Source of the DNA: an uncultured delta proteobacterium
GTDB taxonomy: Bacteria; Myxococcota_A; Polyangia; Haliangiales; Haliangiaceae
Direction: 5' to 3'
DNA: 64,000 nucleotides
NCBI GenBank assembly: GCA_963848295.1
Contig: CAWKDB010000010.1
Coordinates: forward strand, 608,001 to 672,000
The position numbers were made by a program, and so were the translations under genes. The notes under the pieces were generated by a model, which was given only the letters and a program-made list of their open reading frames with translations, was not told the DNA's origin and searched no databases. This document shows positions 1 to 64,000 of the stretch, piece by piece; positions within the stretch are counted from its first letter, which is position 1; each line of letters opens with the position of its first letter.

Positions 1-671
1 AGCACCTCCTGACCCGCGGCTGCTGCCTGACGCGCGTCGTTGGCTGCTTTGCCCTGTACCGCATGCTCGTTGGCAAGGCGACGCATGACGGTGACTGCCA
101 CGAGCGCGCTCAGGGCCAGCCCGATTCCCGCGATGAGCCCGACGAGCAGCGCGGCGCGACTCGCCTGGTCCCGTGAATGCTCGAGCGCTTCTTCGAAGGA
201 CTCTCGTTCCGAGTGCGCAAGGGTGTCGAGGCGCGTGCGCACCGTTTCGAGTTGCGTGCGCGAATTCTCCACGAACGACCGGAGGGCCTCGTTCGCCGTC
301 GAGCTGTTACGCGCGGCGTCGACGTAGTGATGGATGTCCTCGCGGAGCGTCGCGAGCTCGGTGGCGCTCGCCGGAGAAAGAGGCGTCGCGCGCACCTCGG
401 CGATCTGGGCATCCAGCTCGGCAGTCGCGAGCTCGATGCGTTGGAGATACTCCGGATCGGGACTCATCAAGTAGCCGCGACTAACCGCGACGACGCGCTC
501 GGCGTGAAAGCGCAACCGTTCGATGTGCACGAGCCGGTCGGCATAGTGGCGCGCGAGGCTCGCTTGGCTCGATGCCGTGGCGTGAAGTGCGATCACTGCG
601 AGCGCCGCCGCCGCCAGCGCGACCCCGAACGAAGTTGCGTACCCGACCAAGAGTTGCCGCCGAAATCCCAT
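1..671 (-). CDS. Membrane sensor histidine kinase, N-terminal part (TM - CHASE3-like four-helix sensor - TM); runs off the window edge
   Basis: Own translation from ATG 671: MGFRRQLLVGYATSFGVALAAAALAVIAL...RGYLMSPDPEYL...LLVGLIAGIGLALSALVAVTVMRRL...EVL. Two TM segments flank a helical domain; the frame stays open to position 1. Confidence 0.7.
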   Translation of the reverse strand, partial: MGFRRQLLVGYATSFGVALAAAALAVIALHATASSQASLARHYADRLVHIERLRFHAERVVAVSRGYLMSPDPEYLQRIELATAELDAQIAEVRATPLSPASATELATLREDIHHYVDAARNSSTANEALRSFVENSRTQLETVRTRLDTLAHSERESFEEALEHSRDQASRAALLVGLIAGIGLALSALVAVTVMRRLANEHAVQGKAANDARQAAAAGQEV

Positions 672-692
672 GTTTCACCAGCGGCGAGCGAC

Positions 693-708
693 AGCATGTG
701 CCGTGCCG
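693..708 (-). promoter_or_regulatory. Putative sigma54 (-24/-12) promoter
   Basis: Minus strand CGGCACGGCACATGCT versus consensus TGGCACG-N4-TTGCW; GG-N10-GC spacing correct; about 22 nt upstream of the ATG at 671. Confidence 0.55.
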
Positions 709-1029
709 GCGTCCAACTGCGGTGAACACGTAGCGCGGGTGCCATCGAGCGGGAATTTTTCCGTGACGCCTTGGGAGAAACTCCGGCTCCCGCGCGGGCT
801 CGGTCACCCGTGCACGGGTGGCGCCTCCGGACTGCGAGTCGTGCGGCGGACCAGCGCGAGGAACCTGATCACCTCCATCGTGGCCGACCATGTCAGCCGT
901 CGACTCGATCGCGCGTACCGGCTTGCACCAGGGCGAACATGATCAGCGCCGAGCCGGCGAGCTTGATCGCGGTGATATGACGCGCCAGCAGGGTGTCGAA
1001 CCGAGCCGAGAGGTGACTCGGCCCGCCAG

Positions 1030-1986
1030 CTACGGGGAGGCCTCGAGCTCACCGAGGTGCGTGCAGCCGAGCGCGTTCTTGAGATCGCACGCGCGCTGGA
1101 ACTGGGCTTTCGCCTTCGCGGAGTCGGGCGCGATCTTGCCGACGCCGTGCAGGTAGAGCTGGCCGAGGTTGTCACACGAAGCACCGCCGCCGCGCGCGCA
1201 GACCTGGCCGAACTTGGCGACCGCGACCTCCACGTTGTCGTCGCCACCTTGCTCGAGCGCGATCGCGCCGATGATGTTGCACGCGGCGTCCATCTCCGCG
1301 GCGCACGCCCGTTCGGCGACGGTGCGGGCACGGGGCAGGTCGCGCGGCACCCCATTGCCGCCCATGTACAGCAGCACGGCGAGGTTCGCGCACGCCATCA
1401 TGAACGACTTCTGGCACTGGCCATCGAGGAGCCCGGCCGCGCGCGCCGGGTCCGGGGCCACGCCGATTCCCTGCCAGTAGAACACGCCGACATAGGCGCA
1501 CGACGTCGGGTCGTGCAGCTCGCAGCCGCGCGTCGCGTACTTGAATGCCTTCGGCGGATCGGCGAGGTCGCCCATGCCGTACCCGGTCGCCGCGTTACCG
1601 CATGCCAGCGCTCCACCGAGGTCGCACGATCGCGCGCTCAGGCTCGCCGCCTTCGCGGGATCGGCCGCGACGCCGACCCCGCACTGGTAGCGGATCGACA
1701 GGTCGAAGCAGCCCTCCGCGTCTCCCGCGTCGCAGCCCTTCGTGAACGCGGCCATAGCCTCTGCGTTGCCCTTGATCGTGGAGCACTGGTCGAGGTTGAA
1801 GAACCCGGTGAGCCGGGCGCCGACGGGGCCCGGCGCGGCGGTATTCCCCGACGCGCTCGGGCCTGTGCTCGAGGGCACAGCCGACGCGGAGCCCGCTGCC
1901 GCCGTCGTTGGCTCCTGCGCCACGCGCGGAGTCGCACCACATGCCATCACGATGCAAAGCAGCCAGGGGGTCCGCGCGATCGCCAT
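1030..1986 (-). CDS. Sel1-like repeat (Hcp-type Cys-rich) lipoprotein
   Basis: MAIARTPWLLCIVMAC lipobox; repeated ~36-aa units of the form C-x-LG-x-x-Y-x-x-G-x-GV-x-x-D-x-x-x-A. Confidence 0.85.
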   Translation of the reverse strand: MAIARTPWLLCIVMACGATPRVAQEPTTAAAGSASAVPSSTGPSASGNTAAPGPVGARLTGFFNLDQCSTIKGNAEAMAAFTKGCDAGDAEGCFDLSIRYQCGVGVAADPAKAASLSARSCDLGGALACGNAATGYGMGDLADPPKAFKYATRGCELHDPTSCAYVGVFYWQGIGVAPDPARAAGLLDGQCQKSFMMACANLAVLLYMGGNGVPRDLPRARTVAERACAAEMDAACNIIGAIALEQGGDDNVEVAVAKFGQVCARGGGASCDNLGQLYLHGVGKIAPDSAKAKAQFQRACDLKNALGCTHLGELEASP

Positions 1987-2117
1987 GCGGAACAGTACGC
2001 ACGGGGCATCCGCGGCGGTTGGGCTCGCGACGTTAACTTCACGTGACGGCGCTCCCCCCGAGCGGCGATGGCGACGGTGTCCGCGAGCGCGCAGCGACGC
2101 GCTTGGAACAGCGAACT

Positions 2118-2133
2118 TGGTCGCCAGCTTGCA
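2118..2133 (+). promoter_or_regulatory. Putative sigma54 promoter of the carbonic anhydrase gene
   Basis: TGGTCGCCAGCTTGCA (GG-N10-GC, TTGCA at -12), followed by RBS AAGGAGG and ATG 2159. Confidence 0.45.
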
Positions 2134-2158
2134 GCCGGTTCGAACCAAGGAGGTTTCG

Positions 2159-2659
2159 ATGACCATCATCGACAAAGCGCTGATCGCAAACCAGGCGTAT
2201 GCGAAGAAGTACGATCGAAAGCTGGCGGCCCGACCAGCGCCCAAGATCGCTGTCGTGACGTGCATGGATCCGAGACTTTCAGACCTTCCTGAGATCCTCG
2301 GACTACCGCACGCCGATATCGACGTGATCCGAACCGGCGGGCCAGCGGTCACCGAAGCCGTGCTCGGCGAGCTGATCGTTTCCAACCGGATCCTCGGAAC
2401 GACGGAGATCATGCTCCTCAATCACACGGGCTGCGGCTTCACGACGTTCAGTGACGCCGATCTCAACGCGAAGCTATCAGCGTCGACCGGCGACGCGTCG
2501 CCCGCTCCGATGCGGTTCTTCTCGTTCAAGGACCCCGAGCAGAACACGCGGGAGCAGATCAAGAAGGTCAGGTCACATCCGTGGATCGCCAGAGAGGTTG
2601 CCGTCCGCGGCTTCGTACTCGACCTGGAGACCGGTCTGCTCAGGGAGATCCGCGCGTAG
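2159..2659 (+). CDS. Beta-class carbonic anhydrase (short, clade D-like)
   Basis: Zn ligands CMDPR and HTGC; C-terminal V-x-GFV-x-D-x-x-TG-x-L; strong RBS. Confidence 0.9.
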   Translation: MTIIDKALIANQAYAKKYDRKLAARPAPKIAVVTCMDPRLSDLPEILGLPHADIDVIRTGGPAVTEAVLGELIVSNRILGTTEIMLLNHTGCGFTTFSDADLNAKLSASTGDASPAPMRFFSFKDPEQNTREQIKKVRSHPWIAREVAVRGFVLDLETGLLREIRA

Positions 2660-2716
2660 ATCGAGCGCGGTCGCCCACTGGGCGGCTGCTGCGACCGAGC
2701 ACCTGCGCGCGCATCG
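2659..2716 (+). repeat. Intergenic copy of the GATCG...CATCG hairpin element
   Basis: 58 nt with the same ends and length as the copy at 35373-35430; shares GGCGGC and GCTGC-GACCGAGCAC; stem GCGGTCGCCC/GGGCGGCTGC. Confidence 0.5.
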
Positions 2717-2950
2717 TAACTCTTCCGCTGGACTACCTCACGACCGGCCCGCCCGTTAGCGCGAGGAACGTCGAGGGTTGTGCCGTCGCCGCAGCGGTTA
2801 ACGCCGGCGTATGCGTGACTCCAAACCGCTCGTGGCTGCGCTTGCTCGGGCGCGGTGGCGTTCCGAAGGTCGAGTGGTTCGACCACGGATGTTTGCAGCG
2901 TGTTACTCGAACTAGATGCGACCCGGTATCGATTCCATAGAGTCGCGTCC

Positions 2951-3415
2951 ATGAAGACATCACTTGTTCAGACGCTCGTCTTTGCTACCGCGGTTCTCAC
3001 CGGCTGTGCCGGCAACAACGCCGGCGACTCGCTCTCCACGACGTACGCCGATCTCGTCTCGACGAGCGAGGCTTCGCCCAGCGGCGACATCCAGACCATG
3101 GTCACCCTGGTGTCCGACGACACGCAGGTCGCCACGCTCGACTGGTCGGCGGCGGACCGCACGATCACCTATCAGCCCGCCGATGCGCAGAGCCAGACCT
3201 TCACCACCGACGCCAGTTTGGCAACGCCCACGCTTGACGTCGAGAATGCCAGGGCGGCGGCGATCGTGAACGATGCGTCGTCCGCGACGGATACCGAGGA
3301 TGCCGCCGGCGCCCCGGCGTGCCAGGTTGTCGGGGCCGGCACTGACGGCTGCATGTACTGCTGCAAGATCCCGAACACGAACGGACAAGGACGGGCATGC
3401 ACCACGTGCGGCTAG
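2951..3415 (+). CDS. Hypothetical lipoprotein with a six-Cys C-terminal tail
   Basis: Lipobox LTGC; ends CQVVGAGTDGCMYCCKIPNTNGQGRACTTCG. Confidence 0.7.
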   Translation: MKTSLVQTLVFATAVLTGCAGNNAGDSLSTTYADLVSTSEASPSGDIQTMVTLVSDDTQVATLDWSAADRTITYQPADAQSQTFTTDASLATPTLDVENARAAAIVNDASSATDTEDAAGAPACQVVGAGTDGCMYCCKIPNTNGQGRACTTCG

Positions 3416-3682
3416 GCTGGTCGTAGTGTGCCGTCGACGCGAGAGTGCTTTACGGTCGGCGAGTCACGACCGCGGTCGGAAACCCATCGCGGCGACGCGC
3501 CATCGTCAGTCGCACGACAAGACAGACGCCGACGTAACTCACCACGGCGATCTCCGCGGCGCGAATGCTAGGTCCAAGACGCCGCCGATCGCTGCCAAGT
3601 CGATCACGTGTCAAGCGTAACACTGCTGGTCCGACCGCGCTCGGGCATTGAGGCGGTCCGCGGCCAGAGAGTTAGCCGCTGG

Positions 3683-4093
3683 TCAGGGTGTGAGCTTGAC
3701 GGTGACGTTGCCGCGCGTGGCCTTGGAGTACGGGCACACGGTGTGCGCGGCCTCCATGAGCGCGTGCGCCTGCTCGGTCGGGATCGACTTGAACTCGCCG
3801 TGGAGCTCGACCTCGAGGCGAAAGCTGGTGTCGTCCTTGACGAGCCCGACCTTCGCGGTGATCGCGACCTCGCCGATCGCGACCTTCTGCTGGCGTGCGA
3901 CGAGGCCGAGCGCGCTACCGAAGCACGCGGCATAGCCGGCCGCGAATAGCTGCTCGGGGTTCGTGCCGGTGCCGCCCGGCCCCCCGAGCTCTCTAGGCAT
4001 CGACAAGGACGCGGATAGATGGCCGTCGTCGGTCTTGATCGAGCCGGAACGTCCGTTCGTTGCGGTGGCGACTGCGGTGTAGAGGGCAGACAT
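3683..4093 (-). CDS. ohr: Organic hydroperoxide resistance protein (Ohr/OsmC family)
   Basis: TNPEQLFAAGYAACF and VCPYSKATRGN motifs; RBS AAGGAG. Confidence 0.95.
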   Translation of the reverse strand: MSALYTAVATATNGRSGSIKTDDGHLSASLSMPRELGGPGGTGTNPEQLFAAGYAACFGSALGLVARQQKVAIGEVAITAKVGLVKDDTSFRLEVELHGEFKSIPTEQAHALMEAAHTVCPYSKATRGNVTVKLTP

Positions 4094-4163
4094 ATGATCT
4101 CCTTTTGAACACGCGCAGCTTGCCACGCGCGTTCGCGCATCGCACGAGAGGCGCGCGCTCGGG

Positions 4164-5084
4164 CTACAGCCAGCGCTCGCTCCACGTCCATAGCCGCTGC
4201 GCGATGTCCGGATCGATCGCGTACGGTCGCACGCCGTCGTCGCCCTCGGTCTTGACGACCGCGATGTCGCAGTTCTCGCAATAAACGCCGCCGAGCCCGT
4301 CGAGCTGCGGGCTCGTCGCGCACCACACCGTGGTCGCGGCACCCTCGTCGACCGACTTGAAGCTGCCGATCCGACGCGCGCGCTCGATCACGAGCTTCAT
4401 CTCTTCGGGATCGTAGTTGCGCGCCAGATCGGTCTCGAGGATCGCGCCGGGATGGAGCGCGAACGCGCGGATCCCGTCGCGCTGGTACCGCCGGTCGGCC
4501 TCGACGGCGAACAGCACGTTCGCGGTCTTCGACTGGCCGTAGGCGATCATCTTGTCGTAGGCGCGATGTTCGAAGTTGGGGTCCTCGAAGTCGAACGCCG
4601 AGCGCACGTGACCACGCGACGACAGCGCCACGACCCTCGCGCCCCGGGCGCGTTGCAGCGCGCTGACCAGGCGAGCGAACAGCCGGAAGTGCCCGACGTG
4701 ATTCACGGCGAGCTGCGACTCGAGCCCGCGCGAGTCGCGCGACAGCGGCGCCGCCATGATCCCGGCGTTGTTGATCAACAGATGCAACGGGCGGTCGCCA
4801 AACCGGTCCGCGAACGCATCGATCGTCGCCGGCACGCCGAGGTCGAGGTCATCGATCGTCACGTTCGCGAGCCCGGCGAGCGCGGCGTTCGCCTTCGCGC
4901 GATCGCGCGCCGGGACGATCACGTGCGCACCGGCCGCGGCGAGCACGCGAGTGGTGACGAGGCCGATCCCGGCGTAGCCGCCGGTGACGATCGCGGTGGT
5001 GCCGTCGAGGCGGCGCGCACCGATGACCTCGCGCGCGCCGGTGTGCGCGCCGAAACCCGAAGGAAGTGGTTGCTGCGCAGGCAT
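4164..5084 (-). CDS. Short-chain dehydrogenase/reductase (retinol dehydrogenase-like)
   Basis: TGGYAGIG, NNAG, YGQSK (YxxxK), HPG. Confidence 0.9.
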   Translation of the reverse strand: MPAQQPLPSGFGAHTGAREVIGARRLDGTTAIVTGGYAGIGLVTTRVLAAAGAHVIVPARDRAKANAALAGLANVTIDDLDLGVPATIDAFADRFGDRPLHLLINNAGIMAAPLSRDSRGLESQLAVNHVGHFRLFARLVSALQRARGARVVALSSRGHVRSAFDFEDPNFEHRAYDKMIAYGQSKTANVLFAVEADRRYQRDGIRAFALHPGAILETDLARNYDPEEMKLVIERARRIGSFKSVDEGAATTVWCATSPQLDGLGGVYCENCDIAVVKTEGDDGVRPYAIDPDIAQRLWTWSERWL

Positions 5085-5096
5085 GGAATCCTTCGG

Positions 5097-5510
5097 CTAG
5101 GGTCGATGCTCGAGAGGTTCGATCGAGGGTTCTTCGAGGATCGCCTGCAACGCTGTCGCCATCGCGCTGATACGCGCGTCGACCGCGATGCCGTGGCGCC
5201 GCGCCAGCCACGCCGGATCGTTGTACGCGAGCCAGGTCTGCTCGTGCGCGTCGCGCCACACGAGCACGCGGTGCGGCAGATCGATGCCGATCGTCTGCGT
5301 CGACTGCATCAGCATCGTTCCGACGCGCGCGTCGCCGAACATGACGAGCGTGGTCGGGCGCAACTCGAGCCCGGCACCGGCGGCATTCGCGGCATGATCG
5401 ACGCGCGCGAACACGGTCATGCCGCGCGCGCGGATGGTCGCTTCGAGCCGTTCGACCGCGAGCTCGACGCGCAGCCCGCTTGCGATGGCGATCATTCCGT
5501 CGGGTGTCAT
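5097..5510 (-). CDS. DUF302 domain protein
   Basis: F-x-R-x-DH-x-x-x-A and GT-x-LMQ...GIDLP-x-RVL-x-W...YNDP pattern. Confidence 0.85.
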   Translation of the reverse strand: MTPDGMIAIASGLRVELAVERLEATIRARGMTVFARVDHAANAAGAGLELRPTTLVMFGDARVGTMLMQSTQTIGIDLPHRVLVWRDAHEQTWLAYNDPAWLARRHGIAVDARISAMATALQAILEEPSIEPLEHRP

Positions 5511-5892
5511 TGGCGACAACTCATAGCACGTACGCCGAAGCCGTCGTCGGCGCGGACCCGGGGCGACTCGAAGTCGCTGCGCTCGTGAACTGCCAGGTCC
5601 GGCACGACTGCCATCGTTGGCAGAGGGGTCGTCGACGAAACGCGCGGTTGCGCTGGCACGACAGCTGCTCTCGTCGGGAGCGCATGATGTCCAGATTCAT
5701 TGCGTGGCCGCCGGCGGATTCGACCAGCAGGGCAAGAGCACCGAGTCGACCGGCGGCCTGTAGCACGCGTGCGTCGAGCGTGATCACGCCCACGCGCGAG
5801 GCCGCGTGACATGACGCGAGCCTCGTGCTGCCACGTTACAATTCGCAGCTTGATCGGGTGCGCACACAGTCTTAACGAGGGGTCAGCGAGCC

Positions 5893-5908
5893 TGGCGCGA
5901 AGATCGCG
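5893..5908 (+). promoter_or_regulatory. Possible sigma54 promoter
   Basis: TGGCGCGAAGATCGCG, GG-N10-GC spacing, about 40 nt upstream of the lipoprotein gene. Confidence 0.3.
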
Positions 5909-5945
5909 CTGGCTGTTCCGAGGGCGACACTCCGCCCGAAGGTGA

Positions 5946-6509
5946 ATGATGCGACCCATCTCCCTGTTCGTGATCCTGACGGTGGCCGCGGGTTGCGGCG
6001 CGAGCGCCCGAGATTCCAGCGACGCCTCCAGCGGCGATGCCGGTGTTCCGCCCGGCGCCAAGCGGGTGTTCGTGACCTCGGCGAGGTATGCCGGGGACGC
6101 GGTCAGCGTCTGCTCCACCGTCGCACTATCTGCAGGCTTCGCCGGCACGTGGACGCCCTGGCTATCTTGGGCCACCGGCATCACGCCGCACGATGCCATC
6201 GGCTTCGTCATGGGAAGTGGCCCGTGGTACTTGCTGGACGGGCGCGTCGCGTTCGCCAACGCGGCGCAGCTGGCAAGTGTGCCGAGCGTGCCGATCGAGA
6301 TCACCGAGCAGGGCGCGCAGGTCACGGACGACCCGGTCTGGACGGGCACGATGACCGGCGGCGATCATAGCGGCACCGACTGCGATGACTGGTCGGTAAC
6401 GACGTTGACCGGAGATCAGGGCTCCGCGACGTCGACGGCGGAGTGGACCGCCTCGGTCACCGGCGTGGCGTGCAGCGCGACCGCACACGTGTACTGCTTC
6501 GAGGAGTAG
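5946..6509 (+). CDS. Lipoprotein with DUF1554/endostatin-like (Len-type) domain
   Basis: Lipobox AAGC; RVFVTS-x-x-Y-x-G, C...A...G-x-W-x-x-WLS, VWTGT, C-x-x-W and terminal YCFE. Confidence 0.7.
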   Translation: MMRPISLFVILTVAAGCGASARDSSDASSGDAGVPPGAKRVFVTSARYAGDAVSVCSTVALSAGFAGTWTPWLSWATGITPHDAIGFVMGSGPWYLLDGRVAFANAAQLASVPSVPIEITEQGAQVTDDPVWTGTMTGGDHSGTDCDDWSVTTLTGDQGSATSTAEWTASVTGVACSATAHVYCFEE

Positions 6510-6531
6510 TCCGGCCGACGAGACTTCGAGC

Positions 6532-7512
6532 TCAGTCGCGCGGCAACAACACGAGCTTGCCCGTCATCCGTCCGGTCTGGCTCTGGCGATGCGCGTCCTC
6601 GACCTCCGCGAGCGGCATGCGCGCGGCGATGTTCACGACGACGTGCTTCGCCGCCACGGCATCGACGACCGAGCCCAAGCGCGTGCGGGTCGCCTTGCCG
6701 AGGATCGCGCGCGACCGGAACGGCGGCACGAACATCTGCAACATCGCCGAAGGCGAATCGCCCGCGACCATCACGTGGCGCCCGCTCGGGGCGAGCAACG
6801 ATCGGCACCGCGAGGCGGAATAGCTGCCGGTACAATCCACGATGACGTCGAACGGGCCGTGCAGCCTCGCCTGCTCGAGCGGGTCTCCGGCCTTGTAGTC
6901 GATCGCGATGTCGGCGCCGAGCCCGCGGACGAGCGAGCCGTTCGCTCCGGAGCACACGCCGACGACCATCGCGGCGTTGCACGAATGCTTCGCGATCTGC
7001 ACCGCGAACTGGCCGACGCCACCCGATGCGCCGAGGACGAGCGCGCTGCGATCGGCGGTCATCCGCCGAAACTCGGTCAGCGCCATCCACGCCGTCACCC
7101 CGGCGACGGGGAGCGCGCTCGCGGCGTCGAACGGGACGCTGTCGGGCAGCGCGCAGACTTGATCCGCGGCGACGACGACGGTGTCGGCGTAGCTGCCGTG
7201 CTGACCGCGCGCGAAGTTGGTGCCGCCGACCACGCGTTGACCGACGACGAGGTCGCGGACATTCGAGCCCACCGCCTCGATCAGACCGGCGAAGTCGATG
7301 CCTAGGATGATCGGTCCGCGGGGCCCGCGCAGCGGTCGGATCGCGCGCGCCGCGAGCCGGAGCGGGCCGCTGCTGCGCATCTTCCAGTCGACCGGGTTGA
7401 CGCCGGCCGCGTGGACCGCCACGCGCACCTGGTTGTGGTGCGGCTCCGGCGTCGGCAATTCGACGCGCACGAGCTCCTTGCTTCCCCACGACTCGAGCGC
7501 CATCGCGTACAT
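6532..7512 (-). CDS. Zn-independent MDR-family NAD(P) oxidoreductase (quinone reductase-like)
   Basis: [22 protein letters not shown]. Confidence 0.9.
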
Positions 7513-7733
7513 GGGGCGAGATGATACAGCTTTGGCGGACCGTCGCAGACGTCGGCTGGGAGGTCGCCGACAGTGATGCCACGGCGATCGGCGACTCACC
7601 GGATCGCGTGGAGCGGACCTGCGAGAATCTCGTGCGCGCTAGCGACGAGCTTATCAGCCGTGCGAACTCGGCCATTTTCACTGGCGGCATGATCGCCGGC
7701 GACTTACCGTCTGACAAACCTCGGGAGGGACAC

Positions 7734-10355
7734 GTGGCGGCGCCGACGTTCGACGACATCTTGGGCGTGATGGCGACGGCTTCTCGCGGGCGCGTCGATG
7801 CTCGCGTGTCCCTGCCAGAACCGCCCGAAGTCGACGATCTCCCGACTCGGGTCGGAGTTGCCCTCAACGTGTTGCTCGATGATCTCTCGGCTCGCGCGCG
7901 AGCCGCGGAACAGCTCGCCGCGCGCCTGCGGATCCTGGCCGAAGCGGCGCGCGACTTCTCCGCCGCTACGCAGGACGCCGAGCGGCTGCTCGACGCGATC
8001 GCCAGCCGGTTGACCGACGTCGTCGCAGAGCAATGTGTCGTCCTGCTGGTCTCGGAGGATGGACGCGAGCTCGTCTCCGCCGTCATCCGCGGGGTCGATG
8101 CCGACGCCGAGCGACGCGCGCGCGAGTTGTTCTCGGGTCCGTTTCCGCTAGATGGAGACTCGCTCGCCAGGCGCGTGCACGACCGCGGCGAATTGTTCGT
8201 CGCGGCCACGCTCGACAACGACGAGCTCCGATCGCACTCGCGACCCGATCGATACGCCACCGCCCGGGCCATCGGGCTGCACAGCCTCATGATGGTACCG
8301 CTCCGCTTCCATTCGCGTTCGCTCGGACAGCTCGTGCTGGCGCGCTATCGAGCCGAGAGCCCGGCGTTCGACGAACATGACGAGCACCTCGTCCGTGCCC
8401 TCGCCGACCATGCCGCGATCGCGATCGCGAACTCGCATTCGTACGCCGCCGAGCGCGCGGCACGCGAGGCCGCCGAGAACGCTCGGAGAGCGCGCCGCCA
8501 AGCGGAGGCTCGGTTCGCTCGACTCGCCGATTCGGGAACCATCGGCATCCTGGTCGCGGACGGACACGGACGCATCCTCGAAGTCAACGACGCCGTGCTC
8601 GAGCTCGTCGGTTACACCCGGGACGAGGTGTTGTCGGGGCGCGTCCCATGGGCCGCGCTCACCGCGCCGGGTTGGAGCGCCGTCGATACGCGAGCGAGCG
8701 AGCAACTCGCGAGCTCCGGCATCGCCGGGCTGCGCGAGAAGGAGTACCTCCACAAGAGCGGCCGGCGGGTCCCGGTCTTGATCGGATCGGCGTCGCTCGG
8801 CGGCGACGCGAACGAGTCGATCTCGTTCGTCCTCGATCTGACCGAGCGCAAGGCGGCGGCCGCGGCGATGGAGCGGCTGCGCGAGGAACGCGCCGCGGAC
8901 GCGAAGTTTCGCGGCCTGCTCGAAGCCGCGCCCGACGCGATGGTCATCGTCGGCGACACCGGCGCCATCGAGGTCGTCAACGGTCAGGTCGAAGCCCTGT
9001 TCGGATACCGCCGCGACGAGATCGTCGGGCAACAGATCGAGATCCTGATCCCGGAGCGCTTCCGGCAGGCGCATGTCGGCCGTCGCACCGGCTATCTGCA
9101 GCGTCCGAACACCCGCGTCATGGGCATCGACCTCGAGCTCTACGGCCGTCGCAAGGACGGAACCGAGTTTCCCATCGAAGTGAGCCTGAGCCCGCTCGAG
9201 ACCGAACATGGCCTGTTGATCTCGAGCGCGATTCGCGACGTCACCGAGCGCAAGAAGACGGAGCTGCAACGCTCCCGCCTCGCCGCGATCGTCGATGCCT
9301 CCGACGACGCGATCATCGGCAAGTCTCTCGACGGCACGATCACGAGCTGGAACGACGGAGCCCACCACCTGTTCGGCTACACCGCCGACGAGATCGTCGG
9401 CAAGTCGATCACCTTGCTGATTCCCGAAGGGCGCGAGGCCGAGGAGGTCGCGATCCTGCAGACGCTCGCGCGCGGTGAGGTCCGGCGCTTCGAGACGGTG
9501 AGGCGCCGAAAAGACGGTCGACATGTCGAGGTTTCGGTCACGTCGTCGCCGGTGCGTGACCCTGCCGGCCGCGTCGTCGGCGTCTCGAAGGTCGCCCGTG
9601 ACATCACGGAGCGCCGGCGCAGCGAGGGCGAGCTCGCGCGCGCGAAAGAGGCGGCCGAGGCGTCGAACCGCGAGCTGGAGGCGTTCAGCTATTCGGTTGC
9701 CCACGACCTACGGGCCCCGCTGCGCGGGATGAACGGGTTCGCGCAGCTGCTGCTCGATGACTATGGGACGAAGTTCGACGACGAGGGTCGCGACTGGCTG
9801 TCCGAGATCCTCAACAACGCGAAGAAGATGGGCTCGCTGATCGACGCGTTGTTATCGCTCTCGCGCGTGACGAGGAGCGGGATCCGCCGCGTCGCGGTCG
9901 ATCTCTCGAAGGTCGTGCGCGCTGCGGCAAATCAACTCTCGGCGACCGAGCCCGACCGCTCGGTCGAATGGGTCATCGAGGATCACTTGCGAGCGGACTT
10001 CGATCCGAACCTCGCGCGCGCCCTGATCGACAACCTCGTCGGCAACGCGTGGAAGTTCACATCGAAGCGCCGCGAAGCTCGGATCGAGTTCGGCGAAGCC
10101 ACGAACGATGGGGCCCGAGCGTTCTACGTCCGCGACAACGGCGCCGGGTTCGACATGGCCTACGCGGAGAAGCTGTTCGCGCCGTTTCAGAGACTTCACA
10201 CGACCCAGGAGTTCGACGGCACCGGCATCGGGCTCGCGACGGTACAGCGCATCGTCCGGCGACACGGCGGACGGATCTGGGCCGAGGGCACGGTCGATCG
10301 CGGAGCGACGTTCTGGTTTTCGGTTCCCGAAATGCAACCGGAGCGATACGAATGA
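7734..10355 (+). CDS. GAF + 3 PAS sensor histidine kinase
   Basis: GTG start after GGAGG; H-box [35 protein letters not shown]; three PAS/PAC repeats. Confidence 0.92.
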
Positions 10356-10798
10356 GCAAGACCATCCTCCTCGTCGAGGACAACCCGAGCGACGAGAAGT
10401 TAACGCTGCTCGCTTTCAAGAACTGCGGCGTCGCGAACGACGTCGTCGTCGAACGCGATGGGGCGGCGGCGCTCGACTACCTGTTCGCGACCGGCCCACA
10501 CAGCGGACGTGACACGACCGCGCTACCCACGGTCGTGCTCCTCGACCTCAACCTGCCGAAGATCGACGGCCTCGAGGTTCTTCGTCGCGTCCGGGCCGAC
10601 GAACGGACTCACCTGTTGCCGGTCGTCGTCCTCACGTCGTCGAAGGAGGACGAGGACATCGTCCGCAGCTTCACGCTGGGAGCGAACGCCTATGTTCGGA
10701 AGCCCGTGGACTTCACCGAGTTCGTCGCCGCAGCCAAGACCCTCGGCCTGTTCTGGCTGCTGTTGAACGAAGCACCCGCTGCGAAGCGACTGCCGTGA
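10352..10798 (+). CDS. Single-domain response regulator (Rcp-type)
   Basis: [31 protein letters not shown] overlap with the kinase. Confidence 0.93.
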
Positions 10799-12729
10799 CC
10801 GCGCCGATCCGGATCTTGCTCGTCGAGGACTCGCCGACCGATGCCAAGCTGGTGGTCAACGAGCTGCGCCGCGCGGGCCACGTCATCGAGTTCGAGCGGG
10901 TCGACGACGAGGTTGCGATGCGTACGGCGCTCGCGACAAGGCCGTGGGACGCGATCATCTCCGACTGGTCGATGCCGCGGTTCAGCGGCCTCGGCGCGCT
11001 CGCGGTGTTGAAGGACAGCGGGCTCGATCTCCCGTTCGTCATCGTCTCGGGCACGGTCGGGGAGGAGGTCGCGGTGGAGGCGATGCGCGCCGGCGCGCAC
11101 GACTACGTGCTCAAAGACAAGCTCGCGCGACTGGCTGCCGTCATCGAGCGCGAGATCCGCGAGAGGATCGTGCGTGACGCGCATCGAGTCAGCGAGGCCG
11201 CGCGGCGCGCGAGCGAACATCGATTTTCACGGCTGTCGGAGTGCGGGATCATCGGGATCGTCATCGGCGATCTCTCCGGCAACATCATCTCGGCCAACGA
11301 CGCATTCCTTCAGCTCGTCGGGTACACGCGCGCGGAGCTCGAGCTAGGCCTGGTCCGCTGGACCGAGCTCACCGCGCCGGAGTGGCGAGCGGTGACCGAT
11401 CGCGGTGTCGAGGAGCTGCGCTCGGTCGGCGTCGCGACGCCCTACGAAAAAGAGTACTGCCGCAAAGACGGCACTCGCGTCCCGGTGCTCGTCGGGCTCG
11501 CGATCCTCGACGGCTCGCAGACGATCGGCTTCATGGTCGACCTGAGCGCCCAGAAGCGCGCCGAAGCGGCGCTCGGGAGGACCGAGGAACAACTCCGCCA
11601 GGCTCAAAAGATGGAAGCGGTCGGTCGGCTCGCCGGCGGGGTCGCCCATGACTTCAACAACGTGCTCACCGTGATCTTGAGCTACAGCGAGATGATCGCC
11701 GAGAGTCTGTCGCCCGGAGATCCGATGCGCGCCGATGCCGAAGAGATCGCGAAGGCGGGACATCGCGCCGCAGATCTCACGCGGCAACTGCTGATGTTCA
11801 GCCGGCAGGAGGTCGTCGAGGCGAAGATCCTCGATCTCAATGACGTCCTCGCGAAGATGGACAAGATGTTGCGCAGGATCCTCGGCGAGGATGTCGACCT
11901 CGCGTCGGTGCCGGCGCCGGCGCTCGGTCACGCGCGCGCCGATCCGACGCATGTCGAGCAGGTCATCATGAACCTCGTCGTCAACTCGCGGGACGCGATG
12001 CCGACCGGTGGCAAGCTCACGATCGAGACCGGCAACGTGTTCCTCGACGATGCACATGCGCGTGACCATCTCGGAGTGATTCCCGGTCCGTACATCATGC
12101 TCGCCGTGAGCGACACCGGCATCGGCATGGATCGAGCGACGCAGGCCCGGATCTTCGAGCCGTTCTACACGACGAAGGACAAGGGCAAAGGCACCGGGCT
12201 CGGCTTATCGACCGTGTTCGGGATCGTGCGGCAATGCGGTGGCAGTATCTGGGTCTATAGCGAGCCAGGACGCGGCACGACGTTCAAGGTGTACCTGCCC
12301 CGCGTCGATGACGATATCGATGTCGAAGCGCCGGCCGCGGAGCCACCGAACCTTTCGGGAACCGAGACCGTGTTGCTCGTCGAGGACGAGGATCAGATCC
12401 GCGCGGTCACTCGCGTGATCCTGCGCGACCTCGGCTATCAGGTGATCGAGGCGCGCAACGGCGGCGAGGCGCTGCTCCATTGCGAGAACCATCCGGGCAC
12501 GATCGACCTGCTTCTCACCGACGTCGTGATGCCGCAGATGAGTGGCCCGGAGCTCGCCAAGCGCTTGATGCGGACGCGCCCCGACATGAGGGTCCTCTGC
12601 ATGTCGGGATATACCGATGATGCGCTCGTGCGGCATGGCGCGGCCGACTCCGGAATGGCCTACCTGCAGAAGCCGATCACGCCCACCAAGTTGGCTCGCA
12701 AGGTTCGCGCGGTGCTGGATTCGCGCTGA
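10795..12729 (+). CDS. Hybrid REC-PAS-HisKA-HATPase-REC kinase
   Basis: AGGVAHDFNN, NSRDAMP, FEPFYTTK...GTGLGL; two receiver domains. Confidence 0.93.
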   Translation: MTAPIRILLVEDSPTDAKLVVNELRRAGHVIEFERVDDEVAMRTALATRPWDAIISDWSMPRFSGLGALAVLKDSGLDLPFVIVSGTVGEEVAVEAMRAGAHDYVLKDKLARLAAVIEREIRERIVRDAHRVSEAARRASEHRFSRLSECGIIGIVIGDLSGNIISANDAFLQLVGYTRAELELGLVRWTELTAPEWRAVTDRGVEELRSVGVATPYEKEYCRKDGTRVPVLVGLAILDGSQTIGFMVDLSAQKRAEAALGRTEEQLRQAQKMEAVGRLAGGVAHDFNNVLTVILSYSEMIAESLSPGDPMRADAEEIAKAGHRAADLTRQLLMFSRQEVVEAKILDLNDVLAKMDKMLRRILGEDVDLASVPAPALGHARADPTHVEQVIMNLVVNSRDAMPTGGKLTIETGNVFLDDAHARDHLGVIPGPYIMLAVSDTGIGMDRATQARIFEPFYTTKDKGKGTGLGLSTVFGIVRQCGGSIWVYSEPGRGTTFKVYLPRVDDDIDVEAPAAEPPNLSGTETVLLVEDEDQIRAVTRVILRDLGYQVIEARNGGEALLHCENHPGTIDLLLTDVVMPQMSGPELAKRLMRTRPDMRVLCMSGYTDDALVRHGAADSGMAYLQKPITPTKLARKVRAVLDSR

Positions 12730-12777
12730 TCTTCCGAAACCCCGTCACGCGCGCCGCCCGGCCGCGTTGTAGTGGAC

Positions 12778-13143
12778 ATGCCGCCTTCTATCCGCGCTCG
12801 CCATCAGCTGTTGCCGATCCTCGTCGTCGTGGTCGTCGTCGGGTTCACGCTCGGGAGTGCGGCGGCGAGCCTGCTGCCGCCGCCCCATCGGCAGACGCTG
12901 GCCGAGTGGCGGCGCGACGAGATGGCGGCGATGGTCGTGCAGAGGCGCGAGCGCATCGTCGAGCTTCGGCTGTCCGGCGATCGCTGCGTCCCGGAGGTCG
13001 CGCGAGAGCTCGCGCGCCTGCTGGTCATGGATGCGCAATGGAACGCGGTCCGCGGCTACGCCGACGACTACCAGCTGCGCTGCGGCGCCGATCCGACCGT
13101 CGCCAAGTGGCGCGACGCCCCGCGACCTCGCTCGTCGCGCTAG
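12778..13143 (+). CDS. Hypothetical membrane-anchored protein
   Basis: One N-terminal hydrophobic segment and two Cys; codon usage fits the genome. Confidence 0.55.
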   Translation: MPPSIRARHQLLPILVVVVVVGFTLGSAAASLLPPPHRQTLAEWRRDEMAAMVVQRRERIVELRLSGDRCVPEVARELARLLVMDAQWNAVRGYADDYQLRCGADPTVAKWRDAPRPRSSR

Positions 13144-13220
13144 CCCGCGCTCGGCAGCGCGAAGCCGATCGTGAATCAGCGATCGCCGCAGCGGCTCGGT
13201 TCGTGGCAGGCTTATCGCGA

Positions 13221-14378
13221 ATGACCACCTTCGACGCGCTGATCCACGAGCTGCGCGCGCGCGCTCGCGAGATCACCGCGACCGAGCTCGCCGACGCCGG
13301 CGCGGTGACGGTCATCGACGTCCGAGAGGCGGACGAATACGCCCGAGGCGCGATCGCCGGCGCGGTGTGGATCGCGCGCGGCCTGCTCGAGTCGAACATC
13401 GAGCGCGCGGCTCCGGATCGCGCGACGCCCCTGGTCGTGTACTGCGCGAGCGGCAATCGCTCGGTGCTTGCCGCGCGGACGTTACAAGAGCTCGGCTACA
13501 GCGACGTGCGCTCGCTCGCCGGCGGCTTTGCCGCGTACCTACGCAGCGGCCTGCCGTGGCACACGCCGACCGCGCTCGGTCCCGCGCAAGCAGAGCGCTA
13601 CGCGCGACACCTCAGCCTGCCCGAGGTCGGCGTCGCCGGGCAGCACAAGCTCTTGGCGGCGCGCGTCGTGTCCGTCGGCGCTGGCGGACTCGGTTGCCCG
13701 GCCGCGCTGTATCTGGCCGCGGCCGGGGTCGGCACGCTCGGCCTGATCGATCACGACGTCGTCGACGCGTCAAACTTGATGAGGCAGATCCTGCACGCCA
13801 GCGATCGCGTCGGCGTCGCGAAGGTCGACAGCGCGCGCCAAGCGCTCGCGCAGATCAATCCCGAGGTCATCGTGCATGCGCACCGCACGCGGCTGACCTC
13901 CGCGAATGCGCTCGAGCTGCTCGCGCCTTACGACATCATCATCGACGGCAGCGATAACTTCCCGACGCGGTATCTCGTCAACGATGCGGCGCTCCGCCTC
14001 GCCAAGCCGGTCGTCCACGCATCGATCTATCGGTTCGAAGGACAGATCACGCAGTTCTCCGCGCACGGTCGCCCGTGCTACCGCTGCCTCTATCCGCGTC
14101 CGCCGCTGCCCGACGCGGGCGCGAGCTGCGCCGAGGCCGGAGTGCTCGGCGTCTTGCCGGGCGTCGTCGGCGTGTTACAGGCCACCGAGGCGATCAAGAT
14201 CATCCTCGGGCTCGGCGAGCAGCTCGCCGGACGCCTGATCCTGTACGACGCCCTCACCGCGCGGTTTCGCGAGCTCGCGATCGCGCGCGACCCGGCGTGC
14301 CCGAGCTGCGGCGACGGCGTGGACCGCGCCACGCTCGAGCTCGGCGGCTATGACGAATTCTGCGCGGCGCGCAGCTGA
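13221..14378 (+). CDS. moeB: Rhodanese-MoeB fusion (molybdopterin-synthase adenylyltransferase-like)
   Basis: N-terminal rhodanese CASGNRS; RYARH, GAGGLG, SNLMRQ, CYRC and CPSC. Confidence 0.9.
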   Translation: MTTFDALIHELRARAREITATELADAGAVTVIDVREADEYARGAIAGAVWIARGLLESNIERAAPDRATPLVVYCASGNRSVLAARTLQELGYSDVRSLAGGFAAYLRSGLPWHTPTALGPAQAERYARHLSLPEVGVAGQHKLLAARVVSVGAGGLGCPAALYLAAAGVGTLGLIDHDVVDASNLMRQILHASDRVGVAKVDSARQALAQINPEVIVHAHRTRLTSANALELLAPYDIIIDGSDNFPTRYLVNDAALRLAKPVVHASIYRFEGQITQFSAHGRPCYRCLYPRPPLPDAGASCAEAGVLGVLPGVVGVLQATEAIKIILGLGEQLAGRLILYDALTARFRELAIARDPACPSCGDGVDRATLELGGYDEFCAARS

Positions 14379-14414
14379 CATGCTCGCCCCGGATCGGGGT
14401 AGACATGGCGGCGG

Positions 14415-15314
14415 ATGTTGGCGATCGACCTCACGGGAAAGCACGCGCTGATCGCCGGCGTCGCCGACGAGCGCGGCCTCGGCTTCTCGATCGCGAAGGC
14501 GTTGGCCGAAGCGGGCGCCACCGTGTCGGTCGCGACCTGGCCGCCGCTGATCAAGATGTTCAAGATGCTGCTCGCCCGCGGCAAGCTCGATGACGCGCGC
14601 CGGCTGAGCAACGGCACGCTGCTCGACTTTGCCGCGATCTACCCGTTCGACGCGGACTACGATCGGCTCGAAGACGTGCCGGCCGAGGTCAAGGACCACC
14701 GGCGCTACAACGAGTGCGGCGACTTCACGATCGCGGGCGTCGCCGCCGCGGTCGCGGCGAGCGGCGGCGTCGACATCGTCGTCCACAGCCTCGCGAACGG
14801 CCCCGAGGTGCGAAAGCCGCTGCTCGAGACCTCGCGCTCCGGCTACCTCGCGGCGGTGTCGGCGTCGGCGTACTCGCACGTGTCGCTGGTTCGCCAGCTC
14901 GGGCCGGTGATGCGCCCGGGCGGGTCGTTCGTGACGCTGTCGTACGTCGCGTCGAACCGAGTCGTCGCCGGTTACGGCGGCGGGATGTCGACGGCAAAAG
15001 CTGCCCTCGAGTCGGATGCGCGCGTGCTCGCGTTCGAGGCCGGGCGGCGCTGGGGCCACCGGGTCAACGTGATCTCGCCCGGGCCCTACGCGTCGCGGGC
15101 GGCCGAGGCGATCGGGCCGATCGACCAGATGATCAAGTACACGAGCCTGGCGTCACCGCTGCCGCAGGCGATCACCGCGGACCAAGTCGGCGCGACCGCC
15201 GCGTTCTTGTCGAGCCCGCTCGCGAGCGGGATCACCGGCGCGATTGTTTACGTGGACAACGGTTTCTCCGCGATGGGAGTCCACGTCGATCACTCTGACG
15301 CGACCACGACGTGA
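14415..15314 (+). CDS. fabI: Enoyl-ACP reductase, plant/chlamydial-type FabI
   Basis: AGVADERGLG, HSLANGPEV-x-KPLLETSR, YGGGMSTAKAALESD, SRAA-x-AIG. Confidence 0.9.
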   Translation: MLAIDLTGKHALIAGVADERGLGFSIAKALAEAGATVSVATWPPLIKMFKMLLARGKLDDARRLSNGTLLDFAAIYPFDADYDRLEDVPAEVKDHRRYNECGDFTIAGVAAAVAASGGVDIVVHSLANGPEVRKPLLETSRSGYLAAVSASAYSHVSLVRQLGPVMRPGGSFVTLSYVASNRVVAGYGGGMSTAKAALESDARVLAFEAGRRWGHRVNVISPGPYASRAAEAIGPIDQMIKYTSLASPLPQAITADQVGATAAFLSSPLASGITGAIVYVDNGFSAMGVHVDHSDATTT

Positions 15315-15345
15315 CTCGGACAATGCGTTAGGCTTTGCCTCGCGC

Positions 15346-17649
15346 ATGCACCGAGTTGGCCGCACGCTCGTCGCGATCGCCGTCGGCTGCACGATCTCGA
15401 GCGCCATCGCGCGCGCGGATGACGCTCCGCCACCGACGCCGGCACCCGCGCCCGATGCGCCGGCCCCCGACGCCCCGGCGCCCGACGCCCCGACGCCCGA
15501 CGCCCCCGCGCCAGCCCCACAGCCGATCGACGTCGCCGGCCGGGTCATCGACGTCAAGGGCCACGCGATCAGCGGCGCGACCGTGTCGGTCGAAGGCACG
15601 TCGGTTCAGGCGACGACCGATCGCGACGGCAAGTTCGAGCTCAGTGCGCCGATCGACGCGACGCTCGACATCACGTCCGAGCACTACGCGGTCTCGCTCG
15701 CGACCGTCACCGGCCCGAAGCTCGACGACATCGTGCTGACGCCCGATCTCGCGAACGAACAGATCGAGATCAAGGGCGACCCACCGACGCCCGCGAACGG
15801 AGCGGCGCGACTCAGTCGCGAAGACATCCAGCGCCTGCCCGGCACCGGCGGCGACGTCGTACGCGCGCTGACCGCGATGCCCGGCGTCGTCAATCTGCAG
15901 ATTCCACTCGGCTACTCCGGCGTCGTGATCCGCGGCGCGTCGCCGCAAGACTCGAAGGTGATGGTCGACGACTTCGAGATTCCGGTGCTGTTTCACCCGC
16001 TCGGGTTCCGCGCGATCCTACCGGTCGAGTCGATCCAGTCGCTGACGTTCATCCCGGGCGGGTTCGACGTGTCGTACGGCCGATCGTCGTCGGGTGTCGT
16101 GCTGTTGACGACCCGGCCCGGCAGCGACACGCGCAGCGAGCAAGCGGAGGTGTCGCTCGTCGACGGCGGGTTCGTGCTGCAAGGGCCGATCGGCAAGAAG
16201 ACACGCTACATGATCGCGCTGCGTCGCTCGGTCATCGACCTCGTGCTGCCGCTGTTCATTCCGTCGAGCGTCGATCTGTCGCTGACGACCGTGCCGCAAT
16301 ACTACGACGAGCAGTTCCGCATCGACCACGAGATCAACTCGAAGTGGAACCTCTCGCTGTCGAGTGTCGGCACGATCGACGAATTACAGCTCTACACGAC
16401 GAAAGACACCGACGCGGGCTCGAAGCGGTTCTACAGCGAGACCGAGTTCATGCGGCTCACCGCCGCGGCGAAATATCACGACGGCGACTGGCAAGCGTCG
16501 CTCGCGCTGTCCAGCATGCTGACCGATCTGACGGCCGAGGTCGGGCTGTATCAGAGCCTGCACGTCAAGACGCCGCTCACCACGGCGCGCACCACCGCGA
16601 CCCGGTCGTCGGCCAACTTGATCGGCCTCAAGGATGTCGTGTGGACCTCGGGTGCCGAAGCGCAGATCGGCTACTCCGACATCGCGCTCGCGTTGCCGAT
16701 CGAGCAGCAGGAAGGCCAACCGCCGCCGCCGTACGATCCGAAAGACACGTCGTCGAAGTTCACCGGCTCGGTGTGGTTCCCCGACTACGCGGCGTGGACG
16801 TCGCTGTCCGCCTCGTTCGATCCGCACATTCGAATCACGACCGGCGTGCGCGCCGACTACTTCGGGCGCGGCGGCGAGCTCAGGGTTCAGCCGCGCAGCG
16901 ACATCCAGCTCAAGCTCTCGCCGCAGCTGACCGCGCGGTTCAGCGCCGGCATGTACTGCCGGCCGCCCGAGTATCAGACCGAATTCTTGTATGCGAATTT
17001 GCAGGCCGAGCGCTCGAACCAGCTCACGACCGGGCTCGAATACACGCCGTTCCTCGGCCTGCGCTTGCAGGGCACGCTGTACTTCACTGATCGCAGCAAG
17101 TTGATCACCGCGAATCCCGACGGCACGCTCGGCAACGATGGCCAAGGCACGAGCAAGGGCGCCGAGCTGCTCGCGATCTTTCACGGCGGACCGTGGTTCG
17201 GCTGGCTCGGCTACTCGTACTCGCACTCCGAGCGCGTCGATCAACCCGGCGATGCGCCGCGCCTGTTCGATTACGATCAACCGCACAGCCTCAACGTCGC
17301 GGCGAGTTGGAAGCGCGGCCACTGGACGCTCGGCGCGCGATTCCAGCTGTACTCCGGCCTGCCTTACACGCCGGTGATCGGCTCGCACTTCGACAGCGAT
17401 CGCAATCTCTACATTCCGATCTACGGCGCGGTGAACTCCGAGCGCGCGCCGATCCATCACGAGGTCGACATCCGGATCGACTACGCGTGGAAGTGGGGCC
17501 CGATGGCGCTGCTCGCGTTCATCGACGTGCAGAACGTCTATCTCAACCAGAGCATCGTCACCTACTTCTACAGCTACGACTATTCGCAGCGCACCGCGTT
17601 CGAGTCGCTGCCGCTGATCCCGTCGATCGGCTTGCGAGGCACGCTGTGA
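15346..17649 (+). CDS. TonB-dependent receptor with carboxypeptidase-regulatory-like N-domain
   Basis: Signal peptide, Pro-rich linker, plug LPG-x-GGD...PGV...IRG, GGFDVSYG; C-terminal LP-x-IPSIGLRG. Confidence 0.88.
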   Translation: MHRVGRTLVAIAVGCTISSAIARADDAPPPTPAPAPDAPAPDAPAPDAPTPDAPAPAPQPIDVAGRVIDVKGHAISGATVSVEGTSVQATTDRDGKFELSAPIDATLDITSEHYAVSLATVTGPKLDDIVLTPDLANEQIEIKGDPPTPANGAARLSREDIQRLPGTGGDVVRALTAMPGVVNLQIPLGYSGVVIRGASPQDSKVMVDDFEIPVLFHPLGFRAILPVESIQSLTFIPGGFDVSYGRSSSGVVLLTTRPGSDTRSEQAEVSLVDGGFVLQGPIGKKTRYMIALRRSVIDLVLPLFIPSSVDLSLTTVPQYYDEQFRIDHEINSKWNLSLSSVGTIDELQLYTTKDTDAGSKRFYSETEFMRLTAAAKYHDGDWQASLALSSMLTDLTAEVGLYQSLHVKTPLTTARTTATRSSANLIGLKDVVWTSGAEAQIGYSDIALALPIEQQEGQPPPPYDPKDTSSKFTGSVWFPDYAAWTSLSASFDPHIRITTGVRADYFGRGGELRVQPRSDIQLKLSPQLTARFSAGMYCRPPEYQTEFLYANLQAERSNQLTTGLEYTPFLGLRLQGTLYFTDRSKLITANPDGTLGNDGQGTSKGAELLAIFHGGPWFGWLGYSYSHSERVDQPGDAPRLFDYDQPHSLNVAASWKRGHWTLGARFQLYSGLPYTPVIGSHFDSDRNLYIPIYGAVNSERAPIHHEVDIRIDYAWKWGPMALLAFIDVQNVYLNQSIVTYFYSYDYSQRTAFESLPLIPSIGLRGTL
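15448..15507 (+). repeat. Four 15-nt tandem repeats encoding (A/T)PDAP linker
   Basis: gcgcccgatgcgccg/gcccccgacgccccg/gcgcccgacgccccg/acgcccgacgccccc. Confidence 0.8.
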
Positions 17650-18335
17650 GCCGCGCGCTGCTGTTCGCCGCCGTGCTCGCCGGATGCAGCGGCGAGATCG
17701 ATCCGCAATGGCAGCTCGATCACGATCGGATCATCGCGGTGCGCGCGTCGCCGAACGGACTCGGCGCCGAGGGCGATACGTCGGTGCTCGATGTCCTGAT
17801 CGGCACCAAAGGCGCCGCGCCGACCGACGTCGATCCCGACATGGCCGTCGTGACGCAGCCGGTGAACCTGACCGGTGCGCTCAGCCGGTCCGGCACGCAG
17901 TGGACCGTCACCCAGCCGTCCGAGGCTGACCTTGCGATCGCGCGCCAGCTGCTCGGCCTCGATGTCACCGACCCCGTCCCGTTGGGCGTCGAGGTCACGA
18001 TGGCCGCGACCGGGTTCGTCGCCGATAAGACGGTCTGGCTCGACGAGCCGCTCGACAACCCGGTGCTCGGGCCGGTGATGGTCGATGGCGTCGATGCGAC
18101 GACCGAGACGATGCTGACCGTCGCGCCGGCGACGCGAATTCCACTCGCGGTCGACTTCGACGACAGCTACGACATCAACTGGCTCACCTCGTGCGGCACC
18201 ATGCACGACTTCGACCTCGCGACCGCATACTTGCGGGTCGAGACCGAGGATCCGCAGACCGGCACGTTCGGCGTGCTCGTCCGCGACGAGATGGGCGGCA
18301 CGGTCTGGCAGCTGTGGCCGATCGCGGCGCAATGA
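17646..18335 (+). CDS. Lipoprotein partner of the TonB receptor
   Basis: GTGA overlap; lipobox LAGC; R-x-x-AVRA-x-P motif. Confidence 0.75.
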   Translation: MSRALLFAAVLAGCSGEIDPQWQLDHDRIIAVRASPNGLGAEGDTSVLDVLIGTKGAAPTDVDPDMAVVTQPVNLTGALSRSGTQWTVTQPSEADLAIARQLLGLDVTDPVPLGVEVTMAATGFVADKTVWLDEPLDNPVLGPVMVDGVDATTETMLTVAPATRIPLAVDFDDSYDINWLTSCGTMHDFDLATAYLRVETEDPQTGTFGVLVRDEMGGTVWQLWPIAAQ

Positions 18336-18373
18336 TCGTAAAGCACACGGCATCCCCTGCTATAAGGGCAGCC

Positions 18374-18646
18374 ATGTTCGAGATGAGCGACGCGGACTCG
18401 GCGGTGGCTCGAGCCCACATCAAACGCTTCCCAAACGGCTCCGTCTGTCCCATTTGCGGCGGGACGAATTGGAACGTCGGTGGACTAGACAGAGCTTTGG
18501 TCTACGACAATCGGGACGACCTGAGCAGCAAGAGCGCCGCCAACCGCTTCTACGTTGCCGTGCTCGTCATCTCCTGCACTGCTTGCTTTTTCGTGCGCCA
18601 GTTTCTGTGGGATGAAATAGCGAAGGCTGCGCCAGCAACGCCGTGA
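18374..18646 (+). CDS. Small Zn-ribbon protein with atypical (lower GC) codon usage
   Basis: CPICG ... CTAC; many A/T-ending codons. Confidence 0.55.
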   Translation: MFEMSDADSAVARAHIKRFPNGSVCPICGGTNWNVGGLDRALVYDNRDDLSSKSAANRFYVAVLVISCTACFFVRQFLWDEIAKAAPATP

Positions 18647-18680
18647 GCGCGACGATCGCTCGGTGGGATTCCGCCACGAG

Positions 18681-20213
18681 CTAGTCGCTGATCGGCAGCT
18701 CGCCCGCGTGAAAGCTCGCGAGGCAGCGCGTGATCAGCACGTCGTGGCGCTGATCCTCGTTAGTCGCGGCGCAGATCTCGCGAATCGCCTGGTAGAGCTT
18801 CCTCACCGGCGGTGGCAACGCGTCGGCGCGGCCGGTTGCATCGGTCGCCTGCGCCGCGGCGAGCATCGAGATCGCGAGCATGTGATCGGCGAGGCCCTGG
18901 ATCGCGCGCAGATCGCGAGCGGCGATCGAGCCCATCGGCACTTTGTCCTGGTTGTGGCCCTCGGTGCTGCGCGAGAACACGCTCGCCGGCGCCGCTTGCT
19001 TCATCACTTCGGCGACGAGTGCCGACGCCAAGATCTCGACCGCCTTGAACCCGTGATGCGCGGTCTGCCCTGGACCTTCGATCCGCACGAGGTTCTCGGG
19101 GATCCCCGAGGTCGCGGTCGAGTGGCACAGCAGCACGAGCTGGCGCTCGAGGATCTCCATCGCGTGGGCGACCTGGACCTTCAGCGTGTCGGCGACGTGC
19201 GCGACGTGACTGCCGTAGAAATTGCCGCCGTGCAGCGCGACCTGGGTCTCCTCGTCGATCAGCGGGTTGTCGCCGGCGCCGTTGAGCTCGATCTCGATCG
19301 TCGCGGTTGCCTGATCGAGCACCTCGAGCAGCACGCCCACGACATGGGGCGCGCACCGCACGGAGTACGGATCCTGGATCTTGCCCGCGCCGAGCGGCGG
19401 CCGCGGCCCCGAGGCGAGCCCCGAGCGCACCCAGCCGGCGTAGCGCGCCGGTCCGGGATGCGGCTTCGCGACGAACAGGCGCTCGTCGAAGTGGGCCGGT
19501 TGGCCGCGCAACAGCAGCGACGTCCACGCGGTGACGAGCGCGTGCGCGCGCGCGAATGCGGAGGCGCGCTCGAGCGCCATGCTGACGAGCGCGGTCATCA
19601 CGCTCGTGCCGTTCATGATCGACAGCGCCTCTTTGTGCTGGAGCCGGATCGGCTCGAGCCCGACCGCCGCGAGCGCCTCGGCCGCCGGCGCGACGCCACC
19701 GCGGAAGAACACCTCGCGCTCGCCGGATAGCACCGCCGCGACGTACGACATCGGCGTCAGATCACCGCTCGCGCCGACCGAGCCGAGCTCGGGGATGCAC
19801 GGCATGATGTCGTGGTCGAGCAAGCGCACCATCGCACGCAGCGTGTCCACCCGAATGCCGCTCCACCCGGCCGCGAGCTGGGCGAGCCGGGTCACGAGGA
19901 TCGCCCGGGTCTCGTCCGCGCGCAGCAGCGCGCCGATGCCACAGCCGTGGAAGCGAAACAGATTCGCCGCGAGGTTCGCGCCGTACTCGATCGCGACCGA
20001 GTTGACGACCGACGCGCCGAACCCGGTGTTGACGCCGTAAAACGGCTCGGTGCCGCGCGACCGGACCTCGACCGCTTGCCGGCTGCGGGCCATCCGCGCG
20101 TGCCACGACGCGTTCTCGGTCAGCGCCACCGGCAGCTCGCCGCGCGCGACGCGGGCGACCTCGCGATGGCCGACGCGCGTCTCGCCGATGTACAGGCGAT
20201 CACTCACGTGCAC
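18681..20213 (-). CDS. MIO-dependent aromatic amino acid ammonia-lyase (APE starter supply)
   Basis: YGVNTGFG, GSVGASGDL (ASG = MIO), QDPYSVRC, DNPL, GGNFYG, HNQDKV; start may be GTG 20207. Confidence 0.92.
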   Translation of the reverse strand: MHVSDRLYIGETRVGHREVARVARGELPVALTENASWHARMARSRQAVEVRSRGTEPFYGVNTGFGASVVNSVAIEYGANLAANLFRFHGCGIGALLRADETRAILVTRLAQLAAGWSGIRVDTLRAMVRLLDHDIMPCIPELGSVGASGDLTPMSYVAAVLSGEREVFFRGGVAPAAEALAAVGLEPIRLQHKEALSIMNGTSVMTALVSMALERASAFARAHALVTAWTSLLLRGQPAHFDERLFVAKPHPGPARYAGWVRSGLASGPRPPLGAGKIQDPYSVRCAPHVVGVLLEVLDQATATIEIELNGAGDNPLIDEETQVALHGGNFYGSHVAHVADTLKVQVAHAMEILERQLVLLCHSTATSGIPENLVRIEGPGQTAHHGFKAVEILASALVAEVMKQAAPASVFSRSTEGHNQDKVPMGSIAARDLRAIQGLADHMLAISMLAAAQATDATGRADALPPPVRKLYQAIREICAATNEDQRHDVLITRCLASFHAGELPISD

Positions 20214-21108
20214 CCCAGAAATCGAAGAAGTTAAACCAGTTCAACGGAGCCGCTCGCGCATAGGTCTCGAGGATCGAAGCATAGGACCGAGCGTAGCGTT
20301 CGAGGGCCGCCGCGCGGTCGTTGCGTTCCAGTCTTACCTCGTCGGCGAGGAACTCGAAATGCAAAGCGTAGTGATTGGGACGGGTATAGACCCCGGCCAC
20401 GAAGTAAACCGGGCAACGCAGCGCGTGGGCGAGCAACCAGGGGCCCGCCGGGAACGCCGCTTCGGCGCCGAGGAACTCGGTGACCACGACCCGGGCATCT
20501 GCCTTCTTGCCGGCCTTGGGTTGGCGATCGCCGAGGATCGCGACCAGCTCGCCGCGCTCGATCGCCGCGCGGATCGCGAGCATCGTGGACAGTGGGTCGG
20601 TGCCGAGCGGGATCAGCCGCATGTCGATGTCGGGGGCGAGCGAGCGCAGCACGCCGTTGACTCGCTCGGCGTTCGTGAAGTCGACCACGACGTTGATCGG
20701 GATCGCGAAGTCCTTCGCGCGACACCGCATCACCTCGAAGCTGCCGAGGTGAGCGCCGAGCAACAGCACGCCGCGCCCGCTCTTGGCCGCCTGCTCGAGC
20801 AGGTCGTGGTTGTTGTGCTCGAACTCGAACGAGCCGAGCCGGCCGGTCAGGAAGAACAGCCGGTCGAGGCTGACCTGCGCGAACGTATGGATGTGGCGCA
20901 CGATCGCGCCGAACGTCGCGCGATGGCCGATCCGGCGCAGGTAGTCGCGCGAGGCGCGCCGCGCGGTGCCGCGAAACAGCGCGTAGTAGAACGCGATGAT
21001 GTAGAGGAACCAGCCCGCGATCCGGCGCCCCACGGTGCGCGCGAACAGCACCAGCATCCGAATCCCGAACACCGTTCCGGCCTCCGGGATCTTGCGCCAG
21101 TCACTCAT
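20200..21108 (-). CDS. LpxL-like acyltransferase (C-terminal half of ApeJ-type protein)
   Basis: AHLGSFE, GDR, FPAGP, terminal NWFNFFDFW. Confidence 0.88.
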   Translation of the reverse strand: MSDWRKIPEAGTVFGIRMLVLFARTVGRRIAGWFLYIIAFYYALFRGTARRASRDYLRRIGHRATFGAIVRHIHTFAQVSLDRLFFLTGRLGSFEFEHNNHDLLEQAAKSGRGVLLLGAHLGSFEVMRCRAKDFAIPINVVVDFTNAERVNGVLRSLAPDIDMRLIPLGTDPLSTMLAIRAAIERGELVAILGDRQPKAGKKADARVVVTEFLGAEAAFPAGPWLLAHALRCPVYFVAGVYTRPNHYALHFEFLADEVRLERNDRAAALERYARSYASILETYARAAPLNWFNFFDFWGARE

Positions 21109-21851
21109 CTTCGCAGCCGCTGGATCAACGCTCTCACCGGTTTGGTCAGCAGCCGCAGCACGCCCTCTACGCATAGCCGGAAATGGGCGCCCGCGATCAA
21201 CAACGTATCGACCACTCCGCGGTAATGCGAGACACCACCGTCATCGGCCGTGCGATAGATCACCGGAGTCGGCACGTGTACGACCGCGACGCCGGCCCAC
21301 ACGAGGCGCACCGCGATCTCCGGATCGAAGTCCATCGCGTTGCCGCGCGCGCGCACGCGCAGCGCCTTCGCGACCGGATACACGCGAAACCCGCACAGCG
21401 GATCGCCGACCTTGCGGCCGAGCGTCTCGACCATCGCCATGAACGCGGTGATCTTGCGAGCGCGCAGTCGGCCCTTCGGCGCCGACGCGTCGAACGTGGG
21501 CTGTGCGAGCACGAGCGTGCCGTTCGGTGCCTCGGTCACGCCGGCGACCAGCTTCGGGATGTCGTTCGGATCGTGTTGCAGATCGGCGTCGATCTGCAGC
21601 GCGTAGTCGTAGTGATGCTCGTGCGCCCATGCGAGCCCGGTCTTGACCGCGGCGCCTTTGCCGCCGTTGTGCGGGCGGAACACGACCTGGCAGCGGCCGG
21701 CGTCGGCGAGCTGCTGGACGACGTTGCGCGCGGGCTCGGCGCTGCCGTCATCGATGACCACGACATCGGCGATGTGCTCGCGCACACGCGTCACCACCTC
21801 CTCGAGCGTCTGAGGATTGTTGTAGGTCGGGATGATCGCGCATAGCCGCAT
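21105..21851 (-). CDS. Family 2 glycosyltransferase (N-terminal half of ApeJ-type protein)
   Basis: IPTYN, DDGS, NGGKGAA, DAD-x-QH, D-x-x-CGFRVYP, GVSHY. Confidence 0.92.
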   Translation of the reverse strand: MRLCAIIPTYNNPQTLEEVVTRVREHIADVVVIDDGSAEPARNVVQQLADAGRCQVVFRPHNGGKGAAVKTGLAWAHEHHYDYALQIDADLQHDPNDIPKLVAGVTEAPNGTLVLAQPTFDASAPKGRLRARKITAFMAMVETLGRKVGDPLCGFRVYPVAKALRVRARGNAMDFDPEIAVRLVWAGVAVVHVPTPVIYRTADDGGVSHYRGVVDTLLIAGAHFRLCVEGVLRLLTKPVRALIQRLRR

Positions 21852-21852
21852 G

Positions 21853-23487
21853 TCATTCCACGAGCAGCTGGCCGGACGCAACCACCGTCGGTGCGGATGC
21901 ATCGCCGGTCGCTGCCGATAGCACCTCGAACAACACGGTGCCGGCGTCGCGCTTGATCGTCACCGAGAGTTGTTGGTCCGGCAGCACCGGGCGGCGAAAC
22001 CTCAACCGGCGAATCCCGCGCAGCGTCTTGATCTCGGGGAGCTCGGACTTCACGACCGGCCACACGAGCCGTTCGACGATGACCGCGCCGGGCAGGATCG
22101 CGAACGCATCGAAGTGGCCGCGAAAGAACACCAAGTCGCGCGGGATCGAGGCGGCGTACTCGCCCGGCCCGACGCGGCGCAGCGGAATGCGATCGGTCGT
22201 GCCGTCGGTGTCGAACCGAACCAGATCGCGCACGCGTTCGCTGTCGACCTTGCCGCGCTCGGTGCGCGGAATCCGCGGCACGACCTTGATGATGCGCGGC
22301 ACGAACACGCCGTCGAACTCGGCGCGAATCGCCTCCGCGATCGCCGCGCGCGCCACCGGTTGCGACTGGCTGATCACCAGCGCGGTCCGCGGCTCGTTGC
22401 CCGCCGTCTCGACGACGGTGAGCGCGACATCGGTCACGCCAGGCACCGCCAGCACGGTCGCCTCGATCGCGTGCGCGTGAGCTCGCTTGCCGGCGATCTT
22501 GACCAGCTCGCTCGAGCGCCCGAGGTAGTGGAACGTGCGCTCGCCGCGCAGCTCGACGCGATCATCGAGCTCGACGCGCCCCGCCCCAGCCCACGGTGAT
22601 TCGATCACGAGCTTGCCGTCGGGCGCCGACATGGTGACACCGGGCAGCGCCGTCCACGGCTGCTCGGGATGCGTGCGGGTCGCGATGCCGCCGGTCTCGG
22701 TCGAGCCGAGGACGTCGGTGACATGCCAGCCGTGGCGAGTGACGAGCGCCATGTGGAGCTCGGCCGACAACCGCGCGCCGCTCGAGATCACCCGCAGCCC
22801 GCGCGGCATCGCCGCACTCGCCATCGCGCGCAGGTGCGCGGGCGTGCTGATCATCAGATCGACGCCCTCGCGCTCGATCGCCGCGGCGACATCCACCGGT
22901 AGCAGAGCGTCGTGGCTGACGATGCGCGCGCCGAACCGCAGCGGCAGCATGACGCCGAACAACAAGCCGTAGAGATGCGACAGCGGCACGGTCGACAGCA
23001 CGCACGACGCGGCCGGCAGCACGCTCGACAGCACACCGATCTCGCCGGTGAGCTGCGCCATCGCCTTGGTGACGTACCGCGGCCGCTCGGTCGTACCCGA
23101 CGTCGTCATCCGCACGGCGATCGTCGGTAGCGTGGTCGCATCGGTCATCGGCCCGCCCGCGATCACCGCCGGGACGTACAGCGCCTTTGGCGATCGCTGT
23201 TGGAGCGCGTCATCGTCGTGCAGCACCGCCGCGACGCTCGGATCGCCATCGACGCGATCGAGCGTGCCGGCCTGGACGTTCGGCAACAGCTCGACCGTCG
23301 CGCCCGCCAGCCACGCGCCGAGCAGGCCAGGCACGTACGACCGCGCGTGCCGGCACGACAACACGACATGGCTGGCGGGCCCGATCCGCGCCGCGATCCG
23401 CCGGGCCTCGGCGCTCAGATCGCGCAGGGTCTCCCCGTCGCGATGCCACGGTCGTGCGAGATCAGCATGTAGCAGGGAGCTCAACAT
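21853..23487 (-). CDS. Acyl-ACP/CoA synthetase fused to an ApeI-like hotdog dehydratase
   Basis: TTSGTT, HLYG, GSTETGG, GR...KIAGKR; C-terminal F-x-GHF...LPG and L-x-F-x-x-P-x-x-P. Confidence 0.85.
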   Translation of the reverse strand: MLSSLLHADLARPWHRDGETLRDLSAEARRIAARIGPASHVVLSCRHARSYVPGLLGAWLAGATVELLPNVQAGTLDRVDGDPSVAAVLHDDDALQQRSPKALYVPAVIAGGPMTDATTLPTIAVRMTTSGTTERPRYVTKAMAQLTGEIGVLSSVLPAASCVLSTVPLSHLYGLLFGVMLPLRFGARIVSHDALLPVDVAAAIEREGVDLMISTPAHLRAMASAAMPRGLRVISSGARLSAELHMALVTRHGWHVTDVLGSTETGGIATRTHPEQPWTALPGVTMSAPDGKLVIESPWAGAGRVELDDRVELRGERTFHYLGRSSELVKIAGKRAHAHAIEATVLAVPGVTDVALTVVETAGNEPRTALVISQSQPVARAAIAEAIRAEFDGVFVPRIIKVVPRIPRTERGKVDSERVRDLVRFDTDGTTDRIPLRRVGPGEYAASIPRDLVFFRGHFDAFAILPGAVIVERLVWPVVKSELPEIKTLRGIRRLRFRRPVLPDQQLSVTIKRDAGTVLFEVLSAATGDASAPTVVASGQLLVE

Positions 23488-24110
23488 CGACCGGCCCCGG
23501 AACGGGACGGAGGGAACAACTTGCTCAGGATCCAGTCAAGCGGATTGCGGCCGTAATCGCGGAACTGGATCTTGCGCACGACGTGCTCGACCGCGAACAG
23601 CACGCCGACGAGGACATAGCTGCCGATGCCGACGTAGACCGTCCAGACCTCCAGCGACGCCCACGCCGCGAGCACGAGGCCGATCGCGGCGAGCACGATG
23701 AGGTAGTAACCCCACACGCGGGTCCAGCTCCGGCAGTGCGCGAGCTCGCCTGCGCTGAGCTCGGGCTTGACCATCCGGGCGAAGTGCTCGATCAACGGCG
23801 TGCCGCGCAGCGAGCGCAGGAACGTCAGCCCGAACGTCGCCTGCGTCGCGGCCGGCAATACGAGCAGCCAGGTCCCGTTATTCGACACCCAGCCGAGCAA
23901 CGCGAACACCGCGGCGATCGCGGGCAGCTGGAGCGCGGCGGCTCGTTGCTCGCGCTTGGCCGACAGCAAGATCGGGATCGTCCGCACGACGACCCAACCG
24001 CACAACGTCAGCGCGGCGACCGCCACGTCCTGGCGAGTGAGCGTCCAGTACAGGACCCAGGGCGACGCGAGGATGAACAGCGTCGAGAGGACGTTGAGGG
24101 TCGCCTTCAT
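23481..24110 (-). CDS. COG4648-like membrane protein (ApeG-like)
   Basis: F-x-x-SL...P-x-IE-x-FAR, T-x-VW, W-x-x-Y, E-x-x-x-R. Confidence 0.8.
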   Translation of the reverse strand: MKATLNVLSTLFILASPWVLYWTLTRQDVAVAALTLCGWVVVRTIPILLSAKREQRAAALQLPAIAAVFALLGWVSNNGTWLLVLPAATQATFGLTFLRSLRGTPLIEHFARMVKPELSAGELAHCRSWTRVWGYYLIVLAAIGLVLAAWASLEVWTVYVGIGSYVLVGVLFAVEHVVRKIQFRDYGRNPLDWILSKLFPPSRSGAGRC

Positions 24111-24769
24111 CACAAGGTCTCGTAGCCCTCGTTCTCGATCCCGAGGGTGTAGCCGAACCATTCGTTGTGGAGCGTCGCCGAGTCGGGCTCGCACTCCGCA
24201 GCCGTGCAGCCGGGCCCGAGCTCGATCCGCACCGCGCCGTGGAGCAGCGCGTTGTCCGGCCGGGTGAACACGGTCGCGCGCAGCTGGCCGGCTTGCCAGG
24301 TCTCCTCGACGTGCTCGCCATCGAGCTCGCCGGTGCGCGTGCCCGAGAAGCTCGCGCCGGCATCGGCCGGCACCGGCAGGTGCTTGAAGAACACGCGATG
24401 GACGTCGACGATCATGTTGCGCGGCGAGAACGGCAGCGGCGGGCCCATGAACTGGACGAACTCGATCTGGTTGCCTTGATGCTTGACGGTGAACGCCTTG
24501 ACGTTCATCGGTCCGAACCCGACGATCAGCAGCGTGTCGCCCTGCTTCTGCAGCACGGCGTCGAACTCGCCCTCGACCGGCGTGCCGTCGGGCTTCTTCG
24601 CGTGAATCGTGATCGTCTGGCGCACGACGAAGTCACGCCCCAACGTGCGCGGATCGTGGATGACGCCCGGATACTCGGCCGGGTCGCTCGTCAGCATCAG
24701 CGTACGCCGCACGGGTTGGCCGCAGCCGGCCGCCGCGATGGCGAGCGCTACTAGGACCGCGGCCTTCAT
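24110..24769 (-). CDS. DUF3261-like lipoprotein (ApeN-like)
   Basis: Lipobox AAGC; position in the cluster; terminal GY-x-L-x-I. Confidence 0.7.
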   Translation of the reverse strand: MKAAVLVALAIAAAGCGQPVRRTLMLTSDPAEYPGVIHDPRTLGRDFVVRQTITIHAKKPDGTPVEGEFDAVLQKQGDTLLIVGFGPMNVKAFTVKHQGNQIEFVQFMGPPLPFSPRNMIVDVHRVFFKHLPVPADAGASFSGTRTGELDGEHVEETWQAGQLRATVFTRPDNALLHGAVRIELGPGCTAAECEPDSATLHNEWFGYTLGIENEGYETL

Positions 24770-27114
24770 GGAGAGGCGTCCTTCGTACCGAAGTTGTGGC
24801 CCGACGACGATGCTAGAAGGAAACAAAACACGAGGTTGAATGTCACGCCCAACGTCACGGTGGTCCCGAGCGCCGCCAGGCCCAGCGTATGGCTCAGCGC
24901 GAGCAGGCCGAACGACAAGATCGTCGTCACCGATGCGGTCAGGATCGTCACCATCGTGCGCGCGGTGCCCTCGGCGGTCTTCGCGGTGTCGACGAAGAAG
25001 ATCCCGAAGTCGGTGCCGAGCGACACGACGAGCAACAGCGACATCACGTGCAGGATCGTCAGCGACACGCCTGCGACGACGAGCGTGTCGACCGTGACCG
25101 CGCACGCGAGCACCGCCGGCATCAGCGCGACGAGCACCTTGCGCACGTCGCGATAGCGGGCGAGCAGCAGCAGGAAGATCACGACGAGCCCGATCCCGGA
25201 CGCCACGACGATCTTGACCCGCACGCCGCGGAACAATTCGACGATCGTCTCGTTCGGCACGATGATCGTCGCCGCCGTGACCTTGGCGCGTAGCGCCGCG
25301 AAGTCGTTGACCCCGACCAGCGGGATCAGCGCGACCGGCGTCGCGTGCGCCGGCAGCCACGTCGCGAGCAACGGAGCGAGCGGCGAGTGACGAACGTCGT
25401 CGAGCGTGAGCAACTTCGGCGATGTCGCCGCGAGCGCGTCCCAGAACGGCTGGAACTGCTCCGGCACGAAGCCGAGCTCGGCCATCGCGGCGCGGATCCG
25501 CGGCTCGGCGGCACGCGCGGCGGCAAACCGCGCGGCTTGCTCGCGCTGGCTCGGCACGAGCTGGCCGAGGGGGATGAACGAGCCGAGATCGCCGGCGGCG
25601 CGCGCTCGCTCGAGCTGCTCGGTCGCGGTCCCGACGGCCTCGAGCAACTGCTCGTCGGTGGCCGCGGTGATCACCGCGAACGAGCTCGTCTCGGGCCCGA
25701 GCCTCGAGCGCACCGCGCGATCATCGTCGGCGTGCTTGCCCTCGCCGTTGACGAGGATGTTGACGTTGTCGGAGAACGACGCCGCGCGCACCACGACGAC
25801 CGTCGTCAGCGCCGCGATCACGACACCGGCGATCCGCGCGGCCTTGCCCGAACGCCGCAGCGTCAACCGCGCCAGCACCGCGGTGACGCCGCGATCGATC
25901 CAACCGGCGGTCGGCGGCGGCCGATAGCGCGACGGCATCCACGGCGGCACGATCCAGTACGTCGCCGCCATCGACGCGATGATCGCGATCGCGGAGAACA
26001 CCGCCATCTGGCGCAAGCCCAGCAGGCCGGAGAACCCGATGCCGACGAAGCCGATGATCGTGGTCAGCGCGCCGAACACGATGCTGGGCGCGACCCGCTT
26101 CATCGTCGTCGCTGCCGGAACCGTCGGGGTCAGCGCGAAGTGGATGTAATACAGCTCGACATAATCGAGCCCGACGCCGAGCAGCGAGGTCCCGAACGCG
26201 ATCGTGATGCCGTGGATCTCGCCGAACAGCGCTTCGCACGCGAGCACCGCGACCGCGCTTCCGAACAGCATCGGCAAGAACCCGACGAGGATCAGGCGCA
26301 ACGATCCGAACAACGACAAGAAGATGACGAGCATGCCGATCGTCGAGATCGTGCTGATCCGACTGACGTCGCCCTTGATCTGCGCCTCCGACGCGAGCGC
26401 GAACTGCGCGGCGCCCGACGTCTGTACCGTCGCCGGTGCCGGTGCCGCTTTCGCGATCCAGCCGTCGAGGGTCGCGCGAAACCGCCGTTGCGCTTCGCTG
26501 TCGAATGGCGAAGCGACGGTCTCGACGAACACGAACGCGTGCAGGTGATCGGCGGAGAACAGCACGCCGCCGTCGTCGATGATCATCGTGCCCTGGGCAC
26601 GGCGTAGCGCGTTGATCGGCTCCCACATCCCGCCGAGCGGATCGCGCGGCGCGGTCTGGCGCACGACGACCCCGGTCGGGCCGCCGAGCTGGTCGCGCAG
26701 GTCCGACAGGCGCTGGTGGATCGCCGCGTCGGTATAGGCGGACTGCGACAGGAACGTCGTCGGCGGCCAGCGCTCGAGGAACGCGAACATCGCGGTCACG
26801 TCGGCCTCGGTGACGCCGCTGCGCGCGAGCTCGACGTCGGGGTCGGCGTGGAGAAAGTCGATCAGCGCGTGCGCGAGCGTGCGCAGCCGATCGGGCGCCG
26901 CGGCCGGCTCGCCCAGCGACAGATCCACGACCATGATGCGAGCGACCTCGCTGTCGGCGAGCATCGCGGCGATCTGCGCGCCGCGATCGTTGGTGTCGGG
27001 CAGAAATGCGGTGATCTTCGTCGTGAACCGGAAGTGCGGCAGCGCGACGACAAAGCCGAGCGCGGTCGCGAGCAGCACGACGATTGTCGCGGCACGCGCG
27101 CGCCAACGCCTCAC
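24766..27114 (-). CDS. MMPL/RND-type exporter (ApeM-like)
   Basis: Two TM bundles; FG-x-SL-x-GV-x-x-DY, G-x-DF-x-IF, TT-x-x-SFG-x-L-x-x-S. Confidence 0.85.
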   Translation of the reverse strand: MRRWRARAATIVVLLATALGFVVALPHFRFTTKITAFLPDTNDRGAQIAAMLADSEVARIMVVDLSLGEPAAAPDRLRTLAHALIDFLHADPDVELARSGVTEADVTAMFAFLERWPPTTFLSQSAYTDAAIHQRLSDLRDQLGGPTGVVVRQTAPRDPLGGMWEPINALRRAQGTMIIDDGGVLFSADHLHAFVFVETVASPFDSEAQRRFRATLDGWIAKAAPAPATVQTSGAAQFALASEAQIKGDVSRISTISTIGMLVIFLSLFGSLRLILVGFLPMLFGSAVAVLACEALFGEIHGITIAFGTSLLGVGLDYVELYYIHFALTPTVPAATTMKRVAPSIVFGALTTIIGFVGIGFSGLLGLRQMAVFSAIAIIASMAATYWIVPPWMPSRYRPPPTAGWIDRGVTAVLARLTLRRSGKAARIAGVVIAALTTVVVVRAASFSDNVNILVNGEGKHADDDRAVRSRLGPETSSFAVITAATDEQLLEAVGTATEQLERARAAGDLGSFIPLGQLVPSQREQAARFAAARAAEPRIRAAMAELGFVPEQFQPFWDALAATSPKLLTLDDVRHSPLAPLLATWLPAHATPVALIPLVGVNDFAALRAKVTAATIIVPNETIVELFRGVRVKIVVASGIGLVVIFLLLLARYRDVRKVLVALMPAVLACAVTVDTLVVAGVSLTILHVMSLLLVVSLGTDFGIFFVDTAKTAEGTARTMVTILTASVTTILSFGLLALSHTLGLAALGTTVTLGVTFNLVFCFLLASSSGHNFGTKDASP

Positions 27115-27779
27115 GTCGCCCCGAAAGCAGTCGCGATCTCGGCGTCGCGCACGTCGCCGTTCTTGTGGATGTCGGTCAACCGGGTGTCCGTCGTATCCCC
27201 GCTCGCCTCGGTGACCCGCAGCGAGACGACCTCGGCCTTGTGGCCGAACACGATGACTCCTCGGACGAGCGCGCGAAGCGAATCGCTCTTCGGGGTGAAC
27301 GACAACGCCCACCAATCGCGGTCGCTGCCGTAGAGCGCGATGTCGAACGTGTGCTCGAGCTCGGCGCGGTCGCCGCGCAGCATGGTCGGGAAGATCAGCG
27401 CGAACGCCTTGAGGTCCTTGCTCTTGTCGAGCGAGATCTCCTCGGTGTGGTTGTCCTTGCGGATCTTGAGCGACGTCCGGGTCAGCACGACCTGCTGGAG
27501 CTTCGGCGTCAGCGCGGTGCGCGCGATGCCGATGTCGCGATCGAAGTAGATCGTGCCGGTCGACTCGAGCGGCCGGGCGAGCAGCGCGATGTGCTTCTGC
27601 TCGCTGAACTTGCAGCTCAGGCGATCGAGCTTGAGGTGCGCGAACACCGGATCGATCTTGGCGCCGTCGCGGCTTGCCGAGCCCGACATCAAGCTCGCCG
27701 GCGGATCGTCGCCGGCGGCGGCCGCGCCAGCGCCGGCGAACAACGCGAGGCTCGCGAAGATCGCGAGCGATCGCCTCAT
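27111..27779 (-). CDS. LolA-like lipoprotein carrier (ApeL-like)
   Basis: F-x-E-x-K-x-x-x-x-L-x-x-P-x-x-S-x-G, W-x-L-x-x-x-PK, E-x-x-GD-x-T. Confidence 0.85.
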   Translation of the reverse strand: MRRSLAIFASLALFAGAGAAAAGDDPPASLMSGSASRDGAKIDPVFAHLKLDRLSCKFSEQKHIALLARPLESTGTIYFDRDIGIARTALTPKLQQVVLTRTSLKIRKDNHTEEISLDKSKDLKAFALIFPTMLRGDRAELEHTFDIALYGSDRDWWALSFTPKSDSLRALVRGVIVFGHKAEVVSLRVTEASGDTTDTRLTDIHKNGDVRDAEIATAFGAT

Positions 27780-28078
27780 GACTCGGTCTGGGCCGGGGTC
27801 GGCGGCGCGTGCCCGGGCGCCGGCTGGGTCGCCAGGATCGCCTCGATCGCCACGATCACGTCCTCGATCGTGCGCAACTCCCGGATCTTGGCCTCGTCGA
27901 ACACCATCCCGGTGGTCTCTTCGACCTTCACGGCGAGGTCGATCGCGTCGAGGCTATCGAGCTCGAGGTCGTCGATCAGGCGGGCGCTCGGCTGGACCCG
28001 GGCCGCATCGAGCTTGAACAGCTCGTTCATCATCGCCTGGATTTGCTCCAGGATCTCGGCTCTAGACGGTGCGGCCAT
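27776..28078 (-). CDS. Acyl carrier protein 2 (ApeF-like)
   Basis: DLELDSLDAIDL phosphopantetheine motif. Confidence 0.92.
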   Translation of the reverse strand: MAAPSRAEILEQIQAMMNELFKLDAARVQPSARLIDDLELDSLDAIDLAVKVEETTGMVFDEAKIRELRTIEDVIVAIEAILATQPAPGHAPPTPAQTES

Positions 28079-28160
28079 AAGGCGTCGCTAGTTTAGTTAC
28101 CGAGGGTGCGATTTCAAGCCAGATCGTGCCCAGGATGCCCCACGATCGTCACCTGCGCGG

Positions 28161-28799
28161 TCAGAAATTGCCAGAGAGCGCGAGCCCCTGGGCGTTGTTG
28201 GTCACCATCGGCGCGATCATCACGTTGCTGACGAGGTCGTTGCGGACGAACACGCGCTTGGTCGACGTCATGCCGTAGTACAGCATCACCGCGCCCGCGA
28301 CCTGTGCCGCGCCGAGGCCGACGAGGAACACGTCTTCAGTCGCGCTGTTGCTGTTGCCGATCTGGATGAACGGGCCGGCGACCGGGATCCACATCGCGGC
28401 GACCGGGTTGGTCTCGCCTTGGTTGGTGTCTTGGCCGACCGCCGCGATCAGCGCGCTGACGGCGTAGGTGGCGCCGAGCGTCGCCGCGCCGCCGATGATC
28501 AGCCCCTTGCGCTTGCGCTCGACCGCGGTGTAGCCGAGCGGCGCCTGCTGGCCGTCGACGACGTCGCTGATCTCTTCCGGGCCCGACAGCGCGACGCTCT
28601 GCGGGACGTACGTCGTCTGGGTCGTCTGCGATAGCGGCGCCGGGTAGAGCGGCGTGTAGACCTGGCCGGGTGCCGGCGGAGGCGCGACCACGATCGGCGC
28701 GGGTGCCGCACCGTCACCGTCGGCCAGCGCCAGGGTCGGGGCGAGCGTCAGGACCGCAACAGGAGCTACGACAGCGAGAAGGCGATTGAAGGCGACCAT
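28161..28799 (-). CDS. Unknown exported/membrane protein, paralog 3
   Basis: Signal peptide, Pro-rich segment, YVPQSVALSGP, MWIPVAGPF, KRVFVRNDLVSNV, ends GLALSGNF. Confidence 0.8.
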   Translation of the reverse strand: MVAFNRLLAVVAPVAVLTLAPTLALADGDGAAPAPIVVAPPPAPGQVYTPLYPAPLSQTTQTTYVPQSVALSGPEEISDVVDGQQAPLGYTAVERKRKGLIIGGAATLGATYAVSALIAAVGQDTNQGETNPVAAMWIPVAGPFIQIGNSNSATEDVFLVGLGAAQVAGAVMLYYGMTSTKRVFVRNDLVSNVMIAPMVTNNAQGLALSGNF

Positions 28800-28812
28800 G
28801 GGGAAACCCTTG

Positions 28813-28828
28813 AGCGAGAGTCGTGCCA
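28813..28828 (-). promoter_or_regulatory. sigma54 promoter (copy A)
   Basis: TGGCACGACTCTCGCT; 14 nt between the -12 GC and the ATG. Confidence 0.75.
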
Positions 28829-28890
28829 CTCGTAACGATACGATTTGCGGTGGCCTAGGTGGGGTGCGATCCGCCGGACCGTTGGGTACC

Positions 28891-28904
28891 TGACGGCGAT
28901 GTCA
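28891..28904. promoter_or_regulatory. Inverted repeat TGAC-N6-GTCA, putative bEBP binding site (copy A)
   Basis: TGACGGCGATGTCA, 63 nt from the promoter; same spacing as copy B. Confidence 0.6.
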
Positions 28905-28930
28905 TATGTTTGCCGCGCGGGAGCGCCGGG

Positions 28931-29518
28931 CTACCACCTGCCGGACAGCGACAGCCCGGTCGCGCCGTTCGGGCCCGCCATCGGACCAACGACGACGTCG
29001 TGCAGGTAGTCGTTGCGGACCCAAACGCGTTTGGCGGACGTTGCGCCGAAGTACGTCATCACTGCTCCTGCGATCTGCGCTGCTCCGAGAGTGAAGAGGA
29101 GCACATTCTCGCCAGTGCAAACGCCCTCGCAGGAGCCGCTGGCCTGGCCGAGCTCGAGGAACGGACCCAGGATAGGGATCCACATCGGGGTATACGACCG
29201 CCCATTCTGAGGGTTCTGACCGTCGGCGGCCAAGAACGCCGAGAAGCCGTACGAGGTGGCGCACATGATCACGCCGTTGATCAGAAGCCCGGTTCGCCTG
29301 CGATGGACCTCGGTATAGCCGGCCGGCGGACCGCGGCTGTCGTCAACGTCGAGCTCAGCTGGGCCCCTCAGCGTGAGCGCTAGATGGCTCGGGGGCAACG
29401 CGCTCGGCGCTGCGAGTGGAGTCGTTTCACGATCGCCATCGGCTACCGCCAACGACGGCGCCAGCGAGAGCATAGCGAGCCACGCGGTCACGGCGATAGC
29501 GCGCTCGACAAGCACCAC
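28931..29518 (-). CDS. Unknown exported/membrane protein, paralog 2 (diverged)
   Basis: GYTEVHRRR, MWIPILGPF, KRVWVRND, ends GLSLSGRW; starts 3 nt after paralog 1. Confidence 0.75.
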   Translation of the reverse strand: MVLVERAIAVTAWLAMLSLAPSLAVADGDRETTPLAAPSALPPSHLALTLRGPAELDVDDSRGPPAGYTEVHRRRTGLLINGVIMCATSYGFSAFLAADGQNPQNGRSYTPMWIPILGPFLELGQASGSCEGVCTGENVLLFTLGAAQIAGAVMTYFGATSAKRVWVRNDYLHDVVVGPMAGPNGATGLSLSGRW

Positions 29519-29521
29519 GCT

Positions 29522-30196
29522 CTACCACTTGCCGGACAGCGAGAGCCCCGTGGCGCCATTCGGGCCCGCCATCGGCGTGACCGCGACGTTGCTCACGAGG
29601 TCGTTGCGGACGAACACCCGCTTGGTCGAGGTCGCCCCGAGGTACAGCATCACCGCGCCGGCGACCTGCGCCGCGCCGAGACCGACGAGGAACACGTTCT
29701 CGGTCGCGCTGTTGCTCTGGCCGATCTGGATGAACGGGCCGGCGACCGGGATCCACATCGCGGCTTCGGAGTTGGTGCCGCCGTTGTAGGACGAGTCGTC
29801 CTGACCAGTGGCGGCGATCAGCGCCGAGAGGCTGTACGACGCGGCGAGCGTGATCGCGCCGCCGAGCAGCATGCCCTTGCGCTTGCGATGAACCTCGGTG
29901 TAGCCGACCGGCGCGCGCCGGCCATCTTCGACGTCATCGATCTCGTCCGGGCCAGACAGCGCGACGCTCTGCGGGACGTACGTGGTCTGGGTCTGCTGCG
30001 ACAGCGGCGCGGTGTAGAGCGGCGTGTAGACCTGCGCCGGAGCCGGCGCTTGTCCGACCGGGATCTGCGGCTGCTGTGGCTGAGGCTGCATCGGGGCGCC
30101 AGAAGGCGCGCCCTCCTCGCCATCGGCGTGAGCCAGGCGCGGTGCGAGAATGGCGAGCGGGAGAGCCAAGGCAAGAAGGCGATTGACGGTGACCAT
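29522..30196 (-). CDS. Unknown exported/membrane protein, paralog 1
   Basis: Same motifs as paralog 3; ends GLSLSGKW. Confidence 0.8.
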   Translation of the reverse strand: MVTVNRLLALALPLAILAPRLAHADGEEGAPSGAPMQPQPQQPQIPVGQAPAPAQVYTPLYTAPLSQQTQTTYVPQSVALSGPDEIDDVEDGRRAPVGYTEVHRKRKGMLLGGAITLAASYSLSALIAATGQDDSSYNGGTNSEAAMWIPVAGPFIQIGQSNSATENVFLVGLGAAQVAGAVMLYLGATSTKRVFVRNDLVSNVAVTPMAGPNGATGLSLSGKW

Positions 30197-30209
30197 GGTC
30201 GGACCCTTA

Positions 30210-30225
30210 AGCGAGTCGCGTGCCA
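30210..30225 (-). promoter_or_regulatory. sigma54 promoter (copy B)
   Basis: TGGCACGCGACTCGCT; 14 nt between the -12 GC and the ATG. Confidence 0.75.
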
Positions 30226-30287
30226 CGCTAACTGCGCCATTTGCCGTGGGCCGGATCGAGCACGGCCGTTAGAACCCGTTCGGGACC

Positions 30288-30301
30288 TGACGCTGGTGTC
30301 A
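30288..30301. promoter_or_regulatory. Inverted repeat TGAC-N6-GTCA, putative bEBP binding site (copy B)
   Basis: TGACGCTGGTGTCA, 63 nt from the promoter. Confidence 0.6.
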
Positions 30302-30329
30302 CATCCGCGACGCTCAGCGATCTCGTAAC

Positions 30330-30596
30330 TCAGCGCTTCTGCGCTTGTTTCAAGACGATGAACTCGGCGAGGTGCTGGACCGAACGAAAGGCGTCACGGG
30401 TCTCTTGGTCTTGGCTGACCTCGACGCCGTACTTCTTGGAGATCGCGGTCGCGAGCTCGAGCGCGTCGATCGAATCGAGGTTCAGTCCGGCACCGAACAG
30501 CGCGTCGGTGTCGGAGATCTTGCCGGGGTCGACATCCGAGAGCTGGAGCGCTTCGACGATGAGCTGTTTGATCTCTTGGTGCAGGTTCGTGGTCAC
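30330..30596 (-). CDS. Acyl carrier protein 1 (ApeE-like)
   Basis: LFGAGLNLDSIDALEL motif. Confidence 0.92.
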   Translation of the reverse strand: MTTNLHQEIKQLIVEALQLSDVDPGKISDTDALFGAGLNLDSIDALELATAISKKYGVEVSQDQETRDAFRSVQHLAEFIVLKQAQKR

Positions 30597-31429
30597 TGAG
30601 CGTCTCCGACAGCGTGCGGCGCGTCCGCCACATCAGCTGGGGCAGGATATCCCAACACATCGCGGTAGCGCTGCTCGATCTCGCGACACAACGTCCGGCT
30701 ATCGGCAGCGGGGTCGGGCTCGATCGTGGCGAACGGCTCGATGGTCAGCACTGCCATCCGGTCCGCGATCCGCCAGATCGGCAGCCGTTTCGACAATGCG
30801 GAGGGCACGCATGTGAGCTTCAGCAACACGATCGGCACATTCGCGCGCGCCGCGAGCTCGAACGCGCCGCGATGAAACGCGTGGAGGCCGCCGATCGGCG
30901 AGCGGGTGCCCTCGGGGAACACGAGCACGTCGAAGCCCATCGCGAGCCGCTCCTGGCAATCGCGGATCATGTGGATACCGGTCGGCACCAGGCCGGTCCG
31001 CCGGACCGCCCGCCTCAGCAACGGATTCGCCCCGAAGCTCGGGCGTGCGATCGCGACGACATCGGGAAACAGCGCGACGACCGACGTGACATCGCACAGC
31101 GTCGGGTGGTTCGCGACAAACACGACCGGGGTCTTGCCCGGGCGCAGCGCCTTGACCGGGCTCGTCGTGTGGTAGAGCCGCAGCGTGCGCATCCACCAGT
31201 GAAAGAACCAAAAGCCGTGGCGCATGCTGCGGTGGGCTCGGTGCATCTTCTCGACCGGAGTTCCCGGCCAGAGCAAGACGATCGGCAGCCAGAGCCAGGC
31301 CAGCGCGACCACCCCAGACCAGAACCCGGCGAAGCACAAAGCGACGCCGATCGTGCGGACGCCGCGATACAGCCAGTAGATCGGCGCCGGCAGCAGCGCC
31401 TTGAACGGATACAGCGGCTCGGCTGCCAT
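30593..31429 (-). CDS. Lysophospholipid acyltransferase (ApeD-like)
   Basis: NHPTLCD (HX4D), FPEGTRS, F-x-RGA. Confidence 0.9.
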   Translation of the reverse strand: MAAEPLYPFKALLPAPIYWLYRGVRTIGVALCFAGFWSGVVALAWLWLPIVLLWPGTPVEKMHRAHRSMRHGFWFFHWWMRTLRLYHTTSPVKALRPGKTPVVFVANHPTLCDVTSVVALFPDVVAIARPSFGANPLLRRAVRRTGLVPTGIHMIRDCQERLAMGFDVLVFPEGTRSPIGGLHAFHRGAFELAARANVPIVLLKLTCVPSALSKRLPIWRIADRMAVLTIEPFATIEPDPAADSRTLCREIEQRYRDVLGYPAPADVADAPHAVGDAQ

Positions 31430-32244
31430 CAGCTCCCGCTCGCTCCCGCTCGCTCGCCGGCGCCGGCCGTGACGTCGCCGAGCGCCACGCAGCGCAACCC
31501 GCGCGTCTCGCAGGTCGCGAGGATCGTCTCGAGGGCCGCCAGCGTCGGCGCGCGATCACTGCTCCCCCCGAGACCGGTGCCGTCGTGCAGCGTGACGATC
31601 GCTCCGGGTGCGAGGTGCTTGGCGATGCGCGCGACGATCGCCTCCGCCGTGGTCGCGAGCGAGTCGAGGCCGCGCACCGACCACGTCACACACGTCAGGC
31701 CGGTCGTGCGGCTCCAGCCCCAGGCGAAGCACGGCGTACGCAAGCCTTGCGGCGGGCGAAACAGCGTCGGCGAGGTCGGCAGGATCTCGGCGACGACCGC
31801 GATCGCCTCCTCGATCTCGCGCTGGACGTACGTCGGGCTGCCGAAATGAAACCGCAGGCGATGGTGCTGGGTGTGCGTGCCGACCGCGTGCCCGTCGCGA
31901 TACATGCGCAGGATCAGCTCGGGGTGGCGTTGCGCGCGCTCGCCGAGCACGAAGAACGTGGCCCGCGCGTGATGAGCGGCGAGCAGGTCGAGGATCTGCG
32001 CGGTGAACACCGGATCCGGTCCATCGTCGAAGGTCAGCGCGACGATCGGCTCGGCGGTCTCGAGCCGGCTGACGACCGGCGCGAAGAACTGACTGCTCGG
32101 ATACGCGATCGCGTAGGTCAGAAACCCGATCGCGGCGAGCGCGACGGCGACCGCACCGAGCACGCCCCAGCGACCCGGCAACACCCACAGCAGCGTCAGC
32201 GCGGCGCCGATCGCGAGCGCTTTTATGACCAACGCTTTCAGCAC
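31429..32244 (-). CDS. Membrane-anchored polysaccharide deacetylase (NodB/CE4)
   Basis: LTFDDGP, H-x-x-x-H, FRPP-x-G, LHD. Confidence 0.92.
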   Translation of the reverse strand: MLKALVIKALAIGAALTLLWVLPGRWGVLGAVAVALAAIGFLTYAIAYPSSQFFAPVVSRLETAEPIVALTFDDGPDPVFTAQILDLLAAHHARATFFVLGERAQRHPELILRMYRDGHAVGTHTQHHRLRFHFGSPTYVQREIEEAIAVVAEILPTSPTLFRPPQGLRTPCFAWGWSRTTGLTCVTWSVRGLDSLATTAEAIVARIAKHLAPGAIVTLHDGTGLGGSSDRAPTLAALETILATCETRGLRCVALGDVTAGAGERAGASGS

Positions 32245-32251
32245 CGACCGC

Positions 32252-33475
32252 TCATATCGCGGAGACGACGAGACTCGTATTGATGCCGCCGAACGCGAAC
32301 TTGTTGCACAGGATCCGGTTCAGCTTCGCCGACCGCGCCTCGCCCCTGACGTAGTCGAGCGGCGCGCACTGCTTGTCGACGTGCTCGAGGTTGCGGGTCG
32401 GCGCGATCCATCCCTCGCGCAACATCGCGATCGACAGCGCGAGCTCGATGCCGCCGCACGCGCCGAGCGTGTGGCCGAGGTGGCCCTTGAGCGAGCTCAC
32501 CGGCGCGCGATCGCCGAACAGCTTGTACGTTGCCTGGCTCTCGACGATGTCGCCGATCGTCGTGCCGGTCGCGTGCGCGTTGACGTAGTCGATCGTCTCC
32601 GGGCCGCACTGCGCGGACTTCAACGCGGCCACCATCGCGCCGTGCATGCCGTCCGCCGACGGGTTCGTGACGTGCGTGCCGTCGCAGTTCGTGCCGAACC
32701 CGGTGATCTCGGCGTAGATGTGCTTGCCCAGCCGCTTCGCGCGCTCGTACTCCTCGAGCACGAGCGTGCCGGCGCCCTCGCCGATCACGAGGCCGTCGCG
32801 ACGCTGATCGAACGGCCGCGGCGTGAGCTCGGGCGTCGCGTTGAACGCCTTGCTCGCGGCGTGCAGCATGTCGAACACGCCGACGTGGCTGAAGTGTAGC
32901 TCTTCGGAGCCGCCGCACACCATGACGTCGGCGAGCCCGACGCCGATCGTCTCGTAGCCCTGGCCGAGCGCCTGGGTCGCGCTGACGCAAGCCGCCGACG
33001 TGCACAACACCCGACCGTGGACGCCGAAATAGATCGCGAGGTTCGCCGCGGTCGTGTGGCTCATGAACTTGAGATAGAGCGTCGCGGACATCCCGAGGAA
33101 GCTGCGCTGCGCCACGAGCTTCTTGACCCAGTCTTCGTTCGCCTGCGACGAGCCGTGCGTGCTGCCGTAGGCCAGGCCGATCGTGCCATCGGCGAACTCG
33201 TCGGCGGTGAGGCCCGCGTCGTCGACCGCGATCTTCGTCGCGACCGCCGCGAGCTGAGCGACCCGGCCCATCGTGCGCGCCGCCTTGTGCGGGATCTCGA
33301 GCGCGGTCGGAATCGCGACGGGTGCCGCGACGCGCGGCGCGAAGTGACCGATGCCGTCCCACTCGGGCATCGCCTTGATGCCGTGGTCGTTCGCGCGCAG
33401 CCGCGCCGCGGCCTGGGTCAGGTCACAGCCCAACGGGCTCGCAATGCCGATTCCGGTGACGACGACCCGCCTCAT
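32252..33475 (-). CDS. Beta-ketoacyl-ACP synthase (ApeR-like)
   Basis: RRVVVTG, SAAC, HATGT, GHTLGACG, FAFGGIN. Confidence 0.93.
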   Translation of the reverse strand: MRRVVVTGIGIASPLGCDLTQAAARLRANDHGIKAMPEWDGIGHFAPRVAAPVAIPTALEIPHKAARTMGRVAQLAAVATKIAVDDAGLTADEFADGTIGLAYGSTHGSSQANEDWVKKLVAQRSFLGMSATLYLKFMSHTTAANLAIYFGVHGRVLCTSAACVSATQALGQGYETIGVGLADVMVCGGSEELHFSHVGVFDMLHAASKAFNATPELTPRPFDQRRDGLVIGEGAGTLVLEEYERAKRLGKHIYAEITGFGTNCDGTHVTNPSADGMHGAMVAALKSAQCGPETIDYVNAHATGTTIGDIVESQATYKLFGDRAPVSSLKGHLGHTLGACGGIELALSIAMLREGWIAPTRNLEHVDKQCAPLDYVRGEARSAKLNRILCNKFAFGGINTSLVVSAI

Positions 33476-33477
33476 CG

Positions 33478-34197
33478 TTAGAGTCCTCCTGCGATCGATA
33501 ACACCTGGCCGGTCATATACGCTGATTTGTCGTCGACGAGATAGGCGACGAGGTCGGCGACTTCTTGGGCCGTCCCCATCCGCTTCATCGGGATGTGCTT
33601 GAGGATCTCTTCGATCGGCGAGCCCGCGACCATCTCGGTGTCGATCAGGCCGGGAGCCACCGCGTTCACCGTGATGTTTCGGCTCGCGAGCTCGATCGCC
33701 AACGCCTTGGTCGCGCCGATCAGCCCCGCCTTCGCCGCCGAATAGTTCACTTGCCCGCGATTGCCGTGGACGCCGGAGAAGCTCGCCATGTTGATGATCC
33801 GGCCCCAGCGCCTGCGCACCATCGGCATGATCAGAGGTTGCGTCACGTGGAAGAACCCGTCGAGCGACGTGTCGATCACGCTGTGCCACGCGTCACGCGA
33901 GATGGCGGGAAACGGCGCGTCGGCGACGACGCCGGCGTTGTTGACCACGATGTGGATCTCGGTCTCGGCGAGCAGCTGCTCGATCGCGGCCTTGGCCTCT
34001 TCGCCGTCCTTGACGTCGAACTGGGAGACCCAGATCTTGCCGCCGAGCGCGCGCAGCTCGGACGCGAGCGCATCGGCCGCGGCGCGCTGGTGCACGCACG
34101 TCAGGACCAGATCGAGCTGTTGGGTCGCGAGCGTGCGCGCGATCGCCGCGCCGATGCCGCGGCTCGCTCCGGTGATCAGCGCGACCTTGCGGGTCAC
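33478..34197 (-). CDS. fabG: 3-oxoacyl-ACP reductase (ApeQ-like)
   Basis: TGASRGIG, NNAG, GNRGQVNYSAAK. Confidence 0.93.
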   Translation of the reverse strand: MTRKVALITGASRGIGAAIARTLATQQLDLVLTCVHQRAAADALASELRALGGKIWVSQFDVKDGEEAKAAIEQLLAETEIHIVVNNAGVVADAPFPAISRDAWHSVIDTSLDGFFHVTQPLIMPMVRRRWGRIINMASFSGVHGNRGQVNYSAAKAGLIGATKALAIELASRNITVNAVAPGLIDTEMVAGSPIEEILKHIPMKRMGTAQEVADLVAYLVDDKSAYMTGQVLSIAGGL

Positions 34198-34658
34198 CGC
34201 GCGGCCTCTGCGAGCTGGGCTTGCACCTCGGCGAGCGTCGCGTCGACCACGGATAGGTGAATCGTCGCGCACAGCGCGTCGCGGCGGTGCACGGTGCCCA
34301 CGAACGCCGCGAGCTGGGTCTGGCCGAACACCTTGTTGACCGTGATCACGAGGTCGTCGCCGACCGCGAAGCTGTCGATGTCGAACGCGACCTCGCGGCA
34401 GCCAATGATCAGGCCGAGCTTCGGCGGGTTGCCCGCGCGCGAGGCACGGACGCCGACCGCGATCGCGCAGACCTGCGCGACGAGCTCGATCATCGCGCTC
34501 GGATGAACCTGGCCGTCGATCGCGAACACGCAGTCGGGGTGGATCGTCGTCCGGCACACGATGCGATCGCCGACCATCTCGACGACCTCGTCGATCAACA
34601 GCATCGGCGGGCGATGCGGCAGGTAGTCGGCGACCGGACCGAACGAGGCGGCGGTCAT
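34194..34658 (-). CDS. Hotdog-fold dehydratase (ApeP-like)
   Basis: LPHRPPMLLID, IE-x-x-AQ. Confidence 0.88.
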   Translation of the reverse strand: MTAASFGPVADYLPHRPPMLLIDEVVEMVGDRIVCRTTIHPDCVFAIDGQVHPSAMIELVAQVCAIAVGVRASRAGNPPKLGLIIGCREVAFDIDSFAVGDDLVITVNKVFGQTQLAAFVGTVHRRDALCATIHLSVVDATLAEVQAQLAEAAR

Positions 34659-35437
34659 CCGCGCCCGCCTTCACCGAACCGCAGCTCGAGCACCGCGCCG
34701 GGTTGGATCCGGCCCAGCGGGATCGTCGCGGCGCGGTCGGTCGCGATCGCGTCGACGATGGACGCGAGCGTCGCGAGCGTATCGATCTCCACGTCGTCGG
34801 TCGCCGGTGCGACGACGAGCTCGATGCGTGGACCGGGGCCTGCTGGCGACAGCACGAACGCCGCGGCGACGCCGACCGGCTGCGTCGGCCCGCGAAACAC
34901 CGCCGGCACCGGCTCGTCGGCGATGCTGAGCAACACGCGGCCTCCATCGAGTGCGGTCAGCGCGGCCTCGAGCCAGCCGGCGGCGATCGCGTTGCTGCCG
35001 GTGACCGTCGTCGTCGGTGCGCTATCGCCGAGCGCGACCGAGTACACACCCGATGGCGTGTTGTGCACGCTGAGCGCGAACCGCGCCGAGCTGACGTGCT
35101 GCGAGTCGCGAAAGTCCGCGATCAGGTTTTCGGCGGTCTCGATCTCGCCGTGGCAGGTCGCGAACACCGCCGCGGCGGCGCCGGTCGGCTGGACCGCACC
35201 GCACACCTCGAGGTGCATCTGAGTGACCAGGCTCGTGAAGCGCCGCGCCCGGGCCACCACGAGCGGGAACGTCGGCGCGGTGCGCTCGCGCACGCGCCCG
35301 GCCAGGACGTCCTGCGCCGACGCGTGATGCGTCGAGAACAAGCTCGAGCTCGCGATGTAGACCGAGCCGATCGATCGAACCGCACTGCCATTCGGCGGCG
35401 CTGCTGACCGAGCACGGGTCCCGGTCATCGCGGTCAC
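34655..35437 (-). CDS. Ketosynthase chain-length factor (ApeC-like)
   Basis: RR-x-(T/S), F-x-x-x-HGE, S-x-x-x-F-x-x-SVHN; no catalytic Cys. Confidence 0.82.
   Translation of the reverse strand: MTAMTGTRARSAAPPNGSAVRSIGSVYIASSSLFSTHHASAQDVLAGRVRERTAPTFPLVVARARRFTSLVTQMHLEVCGAVQPTGAAAAVFATCHGEIETAENLIADFRDSQHVSSARFALSVHNTPSGVYSVALGDSAPTTTVTGSNAIAAGWLEAALTALDGGRVLLSIADEPVPAVFRGPTQPVGVAAAFVLSPAGPGPRIELVVAPATDDVEIDTLATLASIVDAIATDRAATIPLGRIQPGAVLELRFGEGGRG
35370..35430 (+). repeat. In-frame double-hairpin element in the 5' end of the CLF gene (antisense orientation)
   Basis: CCGCACTGCCATTCGGC (35380-35396) is identical to the minus strand at 38709-38725; second stem TGACCG/CGGTCA; ATCG direct repeats 57 nt apart. 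Confidence 0.7.
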
Positions 35438-36627
35438 GATCGCCTCGCCGTCGGCGCCGACACGACCACGCTCGCGTTGCTGCCGCCGAAGCCGAACGCG
35501 TTGACCAGCACGTGGTGGAGCCGCGCAGCGGTGCGCGTGTCGACGACCGCCATGCCGAGCGTGTCGTCGACCGGGGCGAGCCGCAGCGTCGCGGGAATCT
35601 CCTGGCGCCGCAGTGACTCGATCGCGAGCACGAGCGCGGTCAACCCGGCCGAGCCGAGCGTGTGCCCGGTCAGGCTCTTCGTCGCGGTCAGCGGCACGCG
35701 GCGCTCGAACACCCGGGTCACCGCGGCCGCTTCGGCCGCATCGTTGAGCTTCGTGCCCGTGCCGTGCGCGCTGACGTAGTCGATCTCGTTCGGCGTGAGG
35801 CCCGCGCGATCGAGCGCCTGGCGCATGCACAGCTGGCCGCCGAGCCCTTCCGGATGCGGGCTCGTGTGATGAAACGCGTCCGACGCCGCGCCGATCCCCG
35901 ACACGCGAGCGATCGCCCGCCGCGCGGTCGCTTCGTTCTCGCGCTCGATCACGACATACGCCGAGCCCTCGCCGAGCGTGAGGCCGGCGCGATCGCGCGC
36001 GAACGGCCGAGTCGCGGTCGGCGCGGTCAAGCCGAGGCTATGGAAGCCGAACACCGTCGTCCGGCACAGCGAATCGGCGCTGCCGACCACGACCGCGTCG
36101 GCGAGCCCGCGCTCGATCAACCGCGCCGCCGAGGCCAGCGCCTTGAAGCTCGACGAGCACGCGGTCGAGATCGCCATCGCGATGCCGGTCACCCCGAGGT
36201 AGTCCGCGATCGCGGCGGAGGTCGCGTCGATCGCGTGATCGGCGTAGCGATATTCGCTCCCCGAGATCGCGAGCCGCGGATCCGGTGCGAGCGTGCGCTC
36301 GGTCTCTTCGAGCCCACCGGTCGAGCTCGCGAACACGTACGCGACTCGGCTCGCGCCCCAGCGCTCGACCGCCGCGCGCGCCGCCGGGCGGAGCTGGGCG
36401 ACCGACGCGAACGCGACCGCCGCCTGGCGCGTCGGCGTGCAGGAGAGTCGATGCTCGACCGGCGACGCCGGCATGACGCCGAGCACCGTCGCGAACGGGA
36501 ACGCGTGAAGCTCGGCCGCCGGAGAGAACGCATCGGCGCCGCTGAACGCGCGCTCGAACGCGGTCGCGTTGTCCATGCCAAGGCAATTCGCGATCGCCGC
36601 GCCGGTAATCGGATAGCCCGCGGTCAC
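35434..36627 (-). CDS. Beta-ketoacyl-ACP synthase (ApeO-like)
   Basis: STACSSS, HGTGT-x-x-ND, K-x-x-x-GHTLG, NAFGFGGSN. Confidence 0.92.
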   Translation of the reverse strand: MTAGYPITGAAIANCLGMDNATAFERAFSGADAFSPAAELHAFPFATVLGVMPASPVEHRLSCTPTRQAAVAFASVAQLRPAARAAVERWGASRVAYVFASSTGGLEETERTLAPDPRLAISGSEYRYADHAIDATSAAIADYLGVTGIAMAISTACSSSFKALASAARLIERGLADAVVVGSADSLCRTTVFGFHSLGLTAPTATRPFARDRAGLTLGEGSAYVVIERENEATARRAIARVSGIGAASDAFHHTSPHPEGLGGQLCMRQALDRAGLTPNEIDYVSAHGTGTKLNDAAEAAAVTRVFERRVPLTATKSLTGHTLGSAGLTALVLAIESLRRQEIPATLRLAPVDDTLGMAVVDTRTAARLHHVLVNAFGFGGSNASVVVSAPTARRS

Positions 36628-37877
36628 GAGCGGCCTGCGGCGTTGGCCGGTCGGCACAGCTCCGCTAGCGCCGCGAGTCGGCGCCGCGACTGCGGCCCGT
36701 TGTAAGGGTTCTTGGGATCCCAGACGTAGCCGCCGAGCACCGAGCAGATCATGCGGTAGATCTCCGGCGACTTGTTCGGATGGAAGATCACGTCCTGAAA
36801 CGTGGCGTCGTACCAAGCGCGGACGAAGGTGCGGAACGTCTCGACGCCGAACATCAGCGGCTCGGAGAAGTCGCGCTGCCAATCGACGGCCTCGCCCTTG
36901 AACCGACGATCGAGCGTCTCGGCGGCGAGCTTCGCCGACTGCAGCGCGATCGTGACGCCCGACGAGAACACAGGATCGAGGAACTCGGCGGCGTTGCCGA
37001 GCAGCGCGAACCCCGGGCCGTGCAGGGTCGAGACGTTTGCCGCGAACCCCGCGATCTCGGCGACCGGCCGGATCATCTCCGCATGCTTCAACAGCTCGCG
37101 CAGCTTTGGCTCGGCTCGAACCAGCCCCCACAGCCGTTCCTCGTCGCTGCCCGTACCTGGCTTGAAATGGTCGGGTGGCGCGACGATGCCGAGCGAGCAC
37201 GTGCCATTCGCGAACGGAATCAACCACGACCAGACATCGCGCCGGGCCGGGGCGATGCCGACGCGGATCTTCTGGCGGTCGAACGCGCCGGACACGATGC
37301 GGTCGCGAACGTGCGTGAACCGCGCCGCACGGACCGGAAAGTCCGACGGCTTCTCGAGATCGAGCAGGCGCGCCAACGTCCGGCCAAAGCCGCTGGCATC
37401 GAGCACGAACTTCGGGCGATGGATCTCGACCTCGCCGCCCTCGGTCCTCGACGTGACGATCGGCCGCTCGCCGGTGACGTCGACCGCGGTGATCGCCACG
37501 CCGTGACGCACGGTCGCGCCGAACCGTTGCGCTTCGCTCGCCAAGATTTGATCGAACTCGGCGCGCGCGACCTGGAACGTGAAGCCGAGGCCGGGGCTGA
37601 TCTTCGCGCCGAAGTTGAACTCGGCGTGCTGATCCTCGAAGTCGAACGCGGCACCGTTCTTGTACTGAAAGCCGCCCGCGATGACCGCGTCGAGCATGCC
37701 GGCCTCGAGCAGGAGCTGCGCGCCGTACGCGAGCAAGCTCTCGCCGATCGAGAACCGCGGAAACAACTGGCGCTCGAGGACCAGCACATGATAGCCGCGC
37801 TGCGCGAGCAACGCCGCCGCCATCGAGCCCGACGGACCTGCGCCGATGACCAGCACATCTGGAGCAACAACAGCCAT
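36624..37877 (-). CDS. FAD-dependent halogenase-like oxidoreductase
   Basis: GAGPSG, FPRFSIGESL, WSWLIP (WxWxIP), GNAAEFLDPVFSSG. Confidence 0.85.
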   Translation of the reverse strand: MAVVAPDVLVIGAGPSGSMAAALLAQRGYHVLVLERQLFPRFSIGESLLAYGAQLLLEAGMLDAVIAGGFQYKNGAAFDFEDQHAEFNFGAKISPGLGFTFQVARAEFDQILASEAQRFGATVRHGVAITAVDVTGERPIVTSRTEGGEVEIHRPKFVLDASGFGRTLARLLDLEKPSDFPVRAARFTHVRDRIVSGAFDRQKIRVGIAPARRDVWSWLIPFANGTCSLGIVAPPDHFKPGTGSDEERLWGLVRAEPKLRELLKHAEMIRPVAEIAGFAANVSTLHGPGFALLGNAAEFLDPVFSSGVTIALQSAKLAAETLDRRFKGEAVDWQRDFSEPLMFGVETFRTFVRAWYDATFQDVIFHPNKSPEIYRMICSVLGGYVWDPKNPYNGPQSRRRLAALAELCRPANAAGRS

Positions 37878-37883
37878 GAGGCT

Positions 37884-38477
37884 CTAGTCTTCCGACGAGC
37901 CGTTCGCTGCGGCGGCTTCGGCCGGTGCTAGTGCATGCGCGAAGTCTTCGTCGTCGAGCAGCTGCGAAGTGGCGTCCTCGAGCGCGCTCGATAGCGCCTC
38001 GTTGAAGTTCTCCGGGCTGTGGGTGTGGCCGAACTTGTGGCTCGTCCCGAGGTAGGTCTTGGACCACACCGGATCGTTCGGACCGCGATGCACGAGCACG
38101 TGCAGCCGCGCGGTGCCGCGGAACATGTTGCCCTCGACGACCTTGAACTCGGTGAGCTCGGTCGCCACGCCCATCACCGGCGGATCGCGCAGCCGCGCGC
38201 CGGCGTTCTCGAGCATCTCGCCGACCCGCGTGCTCGCGAAGTGGCCGACGTTGTCTTTCGTCCGGACGACGAACCCGCTGTCCTCGTACGTCCCGATCGC
38301 GGACGGATCGGGCCGGAGGTCGCGCAGCTCGAAGGTGATCGGCGTGGCCGCGAGGGCCTGTGCGACCTCCGAGCTTGGATGGGGCGAATCGTCCCCGCGC
38401 CACGACAGAGGAAGGTTCTCGATTTGACCTGCGCCGCACGCGGAGGCCACGACTAGTGCGATTGGGAAGAGCCGCAT
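37884..38477 (-). CDS. Lipoprotein (possibly YajG-like), probable first gene of the APE operon
   Basis: Lipobox ASAC; D-x-R motif; ends 6 nt before the halogenase-like gene. Confidence 0.65.
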   Translation of the reverse strand: MRLFPIALVVASACGAGQIENLPLSWRGDDSPHPSSEVAQALAATPITFELRDLRPDPSAIGTYEDSGFVVRTKDNVGHFASTRVGEMLENAGARLRDPPVMGVATELTEFKVVEGNMFRGTARLHVLVHRGPNDPVWSKTYLGTSHKFGHTHSPENFNEALSSALEDATSQLLDDEDFAHALAPAEAAAANGSSED

Positions 38478-38531
38478 AGTGGCCAACCCATACCACACGT
38501 TGTTGGATTTGAACGGGTTTTTTGAAGCTCG

Positions 38532-39203
38532 TCAGTTCGCGTCGGCGACCATCCGCCGCACCGCCTCGACCGCCCACGCGCGATCGATCCGCAGCTCGTC
38601 GTTTGCCGGGCCGGCGCGCTCTCTTAGCTTGACGTAGGTCGACAGCGGGCTCGCGACCGCCTGCGGACCGCTCGGATCGCCGGCCGGGACCTGCGCCCCG
38701 GCAGCACTGCCGAATGGCAGTGCGGGTGGATCGAATCGCAGCCAGCGGAGGACCTCCTCGTCGCGATCGACCGCCGCGAATAGCAGCACGCGATCCAGGT
38801 CGGGCTCGGCGAGCGACGCCAGCAACAGAACCTTCGTCATCTCCACCGCCCAATCGTCGAGCCCGGCATCGAACACCTTGACCTTCTCGACGAGCGCGTT
38901 GAGCGACGGCACGACCCGGCGGATTCCGGACGCGCCGACCGACCGGATCAGCTCGGCCGCCCGTTCCATCTCCGCATCGTCGCCCGGGCAGACCTGGCAC
39001 AGGAAGCCGTCGGCGAGATACAGCACGGTCGCGGCGAGCTGGACGCGGTTGCCGCATCCGCACGTCATCAGGTTGAGCTCACCGGCCAGCAGTCTTTGCT
39101 TGTCGCTGCCCGCGGTGCGGCCGTCGATGCTCTGCACGAGCCTGCAGTCGTGCTCGACGCCGCAGTCCGGGCAGCTCACTCGGATCGTTCCGACGATGCT
39201 CAC
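38532..39203 (-). CDS. CpXC domain protein
   Basis: CPDCG...SID...LL-x-G-x-LN...CGCG...LY. Confidence 0.8.
   Translation of the reverse strand: MSIVGTIRVSCPDCGVEHDCRLVQSIDGRTAGSDKQRLLAGELNLMTCGCGNRVQLAATVLYLADGFLCQVCPGDDAEMERAAELIRSVGASGIRRVVPSLNALVEKVKVFDAGLDDWAVEMTKVLLLASLAEPDLDRVLLFAAVDRDEEVLRWLRFDPPALPFGSAAGAQVPAGDPSGPQAVASPLSTYVKLRERAGPANDELRIDRAWAVEAVRRMVADAN
38674..38733 (-). repeat. In-frame 54-nt double-hairpin element inside the CpXC gene
   Basis: GCACTGCC-4nt-GGCAGTGC (38704-38723) and a GCCGGG...CCCGGC stem (38683-38702), bounded by CGATCC direct repeats exactly 54 nt apart. Confidence 0.75.
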
Positions 39204-39222
39204 GAACGCGGAGCGTAGCGCG

Positions 39223-40731
39223 TCAGCCCGGCGAGAAGCCGAACGGGAACTTCACGTTCGACAGCGAGCCCCGTGCCGGGAACCTCAGCAGCCGGATGTT
39301 GCGCTGCACGCAGCTCTCGACCGCGTCACTATGCAGCGTGCTGCCCGCGCCGATCCTCGCGCTCGTCACGACGCCCTCGCCGTCGATCTGGAAGTGCACG
39401 ATCAGCTTGCCGGCGAGACTCTCGTTGCGTTGCAGCTCTCGCGTGTAGCAAACGCGGATCAGGCCCCTACCTGCGTTCACGACCTTGGCGATCTCTCCTT
39501 TGGTCAGGACGCCGTCGGTGTCGCTCGGGCCGTCGATCTTGACGACCGGGATCGGGCCGATCGGGCCACCCGCGCAGTGCGCGCCCTTGCACTCCGGGGC
39601 TTTGCGTTGCGGCACGAGGGTGACCGGGCCATGGCTCGTCACCGGACCCTTCGGCCCGGGGCCACCGGTCTTCGTGCATAGCTGACCGGGAAAGCACTCA
39701 CCCTGGCCTTTGCCGTTGTGCTTGCCGGTGCCGTCGCCGTGACTCGGGCCGAGGCCGCTGAACTGGCCGAGATCGAGACCGCGACCGAGCATGCGATCGA
39801 GCTGGGTGCGATTGTGCGGATCGAGCATTCCGACCGCCGGCCCGGCAGGCGTCGGCGATTCGGTCGGCAGACCGGCGGGGTGCGGTCGTCCGCCGCCCGG
39901 CCTGGTGCCCGGCGAGACCGTCGTGATCGCGGTCGGGTTGGGCGCGATCGTCGTGGTCGTCGCTATAGTCGACGCGCTCGTCGCGACCTTCGGCTCGATC
40001 ACCTGCTGCTGCGGCTCGAGGCGCGTCACCAGATAATTGCCGGTGAGCGAGCGCGTGCCCGGCCACGCGAACGCATTCGACCCGTCGTAGAGCGAATAAA
40101 CCATGAACAGCAGCGCGGCATGGGCGAGCGCCGAGAACACGATCGACGCCTGCGACTCGCCATCCTGGTTGATGATCCACCGCATCAAACCACCGAGTGC
40201 GATCGCGGCGGTCGCGAGCGCGGCCCCGCGTGCGATCGCCTCGCCGACGTCGACGCCCTTGATCGCCCACATCGCGGCGAGGCCGACGCACGACACCGCC
40301 CAGCCGATCGCGCCCGCCATCATCACGTTCTTCGTGAGGAACGGTCGCTCGTCCTCGACCGGAACGAACTGGAAGAACAACTTGTGAACGCCGGTCTCGT
40401 CGAGATCGATCACGCCCCAGTCGCGACCGCTGATCGGCGTCGCCCAGAATCCTCCTTGACCGGAATCGCCGGCGCGCTTCATCAGGTCGCGAACGTCTTG
40501 TTGCTGACCGTCGATGCAGATCGTGCCGCGCATCCGCTCGCTCAGGGTCAGCAGGAACCCGCGATTCCCCGGCTGGACGATCGCGAACTCCGGTGGCAAC
40601 CCGAGCTCCGGCACGACGAACGTCGGTCTCCCGGACGCCCCGATCGTGATCCGCTTCGGATTCTTGAGGACGACGTCATCCATCACCTCGTCGTTCCAGA
40701 TCAACGCAGTACGGAGCGCGACTGTGGTCAT
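39223..40731 (-). CDS. GltG/AgmX-PglI-like protein with TonB-like C-terminal domain
   Basis: N-terminal LR-x-ALIW-x-D, TM segments, Gly/Pro-rich linker, C-terminal I-x-x-VV...IR-x-CY-x-x-EL...L-x-GK...F-x-I...V-x-x-C...FP...V-x-FPF. Confidence 0.8.
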   Translation of the reverse strand: MTTVALRTALIWNDEVMDDVVLKNPKRITIGASGRPTFVVPELGLPPEFAIVQPGNRGFLLTLSERMRGTICIDGQQQDVRDLMKRAGDSGQGGFWATPISGRDWGVIDLDETGVHKLFFQFVPVEDERPFLTKNVMMAGAIGWAVSCVGLAAMWAIKGVDVGEAIARGAALATAAIALGGLMRWIINQDGESQASIVFSALAHAALLFMVYSLYDGSNAFAWPGTRSLTGNYLVTRLEPQQQVIEPKVATSASTIATTTTIAPNPTAITTVSPGTRPGGGRPHPAGLPTESPTPAGPAVGMLDPHNRTQLDRMLGRGLDLGQFSGLGPSHGDGTGKHNGKGQGECFPGQLCTKTGGPGPKGPVTSHGPVTLVPQRKAPECKGAHCAGGPIGPIPVVKIDGPSDTDGVLTKGEIAKVVNAGRGLIRVCYTRELQRNESLAGKLIVHFQIDGEGVVTSARIGAGSTLHSDAVESCVQRNIRLLRFPARGSLSNVKFPFGFSPG

Positions 40732-40831
40732 AGAACCCCCTCGCGTTCGACCACGGGCACCGGTTCCGGTTCCCGAAAAAAACGCCCGCGATCGACGACG
40801 ACACGTGCTGTGCGCACGCACACCGCCACAC

Positions 40832-41923
40832 TCAGGAACCAAGGCAGTCGTCGATAGCTGCGTGAAACCACGCGATCGGCGTCTCGAGCGCGCCGAACAG
40901 CAGCTCGTCGGTACTGCCCGCGGCGATCCCGCGCTGGACCTGTTCGCACACCCAGAGATCCTCGCGCTGGAACACCGCGTCTTCGATCAGCGCCCAGCTG
41001 CGGCCCCAGTGCTCGGCCTCGGCACGCCGCGCCGCCGGCACGAGCATCACGTGCTCGTACTCGGTGACGTCCGGCGCGACCGGATGCAGGGTGATCAGCG
41101 AAACGAAATCCGGGTGAACGATCACGACGGTCGCCGGGAAGATCAGGAACGACGGCGTGGCGAGCTCGCGCACGTTCGAGGTCGTCGCGTCGCGCAGGGC
41201 GCGGCGTGCGGTCGCAGCGCGAATATGGCGACCGACCGGCTCGGCGACCGACGCGGCATCGATGAAGAACCGATAGATCGAATCGCGGTGCAAGACCCGG
41301 ATGTGGTAGCCGTCGAGAAACGCCTCGACCACGAGCTTCCAGTTGCAGCGCCGCGTGACGCGCGCGGTGCGAAACGCGACATGCTGATCGAGATCGAGCG
41401 CGGCGAGATCCGCGTCGAGCCCGCCGAGATAGCCCGCGATGTCGGAGCCGAGCCAGATCAAGCCGTGGCGCTCGGCGACGGGTAGCTCGCGTAGGCCGCG
41501 GTCGTCGAGCCGGCCGGGGAACGCGTCGGCATGCGGCGCGTGCAGTAGCGCGCCCGTGAGGTCGTAGGTCCAGCCGTGATACGGGCAGACCAGCGCTTTC
41601 CGCGAGCATGGCCCGTGATCGACGAGCCGGGTCGCGCGATGCCGGCACGCGTTGTGGAATGCGTGGGCGCGCCCGTCGGCGTCGCGGGTGAACAGCAGCG
41701 CCATGCCGGCGGTGTCGATCGGCGCGCAGCTCCCGGGCTCGGCGATCGCGGAGCTCGCGGCGACCGCACGTGGCATCGCAAACAACGCCGCGCGTTCGCG
41801 GGCGAGCCACGGGTCCGATCGATAGCGATCCGCCGCGATCGTGAACGGTGGTGGCGCCGGTGGCGGCTCGGTGAGCTCGCGGCGGAGCCGAGCGATCAGG
41901 CGGTCACCTGCGGCGGCTTGCAT
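40832..41923 (-). CDS. Rieske non-heme iron oxygenase alpha subunit
   Basis: CRH...CPYHGW Rieske motif; NWK...E...D-x-YH-x-x-x-x-H and ED iron ligands. Confidence 0.9.
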   Translation of the reverse strand: MQAAAGDRLIARLRRELTEPPPAPPPFTIAADRYRSDPWLARERAALFAMPRAVAASSAIAEPGSCAPIDTAGMALLFTRDADGRAHAFHNACRHRATRLVDHGPCSRKALVCPYHGWTYDLTGALLHAPHADAFPGRLDDRGLRELPVAERHGLIWLGSDIAGYLGGLDADLAALDLDQHVAFRTARVTRRCNWKLVVEAFLDGYHIRVLHRDSIYRFFIDAASVAEPVGRHIRAATARRALRDATTSNVRELATPSFLIFPATVVIVHPDFVSLITLHPVAPDVTEYEHVMLVPAARRAEAEHWGRSWALIEDAVFQREDLWVCEQVQRGIAAGSTDELLFGALETPIAWFHAAIDDCLGS

Positions 41924-41932
41924 CTAATTCGT

Positions 41933-41954
41933 ATACGAGATAATTATCTCGTAT
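41933..41954. promoter_or_regulatory. Perfect 22-bp palindrome, probable MarR operator
   Basis: ATACGAGATAATTATCTCGTAT in the 29-nt divergent gap, overlapping the marR start codon. Confidence 0.85.
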
Positions 41955-42390
41955 GCAAGATGATCGGCTGAGGGCGTCGCTCCCGCACGCCGTGGTCCGG
42001 CTATTTCGGCTCGTCAACCGCGCGCACAACCGGGCCCTTCAACCGCTCGGTCTGTCGGCGGAGCAGGCGCACGTGCTGTCGTGTCTGTGGGCGCTGGGAC
42101 CGATGACGATGGGCCGGATGCTGCCGCTGCTCGCGCTGTCGAGCCCGACGTTGACCGGCGCGATCGATCGTATGGAAGCGCAGCACCTCGTGCGCCGCGT
42201 GCGCGATCGCGCGGACGGGCGCGCGTGGGTCCTCGAGCCCGACCCGACGGCCAACCGCAAGCGCCCGAAGATCGAGACCACGCTCGAGTCAGTCGAAGCA
42301 GCGTGCTTCGAGGGCCTGACGATGACCGAGCGCCGCGAGCTACTGCGACTGCTCGACAAGTGCGCGGCCAGCCTCGAAGCGGCGGCGTAG
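41953..42390 (+). CDS. MarR family regulator
   Basis: wHTH with T-x-x-IDRME-x-x-x-LV-x-R...D-x-R. Confidence 0.9.
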   Translation: MQDDRLRASLPHAVVRLFRLVNRAHNRALQPLGLSAEQAHVLSCLWALGPMTMGRMLPLLALSSPTLTGAIDRMEAQHLVRRVRDRADGRAWVLEPDPTANRKRPKIETTLESVEAACFEGLTMTERRELLRLLDKCAASLEAAA

Positions 42391-42393
42391 GTC

Positions 42394-43137
42394 CTAGCCG
42401 TTCGCGGACGCGCGCTCGATCGCGGGACGAAACAGGTCGGCGGCACCGCCGATCACCGGCGTGCCATGCGCCGGCAACACGTTCGCGAACTTCTCGTCGA
42501 GGATCCGCCGTAGGTCGTCACGCGGCGGCTTGCACTGGCGCAGCCAACCCGGGCCGATGTTGTGGGGCACGATGAACTTCATCCGCTTCATCACGAACTT
42601 GCCGAGCCAGCTGAAGTACGGGTCGGGGGCCGCCCAGTTCTGCAGACAGTCGCCGGCGATGATCGTGCCACCGTGACGCTCGAGGACGATCATGCCTTCC
42701 GGCGGCGCGGATGCGATGAAGTACAGCTTCGCGCCTGCGAGAGGCAGCTCGGTCGCGGACTCCATCTCGACCGTCGGCGCGAAGTATGTCTTCGTCTTGT
42801 TGGTGTCGAACCCAGAGGTGTAACGCTGGCCCTTGACCGCCCAGACCTTCGCGCCATAGCGGTCGGCATAGAACGGATCATCCATGCCGTGATTCCCGGC
42901 GACCCGGATCACGTCGCTCACCTTGCCGAGCTTGTCGAGCGCTTCGAGGCCGGCGTCGTCGAGTCGCACCGTATTGATCAACACGAGGCGCGCCCCTTCA
43001 CGCACGACCACCATGTTGCGGCTGCACCGGATCGGCAACGGCCCGGGTATCGACACGGTGCCGGTGACGAAGAAGATGCCCGGCAGAACTTCTTCGAGCG
43101 CGCCGTGCGGGCGCGCGGCGGGAAACGGGCGACTCAT
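42394..43137 (-). CDS. Metallo-beta-lactamase-like (DUF4336-like) hypothetical protein
   Basis: RNMVVVR, H-x-x-D, GD-x-L-x-N, PAHG. Confidence 0.65.
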   Translation of the reverse strand: MSRPFPAARPHGALEEVLPGIFFVTGTVSIPGPLPIRCSRNMVVVREGARLVLINTVRLDDAGLEALDKLGKVSDVIRVAGNHGMDDPFYADRYGAKVWAVKGQRYTSGFDTNKTKTYFAPTVEMESATELPLAGAKLYFIASAPPEGMIVLERHGGTIIAGDCLQNWAAPDPYFSWLGKFVMKRMKFIVPHNIGPGWLRQCKPPRDDLRRILDEKFANVLPAHGTPVIGGAADLFRPAIERASANG

Positions 43138-43146
43138 ACCTCGAGT

Positions 43147-43605
43147 CTACGCACCGAGCCGGGCCACCACCACTTTTGCAGGGCGGAGGAGGCTGTCGCC
43201 AAATCGATAGCCGGGCTCACCCTGTTCGAGGACGAGCGCATGACGCGCGGGATCCAGAACCGGGATCACCGCGATCGCCTCGTGGACACTCGGATCGAAC
43301 GTCGCGCCGATCGCATCGATGCGTTCCACGCCGTAGCCGCGAAGCACCGTTTCCAGCTGCGACCGCACCGCGAGCACGCCGTCGAGCAAGGCCCTACCCT
43401 CGCCGTGATCTTGGGCCGCGCGGATCGTGCGATCGAGGTTGTCGAGCACCGGCAACAGCTGGGCGACGAGCTTGCCGCGCGTTTCATCGCCGATCCGAGC
43501 CGCCTCGCGCTCGACCCGTGCGCGCGCCGCGTCGAGCTCGTTGACCGCACGGCGCAGGGTCGTACGATCGGGCTCGGCGCTCTCGGTGGCGGTGGGCTCG
43601 GGCAT
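43147..43605 (-). CDS. grpE: Nucleotide exchange factor GrpE (stand-alone, short)
   Basis: LLPVLDNLDR, G-x-x-FDP-x-x-HEA, GY...LLRPA-x-V-x-V. Confidence 0.9.
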   Translation of the reverse strand: MPEPTATESAEPDRTTLRRAVNELDAARARVEREAARIGDETRGKLVAQLLPVLDNLDRTIRAAQDHGEGRALLDGVLAVRSQLETVLRGYGVERIDAIGATFDPSVHEAIAVIPVLDPARHALVLEQGEPGYRFGDSLLRPAKVVVARLGA

Positions 43606-43697
43606 CGCGAATAACCTAGTTACGCTTCGGGCTCATGCAGCTAGCCGTTCGGACGGGCGCTGGTGATCCGACCGCGCGGCCCGTTCGTATCTCCGAC

Positions 43698-43823
43698 ATG
43701 GGGATGCGGACCAAGCTAGCGCTCGTCTTCGCGATCGTATTTGCGGTCGGCTGCGCGGCATCGACCTACCGCTACCTCGACGGCGCGATCCAGATGCCGG
43801 GCTCGCTCGTAGACCAGCGCTAG
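43698..43823 (+). CDS. Possible 41-aa small lipoprotein
   Basis: MGMRTKLALVFAIVFAVGC lipobox. Confidence 0.45.
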   Translation: MGMRTKLALVFAIVFAVGCAASTYRYLDGAIQMPGSLVDQR

Positions 43824-43842
43824 CCGGCGTACCTTCGCGCGC

Positions 43843-44469
43843 ATGCGCTTCCCCCTGCTCGCGTCGGTCGCCGTGCTCGCCGTTGTCGCCGCCTCGCCGG
43901 TCCATGCGAAGAAGATGACCGATCCGCTGACCGGGGCGTTGGCGAACCTCGCGACCGCGGCGCAGTGCGACAACAAGGCGTCGCTGTGGCGACCGTGGTG
44001 CATTGCCGCGACCGGCTGGAGCAATGGCACCGCCGCCGATCTGCCTGTCGGCAAGGTGCTGGTCGGGATGACCCTCGAGATCCAAGACGGGAAAGACCTC
44101 AAGCAGGCGCTCAGCGATGCGGTCAGCTTGACCGCGTTCGCGATCGGCAACGACCACGCGGTCAAGGTCACCACGGTCAAGCCGACGAGCGATGCCGAGT
44201 CGCGATCGGTGGGAGAAGCGGTGTTCGACCTCGCCGCGGTATTCAAGGACAAGGCGGACGTCGCAAAGCTGCCGAAGGATCTCGCGAGCTACGTCGCGGG
44301 ACTCAAGGGCGCGTATCCGGCCACCAAGGCCACGAACGAGTGGACGTGGAAGGGCGCGAGCGCCGGCCGCGCGCGCAAGGTCGGCCGGTGGTGGGTCGTG
44401 ATCGAATCGCCGAACGCGCACAACGGGTTCTTCGTGACGATCCTGACCGACGCCTGGGCGTCCCAGTAG
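43843..44469 (+). CDS. Hypothetical secreted protein
   Basis: Signal peptide ending VHA; genome-typical codon usage. Confidence 0.7.
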   Translation: MRFPLLASVAVLAVVAASPVHAKKMTDPLTGALANLATAAQCDNKASLWRPWCIAATGWSNGTAADLPVGKVLVGMTLEIQDGKDLKQALSDAVSLTAFAIGNDHAVKVTTVKPTSDAESRSVGEAVFDLAAVFKDKADVAKLPKDLASYVAGLKGAYPATKATNEWTWKGASAGRARKVGRWWVVIESPNAHNGFFVTILTDAWASQ

Positions 44470-44973
44470 TCAGCGCAGCGCGCGCGCTCGACCGCGCAGC
44501 TCGTGCAAGCCCGCGAGCTCGAGTTGGCGGACGCGTTCCCGCGTCAGGTTCGTGATGTCGCCGATCTGCTCGAGCGTGTGACCGCCGGCGTCGGCGATAT
44601 CGAGCGCGCACGAGTGCTCGAGCTGCCACGGCTCGAGCTCGGGAAAGTTGAGCTTGATCGATCCGGTGCGCGGGTTGACGTCGAGGAACAGGTGGTGCTT
44701 GCAGCTCACCCAAGGACACGGGCGGATCTGGCCACACTCACCGCGGGTCGCGGGCCGCTCGGCGAGCTCGGGCACCGGTTCGATCCATGCGGCGAGCTCG
44801 CCCGCCGTGAGTCGGCGCGGAGCGATCGTCTTCGCGCGCGGTCGAGTCCGTCGCGAGCGCAGCTTGCGGCTCGTGGTCGGCAACATGCCGGGCGGGGACA
44901 AGCCCCCGGCGTCGCACGCGCTGTCGTCTAACGCCGCGGTCACATCACAACCCTCGCCATCGTGCGTCGTCAT
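44470..44973 (-). CDS. Small protein with Cys/His motif and sigma70 region 4 HTH
   Basis: RGEC...[12 protein letters not shown]...SCALD, then TLEQIG...[11 protein letters not shown]. Confidence 0.85.
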
Positions 44974-45207
44974 CGCTTCCCCCGCTGATCGAACGTTGAC
45001 GGGCGGCCTGGCCGCGCGACGCGATGCCGCGGACTCCCACCAGAGTCCAACGCGTCATCGAGCATCGATCGCCCAGGTTCCCGCAGTGAAAACATATGTA
45101 AATGGGTAGGTAGATTCAAGCGTATTCGGTCAATAAATTACGATCTGGAAACTTTTCGGCGAATTCATGTTGGCGTGACCTGAGAGTCGCGGTACCGATC
45201 ACGACCG

Positions 45208-45750
45208 ATGACGGCGACGCGAACCACGTGGGGCGGCACCCGCCCCGGCGCCGGACGACCGGCGAAGCACGCGATCACGAGCGAGCGCCATCAGCGCCGG
45301 CCGGCGCTGTCGCGGCGTCATCCCGTCCGGGTCGTCGCGCGCGTGGTGCCGGCCGTGCGTCGACTGCGCTCGCGATCCGGCCGCCGAGCGATTGCCCACG
45401 CGATCGCGCTATCGCTGGCGCGAACCGAGTTTCGGATCGTCTACGTTTCGGTGCTCGCCCATCGGCTCGAGCTGATCGTCGAGGCCGACGATCGGATCGC
45501 GCTCGCCCGCGGCATGCAGGGCTTCCAGATCGCCGCCGCGCGTGCGCTCAACCGCGCATTCGGCCGGCGCGGCGCGGTGTTCGCCGATCGCTACCACGCG
45601 CGCCCGCTCGCGACTCGCGCCGCCGTGCGCGCAGCGGTCGTCGAGCTTCCGCCGGCGACGCTCGCCGCGGCCTGGCCGCTGACCTGGCTGCTCGTCGTCG
45701 AGCTCGTGCCGGCGCGCAGCTGGCGACGCCCGCCGGCGCAGCCGCCGTGA
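45208..45750 (+). mobile_element. RAYT/IS200-like Y1 HUH transposase homolog, apparently catalytically degenerate
   Basis: GG-x-R-x-GAGRP, LIVEA-x-D...LARGMQG...AR-x-LNR...R-x-G-x-VFADRYHAR; the HUH position reads R-L-E and no catalytic Tyr follows. Confidence 0.75.
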
Positions 45751-45797
45751 CCAACTTGTCCGCGAGGGACCCGGAACGACGACCGGGTCGCGGTCAC
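45747..45797. terminator. Long hairpin between convergent genes (terminator or transposon-end hairpin)
   Basis: Nested inverted repeats GTGACC/GGTCAC, CCGCGA/TCGCGG and GACCCGG/CCGGGTC; no U tract. Confidence 0.45.
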
Positions 45798-45803
45798 CTG
45801 ATC

Positions 45804-46607
45804 TCACTTGTTGCGGCGCAGGAAGATCGCGGCGCGTTCCTCGAGCACACGGAACGTAAACGTCTCGGTCAGGTACAGCTCGACGTTGTCGCGATCGCTC
45901 GTCGTGTAGCCGATCGAGAGATCCTGTCCGACCGTGAGCTCGAAGTCCCCGCCGCGGGTGGACAGCAGCACCGCGCCGCCCTTGAGCGCGGGCGCCCAGA
46001 TGATCTTGCTGTCGAGGATGTTCTCCTCGATCCGCTTGCGCAGCGGATAGCCGTCATCGCCGGTCGCGACCAGCTCGTCGTAGGCCACGAGCCCGGCGGC
46101 GAGCGCGTATGGGCCGTTGACGCCGGCGAGCCGCAGCGCTTCTTTCGCGGCGGTGAGCGCGCGCGGCCAATCGAGGATCGACTTCACTTCGACCGGCTTG
46201 TGCGGGCTGCATTCGATGATGCCTTGGATCTTGCCGGGCTTGAACCCGTGGAAGATCGCGCCATCTTCGGCATGTGCGACTTGCTCGGCGGTGTCGATCA
46301 CGACGTCGAGATCGAGGTCGGTCGCGCCGCGGCCGGCGTAGTCGAGCTCGACTAGCGGCAAGACGATCGGCGAGCGCAACTCGACGAGCGGCTGGACCTC
46401 GCGGATCGCGTGGCTGACCCCTCCGGCCGCCTTGATGTGCTCGAGCCGGCCGGTGTTGACGCAGCCGACCTTCCAGCCATGCGGGCCCGAGAAGTCGACG
46501 AGCTTTCGCCCGGCGAGGTGGAGCTCGAGCACTCGTTTCGCCTCTTCATCGATCTGTTGCCAGGCTTCGCTCGTGATCGGAGCGAGCTCGCGTTTAAGTA
46601 AGTCCAT
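45804..46607 (-). CDS. Family 1 encapsulin shell protein (Linocin M18-like)
   Basis: MDLLKRELAPI...W-x-x-I, R-x-x-VDF-x-GP-x-G, A-x-x-ED-x-x-IF-x-G, GQDLSIGY. Confidence 0.95.
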   Translation of the reverse strand: MDLLKRELAPITSEAWQQIDEEAKRVLELHLAGRKLVDFSGPHGWKVGCVNTGRLEHIKAAGGVSHAIREVQPLVELRSPIVLPLVELDYAGRGATDLDLDVVIDTAEQVAHAEDGAIFHGFKPGKIQGIIECSPHKPVEVKSILDWPRALTAAKEALRLAGVNGPYALAAGLVAYDELVATGDDGYPLRKRIEENILDSKIIWAPALKGGAVLLSTRGGDFELTVGQDLSIGYTTSDRDNVELYLTETFTFRVLEERAAIFLRRNK

Positions 46608-46981
46608 TACGGTTGTCCTTTCAAGCTGCCGATACCGAGCGAGGTCGACGCGTTGCTCGCGGCGGCCTCACCGCCGCCGCCCATCGCCTGCGCTTCGACC
46701 GCGACGATCGGCCCGGCCGTGTCGAGGTACCGGTCGAGGTTCAGATCGAACACCGGATTGTGGCGGCGGATCCACTCGAGCGTCATCATCGCGTGCTCGA
46801 TCTCCTCGTTCTTGTTGTGGGTCAGCACCGCCGCGAGATCGCTATCGCTGCACGCCTCGGCGCGCTGCTGGTACCAATCGATGGCTTCCAGCTCCTCGCG
46901 CAGCGACACCAGCGCGCGATGCATGTTCTTCGTGGGCTCGGTCAGGAGCTCGATCGGCTCGTGATAACTCTCGCTACTCAT
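46607..46981 (-). CDS. Encapsulated ferritin-like protein (EncFtn/Flp) with targeting peptide
   Basis: YHEP, EELEAIDWYQQR, EEIEHAMM ferroxidase residues; C-terminal SLGIGSLKG cargo-loading peptide; TAATG coupling to the shell gene. Confidence 0.95.
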   Translation of the reverse strand: MSSESYHEPIELLTEPTKNMHRALVSLREELEAIDWYQQRAEACSDSDLAAVLTHNKNEEIEHAMMTLEWIRRHNPVFDLNLDRYLDTAGPIVAVEAQAMGGGGEAAASNASTSLGIGSLKGQP

Positions 46982-47082
46982 CGTTGGCGACCATATCACC
47001 GCCGGGTTCGCGTACCAGCGCCGTAGCCGAGGGACCGCACGAGCGAGCGTCTGTGCCACACCGCGCGCTTCGCGTGGCGCTG

Positions 47083-48999
47083 CTAGGCCGCTATCGGCGC
47101 GGCGAACTGCGCGTGATACAGCGCGTGATAGGCGCCGCCCGCCGCGAGCAACTGTGCGTGCGTGCCCTGCTCGACGATCCGCCCGTTTTCCATGACGAGG
47201 ATCAGGTCGGCATCGCGGATCGTCGACAGCCGGTGCGCGATCACGAAGCTCGTACGCCGCTCGCGCAGTGTCGCCATCGCCTGCTGGACGAGCACTTCGG
47301 TGCGGGTGTCGACCGACGACGTGGCTTCATCGAGGATCAGGATCGACGGGTCGGCGAGAAACGCCCGCGCGATCGTGATCAGCTGCTTCTCGCCGGTGCT
47401 GAGGTTGCTGCTCTCTTCGTCGATCACGGTGTCGTAGCCACCGGGCAGCGCGCGGACGAAGCGATCGACGTACGTCGCCTTCGCGGCGGCGAGCATGTCG
47501 GCTTCGCTCGCGGTGAGGTTTCCGTACTTGATGTTGTCGCGGATCGTGCCCCCGAACAGCCACGTGTCTTGCAACACCATCCCGAGCTTGCACCGTAGAG
47601 CCGCGCGCGGCACGGCCGCGATGTCGACGCCATCGAGCAGGATCGCGCCGGCATCGAGGTCGTAGAATCGCATCAACAGATTCACGAGCGTCGTCTTGCC
47701 CGCGCCGGTCGGCCCGACGATCGCCACGGTCTGCCCCGGCAGCGCGACGAGCGACAGCTGATCGATCAACGGAACATCGGGCTTGTACCGGAACGTCGCC
47801 GCCTCGAACCGGACCTCGCCGCGGGTCGGGCTGGGGAGCACGGCGGTCGTGCGATCCGCGGACTCGTCCGGCACGTCGAGCAACTCGAACACGCGCTCGG
47901 CCGAGGCGACGCCGGACTGCAACACGTTCGCGACCTGGGCGAGCTGGCTGAGCTGTTGCGTGAACTGGCGCGAGTACTGGATGAACGCCTGCACGCTGCC
48001 GATCAGCATCGTCCCCCACGCGATGCGCAAGCCGCCGATCACCGCGATCGCGACGTAGTTGAGGTTTCCGATGAAGTTGATCGCCGGCATGATCATGCTC
48101 GAGATGAACTGAGCGCGAAACCCGGCGGCGAACAGCTCGTCGTTCTTCGCGCGGAACTTGCCCTCGATCTCGGCGCGCCGGCCGAAAACCTTGACCAGCG
48201 CGTGTCCGGTGAACGCCTCCTCGATCTGACCGTTGAGCGCACCGACATGCTTCCACTGCGCGACGAAGCCCTTCTGTGCCCGCTTGCCGATCCGCGCGGC
48301 GAGCCCGACCGAAACCGGCACGGTGACCAGCGCGATGATCGCGAGCAACGGCGAGATCACGACGAGCATCACGAGCACGCCGATCGCGGTCAGCGCGGCG
48401 TTGAGGATCTGGCTGAGCGTCTGCTGCAGCGCCATCGCGACGTTGTCGATGTCGTTGGTGACGCGCGACAGCACCTCGCCGTGCTGCTGGCCATCGAAGT
48501 ACGACAGCGGCACGCGCATCAACTTGTCCTCGACGTCGGCGCGCAGCTTGCGCACGCTGCCTTGGACCGCGAAGTTGAGCACGTAGAGCTGCAACCACAT
48601 GAACAGCGAGGCCAGCGCATAGATGACGAGCAGCGTCGTCAATAGCTCGGCGAGCGCGTCGAGATCGAGGCCGACGCCGCTGTGCGCGTGCATCGCATCG
48701 GCCAGTTGCGTGTTCGCATGGCTACCGGCGTGAGTGCCGAGGAATCCGCGAAAGATGATGTTCGTGCCCTTGCCGAGCAGCCACGGCCCGAGGACGTTGA
48801 ACGACACCGCGACGACCGCGCACCCGATCACCACCATCAGCAGGCGCTTGTGCGGCGCGAGCCGGCCGAGCAGTCGCCGCGCCGACGCGACGAAGGTCTT
48901 GGCCTTCTGCGGCGGGCCCATGCTCATCCCCATCGGACCCCGCATCATCGGGCGCGGCGGTTGGGCCGGAGCGCTGCCGGGTGGGCGGTTCGTCGCCAT
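47083..48999 (-). CDS. Heterodimeric ABC exporter subunit (consensus Walker B)
   Basis: TMD; GPTGAGKT, LSTGEKQ, LILDEATSSVD, AHRLS. Confidence 0.93.
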   Translation of the reverse strand: MATNRPPGSAPAQPPRPMMRGPMGMSMGPPQKAKTFVASARRLLGRLAPHKRLLMVVIGCAVVAVSFNVLGPWLLGKGTNIIFRGFLGTHAGSHANTQLADAMHAHSGVGLDLDALAELLTTLLVIYALASLFMWLQLYVLNFAVQGSVRKLRADVEDKLMRVPLSYFDGQQHGEVLSRVTNDIDNVAMALQQTLSQILNAALTAIGVLVMLVVISPLLAIIALVTVPVSVGLAARIGKRAQKGFVAQWKHVGALNGQIEEAFTGHALVKVFGRRAEIEGKFRAKNDELFAAGFRAQFISSMIMPAINFIGNLNYVAIAVIGGLRIAWGTMLIGSVQAFIQYSRQFTQQLSQLAQVANVLQSGVASAERVFELLDVPDESADRTTAVLPSPTRGEVRFEAATFRYKPDVPLIDQLSLVALPGQTVAIVGPTGAGKTTLVNLLMRFYDLDAGAILLDGVDIAAVPRAALRCKLGMVLQDTWLFGGTIRDNIKYGNLTASEADMLAAAKATYVDRFVRALPGGYDTVIDEESSNLSTGEKQLITIARAFLADPSILILDEATSSVDTRTEVLVQQAMATLRERRTSFVIAHRLSTIRDADLILVMENGRIVEQGTHAQLLAAGGAYHALYHAQFAAPIAA

Positions 49000-49002
49000 G
49001 GC

Positions 49003-50739
49003 TCAGGCCGCCACGTCCTGATCTTCGGTCTGCGACGTCACGATCTCGACGTAGGTCGGGCACGTCTGCATCAGCTGCGCGTGCGTGCCCTTGCCGACGA
49101 GCTTGCCGCCGTCGAGCACGAGGATCTGCTGGGCGTTGCGGATGCTCGCCACGCGCTGCGCCACCAGGATCACCGCGGTGCTCGCGATCACCGGGGCGAG
49201 CGCGACGCGCAGCCGCGCCTCGGTCGCGAGATCGAGCGCCGAAAACGAGTCGTCGAACAGGAACACGCCGGGTTGGCGGAGCAACGCGCGCGCGATCGCG
49301 AGGCGCTGGCGCTGACCGCCGGAAACGTTTGTCCCGCCCTGCGCGATCGGTGCCTCGAGTCGCAGCGGCATCTGCTCGACGAAGTCCTTTGCCTGCGCGA
49401 TCTCCAGCGCGGCCCATAGCTGCTCGTCGGTCGCGTCGGGCTTGCCGAATCTCAAGTTGGTCGCGATCGTTCCCGAAAACAGGTATGCGCGCTGCGGCAC
49501 GACACCGATCCGCGCCCACAGCTCTTCGGGCTCGCGCTCGCGGACGTCGAGCCCGTCGACCAGCACGCTGCCCGCGGTCGGATCGCCGAGCCGCGGGATC
49601 AGCTCGAGCAGCGTGGTCTTGCCGGCGCCGGTCGATCCGATGATCGCGGTGATCTCGCCCGGCTTCGCGGTGAACGAGATGTCGGCGAGCACCGGCGCGC
49701 TCGCCCCGGGGTACTTGTACTCGACGCCGCGCAGCTCGACGACACCGGTGAGCGCACCGGGTCGCTGCGGCAGGGCCGGGGGCGCTACCGCGGGCTCGGT
49801 GTCGAGCACCTCGCAGATCCGCTCGGCGCACACCGCGGCGCGCGGGATCATGATCGACATGAACGACGTCATCATCACTGCGACCAGGATCTGCATCAGG
49901 TAGCTGAGGTATGCGGTGAGGGCGCCGATCTCGAGCGAGCCGGCGGCGATCCGCTTCGCGCCGAACCACAGCACGGCGACGCTAGAGACGTTGAACACGA
50001 GCGTGACGGTCGGCCACATGAGCGCCTGGAGCTTGCCGACCTCGATCGCGATGCCGGTGAGCTCGCCGTTCGCGCCGTCGAACCGCCTCGCCTCCGCCGG
50101 CTCCCGCACGAACGCGCGCACGACGCGCATGCCGGTGATCTGCTCGCGCAATACGCGATTGACCGTATCGATCTTCGGCTGCATCGCGCGGAACTTCGGG
50201 ATCATCCGGCTGATGATGAAACCGATGCTGCCGGCGAGCACCGGGATCGCGACGAGGAGCAGCCGCGACAGCGTCAGGTCATCGCGCAACGCCATCACGA
50301 TCCCGCCGACGCACATGATCGGCGCCATCACGAGCATCGTCGCGGTCATCAGCACGAACATCTGGATCTGCTGGACGTCGTTCGTCGTGCGAGTGATCAA
50401 CGACGGCGCGCCGAGCTTGCCGACCTCGCGCGCCGACAACCGACCGACGTGATGAAACACCACGTCGCGCAGATCTCGACCGTAGCCCAAGGCGACGCGC
50501 GCCCCGAAGTACACCGCCGCGATCGAGCAGACGACCTGTGCCGCCGCGATCGCGAGCATCACCCCGCCCCACCTCAGCACGTAGCCGGTGTCGCCGGTCG
50601 CGACGCCGCGGTCGATGATGTCGCCGTTGATGCTCGGTAGGAACAGCGTGCCGGTGACTGCGAGCAGCTGGAGCCCGACGAGCGCGATCAGCGGCCGCTT
50701 GAACGGCGCGAGGTACACGCGGAGCAGGCGCCACAGCAC
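49003..50739 (-). CDS. Heterodimeric ABC exporter subunit (degenerate site)
   Basis: GSTGAGKT, VSGGQRQ, FDDSFSALD (Glu to Asp), AQR (His to Gln): TM287/288-like pattern. Confidence 0.93.
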   Translation of the reverse strand: MLWRLLRVYLAPFKRPLIALVGLQLLAVTGTLFLPSINGDIIDRGVATGDTGYVLRWGGVMLAIAAAQVVCSIAAVYFGARVALGYGRDLRDVVFHHVGRLSAREVGKLGAPSLITRTTNDVQQIQMFVLMTATMLVMAPIMCVGGIVMALRDDLTLSRLLLVAIPVLAGSIGFIISRMIPKFRAMQPKIDTVNRVLREQITGMRVVRAFVREPAEARRFDGANGELTGIAIEVGKLQALMWPTVTLVFNVSSVAVLWFGAKRIAAGSLEIGALTAYLSYLMQILVAVMMTSFMSIMIPRAAVCAERICEVLDTEPAVAPPALPQRPGALTGVVELRGVEYKYPGASAPVLADISFTAKPGEITAIIGSTGAGKTTLLELIPRLGDPTAGSVLVDGLDVREREPEELWARIGVVPQRAYLFSGTIATNLRFGKPDATDEQLWAALEIAQAKDFVEQMPLRLEAPIAQGGTNVSGGQRQRLAIARALLRQPGVFLFDDSFSALDLATEARLRVALAPVIASTAVILVAQRVASIRNAQQILVLDGGKLVGKGTHAQLMQTCPTYVEIVTSQTEDQDVAA

Positions 50740-51014
50740 ATGTCCTTGCTAACCGAGCCAGCGACGAAGGGCAATGTCCGGAACGGCGCCGACGTGTGAA
50801 TAAACCTGACGCGAAGTTGATAGGATCGGTTCGATGCAACGGGCGGCGGTTTGTGCGATCTTCATCGTGGGATCAGGGGCGTGCACCGCCCGCTCGCAGC
50901 CGTTACTTGCGGCGACGATGCTGCTTGATCGGCCTGCCCGCGGCGGAGTCCGCGAAAATACGTGGCCGCCGGTTTGCGACCACGGGCGGCCATCGGCGTA
51001 GCGTACGCGAACCT

Positions 51015-53267
51015 ATGGGTCATCGTTTTCATTTCTTCCGTGCGGGTGGCGTCGACCAGGTCAGCATCCGCGACGGCGCGGACATGCTCGGCCTGAGCGA
51101 GCTCGATCAGAAGCTGTGGGTCGCACTCGCCATGCCGACCAAGGGCGTCGCGCTGGATGCCGCGATGCTCGGCGCGCTCGATCTCGATGGCGATGGCCGG
51201 ATCCGCGTGCAGGACCTCCTCGCCGCGATCGCGTGGGCCAAGGCGACGTTCACGAAGCCGGGCGAGCTGCTGACCACCGCAGATTCGGTCGCGCTCGCCG
51301 CGATCAAAGACGAAGCGATCGTCGCCGCGGCCAAGCGCATGCTCGGCGATCTCGGCAAGCCGACGTCGACGTCGATCTCCGTCGAGGACACCACCGCGAT
51401 CAACAAGGCGTTCGCCGAGACCGTGCTCAACGGCGACTCGATCGTGATCCCGACGTCGACCGATAACGCGGAGCTCAAGCACGTCATCGACGACATCGTC
51501 GCGTCGATCGGCAGCGCGGTCGATCGCAGCGGCAAGCCGGGCGTGGACCAGGCGCTCGCCGATGCGTTCTTCGCAGCGGTCGACGAGCGCGCGAAGTGGA
51601 TCGCCGCGGGTCGCGCGGGGCTCGCGCCGCTCGGCGAGCTGACCGGCGAAGCCGCCGCCGCCACCGTCGCCGTGCGCGCGAAGATCGAAGACTATTTCAC
51701 CCGCTGCCGGGTCGCGGCCTTCGACAGCCGCGGCATCGACGCACTCGGCGGCACACCGGAAGAGCTCGCCGCGCTCGGCGCGCGCAGCTTGACCGCGAGC
51801 GACGAGCTCCTCGCGCAGCTCCCGCTCGCGAAGATCGAACCGAGCGCGCGACTCCCCCTCGCGACCGGCATCAACCCGGCGTGGGCGAGCCGGATGGCGG
51901 CGTTCGCGAACGCTGCGGTCGTACCGGTGCTCGGTCAACGCGACGCGATCACGATCGACGACTTCGCTGCGATCGCCCACAAGCTCGCGCCGTATCAAGC
52001 CTGGCTCGATGCCAAGCCGGTGACCAAGGTCGACGCGCTCGAGGCCGCTTGGATCGAGCGGCTCGCCGCGCCCGAGCTGCGCGCCGAGCTGACCAAGCTG
52101 ATCGCCGCCGACGGAGCGCTCGCCGCCGAATACGCGCAGATCAGCGCGGTCACGAAGGCGGTGCTGATGCGCCGCGACTTCGGCCGCGTGCTGCGCAACT
52201 TCGTCAACTTCTCCGACTTCTACGGCAAGCAGGACGGCGTGTTCCAAGCTGGCACGCTCTATCTCGACGCGCGCGCGCTTCACCTGTGCGTGGCGGTCAC
52301 CGACGCCGGCAAGCACGCCGCGCTCGCGACCGCATCGGACGCGGCGCTCATCTACTGCGAGATCTCGCGCAAGGGCGAGACCAAGCAGATCGCGGCGGCG
52401 CTGACCAACGGCGACGCCGATAACCTGTTCGTCGGTCGCAACGGCATCTTCTACGATCGCGACGGCAACGATTGGGACGCGACGATCACCAAGATGATCA
52501 ACGCCCCGATCAGCGTGCGCGCCGCGTTCTGGTCGCCGTACAAGAAGCTGGTCAAGGCGATCGAGGACAACGTCAACAAGCGAGCGCAGGCGGCCGACGC
52601 GGCCGCGAACGCGCGGGTCGAAGCCACCGGCGCGGACGTCGCGAACGCGGACAAGAAGGCACTCGCCGAGGCCGAGGCGCCGGTGCCCGTTCCCGCGGCC
52701 GCGGCGCCACCGGAAGGCCCGAAGAAGATCGATCTCGGGACGATCGCTGCCCTCGGCGTCGCGATCGGTGGCATCGGCACGCTCGTCGGGGCGCTGATGG
52801 TCACGCTGTTCGGTCTCGGCCCGTGGCTGCCGTTCGGCCTGGTCGCGATCATGCTGATGATCTCGGGCCCGGCGATGTTGCTCGCGTGGCTCAAGCTACG
52901 CCGCCGCAACCTCGGGCCGATCCTCGACGCGAACGGCTGGGCGATCAACGGCCGCGCTCGGATCAACGTCGCGTTCGGCGCCGCGATGACCGAGCTACCG
53001 AAGCTGCCGGACGGTGCGAAGCGCTCGCTCGACGATCCGTTCGCCGACGCGAAGACGCCGTGGCGCCGCTGGGTCGTGCTGATCGTCGTGCTCGGCCTCG
53101 CCGGCGGTTGGTACCTCGGCAAGCTCGACGACTACTTGCCGGCCGACGCCACGTCGATCGCGGTGCTCGGCACGAGCGCGCCGGCGTTCAAGAAGCTGAA
53201 GGCGACGATCGAGCAACCGATCGGGCACGCCGCGCCCGCTCCCGCGGCACCGGCGAAGCCTCATTAG
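51015..53267 (+). CDS. Large uncharacterised membrane protein with EF-hand-like loop
   Basis: F-x-F-x-R-x-GG-x-DQV, LDQKLW-x-AL-x-x-P, DLDGDGRIRVQD, C-terminal TM helices, R-x-LGP-x-LDANGWA-x-N. Confidence 0.75.
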   Translation: MGHRFHFFRAGGVDQVSIRDGADMLGLSELDQKLWVALAMPTKGVALDAAMLGALDLDGDGRIRVQDLLAAIAWAKATFTKPGELLTTADSVALAAIKDEAIVAAAKRMLGDLGKPTSTSISVEDTTAINKAFAETVLNGDSIVIPTSTDNAELKHVIDDIVASIGSAVDRSGKPGVDQALADAFFAAVDERAKWIAAGRAGLAPLGELTGEAAAATVAVRAKIEDYFTRCRVAAFDSRGIDALGGTPEELAALGARSLTASDELLAQLPLAKIEPSARLPLATGINPAWASRMAAFANAAVVPVLGQRDAITIDDFAAIAHKLAPYQAWLDAKPVTKVDALEAAWIERLAAPELRAELTKLIAADGALAAEYAQISAVTKAVLMRRDFGRVLRNFVNFSDFYGKQDGVFQAGTLYLDARALHLCVAVTDAGKHAALATASDAALIYCEISRKGETKQIAAALTNGDADNLFVGRNGIFYDRDGNDWDATITKMINAPISVRAAFWSPYKKLVKAIEDNVNKRAQAADAAANARVEATGADVANADKKALAEAEAPVPVPAAAAPPEGPKKIDLGTIAALGVAIGGIGTLVGALMVTLFGLGPWLPFGLVAIMLMISGPAMLLAWLKLRRRNLGPILDANGWAINGRARINVAFGAAMTELPKLPDGAKRSLDDPFADAKTPWRRWVVLIVVLGLAGGWYLGKLDDYLPADATSIAVLGTSAPAFKKLKATIEQPIGHAAPAPAAPAKPH

Positions 53268-53270
53268 GCC

Positions 53271-53453
53271 TTAGTAGCCGGCGGCCGGAGCCGCGCTGCC
53301 GCTGCCGCTGCCGCTGCCCGCGCCACCGTAGCCCGAGCCCCCCATCGCGGCCGAGCCCGACTTCGTGTCCGGGGCGTTCGCCTTCTTGTTCTTGCCGCCA
53401 CAGGCGCCGACCACAGTCGCCGCGAGGATCGCGATCACGAGGAGCTTCTTCAT
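53271..53453 (-). CDS. Small Gly/Ser-rich lipoprotein (60 aa)
   Basis: MKKLLVIAILAATVVGAC lipobox; GSGSGSGS tail. Confidence 0.7.
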   Translation of the reverse strand: MKKLLVIAILAATVVGACGGKNKKANAPDTKSGSAAMGGSGYGGAGSGSGSGSAAPAAGY

Positions 53454-53467
53454 CGCCGCCGACGCTA

Positions 53468-54508
53468 TCACGGATACGGCGAGACCGGCTTGGCGCTTGC
53501 CGGTGGAGGTGGCGGCGCGGTTGGTTGCGGCTGGTCGCACTCGGGCCCGATCCGGGTCGCGGCGGTGTACGCCTCGGGCGGCGCCGCAACCCAGGTCACG
53601 CGATGGCCGAGCGTCGCGCCGGTCGCCGCGAGATCGTACGAGGCGTACTCGCCCGCTCCGTACGCCATCGCGACCTTCGCGCCGCCGCGATCGGCGAGCA
53701 CCGCGGCGAGCGTCAATGGATGGGTCGGATCGTCGTCGAGCTTGACCGGCATACCGCCAGCACCCGGTACGAAAAATCCGCTCCAGGTCTCGTCCGGCCA
53801 CTCGCACTGCGTCGCAGGATCGGCGGTGGTCGGCACCTGCAGCCAGTTCACCGCCCCGCCCCACGCCGCCGGTTGATTGCCCACGTCGATCTGGATGAAC
53901 GCCCACAGCATCTCGCAGCCCGGAGCCTTGCACTCGTGCGTCGGCACGCTGGGCGCGAGCACCGCCGGGATCGCGGTCTCTTGCGTCGGCCGATGCCAAT
54001 GGTGCTGCTCGTCCATCTGGCCGAGACGAGACGCGATCGGATGCGGCACCGCGACCGTGCACTCGCTCGGCGGTTGCGCGGAGATCAGCGCGAGCGCCTC
54101 TTCGTCATTCTGCGGCGCGGCGCAACCTTCGAGCTCGACGCCATAGGCGCGGTTAGGCGGCTCGTCGAACTTCGCGGCGTAGTAGCCCGCGGCCGTGGCC
54201 TTGCACGGCGGCGAGCCGGGCAGGATCAGCCACACGCTCGCCGGTGCGGCCGGTACGCCCGCCGCCTGCGCCGAGGCCGGATCGATCTTGACGTAGTCGG
54301 GCAGGTTCGCGGTCGAAGCGAGCTTCGCGTCGAACAGCGGCAGCACCCAGCCTGTATGGACCTGCTCCTTCAAGTAGTACGCGACGTACGTGTTCGCGGC
54401 GGTCGGGCAGCCGACCCCGGGCACCGGCGGACCGCCTTCGCCGCGAGGACCAGCGGGCGGCGGGCACGCCGCGAGGACGACGAGCGCGAACGGGGCGAGA
54501 CGAACCAT
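53468..54508 (-). CDS. Hypothetical Cys/Pro-rich lipoprotein
   Basis: Lipobox LAAC; multiple Cys. Confidence 0.7.
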   Translation of the reverse strand: MVRLAPFALVVLAACPPPAGPRGEGGPPVPGVGCPTAANTYVAYYLKEQVHTGWVLPLFDAKLASTANLPDYVKIDPASAQAAGVPAAPASVWLILPGSPPCKATAAGYYAAKFDEPPNRAYGVELEGCAAPQNDEEALALISAQPPSECTVAVPHPIASRLGQMDEQHHWHRPTQETAIPAVLAPSVPTHECKAPGCEMLWAFIQIDVGNQPAAWGGAVNWLQVPTTADPATQCEWPDETWSGFFVPGAGGMPVKLDDDPTHPLTLAAVLADRGGAKVAMAYGAGEYASYDLAATGATLGHRVTWVAAPPEAYTAATRIGPECDQPQPTAPPPPPASAKPVSPYP

Positions 54509-54522
54509 ACCCGAACGATAAC

Positions 54523-54963
54523 TCAATCGCGGGGCGCGAGCCGCTCGAGTGCGGCGCGCATCCGATCCGGAATCGCGACCGGCCGGCGGTGCGCGCGATC
54601 GACGAACACGTGGACGAAGTGGCCGTGCGCAGCGGCGAGCGGCTCGCGGCCGAACAAGGCGACGCCGTACGTGACCGATCGCGCGCCCAGCTTGTCGACC
54701 CGCACGCCCGCGACGAGCTCCTCGGGATAGGTCACCGCCGCGTGAAACTGGCAGTGCGATTCGACGACCACGCCGATCACGTCGCCGCTCGCGATCTCGA
54801 GGCCGGCTTCGCGGATCAGATACAGGTTCGCGGCGGAATCGAAGTAGCTGTAGTAGGTGACGTTGTTGACGTGACCGTAGATGTCGTTGTCGCTCCACCG
54901 CGTCGTGATCGGCGCGTGAAACGGATACTCGGCGGCGGTCGGCCGGGCGCGAGGCTCGCTCAC
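54523..54963 (-). CDS. Acyl-CoA thioesterase (4HBT/YbgC hotdog family)
   Basis: [22 protein letters not shown]. Confidence 0.9.
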
Positions 54964-56312
54964 CAGTACTCCAGCGCGCGCGCGAACAGCGCTTCGAGCT
55001 CGGGCTCGCCGATCGGCAGCGGCGCGTTGCCGAGCAAGCGCTGTTGCGGCGCCGCCCCCGCGACGAGCGCCGGGACATCGGCGGCGCGATAGCCGACCGC
55101 GTGCAGGCCGTTCGGGATCGCGATCGATCGCATCATCGCGATCACGGCCGCCGCGAGGCGCTCGCCGGCCTCCCGCTCGGTCGCGCCGCGAACGTCGCCG
55201 CCGAGCAGCGCCGCCGCTTCGAGGTGGCGAGCCGGCGACGTCGCTCCCGTCGCGCGAAACACCGCGGGCGCGGCGATCGCGACCGCCATCCCATGCGGCA
55301 CCAACCCGGATGTGCCAGGGCGCGCGGCAACGCGTCGCGCTGCGGACGGTAGATCGAGCGGCGCATCGGGATAACCGGGCGAGCGAAACTCGCGGACCTG
55401 GCCCGCGATCGCGTACGCCATCGCATGTGGCACGTGGACACCCGCGTTGCCGAACGCGATGCCGGCGAGCGTAGCCGCCCACATCATCTGCTCGCGCGCA
55501 CCGCGATCGCCGGCGACCGCGGCCGCGAGGTGTGCGCCGCACAGCCGCAGCGCTTCGCGACAACCGAGATCGCTCCACGGATTCGCGCCTTGGCTCGCCG
55601 GGCGAGCCAGTGGGCTGGCCGGCGCCGCGCGCGTCGCAAACCCGCGCGCGGTGAACGATTCGATGGCGTGACACAGCACGTCCATCCCGCTCGCCGCGAC
55701 GACCTGGGACGGCAAGGTCTGCGCGACGCGCGGATCGATCACCGCCTCGCTCGGCCGCAACCGCGGCGAGCTGATCCCGGTCTTCGCGCGACGCGCATGC
55801 CAGTCGAAGATCGCGATGCCGGTGACCTCGCTGCCGGTGCCCGAGGTCGTCGGACATGCGATGTGCGGCGCGAGCGGACCGGGGACCGCGCGGCCCTCGC
55901 CGAGCGGGGCGTTGACATAGGCTTCGAGCGCCGCCGGATACGTCGCGTAGAGGTTCGCGGCCTTCGCCGTGTCGATCGCCGAGCCGCCGCCGAGCGAGAC
56001 GTAGCCGTCGGGCCTCGCGTCGCGGGCGAACCGGATCGCGTCGTCCCATGAGGCTTCGGTCGGCTCGATCGCGACCGCATCGAACACGCACGGCTCGATT
56101 TCGGCGGCGCGCAGCGAGGCGAGCAGCTCGTCGCACCACGGCAACGCGCGGACGCGCGGATCGGTGATGACCGCGGCGCGGCGCATCCCGAGTGCTGCGG
56201 CACGCGGTCCGACTTCGGCGAGCGCGCCCAGGCCGAAGGTCACGCGCGACGCATCGATCGTGAACGCGGTGTCGCAGCCCGCGCTGACGGCCGCGAGGTG
56301 CGCGCACGTCAC
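54960..56312 (-). CDS. Hydroxyacid-oxoacid transhydrogenase (Fe-ADH family)
   Basis: GGGS-x-IDT-x-[11 protein letters not shown]-x-x-x-HA-x-ES, FGNAGVH-x-x-H, VPHG. Confidence 0.88.
55302..55356 (-). repeat. Probable in-frame 54-nt double-hairpin element in the transhydrogenase gene
   Basis: Starts CGATCTACC; stems GCAGCGCG/CGCGTTGC and CCCTGG/CCGGG; encodes [18 protein letters not shown] between PL and VPHG. Confidence 0.5.
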
Positions 56313-56314
56313 GG

Positions 56315-56941
56315 TCAGTTCTCCGCGACGCCGAGGTAGCGCGTGACCAGCAGCGTCGCCTCGTCGATCAACCTCGGGTCGCGGAGCCGGGCGTGGTCGA
56401 GCAGCGCGGCGCGATGGATGATCGCTTCGATCGCCGACACGATCACGTACGACGCCAGGTCCGGGTCGCGAATCGCGAGCTCGCGCTGGCGCAGCGCGAG
56501 GATGCCGGCGACCATCCGGTGAGTCAGCGCATCGTTCTCGCGCAGCTTCGCGAGGCGACCCACGCGCGGCAGCTGCTCGGTCAGCATGCGATGGAGCTCC
56601 GGATCGATCGCGTGCGCTCGGATCGTCAGCTCGATCACCCGGCGCACTGCCGCGGCCATCGGCAGCTGCGCGACCGCCGCCAGCTCGGCGAGCACCGCGG
56701 CGTTCATGTCTTCCATGTGGCGCTCGAACAGCGCACCGACGAGCGACTCTTTGTTCGGGAAGTATTGGTAGAGCGACCCGATCGACACGCCCGCCGCCGC
56801 CGCGACTCCGTTCGTGGTCAAGCCGTCGTAGCCGACTTTGATCAGAACCCGAGCGGTCGCTTCGAGGATCGTGTCGACCGTCGCCTTGCTGCGCTCCTGG
56901 CGCGGGTGTTTACGAGGCGTGGTCCGGACTTGGCGGGTCAT
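56315..56941 (-). CDS. TetR/AcrR family regulator
   Basis: RK-x-P-x-Q-x-RS...[15 protein letters not shown]. Confidence 0.93.
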
Positions 56942-56981
56942 GGTGAGCTCGATGGGGTGCGGGGATCGAACGCGAGTAGAC

Positions 56982-57003
56982 AATGTGAGCGAACGCTCGC
57001 ATT
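56982..57003. promoter_or_regulatory. Near-perfect inverted repeat, probable TetR operator
   Basis: AATGTGAGCG-AA-CGCTCGCATT (9/10), preceded by a related half-site AACGCGAGT. Confidence 0.7.
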
Positions 57004-57007
57004 TTGG

Positions 57008-58378
57008 ATGGCGATGGCAACGATTGCAACTCCGATCTCGGGCCGGGCCGCAAAACCGTCGATTCCCGTGGTCCCCGGCGTGCCGGTGCTCGGCAACTTG
57101 ATGCAGTTCCGCCGCGATCGCATGGCGCTGCACGAGCTCGCGGCGCGCACCAGCCCCACGCTGGCGCGGATCCAGCTCGCGCACATCCCGATCTACCTCA
57201 CGACCGACGCCGACCTCGCGCACGAGGTGCTCGCGACCGACTCCGAGTACTACGCCAAGTCGGCGGGCCTGCACTTCCTCGAACCGCTGCTCGGCAACGG
57301 CCTGCTGATCGCCGAGGGGACCGCTCACAAGCGCCATCGCAAGCTCCTCGCCCCCGCGTTCGCGCCGAAGCGGCTGTCCGCATACGGCGAGGTCATGGTG
57401 GCCGAGACGCTCGATCAAGTGTCGCGCTGGTCCGCAGACCAGCGGGTCGATTTCTCGACCGAGATGATGGAGCTCACGCTCGCGATCGCCGGTCGCACGA
57501 TGTTCTCGGCGCACGTTCGCGACGACGCCAAGACGATCGCGGAGGGCCTCGAGCTCGCGATGCACTCGCAGAGTGCGAGCCTCAAGTCGCTCGTTAGGCT
57601 CGGCTACGAGTGGCCGTTGCCGCGCCATCGCCAGATGCGCCGCGCAGTCGCGATGCTCGACTCGGTCGTGTATCGCTTGATCGCCGAGGGTCGCAAGCGC
57701 GGCACCGATGTCGGCGACGTGCTGTCGATCCTGCTGATGGCGCGCGACGACGACGGCACCGGCCTCACCGACCCGCAAGTGCGCGACGAAGTGATGACGC
57801 TACTGCTCGCCGGTCACGAGACGACCGCGAACGCGCTGTCGTGGACCTGGTACGAGCTCGGCCGCAACCCGGTGGCGCTCGAACGGCTACGCGCCGAGAT
57901 CGACAGCGTGCTCGGCGCACGGACGGTCACCGTCGACGATCTGCCGCAGCTGCCGTGGACCGCCGCGGTGATCGACGAAGCGATGCGGCTACACCCGCCC
58001 GCCTACATGACCGGACGCGAATCGGTCGTGCCGGTCGAGCTCGGCGGCCACGCGCTTGCGAAGGGATCGATCGTCGCGATCAACATCTTCGGCATCCATC
58101 GCCGAGACGATTACTTTCCGAGCCCGCTCGCGTTCAAGCCCGAGCGATTCTTGCCCGAGGCGAAGAAGGCGCGACCGCGGCATCACTACTTGCCGTTCGG
58201 CGCCGGACCGCGGATCTGCATCGGCTCGCACTTCGCGTTGATGGAAGCGCAGCTGGCGCTCGCCACGCTCGTGCAGCGCGCCGACATTCGCATGCAAGCG
58301 ACGTCGGTTGGCCACGAGCCGCTCGTGACGCTGCGGCCGGCCGGCGGCCTGCCGGCGATCGTGTCGCCGCGATGCTGA
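57008..58378 (+). CDS. Cytochrome P450
   Basis: AGHETT, EAMR (ExxR), PERF, FGAGPRICIG. Confidence 0.95.
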   Translation: MAMATIATPISGRAAKPSIPVVPGVPVLGNLMQFRRDRMALHELAARTSPTLARIQLAHIPIYLTTDADLAHEVLATDSEYYAKSAGLHFLEPLLGNGLLIAEGTAHKRHRKLLAPAFAPKRLSAYGEVMVAETLDQVSRWSADQRVDFSTEMMELTLAIAGRTMFSAHVRDDAKTIAEGLELAMHSQSASLKSLVRLGYEWPLPRHRQMRRAVAMLDSVVYRLIAEGRKRGTDVGDVLSILLMARDDDGTGLTDPQVRDEVMTLLLAGHETTANALSWTWYELGRNPVALERLRAEIDSVLGARTVTVDDLPQLPWTAAVIDEAMRLHPPAYMTGRESVVPVELGGHALAKGSIVAINIFGIHRRDDYFPSPLAFKPERFLPEAKKARPRHHYLPFGAGPRICIGSHFALMEAQLALATLVQRADIRMQATSVGHEPLVTLRPAGGLPAIVSPRC

Positions 58379-58380
58379 CC

Positions 58381-58815
58381 CTATGGCAAGAACCGCGCGC
58401 GCTCGTCGGGCGCGGGCAGATCGCACAGCTCGGCGCGGCCCCACACGCGGTAGCGAATCGCCGCGATCAGGCGATAGCCGAGGTCGGGCACGACCCCCGG
58501 GATCCAGCGCCACGCCGCCGCCCAGCGCCACGGTGCGCGCAGATGTCTCGCCGCGTAGAGGAACGCCTTGCTGCGCAGGTAAACGCGGTCGTGGTCGACG
58601 AGCACGACGGTCGACACGAGCTGGGGGATCTCGGGATGACGGACGCGCAGTGCCGCCGCGGTCGCGCCCTGCAAGGGCGCGAATTGCAGCGCGTGGTCGC
58701 GCTCGTGGCGGAGCAACCAGCGCACGCTGCGGTGGCACAGCCCGCACGTGCCGTCGTACAGCACGACCGGCCCACCGGCGGCCTCCGACGTGACGATGGG
58801 CGTGACCGCGACCAT
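58381..58815 (-). CDS. DCC1-like thiol-disulfide oxidoreductase
   Basis: YDGTCGLC (DxxCxxC), FA-x-LQ, Y-x-x-IA-x-x-RY. Confidence 0.9.
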   Translation of the reverse strand: MVAVTPIVTSEAAGGPVVLYDGTCGLCHRSVRWLLRHERDHALQFAPLQGATAAALRVRHPEIPQLVSTVVLVDHDRVYLRSKAFLYAARHLRAPWRWAAAWRWIPGVVPDLGYRLIAAIRYRVWGRAELCDLPAPDERARFLP

Positions 58816-59000
58816 ACGCCCATCTTGCCGCTTCCCACGCCGCGGGCAAGCCTCGACGCGGATCGATCGATCGGCTGTCCGGCGCAGCAAGGACGGCCGA
58901 ACCCTCACGCGGAGAGGCCCCCGGTTTACCGGGGCCGCGACACCATCAGCTTCCACCGGAGCGAGCTTGCGCACCGCGCCCGTTGTTCCTAGCTTGCACC

Positions 59001-60164
59001 GTGGGCTTCATCTTCCCGCTGGTCGCGGCGAGCGCGTTCTCGGCCCTGTTCCACACGTATGTCTGGTGGCACGTCGTGGCGCGGGTTCGGCTGGCGCGGC
59101 GCTGGCGGATCGCCGGGACAGCGCTGTTCGTCGTGATGTTTCTATCGATTCCGATCACGACGTCGAGTCGCCTGTGGGCGCCGTCGCTGTCGGCCGCGCT
59201 CGCCTGGATCTCTTTGCCGTGGCTCGCGCTCGTCGGGCTGTGCGCGGTCGGGTTCATCGCGGTCGATCTCGCGATGGCCGTGCGCTGGGGCGTGGGCAAG
59301 CTTCGCAAGCCGGAAGGCCCGCCGTCCGCGGATCGCCGGCTCTTTCTCGCGCGGCTGACCGGCGGTGCGGTCGCGACGGTGGCCGGTGCTAGCGCGGCGG
59401 CCGGCATGATCTCGGCGCGCGGAGAGCACGAGATCGTCGATGTCGAGATCGAGCTCGCGAAGCTGCCGCGCGCGCTCGATGGGTTCTCGATCGTCCAGCT
59501 GTCGGACCTGCACACGGGGATGACGATCGATCGCGGGTTCGTCCAGCGCGTCGTCGATCGCGCGAACGCGCTCGCGCCGGACCTGCTCGTGCTGACCGGT
59601 GACCTCGTCGATGGCCCGGTCGCGGATCTCGCCGAAGACGTCGCGCCGTTCGCGCAGTTGAAGGCGAAGCACGGCGTCTATGCGGTGACCGGCAACCACG
59701 AATACTACAGCGGCGTCGACGCGTGGATCGCCGCGATCTCGAAGCTCGGCGTCAGGTACCTGCGCAACCAACGCGTCACGATCGGGGATGGCGAGGCGAG
59801 CTTCGAGCTCGCCGGCGTCGACGATCACTCGGCCATCGGCTGGAAGGGCCACGGCGAAGATCTGCCGGCGGCGACGCGCGGCCGTGATCCCGCCAAGGCG
59901 CTCGTGTTGCTCGCGCATCAGCCGCGGCAGGTCCTGCGCGCCGCGAGGTATGGCGTCGATCTCCAGCTGTCGGGCCACACGCATGGCGGCCAGATCTGGC
60001 CGTGGCACTACATGGTCAAGCTCCAGCAAGGTGGCTTGCTCGCCGGTCACTACGACCACGAAGGCACGCAGCTCTACGTGACCCGCGGCTGCGGCTACTG
60101 GGGCCCGCCGGTCCGCCTGCTCGCACCGCTCGAGATCACGCGCATCATCCTGCGCGCCGCGTAG
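59001..60164 (+). CDS. Membrane-anchored metallophosphoesterase (YkuE/YaeI-like)
   Basis: SDLH, TGDLVDG, GNHEYY, AHQP, SGHTHGGQ. Confidence 0.92.
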   Translation: MGFIFPLVAASAFSALFHTYVWWHVVARVRLARRWRIAGTALFVVMFLSIPITTSSRLWAPSLSAALAWISLPWLALVGLCAVGFIAVDLAMAVRWGVGKLRKPEGPPSADRRLFLARLTGGAVATVAGASAAAGMISARGEHEIVDVEIELAKLPRALDGFSIVQLSDLHTGMTIDRGFVQRVVDRANALAPDLLVLTGDLVDGPVADLAEDVAPFAQLKAKHGVYAVTGNHEYYSGVDAWIAAISKLGVRYLRNQRVTIGDGEASFELAGVDDHSAIGWKGHGEDLPAATRGRDPAKALVLLAHQPRQVLRAARYGVDLQLSGHTHGGQIWPWHYMVKLQQGGLLAGHYDHEGTQLYVTRGCGYWGPPVRLLAPLEITRIILRAA

Positions 60165-60186
60165 GAGACCGCGCTAGCATCGCTCG

Positions 60187-61278
60187 ATGGGCTCTTCACG
60201 TTGGCGACGGTGGATCGCGCCGCTCGCATTCGCATTCGTCGTCGCACTCTCGACGCTCGCGATCGGTGGGACCGGCGGCAGCATGGGCGGCGGCAGTTGG
60301 GGTGGCGGTGGCGGCGGCGGTGGCGGTGGTGGCGGCGGTGGTTTTGGCGGCGGTGGCGGTGGTGGCGGCGGCTACTCGTATTCCGGTGGTGGCGGCGGCG
60401 GCGACGGCTCGAGTGCAGACGGCGCCGAGGCCCTCGTATTTCTCGTCGTGGCCGGCGCGATCTGGCTGATCGCGACGCTCGCCCAGGGCACGCAGCGCAT
60501 CGACAGCACGGCGCTGGGGCTCGACCTGGACGACGGCTCGGACTCGAGCTTCGGCGGCAACAGCGTCGATGTGACGGTGCTGCGCATCGCGATCGACGGC
60601 CGATCGCGCAAGTTCATCCAGAACGAGCTCGCGCGGATCGCGAAGGTCGCCGACACCGCGACGCCCGACGGCCGGCTCGCGATGCTGCGCGAGGTCACGA
60701 TCCTGCTGCGTCGGCTGCGCGATGCGTGGGTCTATGGCGGCGCCATCAACGAGCCGATGCGCGAGATGAACGCCGCCAAAGCGGTGTTCGACCGTCACGT
60801 CGACGACGCCCGATCCGCGTTCAAAGACGAGACCATCCGCAACGAACAGGGAAAGACGACGACCGCCGCGCCGTCGGGCACGTACACGCCGACCAGCGAC
60901 CAGGGCGCCGGGCTGATCCTGGTGTCGATCATCGTCGCCGCCCGGCACGAGCTGTTCACGGTCGAGCACATCGGCGATGGCGAGGATCTGCGCAAGGCGC
61001 TCGAGGCGGCGGCCCATCGCGAGGCGAGCGATCTCGTCGCGATCGAGATCGTGTGGCAACCGTCGGAAGATGCTGATCGGCTGACCTCGATCGCGCTCGA
61101 GCAGAAGTATCCCAGGCCGGACCTGATCCCGATCGCCGGCGCGCTCGTCGGCAAGGTGTTCTGCGCGTTCTGCGGCGGCCCGTTCCCGGCAGAGCTCGTG
61201 ACCTGCCCGCATTGCGGCGCACCGGCGCCCGGACGCGACCACGCGCCCGCGGCCACCCCGCCTTCACCGCGTGCCTGA
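60187..61278 (+). CDS. DUF1517 (FLAP1-like) protein with Gly-rich N-terminus and C-terminal Zn ribbon
   Basis: GGSMGGGSW plus poly-Gly, TM, Q-x-EL-x-x-IA-x-x-ADT...G...LRE...L-x-R...W-x-YG, IE-x-x-W-x-P; CAFC...CPHC. Confidence 0.8.
   Translation: MGSSRWRRWIAPLAFAFVVALSTLAIGGTGGSMGGGSWGGGGGGGGGGGGGGFGGGGGGGGGYSYSGGGGGGDGSSADGAEALVFLVVAGAIWLIATLAQGTQRIDSTALGLDLDDGSDSSFGGNSVDVTVLRIAIDGRSRKFIQNELARIAKVADTATPDGRLAMLREVTILLRRLRDAWVYGGAINEPMREMNAAKAVFDRHVDDARSAFKDETIRNEQGKTTTAAPSGTYTPTSDQGAGLILVSIIVAARHELFTVEHIGDGEDLRKALEAAAHREASDLVAIEIVWQPSEDADRLTSIALEQKYPRPDLIPIAGALVGKVFCAFCGGPFPAELVTCPHCGAPAPGRDHAPAATPPSPRA
60283..60403 (+). repeat. Low-complexity GGC/GGT poly-glycine tract
   Basis: Direct reading of the sequence. 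Confidence 0.85.
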
Positions 61279-61290
61279 TACAACCCGGGC

Positions 61291-62634
61291 ATGCGTTCGG
61301 TCCTGATCGCGCTTGCCCTCGCCGCACCCCACCTCGCCAGCGCCGCTCCCGCGAAGCTGACGCTCGACCAGGTCATCGCGAAAGCGCTCGCGAGCCCGCG
61401 CGCGCGGATGGCCGGCGACGATCGCGACGCGGCGAAGGCGACCGTCGATCAAGCCGACGCGGCGCGCGATCCGCGGATCAAGGTCACCGCATTCGGCACG
61501 ATCAGCCCGGACATCACGTGCCGCGACCCGGGTTGCACGACGACCGATCCGCAGAACTTCTCGTTCGACTTCAAGGGCCTCTACGGCAGTGCCGAGCTCG
61601 ACATCACGCAACCGCTGTTCACGTTCGGCAAGCTCGATCACGCACGCGCCGCCGCGCGCGCCGGGCTCGCCGCGCAACAGGCGCTCGCCGACGAAGCCGC
61701 CGGCGATCTGGTGTCCGATGCCGCGCGCGCGTACTGGGGGCTCAAGGTCGCGCGCGAGCTCGGCGACATGCTCGACGACGGCATCGAGCAGATCGCGCAC
61801 GCGAAGGACGACTTCGACGCCGAGGCGAAGACCGGCAAGGGCACGGTGACGATCCAGGATCGCCAGCGCGTCGCGGTGCTGCTCGCCGAGGCGAAGGCGC
61901 AGCGCGCCGAGGCCGCGCAGGCCGAAGGCGAAGCGCTGGCCGCGTTGCGTGCGCTCGTCGGCAGCCCGGACGCCGACATCGATGACGCCGAGCTCGCCGC
62001 GGTCGACCATCCCCTGCCCGACGCCAAGACGTTCGACGCCACCGCGGTCGACCAGCGGCCGCAGGCGAAGGCCGCGCGGTCGGGCGCGAAGGCCGGCGAC
62101 GAGCTCGCGGGCCTCGAGCACGCCGGTTACTTCCCCGACTTCGCGCTGGTCGCGAGCGCGGTCGCTTCGAAGGCCCAAGGTGTGACCGACCCGCCCGGCG
62201 CCTTCGCGAACGACCCGTACAATCGTTACGGCGCCGGCGTCGTGCTCGGGCTGTCGTGGACGCTCGAGCCTTGGAACGTGGCCGCGCGCGAAGACAAAGC
62301 CAAGGCGCAAGCGCACCACGCGCACGCGCTCGCCGACCTCGCCGCCGACGGCGCGCGGCTCGATGCCGACTCCGCGCTCGCCGAGGCCAAGGCCGCCCAC
62401 GACAAGGTCGCGGCCGCGCACGATGGCGAGAAAGCGGCGCGGACGTGGCTCGCGGCGGTGTTGCAAAACGAGGCGATCGGCACCGCCGAGTCGCGCGACC
62501 TCGCCGACGCGTACATCGCGTGGTTCCAGATGCGCGCGCGCTGGGCCACCGCGGTGATGCAATGGAACGTCGCCGTGGTACGCCTCGGGCGTGCCGTTGG
62601 TGAATTTCGTGCCACCGGCAGCCGTCCCAACTAG
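61291..62634 (+). CDS. TolC family outer membrane protein
   Basis: Signal peptide, LTL-x-x-x-I-x-x-AL, QPLFTFG, two OEP-like helical repeats. Confidence 0.85.
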   Translation: MRSVLIALALAAPHLASAAPAKLTLDQVIAKALASPRARMAGDDRDAAKATVDQADAARDPRIKVTAFGTISPDITCRDPGCTTTDPQNFSFDFKGLYGSAELDITQPLFTFGKLDHARAAARAGLAAQQALADEAAGDLVSDAARAYWGLKVARELGDMLDDGIEQIAHAKDDFDAEAKTGKGTVTIQDRQRVAVLLAEAKAQRAEAAQAEGEALAALRALVGSPDADIDDAELAAVDHPLPDAKTFDATAVDQRPQAKAARSGAKAGDELAGLEHAGYFPDFALVASAVASKAQGVTDPPGAFANDPYNRYGAGVVLGLSWTLEPWNVAAREDKAKAQAHHAHALADLAADGARLDADSALAEAKAAHDKVAAAHDGEKAARTWLAAVLQNEAIGTAESRDLADAYIAWFQMRARWATAVMQWNVAVVRLGRAVGEFRATGSRPN

Positions 62635-62643
62635 GAAGTCACC

Positions 62644-63261
62644 ATGAAGCGCATCGTGCTTGTCCTGTTGTTCGTCGCCAGCTCGGCCTTCGCCGGCCCC
62701 GGCACCGACGCCGTCAAACATGCGAACGAGCAGATCACCGCCCTGTTGAAGCAGAAGGTCGCGGCCGGTTCGAAAGCCGAGAAGGACCTCGCGAGCAAGG
62801 TCACGAGCTCGGTGCGGGACTTCCTCGACATCGACGAGCTCGGCAAGCGCGCGATGGTCGACCAGTGGGCCAAGCTGACGCTGGCGCAGCAGACCGAGTT
62901 CTCCGCGACGCTGCGCAGCTTGATCGAAGATAACTACGTCAAGGGCCTGCGCTCGAACCTCGAGTTCACCGTCGACTACACCGGCGAATCGACCGATGAC
63001 GCCGGCGACATCGTCGTCGTCACTCAGATCAACACGAAGCGCCACAACCGCCCGTACAAGATCGAGGTCGACTACGTGCTCAAGAAGGACGGCGGCAAGC
63101 TCAAGGCGTGGGATGTCAAGACCGACGGCGTCGGCTTGGTCGAGAACTACCGCACGATGTTCGACAAGATCATGGACAAGGGCGGGTTCAACGATCTCAT
63201 CGATCGGATGAAGAAGAAGCTCGGCACCGAGGCACCCGCGGCGGGCAGCGCGGCGCCGTGA
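62644..63261 (+). CDS. MlaC/Ttg2D-like periplasmic binding protein
   Basis: D-x-x-x-x-x-x-x-A...W...Q-x-x-EF...Y; VDY-x-L...K-x-x-D...GV-x-LV-x-NYR-x-x-F. Confidence 0.85.
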   Translation: MKRIVLVLLFVASSAFAGPGTDAVKHANEQITALLKQKVAAGSKAEKDLASKVTSSVRDFLDIDELGKRAMVDQWAKLTLAQQTEFSATLRSLIEDNYVKGLRSNLEFTVDYTGESTDDAGDIVVVTQINTKRHNRPYKIEVDYVLKKDGGKLKAWDVKTDGVGLVENYRTMFDKIMDKGGFNDLIDRMKKKLGTEAPAAGSAAP

Positions 63262-64000
63262 CGTCCTACCGCGCCGCCGCTGCGGCCTGGCTCGCCGAGG
63301 ATCCCGATCCGAAGACGAAGGCCGAATTGCGCGCCCTACTCGACCGCAGCGACAGCGACGCCGAGCTCGCCGACGAGTTCGCCAACCAGCTCGAGTTCGG
63401 CACGGCTGGATTGCGCGGCGTGTTGGGCCCCGGCCCGAACCGGATGAACCGCGTGCTCGTCCGCAAGGTCTCCGCCGGGCTCGCCAAGTATTTGCTCGCG
63501 AACATCGGCGACGCCGCGAGCCGCGGGGTCGTGATCGGCCGCGACGCGCGTCACAACTCGCTGGAGTTCGCCGAGGATACGGCGCGCGTGCTCGGCGGCG
63601 CCGGGATTCGCGTCTACCTCGCGCACCGGCCGTGGCCGACGCCGACCACCGCCTGGGCGGTCACCGCGACGAACGCGTGCGCCGGCGTGATGGTCACCGC
63701 GAGTCACAACCCGCCGCAGTACAACGGCTACAAGGTCTACTGGGGCAACGGCGCCCAGATCATCCCGCCGCACGATACCGGCATCGCCGCCGCGATCGCG
63801 ACGATCGGACGCAGCGACCAGCTCGCGATGCCCGAGCTCGCCGAGCTGCGCGCGCGCCGGCTCGTGATCGATCTCGACGAAGCGTTTCACGACCGCTACG
63901 TCACCGCGGTCCTGGCGCTCCGCGTCCAGCCGCAGCTCGCGGGTAACGACCTCGTGATCGCGTACACCCCGATGCACGGCGTCGGCGCCGCGTCGGCCGA
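63258..64000 (+). CDS. Phosphomannomutase/phosphoglucomutase (truncated at the window end)
   Basis: Own translation: WLAEDPDP...LEFGTAGLRG...D-x-RHNS...TASHNPPQYNGYKVY...YTPMHGVG. Confidence 0.92.
   Translation, partial: MTSYRAAAAAWLAEDPDPKTKAELRALLDRSDSDAELADEFANQLEFGTAGLRGVLGPGPNRMNRVLVRKVSAGLAKYLLANIGDAASRGVVIGRDARHNSLEFAEDTARVLGGAGIRVYLAHRPWPTPTTAWAVTATNACAGVMVTASHNPPQYNGYKVYWGNGAQIIPPHDTGIAAAIATIGRSDQLAMPELAELRARRLVIDLDEAFHDRYVTAVLALRVQPQLAGNDLVIAYTPMHGVGAASA

Follow-up and report, generated by a model that had tools for sequence, protein, structure and literature searches.

Two unrelated genes in the 64,000-nucleotide stretch of DNA analysed here (the window), from an uncultured soil delta proteobacterium, each contain a similar palindromic segment that leaves the reading frame intact. 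This raises the question of whether the two segments are copies of one mobile element and, if so, what it recognizes as a target, how it is moved and what it does to the proteins that it enters.

Two copies in the window

The copy in the ketosynthase chain-length-factor-like gene (copy 2; positions 35370 to 35431, plus strand; 72.4 bits) comprises a full 57-nt unit and a 5-nt end repeat. Its first hairpin (35382 to 35401, plus strand) has an 8-bp stem, a 4-nt loop and a sequence conserved family-wide, whereas the second (35405 to 35427, plus strand), with an 8-bp stem and a 7-nt loop region, keeps its pairing while its sequence is free. The host gene (34655 to 35437, minus strand; Pfam PF13723) has a GTG start overlapping the stop codon with which the upstream ketosynthase gene ends, and the antisense insertion lengthens it after codon 3 by 19 codons (MTGTRARSAAPPNGSAVRS). 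As predicted, removal of 57 nt gives the start VTAIGSVYI; the site is empty in the close relative G105, whose allele reads MTAVGSVHV with a gap of exactly 57 nt. Element matches were present in 0/17 orthologous loci, most of which begin at the ketosynthase stop and have a short N terminus.

Copy 1 (38677 to 38735, minus strand; 62.1 bits), a 54-nt unit with its end repeat, was found where the original prediction had placed it, with CGATCC repeats 54 nt apart and a segment encoding DPPALPFGSAAGAQVPAG. It lies in sense orientation in a gene for a CpXC-domain protein (38532 to 39203, minus strand; Pfam PF14353), to which it adds 18 codons. Two 8-bp stems had been proposed for it; stem 1 does have 8 bp, but stem 2 consists of six unbroken pairs because 3 nt have been lost from its left arm. 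The CpXC gene of G105 is empty, with a gap of exactly 54 nt, and 17/17 CpXC orthologs are without the inserted segment. A contig of sequencing run X1, which may be the source sample, crosses copy 1 with zero differences, and no joint skipping copy 1 or copy 2 was seen in the DNA contigs, which are of low depth.

Two further segments of the window had been put forward as diverged copies. The one at 55302 to 55356 proved to be a clean 54-nt in-frame insertion (55303 to 55356, minus strand), empty in 4/4 orthologs found, in a gene of the iron-containing alcohol dehydrogenase family (54960 to 56312, minus strand; PF00465). It has a TCG-type site and a family-like left end (TCGATCTACC); its membership of the family was not upheld, with no match to the family HMM or CM and an alignment to copy 2 no better than those of shuffles (p=0.27). 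With a body that is not alignable to the family, it is either a diverged copy or another element. The other segment (2656 to 2717, plus strand) scored 13.9 bits with the CM, rank 16 among noise. Its spacing is family-like, and its global alignment to copy 2 beats 500/500 shuffles, a post hoc comparison for a segment chosen for its likeness; no ortholog was found in five genomes, and the segment is no more than a possible decayed copy of the family.

A family restricted to one genus

A profile search of the genome containing the window (G000; assembly 85% complete) confirmed that the family is genuine and far commoner than the window alone could reveal. The 57-nt double hairpin occurs in 177 copies at 152 loci (E<=0.01), against 0 in the reversed-genome control, as expected from the proposal of further copies genome-wide, and called genes contain 109/152 of these loci. 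Units of the different subfamilies measure 51, 54, 57 or 60 nt, all multiples of three. The loci are clustered, with 10 neighbour pairs within 1 kb compared with 3.2 expected, and no replication-strand bias of the copies is evident.

The family is restricted to a single genus (Kofleriaceae in the record titles) and patchily spread there, 37/90 genus genomes being without any match; beyond the genus, the 149 remaining genomes of the phylum sample gave none. When 185,579 species genomes were scanned for the exact pattern, 8 assemblies matched, none of them titled Rickettsiales or cyanobacterial, the viral contigs searched gave 0 matches, and Rfam gave 0 up to E=1 over window positions 34500 to 39500. 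A full-text literature search, most subscription journals being outside its coverage, returned no published description of the family, and a REP survey (main text and four supplements) does not name the myxobacterial genera looked for. The original picture of a lineage-specific, non-autonomous element that inserts 18-19 codons into unrelated genes while preserving the frame, with empty sites in relatives, is thereby sustained.

Both stems carry compensatory changes (128 double-sided pair changes versus 42 in shuffles). The two hairpins are directly adjacent and hairpin 2 abuts the junction; in the position profiles, the palindromic TCGA at either end is the only terminal inverted repeat. Several subfamilies have GC-GNA-GC loops, which form stable DNA mini-hairpins. 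On one strand A.C mismatches exceed G.T (74 versus 41; 51 versus 18) and therefore one strand folds better, an asymmetry that comes largely from two inherited positions.

Target site and insertion alleles

The relative G105 yielded 127 pattern matches (control 0). Among the 101 copies examined, 33 show a net difference of +57 nt, 12 are shared with G000, 20 are without an ortholog, 4 lie at contig ends and 32 gave other values. Twenty-nine clean filled/empty pairs, in which the empty site reads T in 25/29, C in 21/29, G in 25/29 and A in 20/29, correct the target from the predicted (C)GAT(C) to (R)TCGA; some of the empty alleles could be losses rather than ancestral states. In these pairs the host match crosses from left to right inside the 5-nt repeat, and the 1-6 informative pairs per position, which partly conflict, do not fix the exact cut point. 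The T following TCGA belongs to the element, being present in 88% on the left and 32% on the right.

The flanking repeats show no sign of a target duplication: left/right identity at T, C, G and A was 115 versus 113.0, 162 versus 161.2, 152 versus 152.8 and 105 versus 104.1 expected (n=174). Because CG is nearly invariant at both ends of the element, a 2-nt CG duplication is beyond the reach of this correlation test. The host letter preceding TCGA tracks the element subtype (13/27 versus 12/65, p=0.009; 14/24 versus 4/55, p=3e-6), and covariation links a single position of the element to a single letter of the target, which recalls the target choice by base pairing described for IS200/IS605 (PMC8266576). 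A HIP1-like excess of the target was ruled out, TCGA occurring in G000 at 0.99 of expectation. Overwriting of host letters by the element was unsupported (12/41 versus 12/36), as was local hopping, close neighbours being no more alike than distant copies (four testable pairs).

Effects on coding sequences

TCGA sites lie inside genes in 89% of cases, and the genic share of fresh insertions is 25/29 against 0.89 expected (p=0.55); the codon phase of intragenic copies gave 87/109 against 0.80 expected. Four reading frames are used by the copies. The element had been called stop-free, which does not apply throughout: 76/174 copies are open in all six frames, compared with 19% of shuffles. Over 3,639 codons, the host genes show 692 synonymous and 311 nonsynonymous changes and 0 new stops. 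Tandem arrays consist of exact 57-nt repeats, head-to-tail, and vary in size between G000 and G105 (1 versus 4 copies at two loci). The sole argS found in the genome carries five tandem copies (+95 aa), and Era, RecG and UvrD have each gained 19 aa. Copies in G000 (70/109) and G105 (20/25) lie preferentially in one orientation with respect to the gene; we set this bias aside because it is absent in metagenome loci (11/30). An AlphaFold model has low confidence over the insert, partly since no other row of the alignment covers it.

Search for a mobiliser

Our survey covered Y1_Tnp, IS110, IS91-like and RT genes, half elements and recurrent neighbours, and no mobiliser linked to the element was found among these. 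Genes for Y1 HUH enzymes occur in 87/90 other genomes of the genus and are equally common in element-free genomes. None of those in G000 is flanked by the element, the nearest copy being 1,990 nt away, and 39 Y1 loci gave only two weak matches (21-22 bits); the flank check covered 30 of >800 genus Y1 matches. The 301 element-centred loci have one Y1 neighbour, about the number expected from an estimate based on the Y1 density of G000. At one locus (L450) the Y1 gene near a copy adjoins the host gene and is unflanked by the element, and multi-copy Y1 genes, which encode proteins of 250 aa and stand beside two other Y1 types in G000, have conserved flanks that differ from the element. The suggested link to REPs and RAYT found no support, with neither a GTAG/CGTC tag 5' of the stem nor an element-flanked Y1 gene. 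IS110 was not found in G000 at its 85% completeness, and the one IS91-like gene lies 20 kb from the nearest copy. Three RT genes exceed the Pfam cut-off in G000, the closest copy being 7.5 kb away, and one RT protein used as a query had no match among the 301 loci. Left and right half elements around a cargo gene were not seen in a search whose right-half profile is insensitive, and the largest groups of recurrent neighbours at the 301 loci are big paralog families.

How the element may move

The best explanation, to which we assign a probability of about 0.5, is a non-autonomous 57-nt two-hairpin element that inserts precisely at (R)TCGA, mostly in frame in genes, and owes its movement to an HUH (Y1, RAYT/IS200-like) enzyme that is encoded elsewhere and acts in trans on the folded single strand. 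It starts from what was directly observed, namely copy number, precise 57-nt filled and empty alleles, the target, both stems, open frames and multiple-of-three lengths. The mover is likely an HUH enzyme of this kind acting on folded single-stranded DNA. Hairpin 1, conserved in sequence, would be the protein-binding end, and hairpin 2 would be needed as shape only. Cutting and joining would take place inside the TCG core, and an element terminating in the target's own tetranucleotide would leave a 5-nt repeat without duplication. Each new copy would recreate the target and a direct repeat, from which exact 57-nt arrays could expand through slippage or renewed insertion. With a length that is a multiple of three, the element could use the genic TCGA sites (89% of the total), and its copies would persist in proteins that can accommodate a Gly/Ala/Pro-rich loop or an extended terminus; the inserted residues are probably translated and would stay disordered as a loop. 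We regard the element as probably selfish rather than as a host adaptation.

An improbable contender, though one to be taken seriously, is host recombination or repair, in which a folded or circular copy pairs through the 5-nt TCGA microhomology. Its integration would need no transposase and would fall to an integron-like tyrosine recombinase or to nick-primed template switching. The tendency of the host letter ahead of TCGA to agree with the element's own end, the single pairs that disagree on which side of this letter the crossover lies, the clustered loci (10 pairs within 1 kb versus 3.2), the exact arrays differing between G000 and G105 and the lack of any transposase found linked to the element all fit this scheme. 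It sits badly with neighbours that are no more alike than distant copies (four testable pairs), host letters beside the site that are not overwritten (12/41 versus 12/36), a sequence conservation of hairpin 1 that points to a specific binding protein, and attC-type ends, of which none was seen. An RNA route seems unlikely; here an enzyme of the retron or group II type would reverse-transcribe a folded transcript for insertion at TCGA. The stems are overwhelmingly Watson-Crick, even though G.T/G.U pairs are tolerated on one strand, and the GC-GNA-GC loops of several subfamilies suit DNA. Most copies are transcribed as parts of genes and three RT genes are at hand in G000; however, the nearest is 7.5 kb from a copy, the RT protein queried is unmatched in 301 loci, both element ends are precise and Rfam has no match. 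The route has a parallel in yeast mitochondrial GC clusters, for which RNA routes are discussed (PMC4478555).

The element is a rather poor fit to a classical MITE, for which a DDE transposase would duplicate the invariant CG (or TCGA) on insertion. The insertions are precise, and CG is near-invariant on both sides, so that a 2-nt duplication would escape the correlation test; yet terminal inverted repeats are absent inside such a duplication, the variable TCGA letters show no left/right correlation, and there are two internal hairpins instead of one end-to-end stem. Least credible, and very improbable, is a function kept by the host, such as mRNA structure, translation pausing or a peptide linker, spread by gene conversion. 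Conserved stems and the favoured orientation (70/109 and 20/25) would agree with it, but only 12/101 G105 copies are at the same site in G000, 37/90 genus genomes are without a match, sites track TCGA availability with four frames in use, and the orientation bias is missing in metagenome loci (11/30).

Significance of the family

The Rickettsia elements, for which no mover is known, raised the question of how palindromic repeats enter genes in frame. Because the present family is of recent origin, has many copies and differs in its sites between close relatives, its target, ends and frame rules can be read directly. It offers a short list of candidate enzymes testable on a 57-nt substrate. With more than 100 peptide insertions gained, the bacterial genome amounts to a natural scan for protein sites that tolerate insertions, and tandem copies are a route to new protein repeat regions; a practical consequence in this lineage is that gene starts and protein alignments are distorted by the element.

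Comparison with known systems

The element resembles Rickettsia RPEs and cyanobacterial SDRs in its behaviour, but its length places it outside both. RPEs are described as lineage-specific palindromic repeats within ORFs that leave the frame intact, housekeeping genes included (PMC3767692, PMC3733652). The likeness lies in a palindromic repeat in frame inside existing ORFs, and no mover is known in either case; by the description available, RPEs (about 100-150 bp; PMC3767692) are set apart by length from our element of 51-60 nt. RPE hosts are AT-rich and intracellular whereas the present host is free-living and GC-rich, and the element has two abutting hairpins and a defined TCGA target, turns over fast between close relatives and forms in-gene tandem arrays. 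The RPE set spans RPE-1 to -7 and Wolbachia relatives. Cyanobacterial SDRs (Nostoc and relatives; work of Elhai et al. in 2008) are reportedly 21-27 nt long with compensatory structure. The comparator is chiefly SDR5 in HIP1, from which the element differs in being more than twice as long, in having two hairpins, in its phylum and in a 4-5 nt target that is not over-represented (TCGA 0.99 of expectation).

REPs, described as short GC-rich stems that have loops of 4-5 nt, vary in a compensatory way and in some cases lie inside genes and encode 20-30 aa (PMC3733652), resemble the element in stems, in compensatory variants and in a host with Y1 HUH genes. Profiles of 102-104 copies, inspected on both strands, show no GTAG/CGTC tag 5' of the stem, and no REPtron (a RAYT flanked by cognate repeats) was found in G000 (85% complete) or in the genus Y1 matches examined (30 of >800). 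The element is mostly intragenic (109/152 loci; 25/29 fresh insertions), whereas REPs are mainly extragenic; it is a fixed two-hairpin unit in head-to-tail arrays, whereas REPs/BIMEs form inverted dimers; and its target is TCGA, whereas the TnpA-REP cuts described are CT or CA (PMC8266576). Derivatives of IS200/IS605 share two subterminal hairpins, a short specific target on one side without duplication (the invariant CG being beyond the correlation test), an end resembling the target and a hint of element-target letter matching. In contrast, the hairpins here are adjacent, with no spacer; inspection of their feet revealed no recognisable guide tetranucleotide of the kind that the IS608 rule requires, and half-element and Y1-flank searches of limited sensitivity found no parent IS with the element's ends. 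Unlike MITEs, the element has neither terminal inverted repeats nor a 4-5 nt target duplication. Mitochondrial double-hairpin elements and yeast GC clusters, described as short, GC-rich and potentially mobile with constrained stems and no known transposase (PMC10085805, PMC4478555), share the short GC-rich double hairpins and constrained stems; as described there, they are organellar and mostly intergenic or in rRNA genes, and yeast GC42 has a duplicated AG target.

We consider it possible, but would not presume, that the family represents a distinct minimal class of mobile DNA whose length evolved in codon steps (51, 54, 57 and 60 nt in separately diverged subfamilies), which colonises coding DNA at full target frequency with machinery outside the described transposase-repeat pairings and gives housekeeping enzymes new loops and repeats that can reach about 95 residues.

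Copies and anatomy of the element

A genome-wide search for further copies, as suggested by the original prediction, used a profile seeded with matches to copy 2 (window 35370-35431, plus strand) and iterated to convergence. It retrieved 177 copies from G000, the genome containing the window (7.78 Mb, 68% GC, 85% complete), at E<=0.01, and none from the reversed-genome control. The copies occupy 152 loci: 141 hold one copy and 11 hold arrays of 2-5, in which the period is exactly 57 nt and most neighbouring units are 0-3 differences apart. Window-wide, copy 1 (38677-38735, minus strand) and copy 2, both present where predicted, are the sole scoring members, with covariance-model scores of 62.1 and 72.4 bits against 18.5 for the next best. 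We put the probability that these repeats are a mobile, frame-preserving insertion family at about 97%.

When window 35370, the first letter of copy 2, is numbered 0, a host letter (position 0) is followed by TCGA (1-4), a linker (5-11), hairpin 1 (12-31; 8 bp, 4-nt loop, conserved in sequence), a spacer (32-34), hairpin 2 (35-57; 8 bp, variable in sequence) and a right end of TCG plus a letter that is mostly A (58-61). Among 76 distinct copies, 91% of the stem pair cells are paired, and double-sided pair changes number 128 (a count of sequences, not events, in related copies) versus 42 in shuffles and 16-34 in slid controls. A.C mismatches are commoner than G.T on the profile strand, which gives the opposite strand a slight advantage in folding; this asymmetry owes much to two inherited positions. 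No Rfam family matches the element.

Empty sites and target

In the ortholog comparisons proposed with the original prediction, the copy-1 segment is missing from 17 of 17 orthologs of its CpXC host (one, L012, from the unpublished genome G010), and none of 17 chain-length-factor loci orthologous to the copy-2 host has an element match; most of these loci start where the ketosynthase gene stops and encode a short N-terminus. The close relative G105 (~90% DNA identity to G000) has no copy at either window site, with gaps of exactly 54 nt (copy 1) and exactly 57 nt (copy 2). G105 has its own copies (127 pattern matches, control 0), from which 101 distinct ones were compared with G000: 33 show a net +57, 12 are shared, 20 lack an ortholog on both sides, 4 lie at contig ends and 32 give other values, including shared copies that have decayed and two loci where one copy stands against four.

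Junctions were read from 29 full-length copies, each marked by one 57-nt gap free of neighbouring indels (2 with such an indel were excluded). The empty sites of these pairs have the consensus (R)TCGA, which replaces the predicted target (C)GAT(C). Within the 5-nt repeat the host match passes from the left flank to the right, with informative pairs partly in conflict over the exact cut point. The left and right TCGA letters are uncorrelated in 174 copies, a test that does not reach the nearly invariant CG, and the 5-nt repeat is therefore not a duplication. In both G000 and G105 the host letter at position 0 tracks element subtype. In the 29 pairs, the host letters lying 5-8 nt to the right of the target differ between G000 and G105 in 17-38% of cases, versus 4-18% for the flank baseline, a pattern that tolerant loops or mutagenic joining would produce.

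Place in genes and host proteins

With a simple codon-model caller (6,538 genes, 86% coding), 109 of the 152 G000 loci fall within genes, 26 lie outside them and 17 span a gene end, compared with 491/600 random windows within genes; the 109 is probably a lower bound, because the true start of the window's chain-length-factor gene escaped the caller. In an unbiased test that judged G105 insertions on the empty genes of G000, 25 of 29 fresh insertions were genic versus a genic share of 89% for TCGA sites (p=0.55), and the frame stays open across the insert in each of the 25. As a control, a second repeat family in G000 has 7 of 58 loci within genes. The dominant codon phase accounts for 87/109 genic G000 loci versus 0.80 offered by TCGA sites, and thus the frame bias requires no selection on the peptide. 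In the test suggested with the original prediction, lengths divisible by three were seen in 83/83 full-length copies within genes versus 20/27 outside, a partly circular figure, as a frameshifting copy would itself disrupt the gene call. Flanking codons of the 27 filled/empty pairs in called genes carry 692 synonymous and 311 nonsynonymous changes, with no new stops in 3,639 codons.

A Pfam scan of 40 of the host genes and four window genes found the hosts mutually unrelated (7/40 without a Pfam family); they include arginyl-tRNA synthetase, Era, RecG, UvrD, an EF-G paralog, SbcD, two siroheme-synthesis genes and a penicillin-binding protein. The genes argS and era, normally essential, have one match each in the 85%-complete G000. 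The only argS found (G000:C11:700301-702295, L288) holds five tandem in-frame copies, which add 95 aa to the catalytic domain and are missing from 22/22 aligned orthologs; in its predicted model (pTM 0.82) the fold is retained, and pLDDT is <50 at residues 186-266.

Distribution and unit lengths

Among 90 other genus genomes, a tally that takes in the unpublished G010 and G066 (both without a match), BLAST found the element in 25 and the covariance model in 53, with at least 1 to >100 matches per genome. Under stricter filters, a phylum sample of 149 genomes outside the genus gave no match. Scanning 185,579 species genomes for the exact pattern returned 36 loci in 8 assemblies, by record title 30 Kofleriaceae, 4 Deltaproteobacteria and 2 Acidobacteriota. 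Metagenome contigs contain at least 122 stretches with the element, and viral contigs gave 0 matches.

Among the full-model matches listed for ten other genomes, unit length is divisible by three in 204/252 (6 listed matches excluded, 83 further ones outside the listing), more weakly in G016 (9/23) and G070 (14/22). Modal lengths among the listed matches are genome-specific, namely 54 and 51 (G074), 57 in seven genomes (one from a single match) and 60 (G071, G103), and are reached via differing linker, stem and loop changes.

Other hairpin insertions

The weaker candidate predicted at window 55302-55356 proved to be a 54-nt in-frame insertion (55303-55356) in an Fe-ADH-family gene, empty in 4/4 orthologs; its left end is family-like, and its body, against the prediction, has no significant likeness to the family. 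A 30-nt stretch at G000:C10:2705129-2705158 resembles its left half (E=0.002) and may belong with it to a rarer family. Near the site matching window 55195, two relatives (L249 and L250) have 39 nt inserted in frame in this Fe-ADH gene that are missing from G000. A decayed copy of the 57-nt family may lie at window 2656-2717; five genomes yielded no ortholog for its empty-site comparison.

Two hairpin-rich G000/G105 insertions, at G000:C10:3154763 (39 nt, with the loop motif of hairpin 2) and L124 (141 nt), do not match the 57-nt family. The second repeat family, seen at window 58851-58928 (plus strand), has units of ~78-88 nt with two hairpins, in tandem arrays; its 65 copies at 58 G000 loci are mostly outside genes, with presence/absence differences of 78 and 84 nt versus G105, and one adjoins a 57-nt-family copy at G000:C2:994878-995005.

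Mechanism and alternatives

We give about even odds that the element would be handled as folded single-stranded DNA by an HUH enzyme supplied in trans. Handling as folded single-stranded DNA fits the precise ends, the short target on one side, and the lack of both a duplication and terminal inverted repeats, as well as the strand asymmetry and the conservation of one hairpin in sequence and the other in shape. IS200/IS605 and TnpA-REP HUH enzymes handle such DNA, with guide letters near hairpins picking sites (PMC8266576). Y1_Tnp (HUH transposase) matches number nine in G000 and occur in 87/90 other genus genomes, so a candidate enzyme is available in trans; no Y1 gene was tied to the element at the G000 Y1 loci, at 30 of the >800 genus Y1 matches or at element-centred loci, and Y1 presence does not predict element presence among the genus genomes. 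Host recombination or repair, acting via the 5-nt microhomology, is unlikely. An RNA route is less probable again, and a DDE MITE slightly less so. A host function is very improbable.

Multi-copy Y1 HUH genes of ~250 aa occur at G000:C2:329920, C10:3657361, C2:1374063, C10:1439431, C10:261551 and other places (L041-L049). Most follow a conserved structured region of ~350 nt (11-13 genome matches); this looks like a mobile element or RNA in its own right. A short motif in the region resembles the second repeat family, with a weak profile match. A shortened Y1-like gene at window 45208-45750 (plus strand) keeps the first His of the HUH region, has Glu as the second and lacks the Tyr-containing helix motif, and thus its product is likely inactive or repurposed. 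An IS91-like Y2 transposase lies at G000:C10:52819-54550, beside a second, inverted partial copy.

Comparison with known repeats

The 57-nt family is real and new as a family, and its behaviour is of a known kind. Full-text literature searches found no account of it, and the portion of PMC6006769 consulted holds nothing direct on the host lineage. RPEs, of 100-150 bp, sit in ORFs with frames unbroken (PMC3767692), and the 57-nt family likewise inserts in ORFs without frame loss; SDR5 inserts precisely in HIP1 (PMC4390886), and our family behaves similarly in its precise insertion. Intragenic REPs are known (PMC3733652; PMC3184786); in contrast to REPs, the 57-nt family has no tag, no extragenic habit and no REPtron (a RAYT gene flanked by cognate repeats) found. 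In structure, the family has analogues in mitochondrial double-hairpin elements and in GC clusters (PMC10085805, PMC4478555). What distinguishes the 57-nt family are fresh insertions measured to be without coding-sequence avoidance, codon-step unit lengths across subfamilies, a readable target and arrays growing within a housekeeping enzyme.
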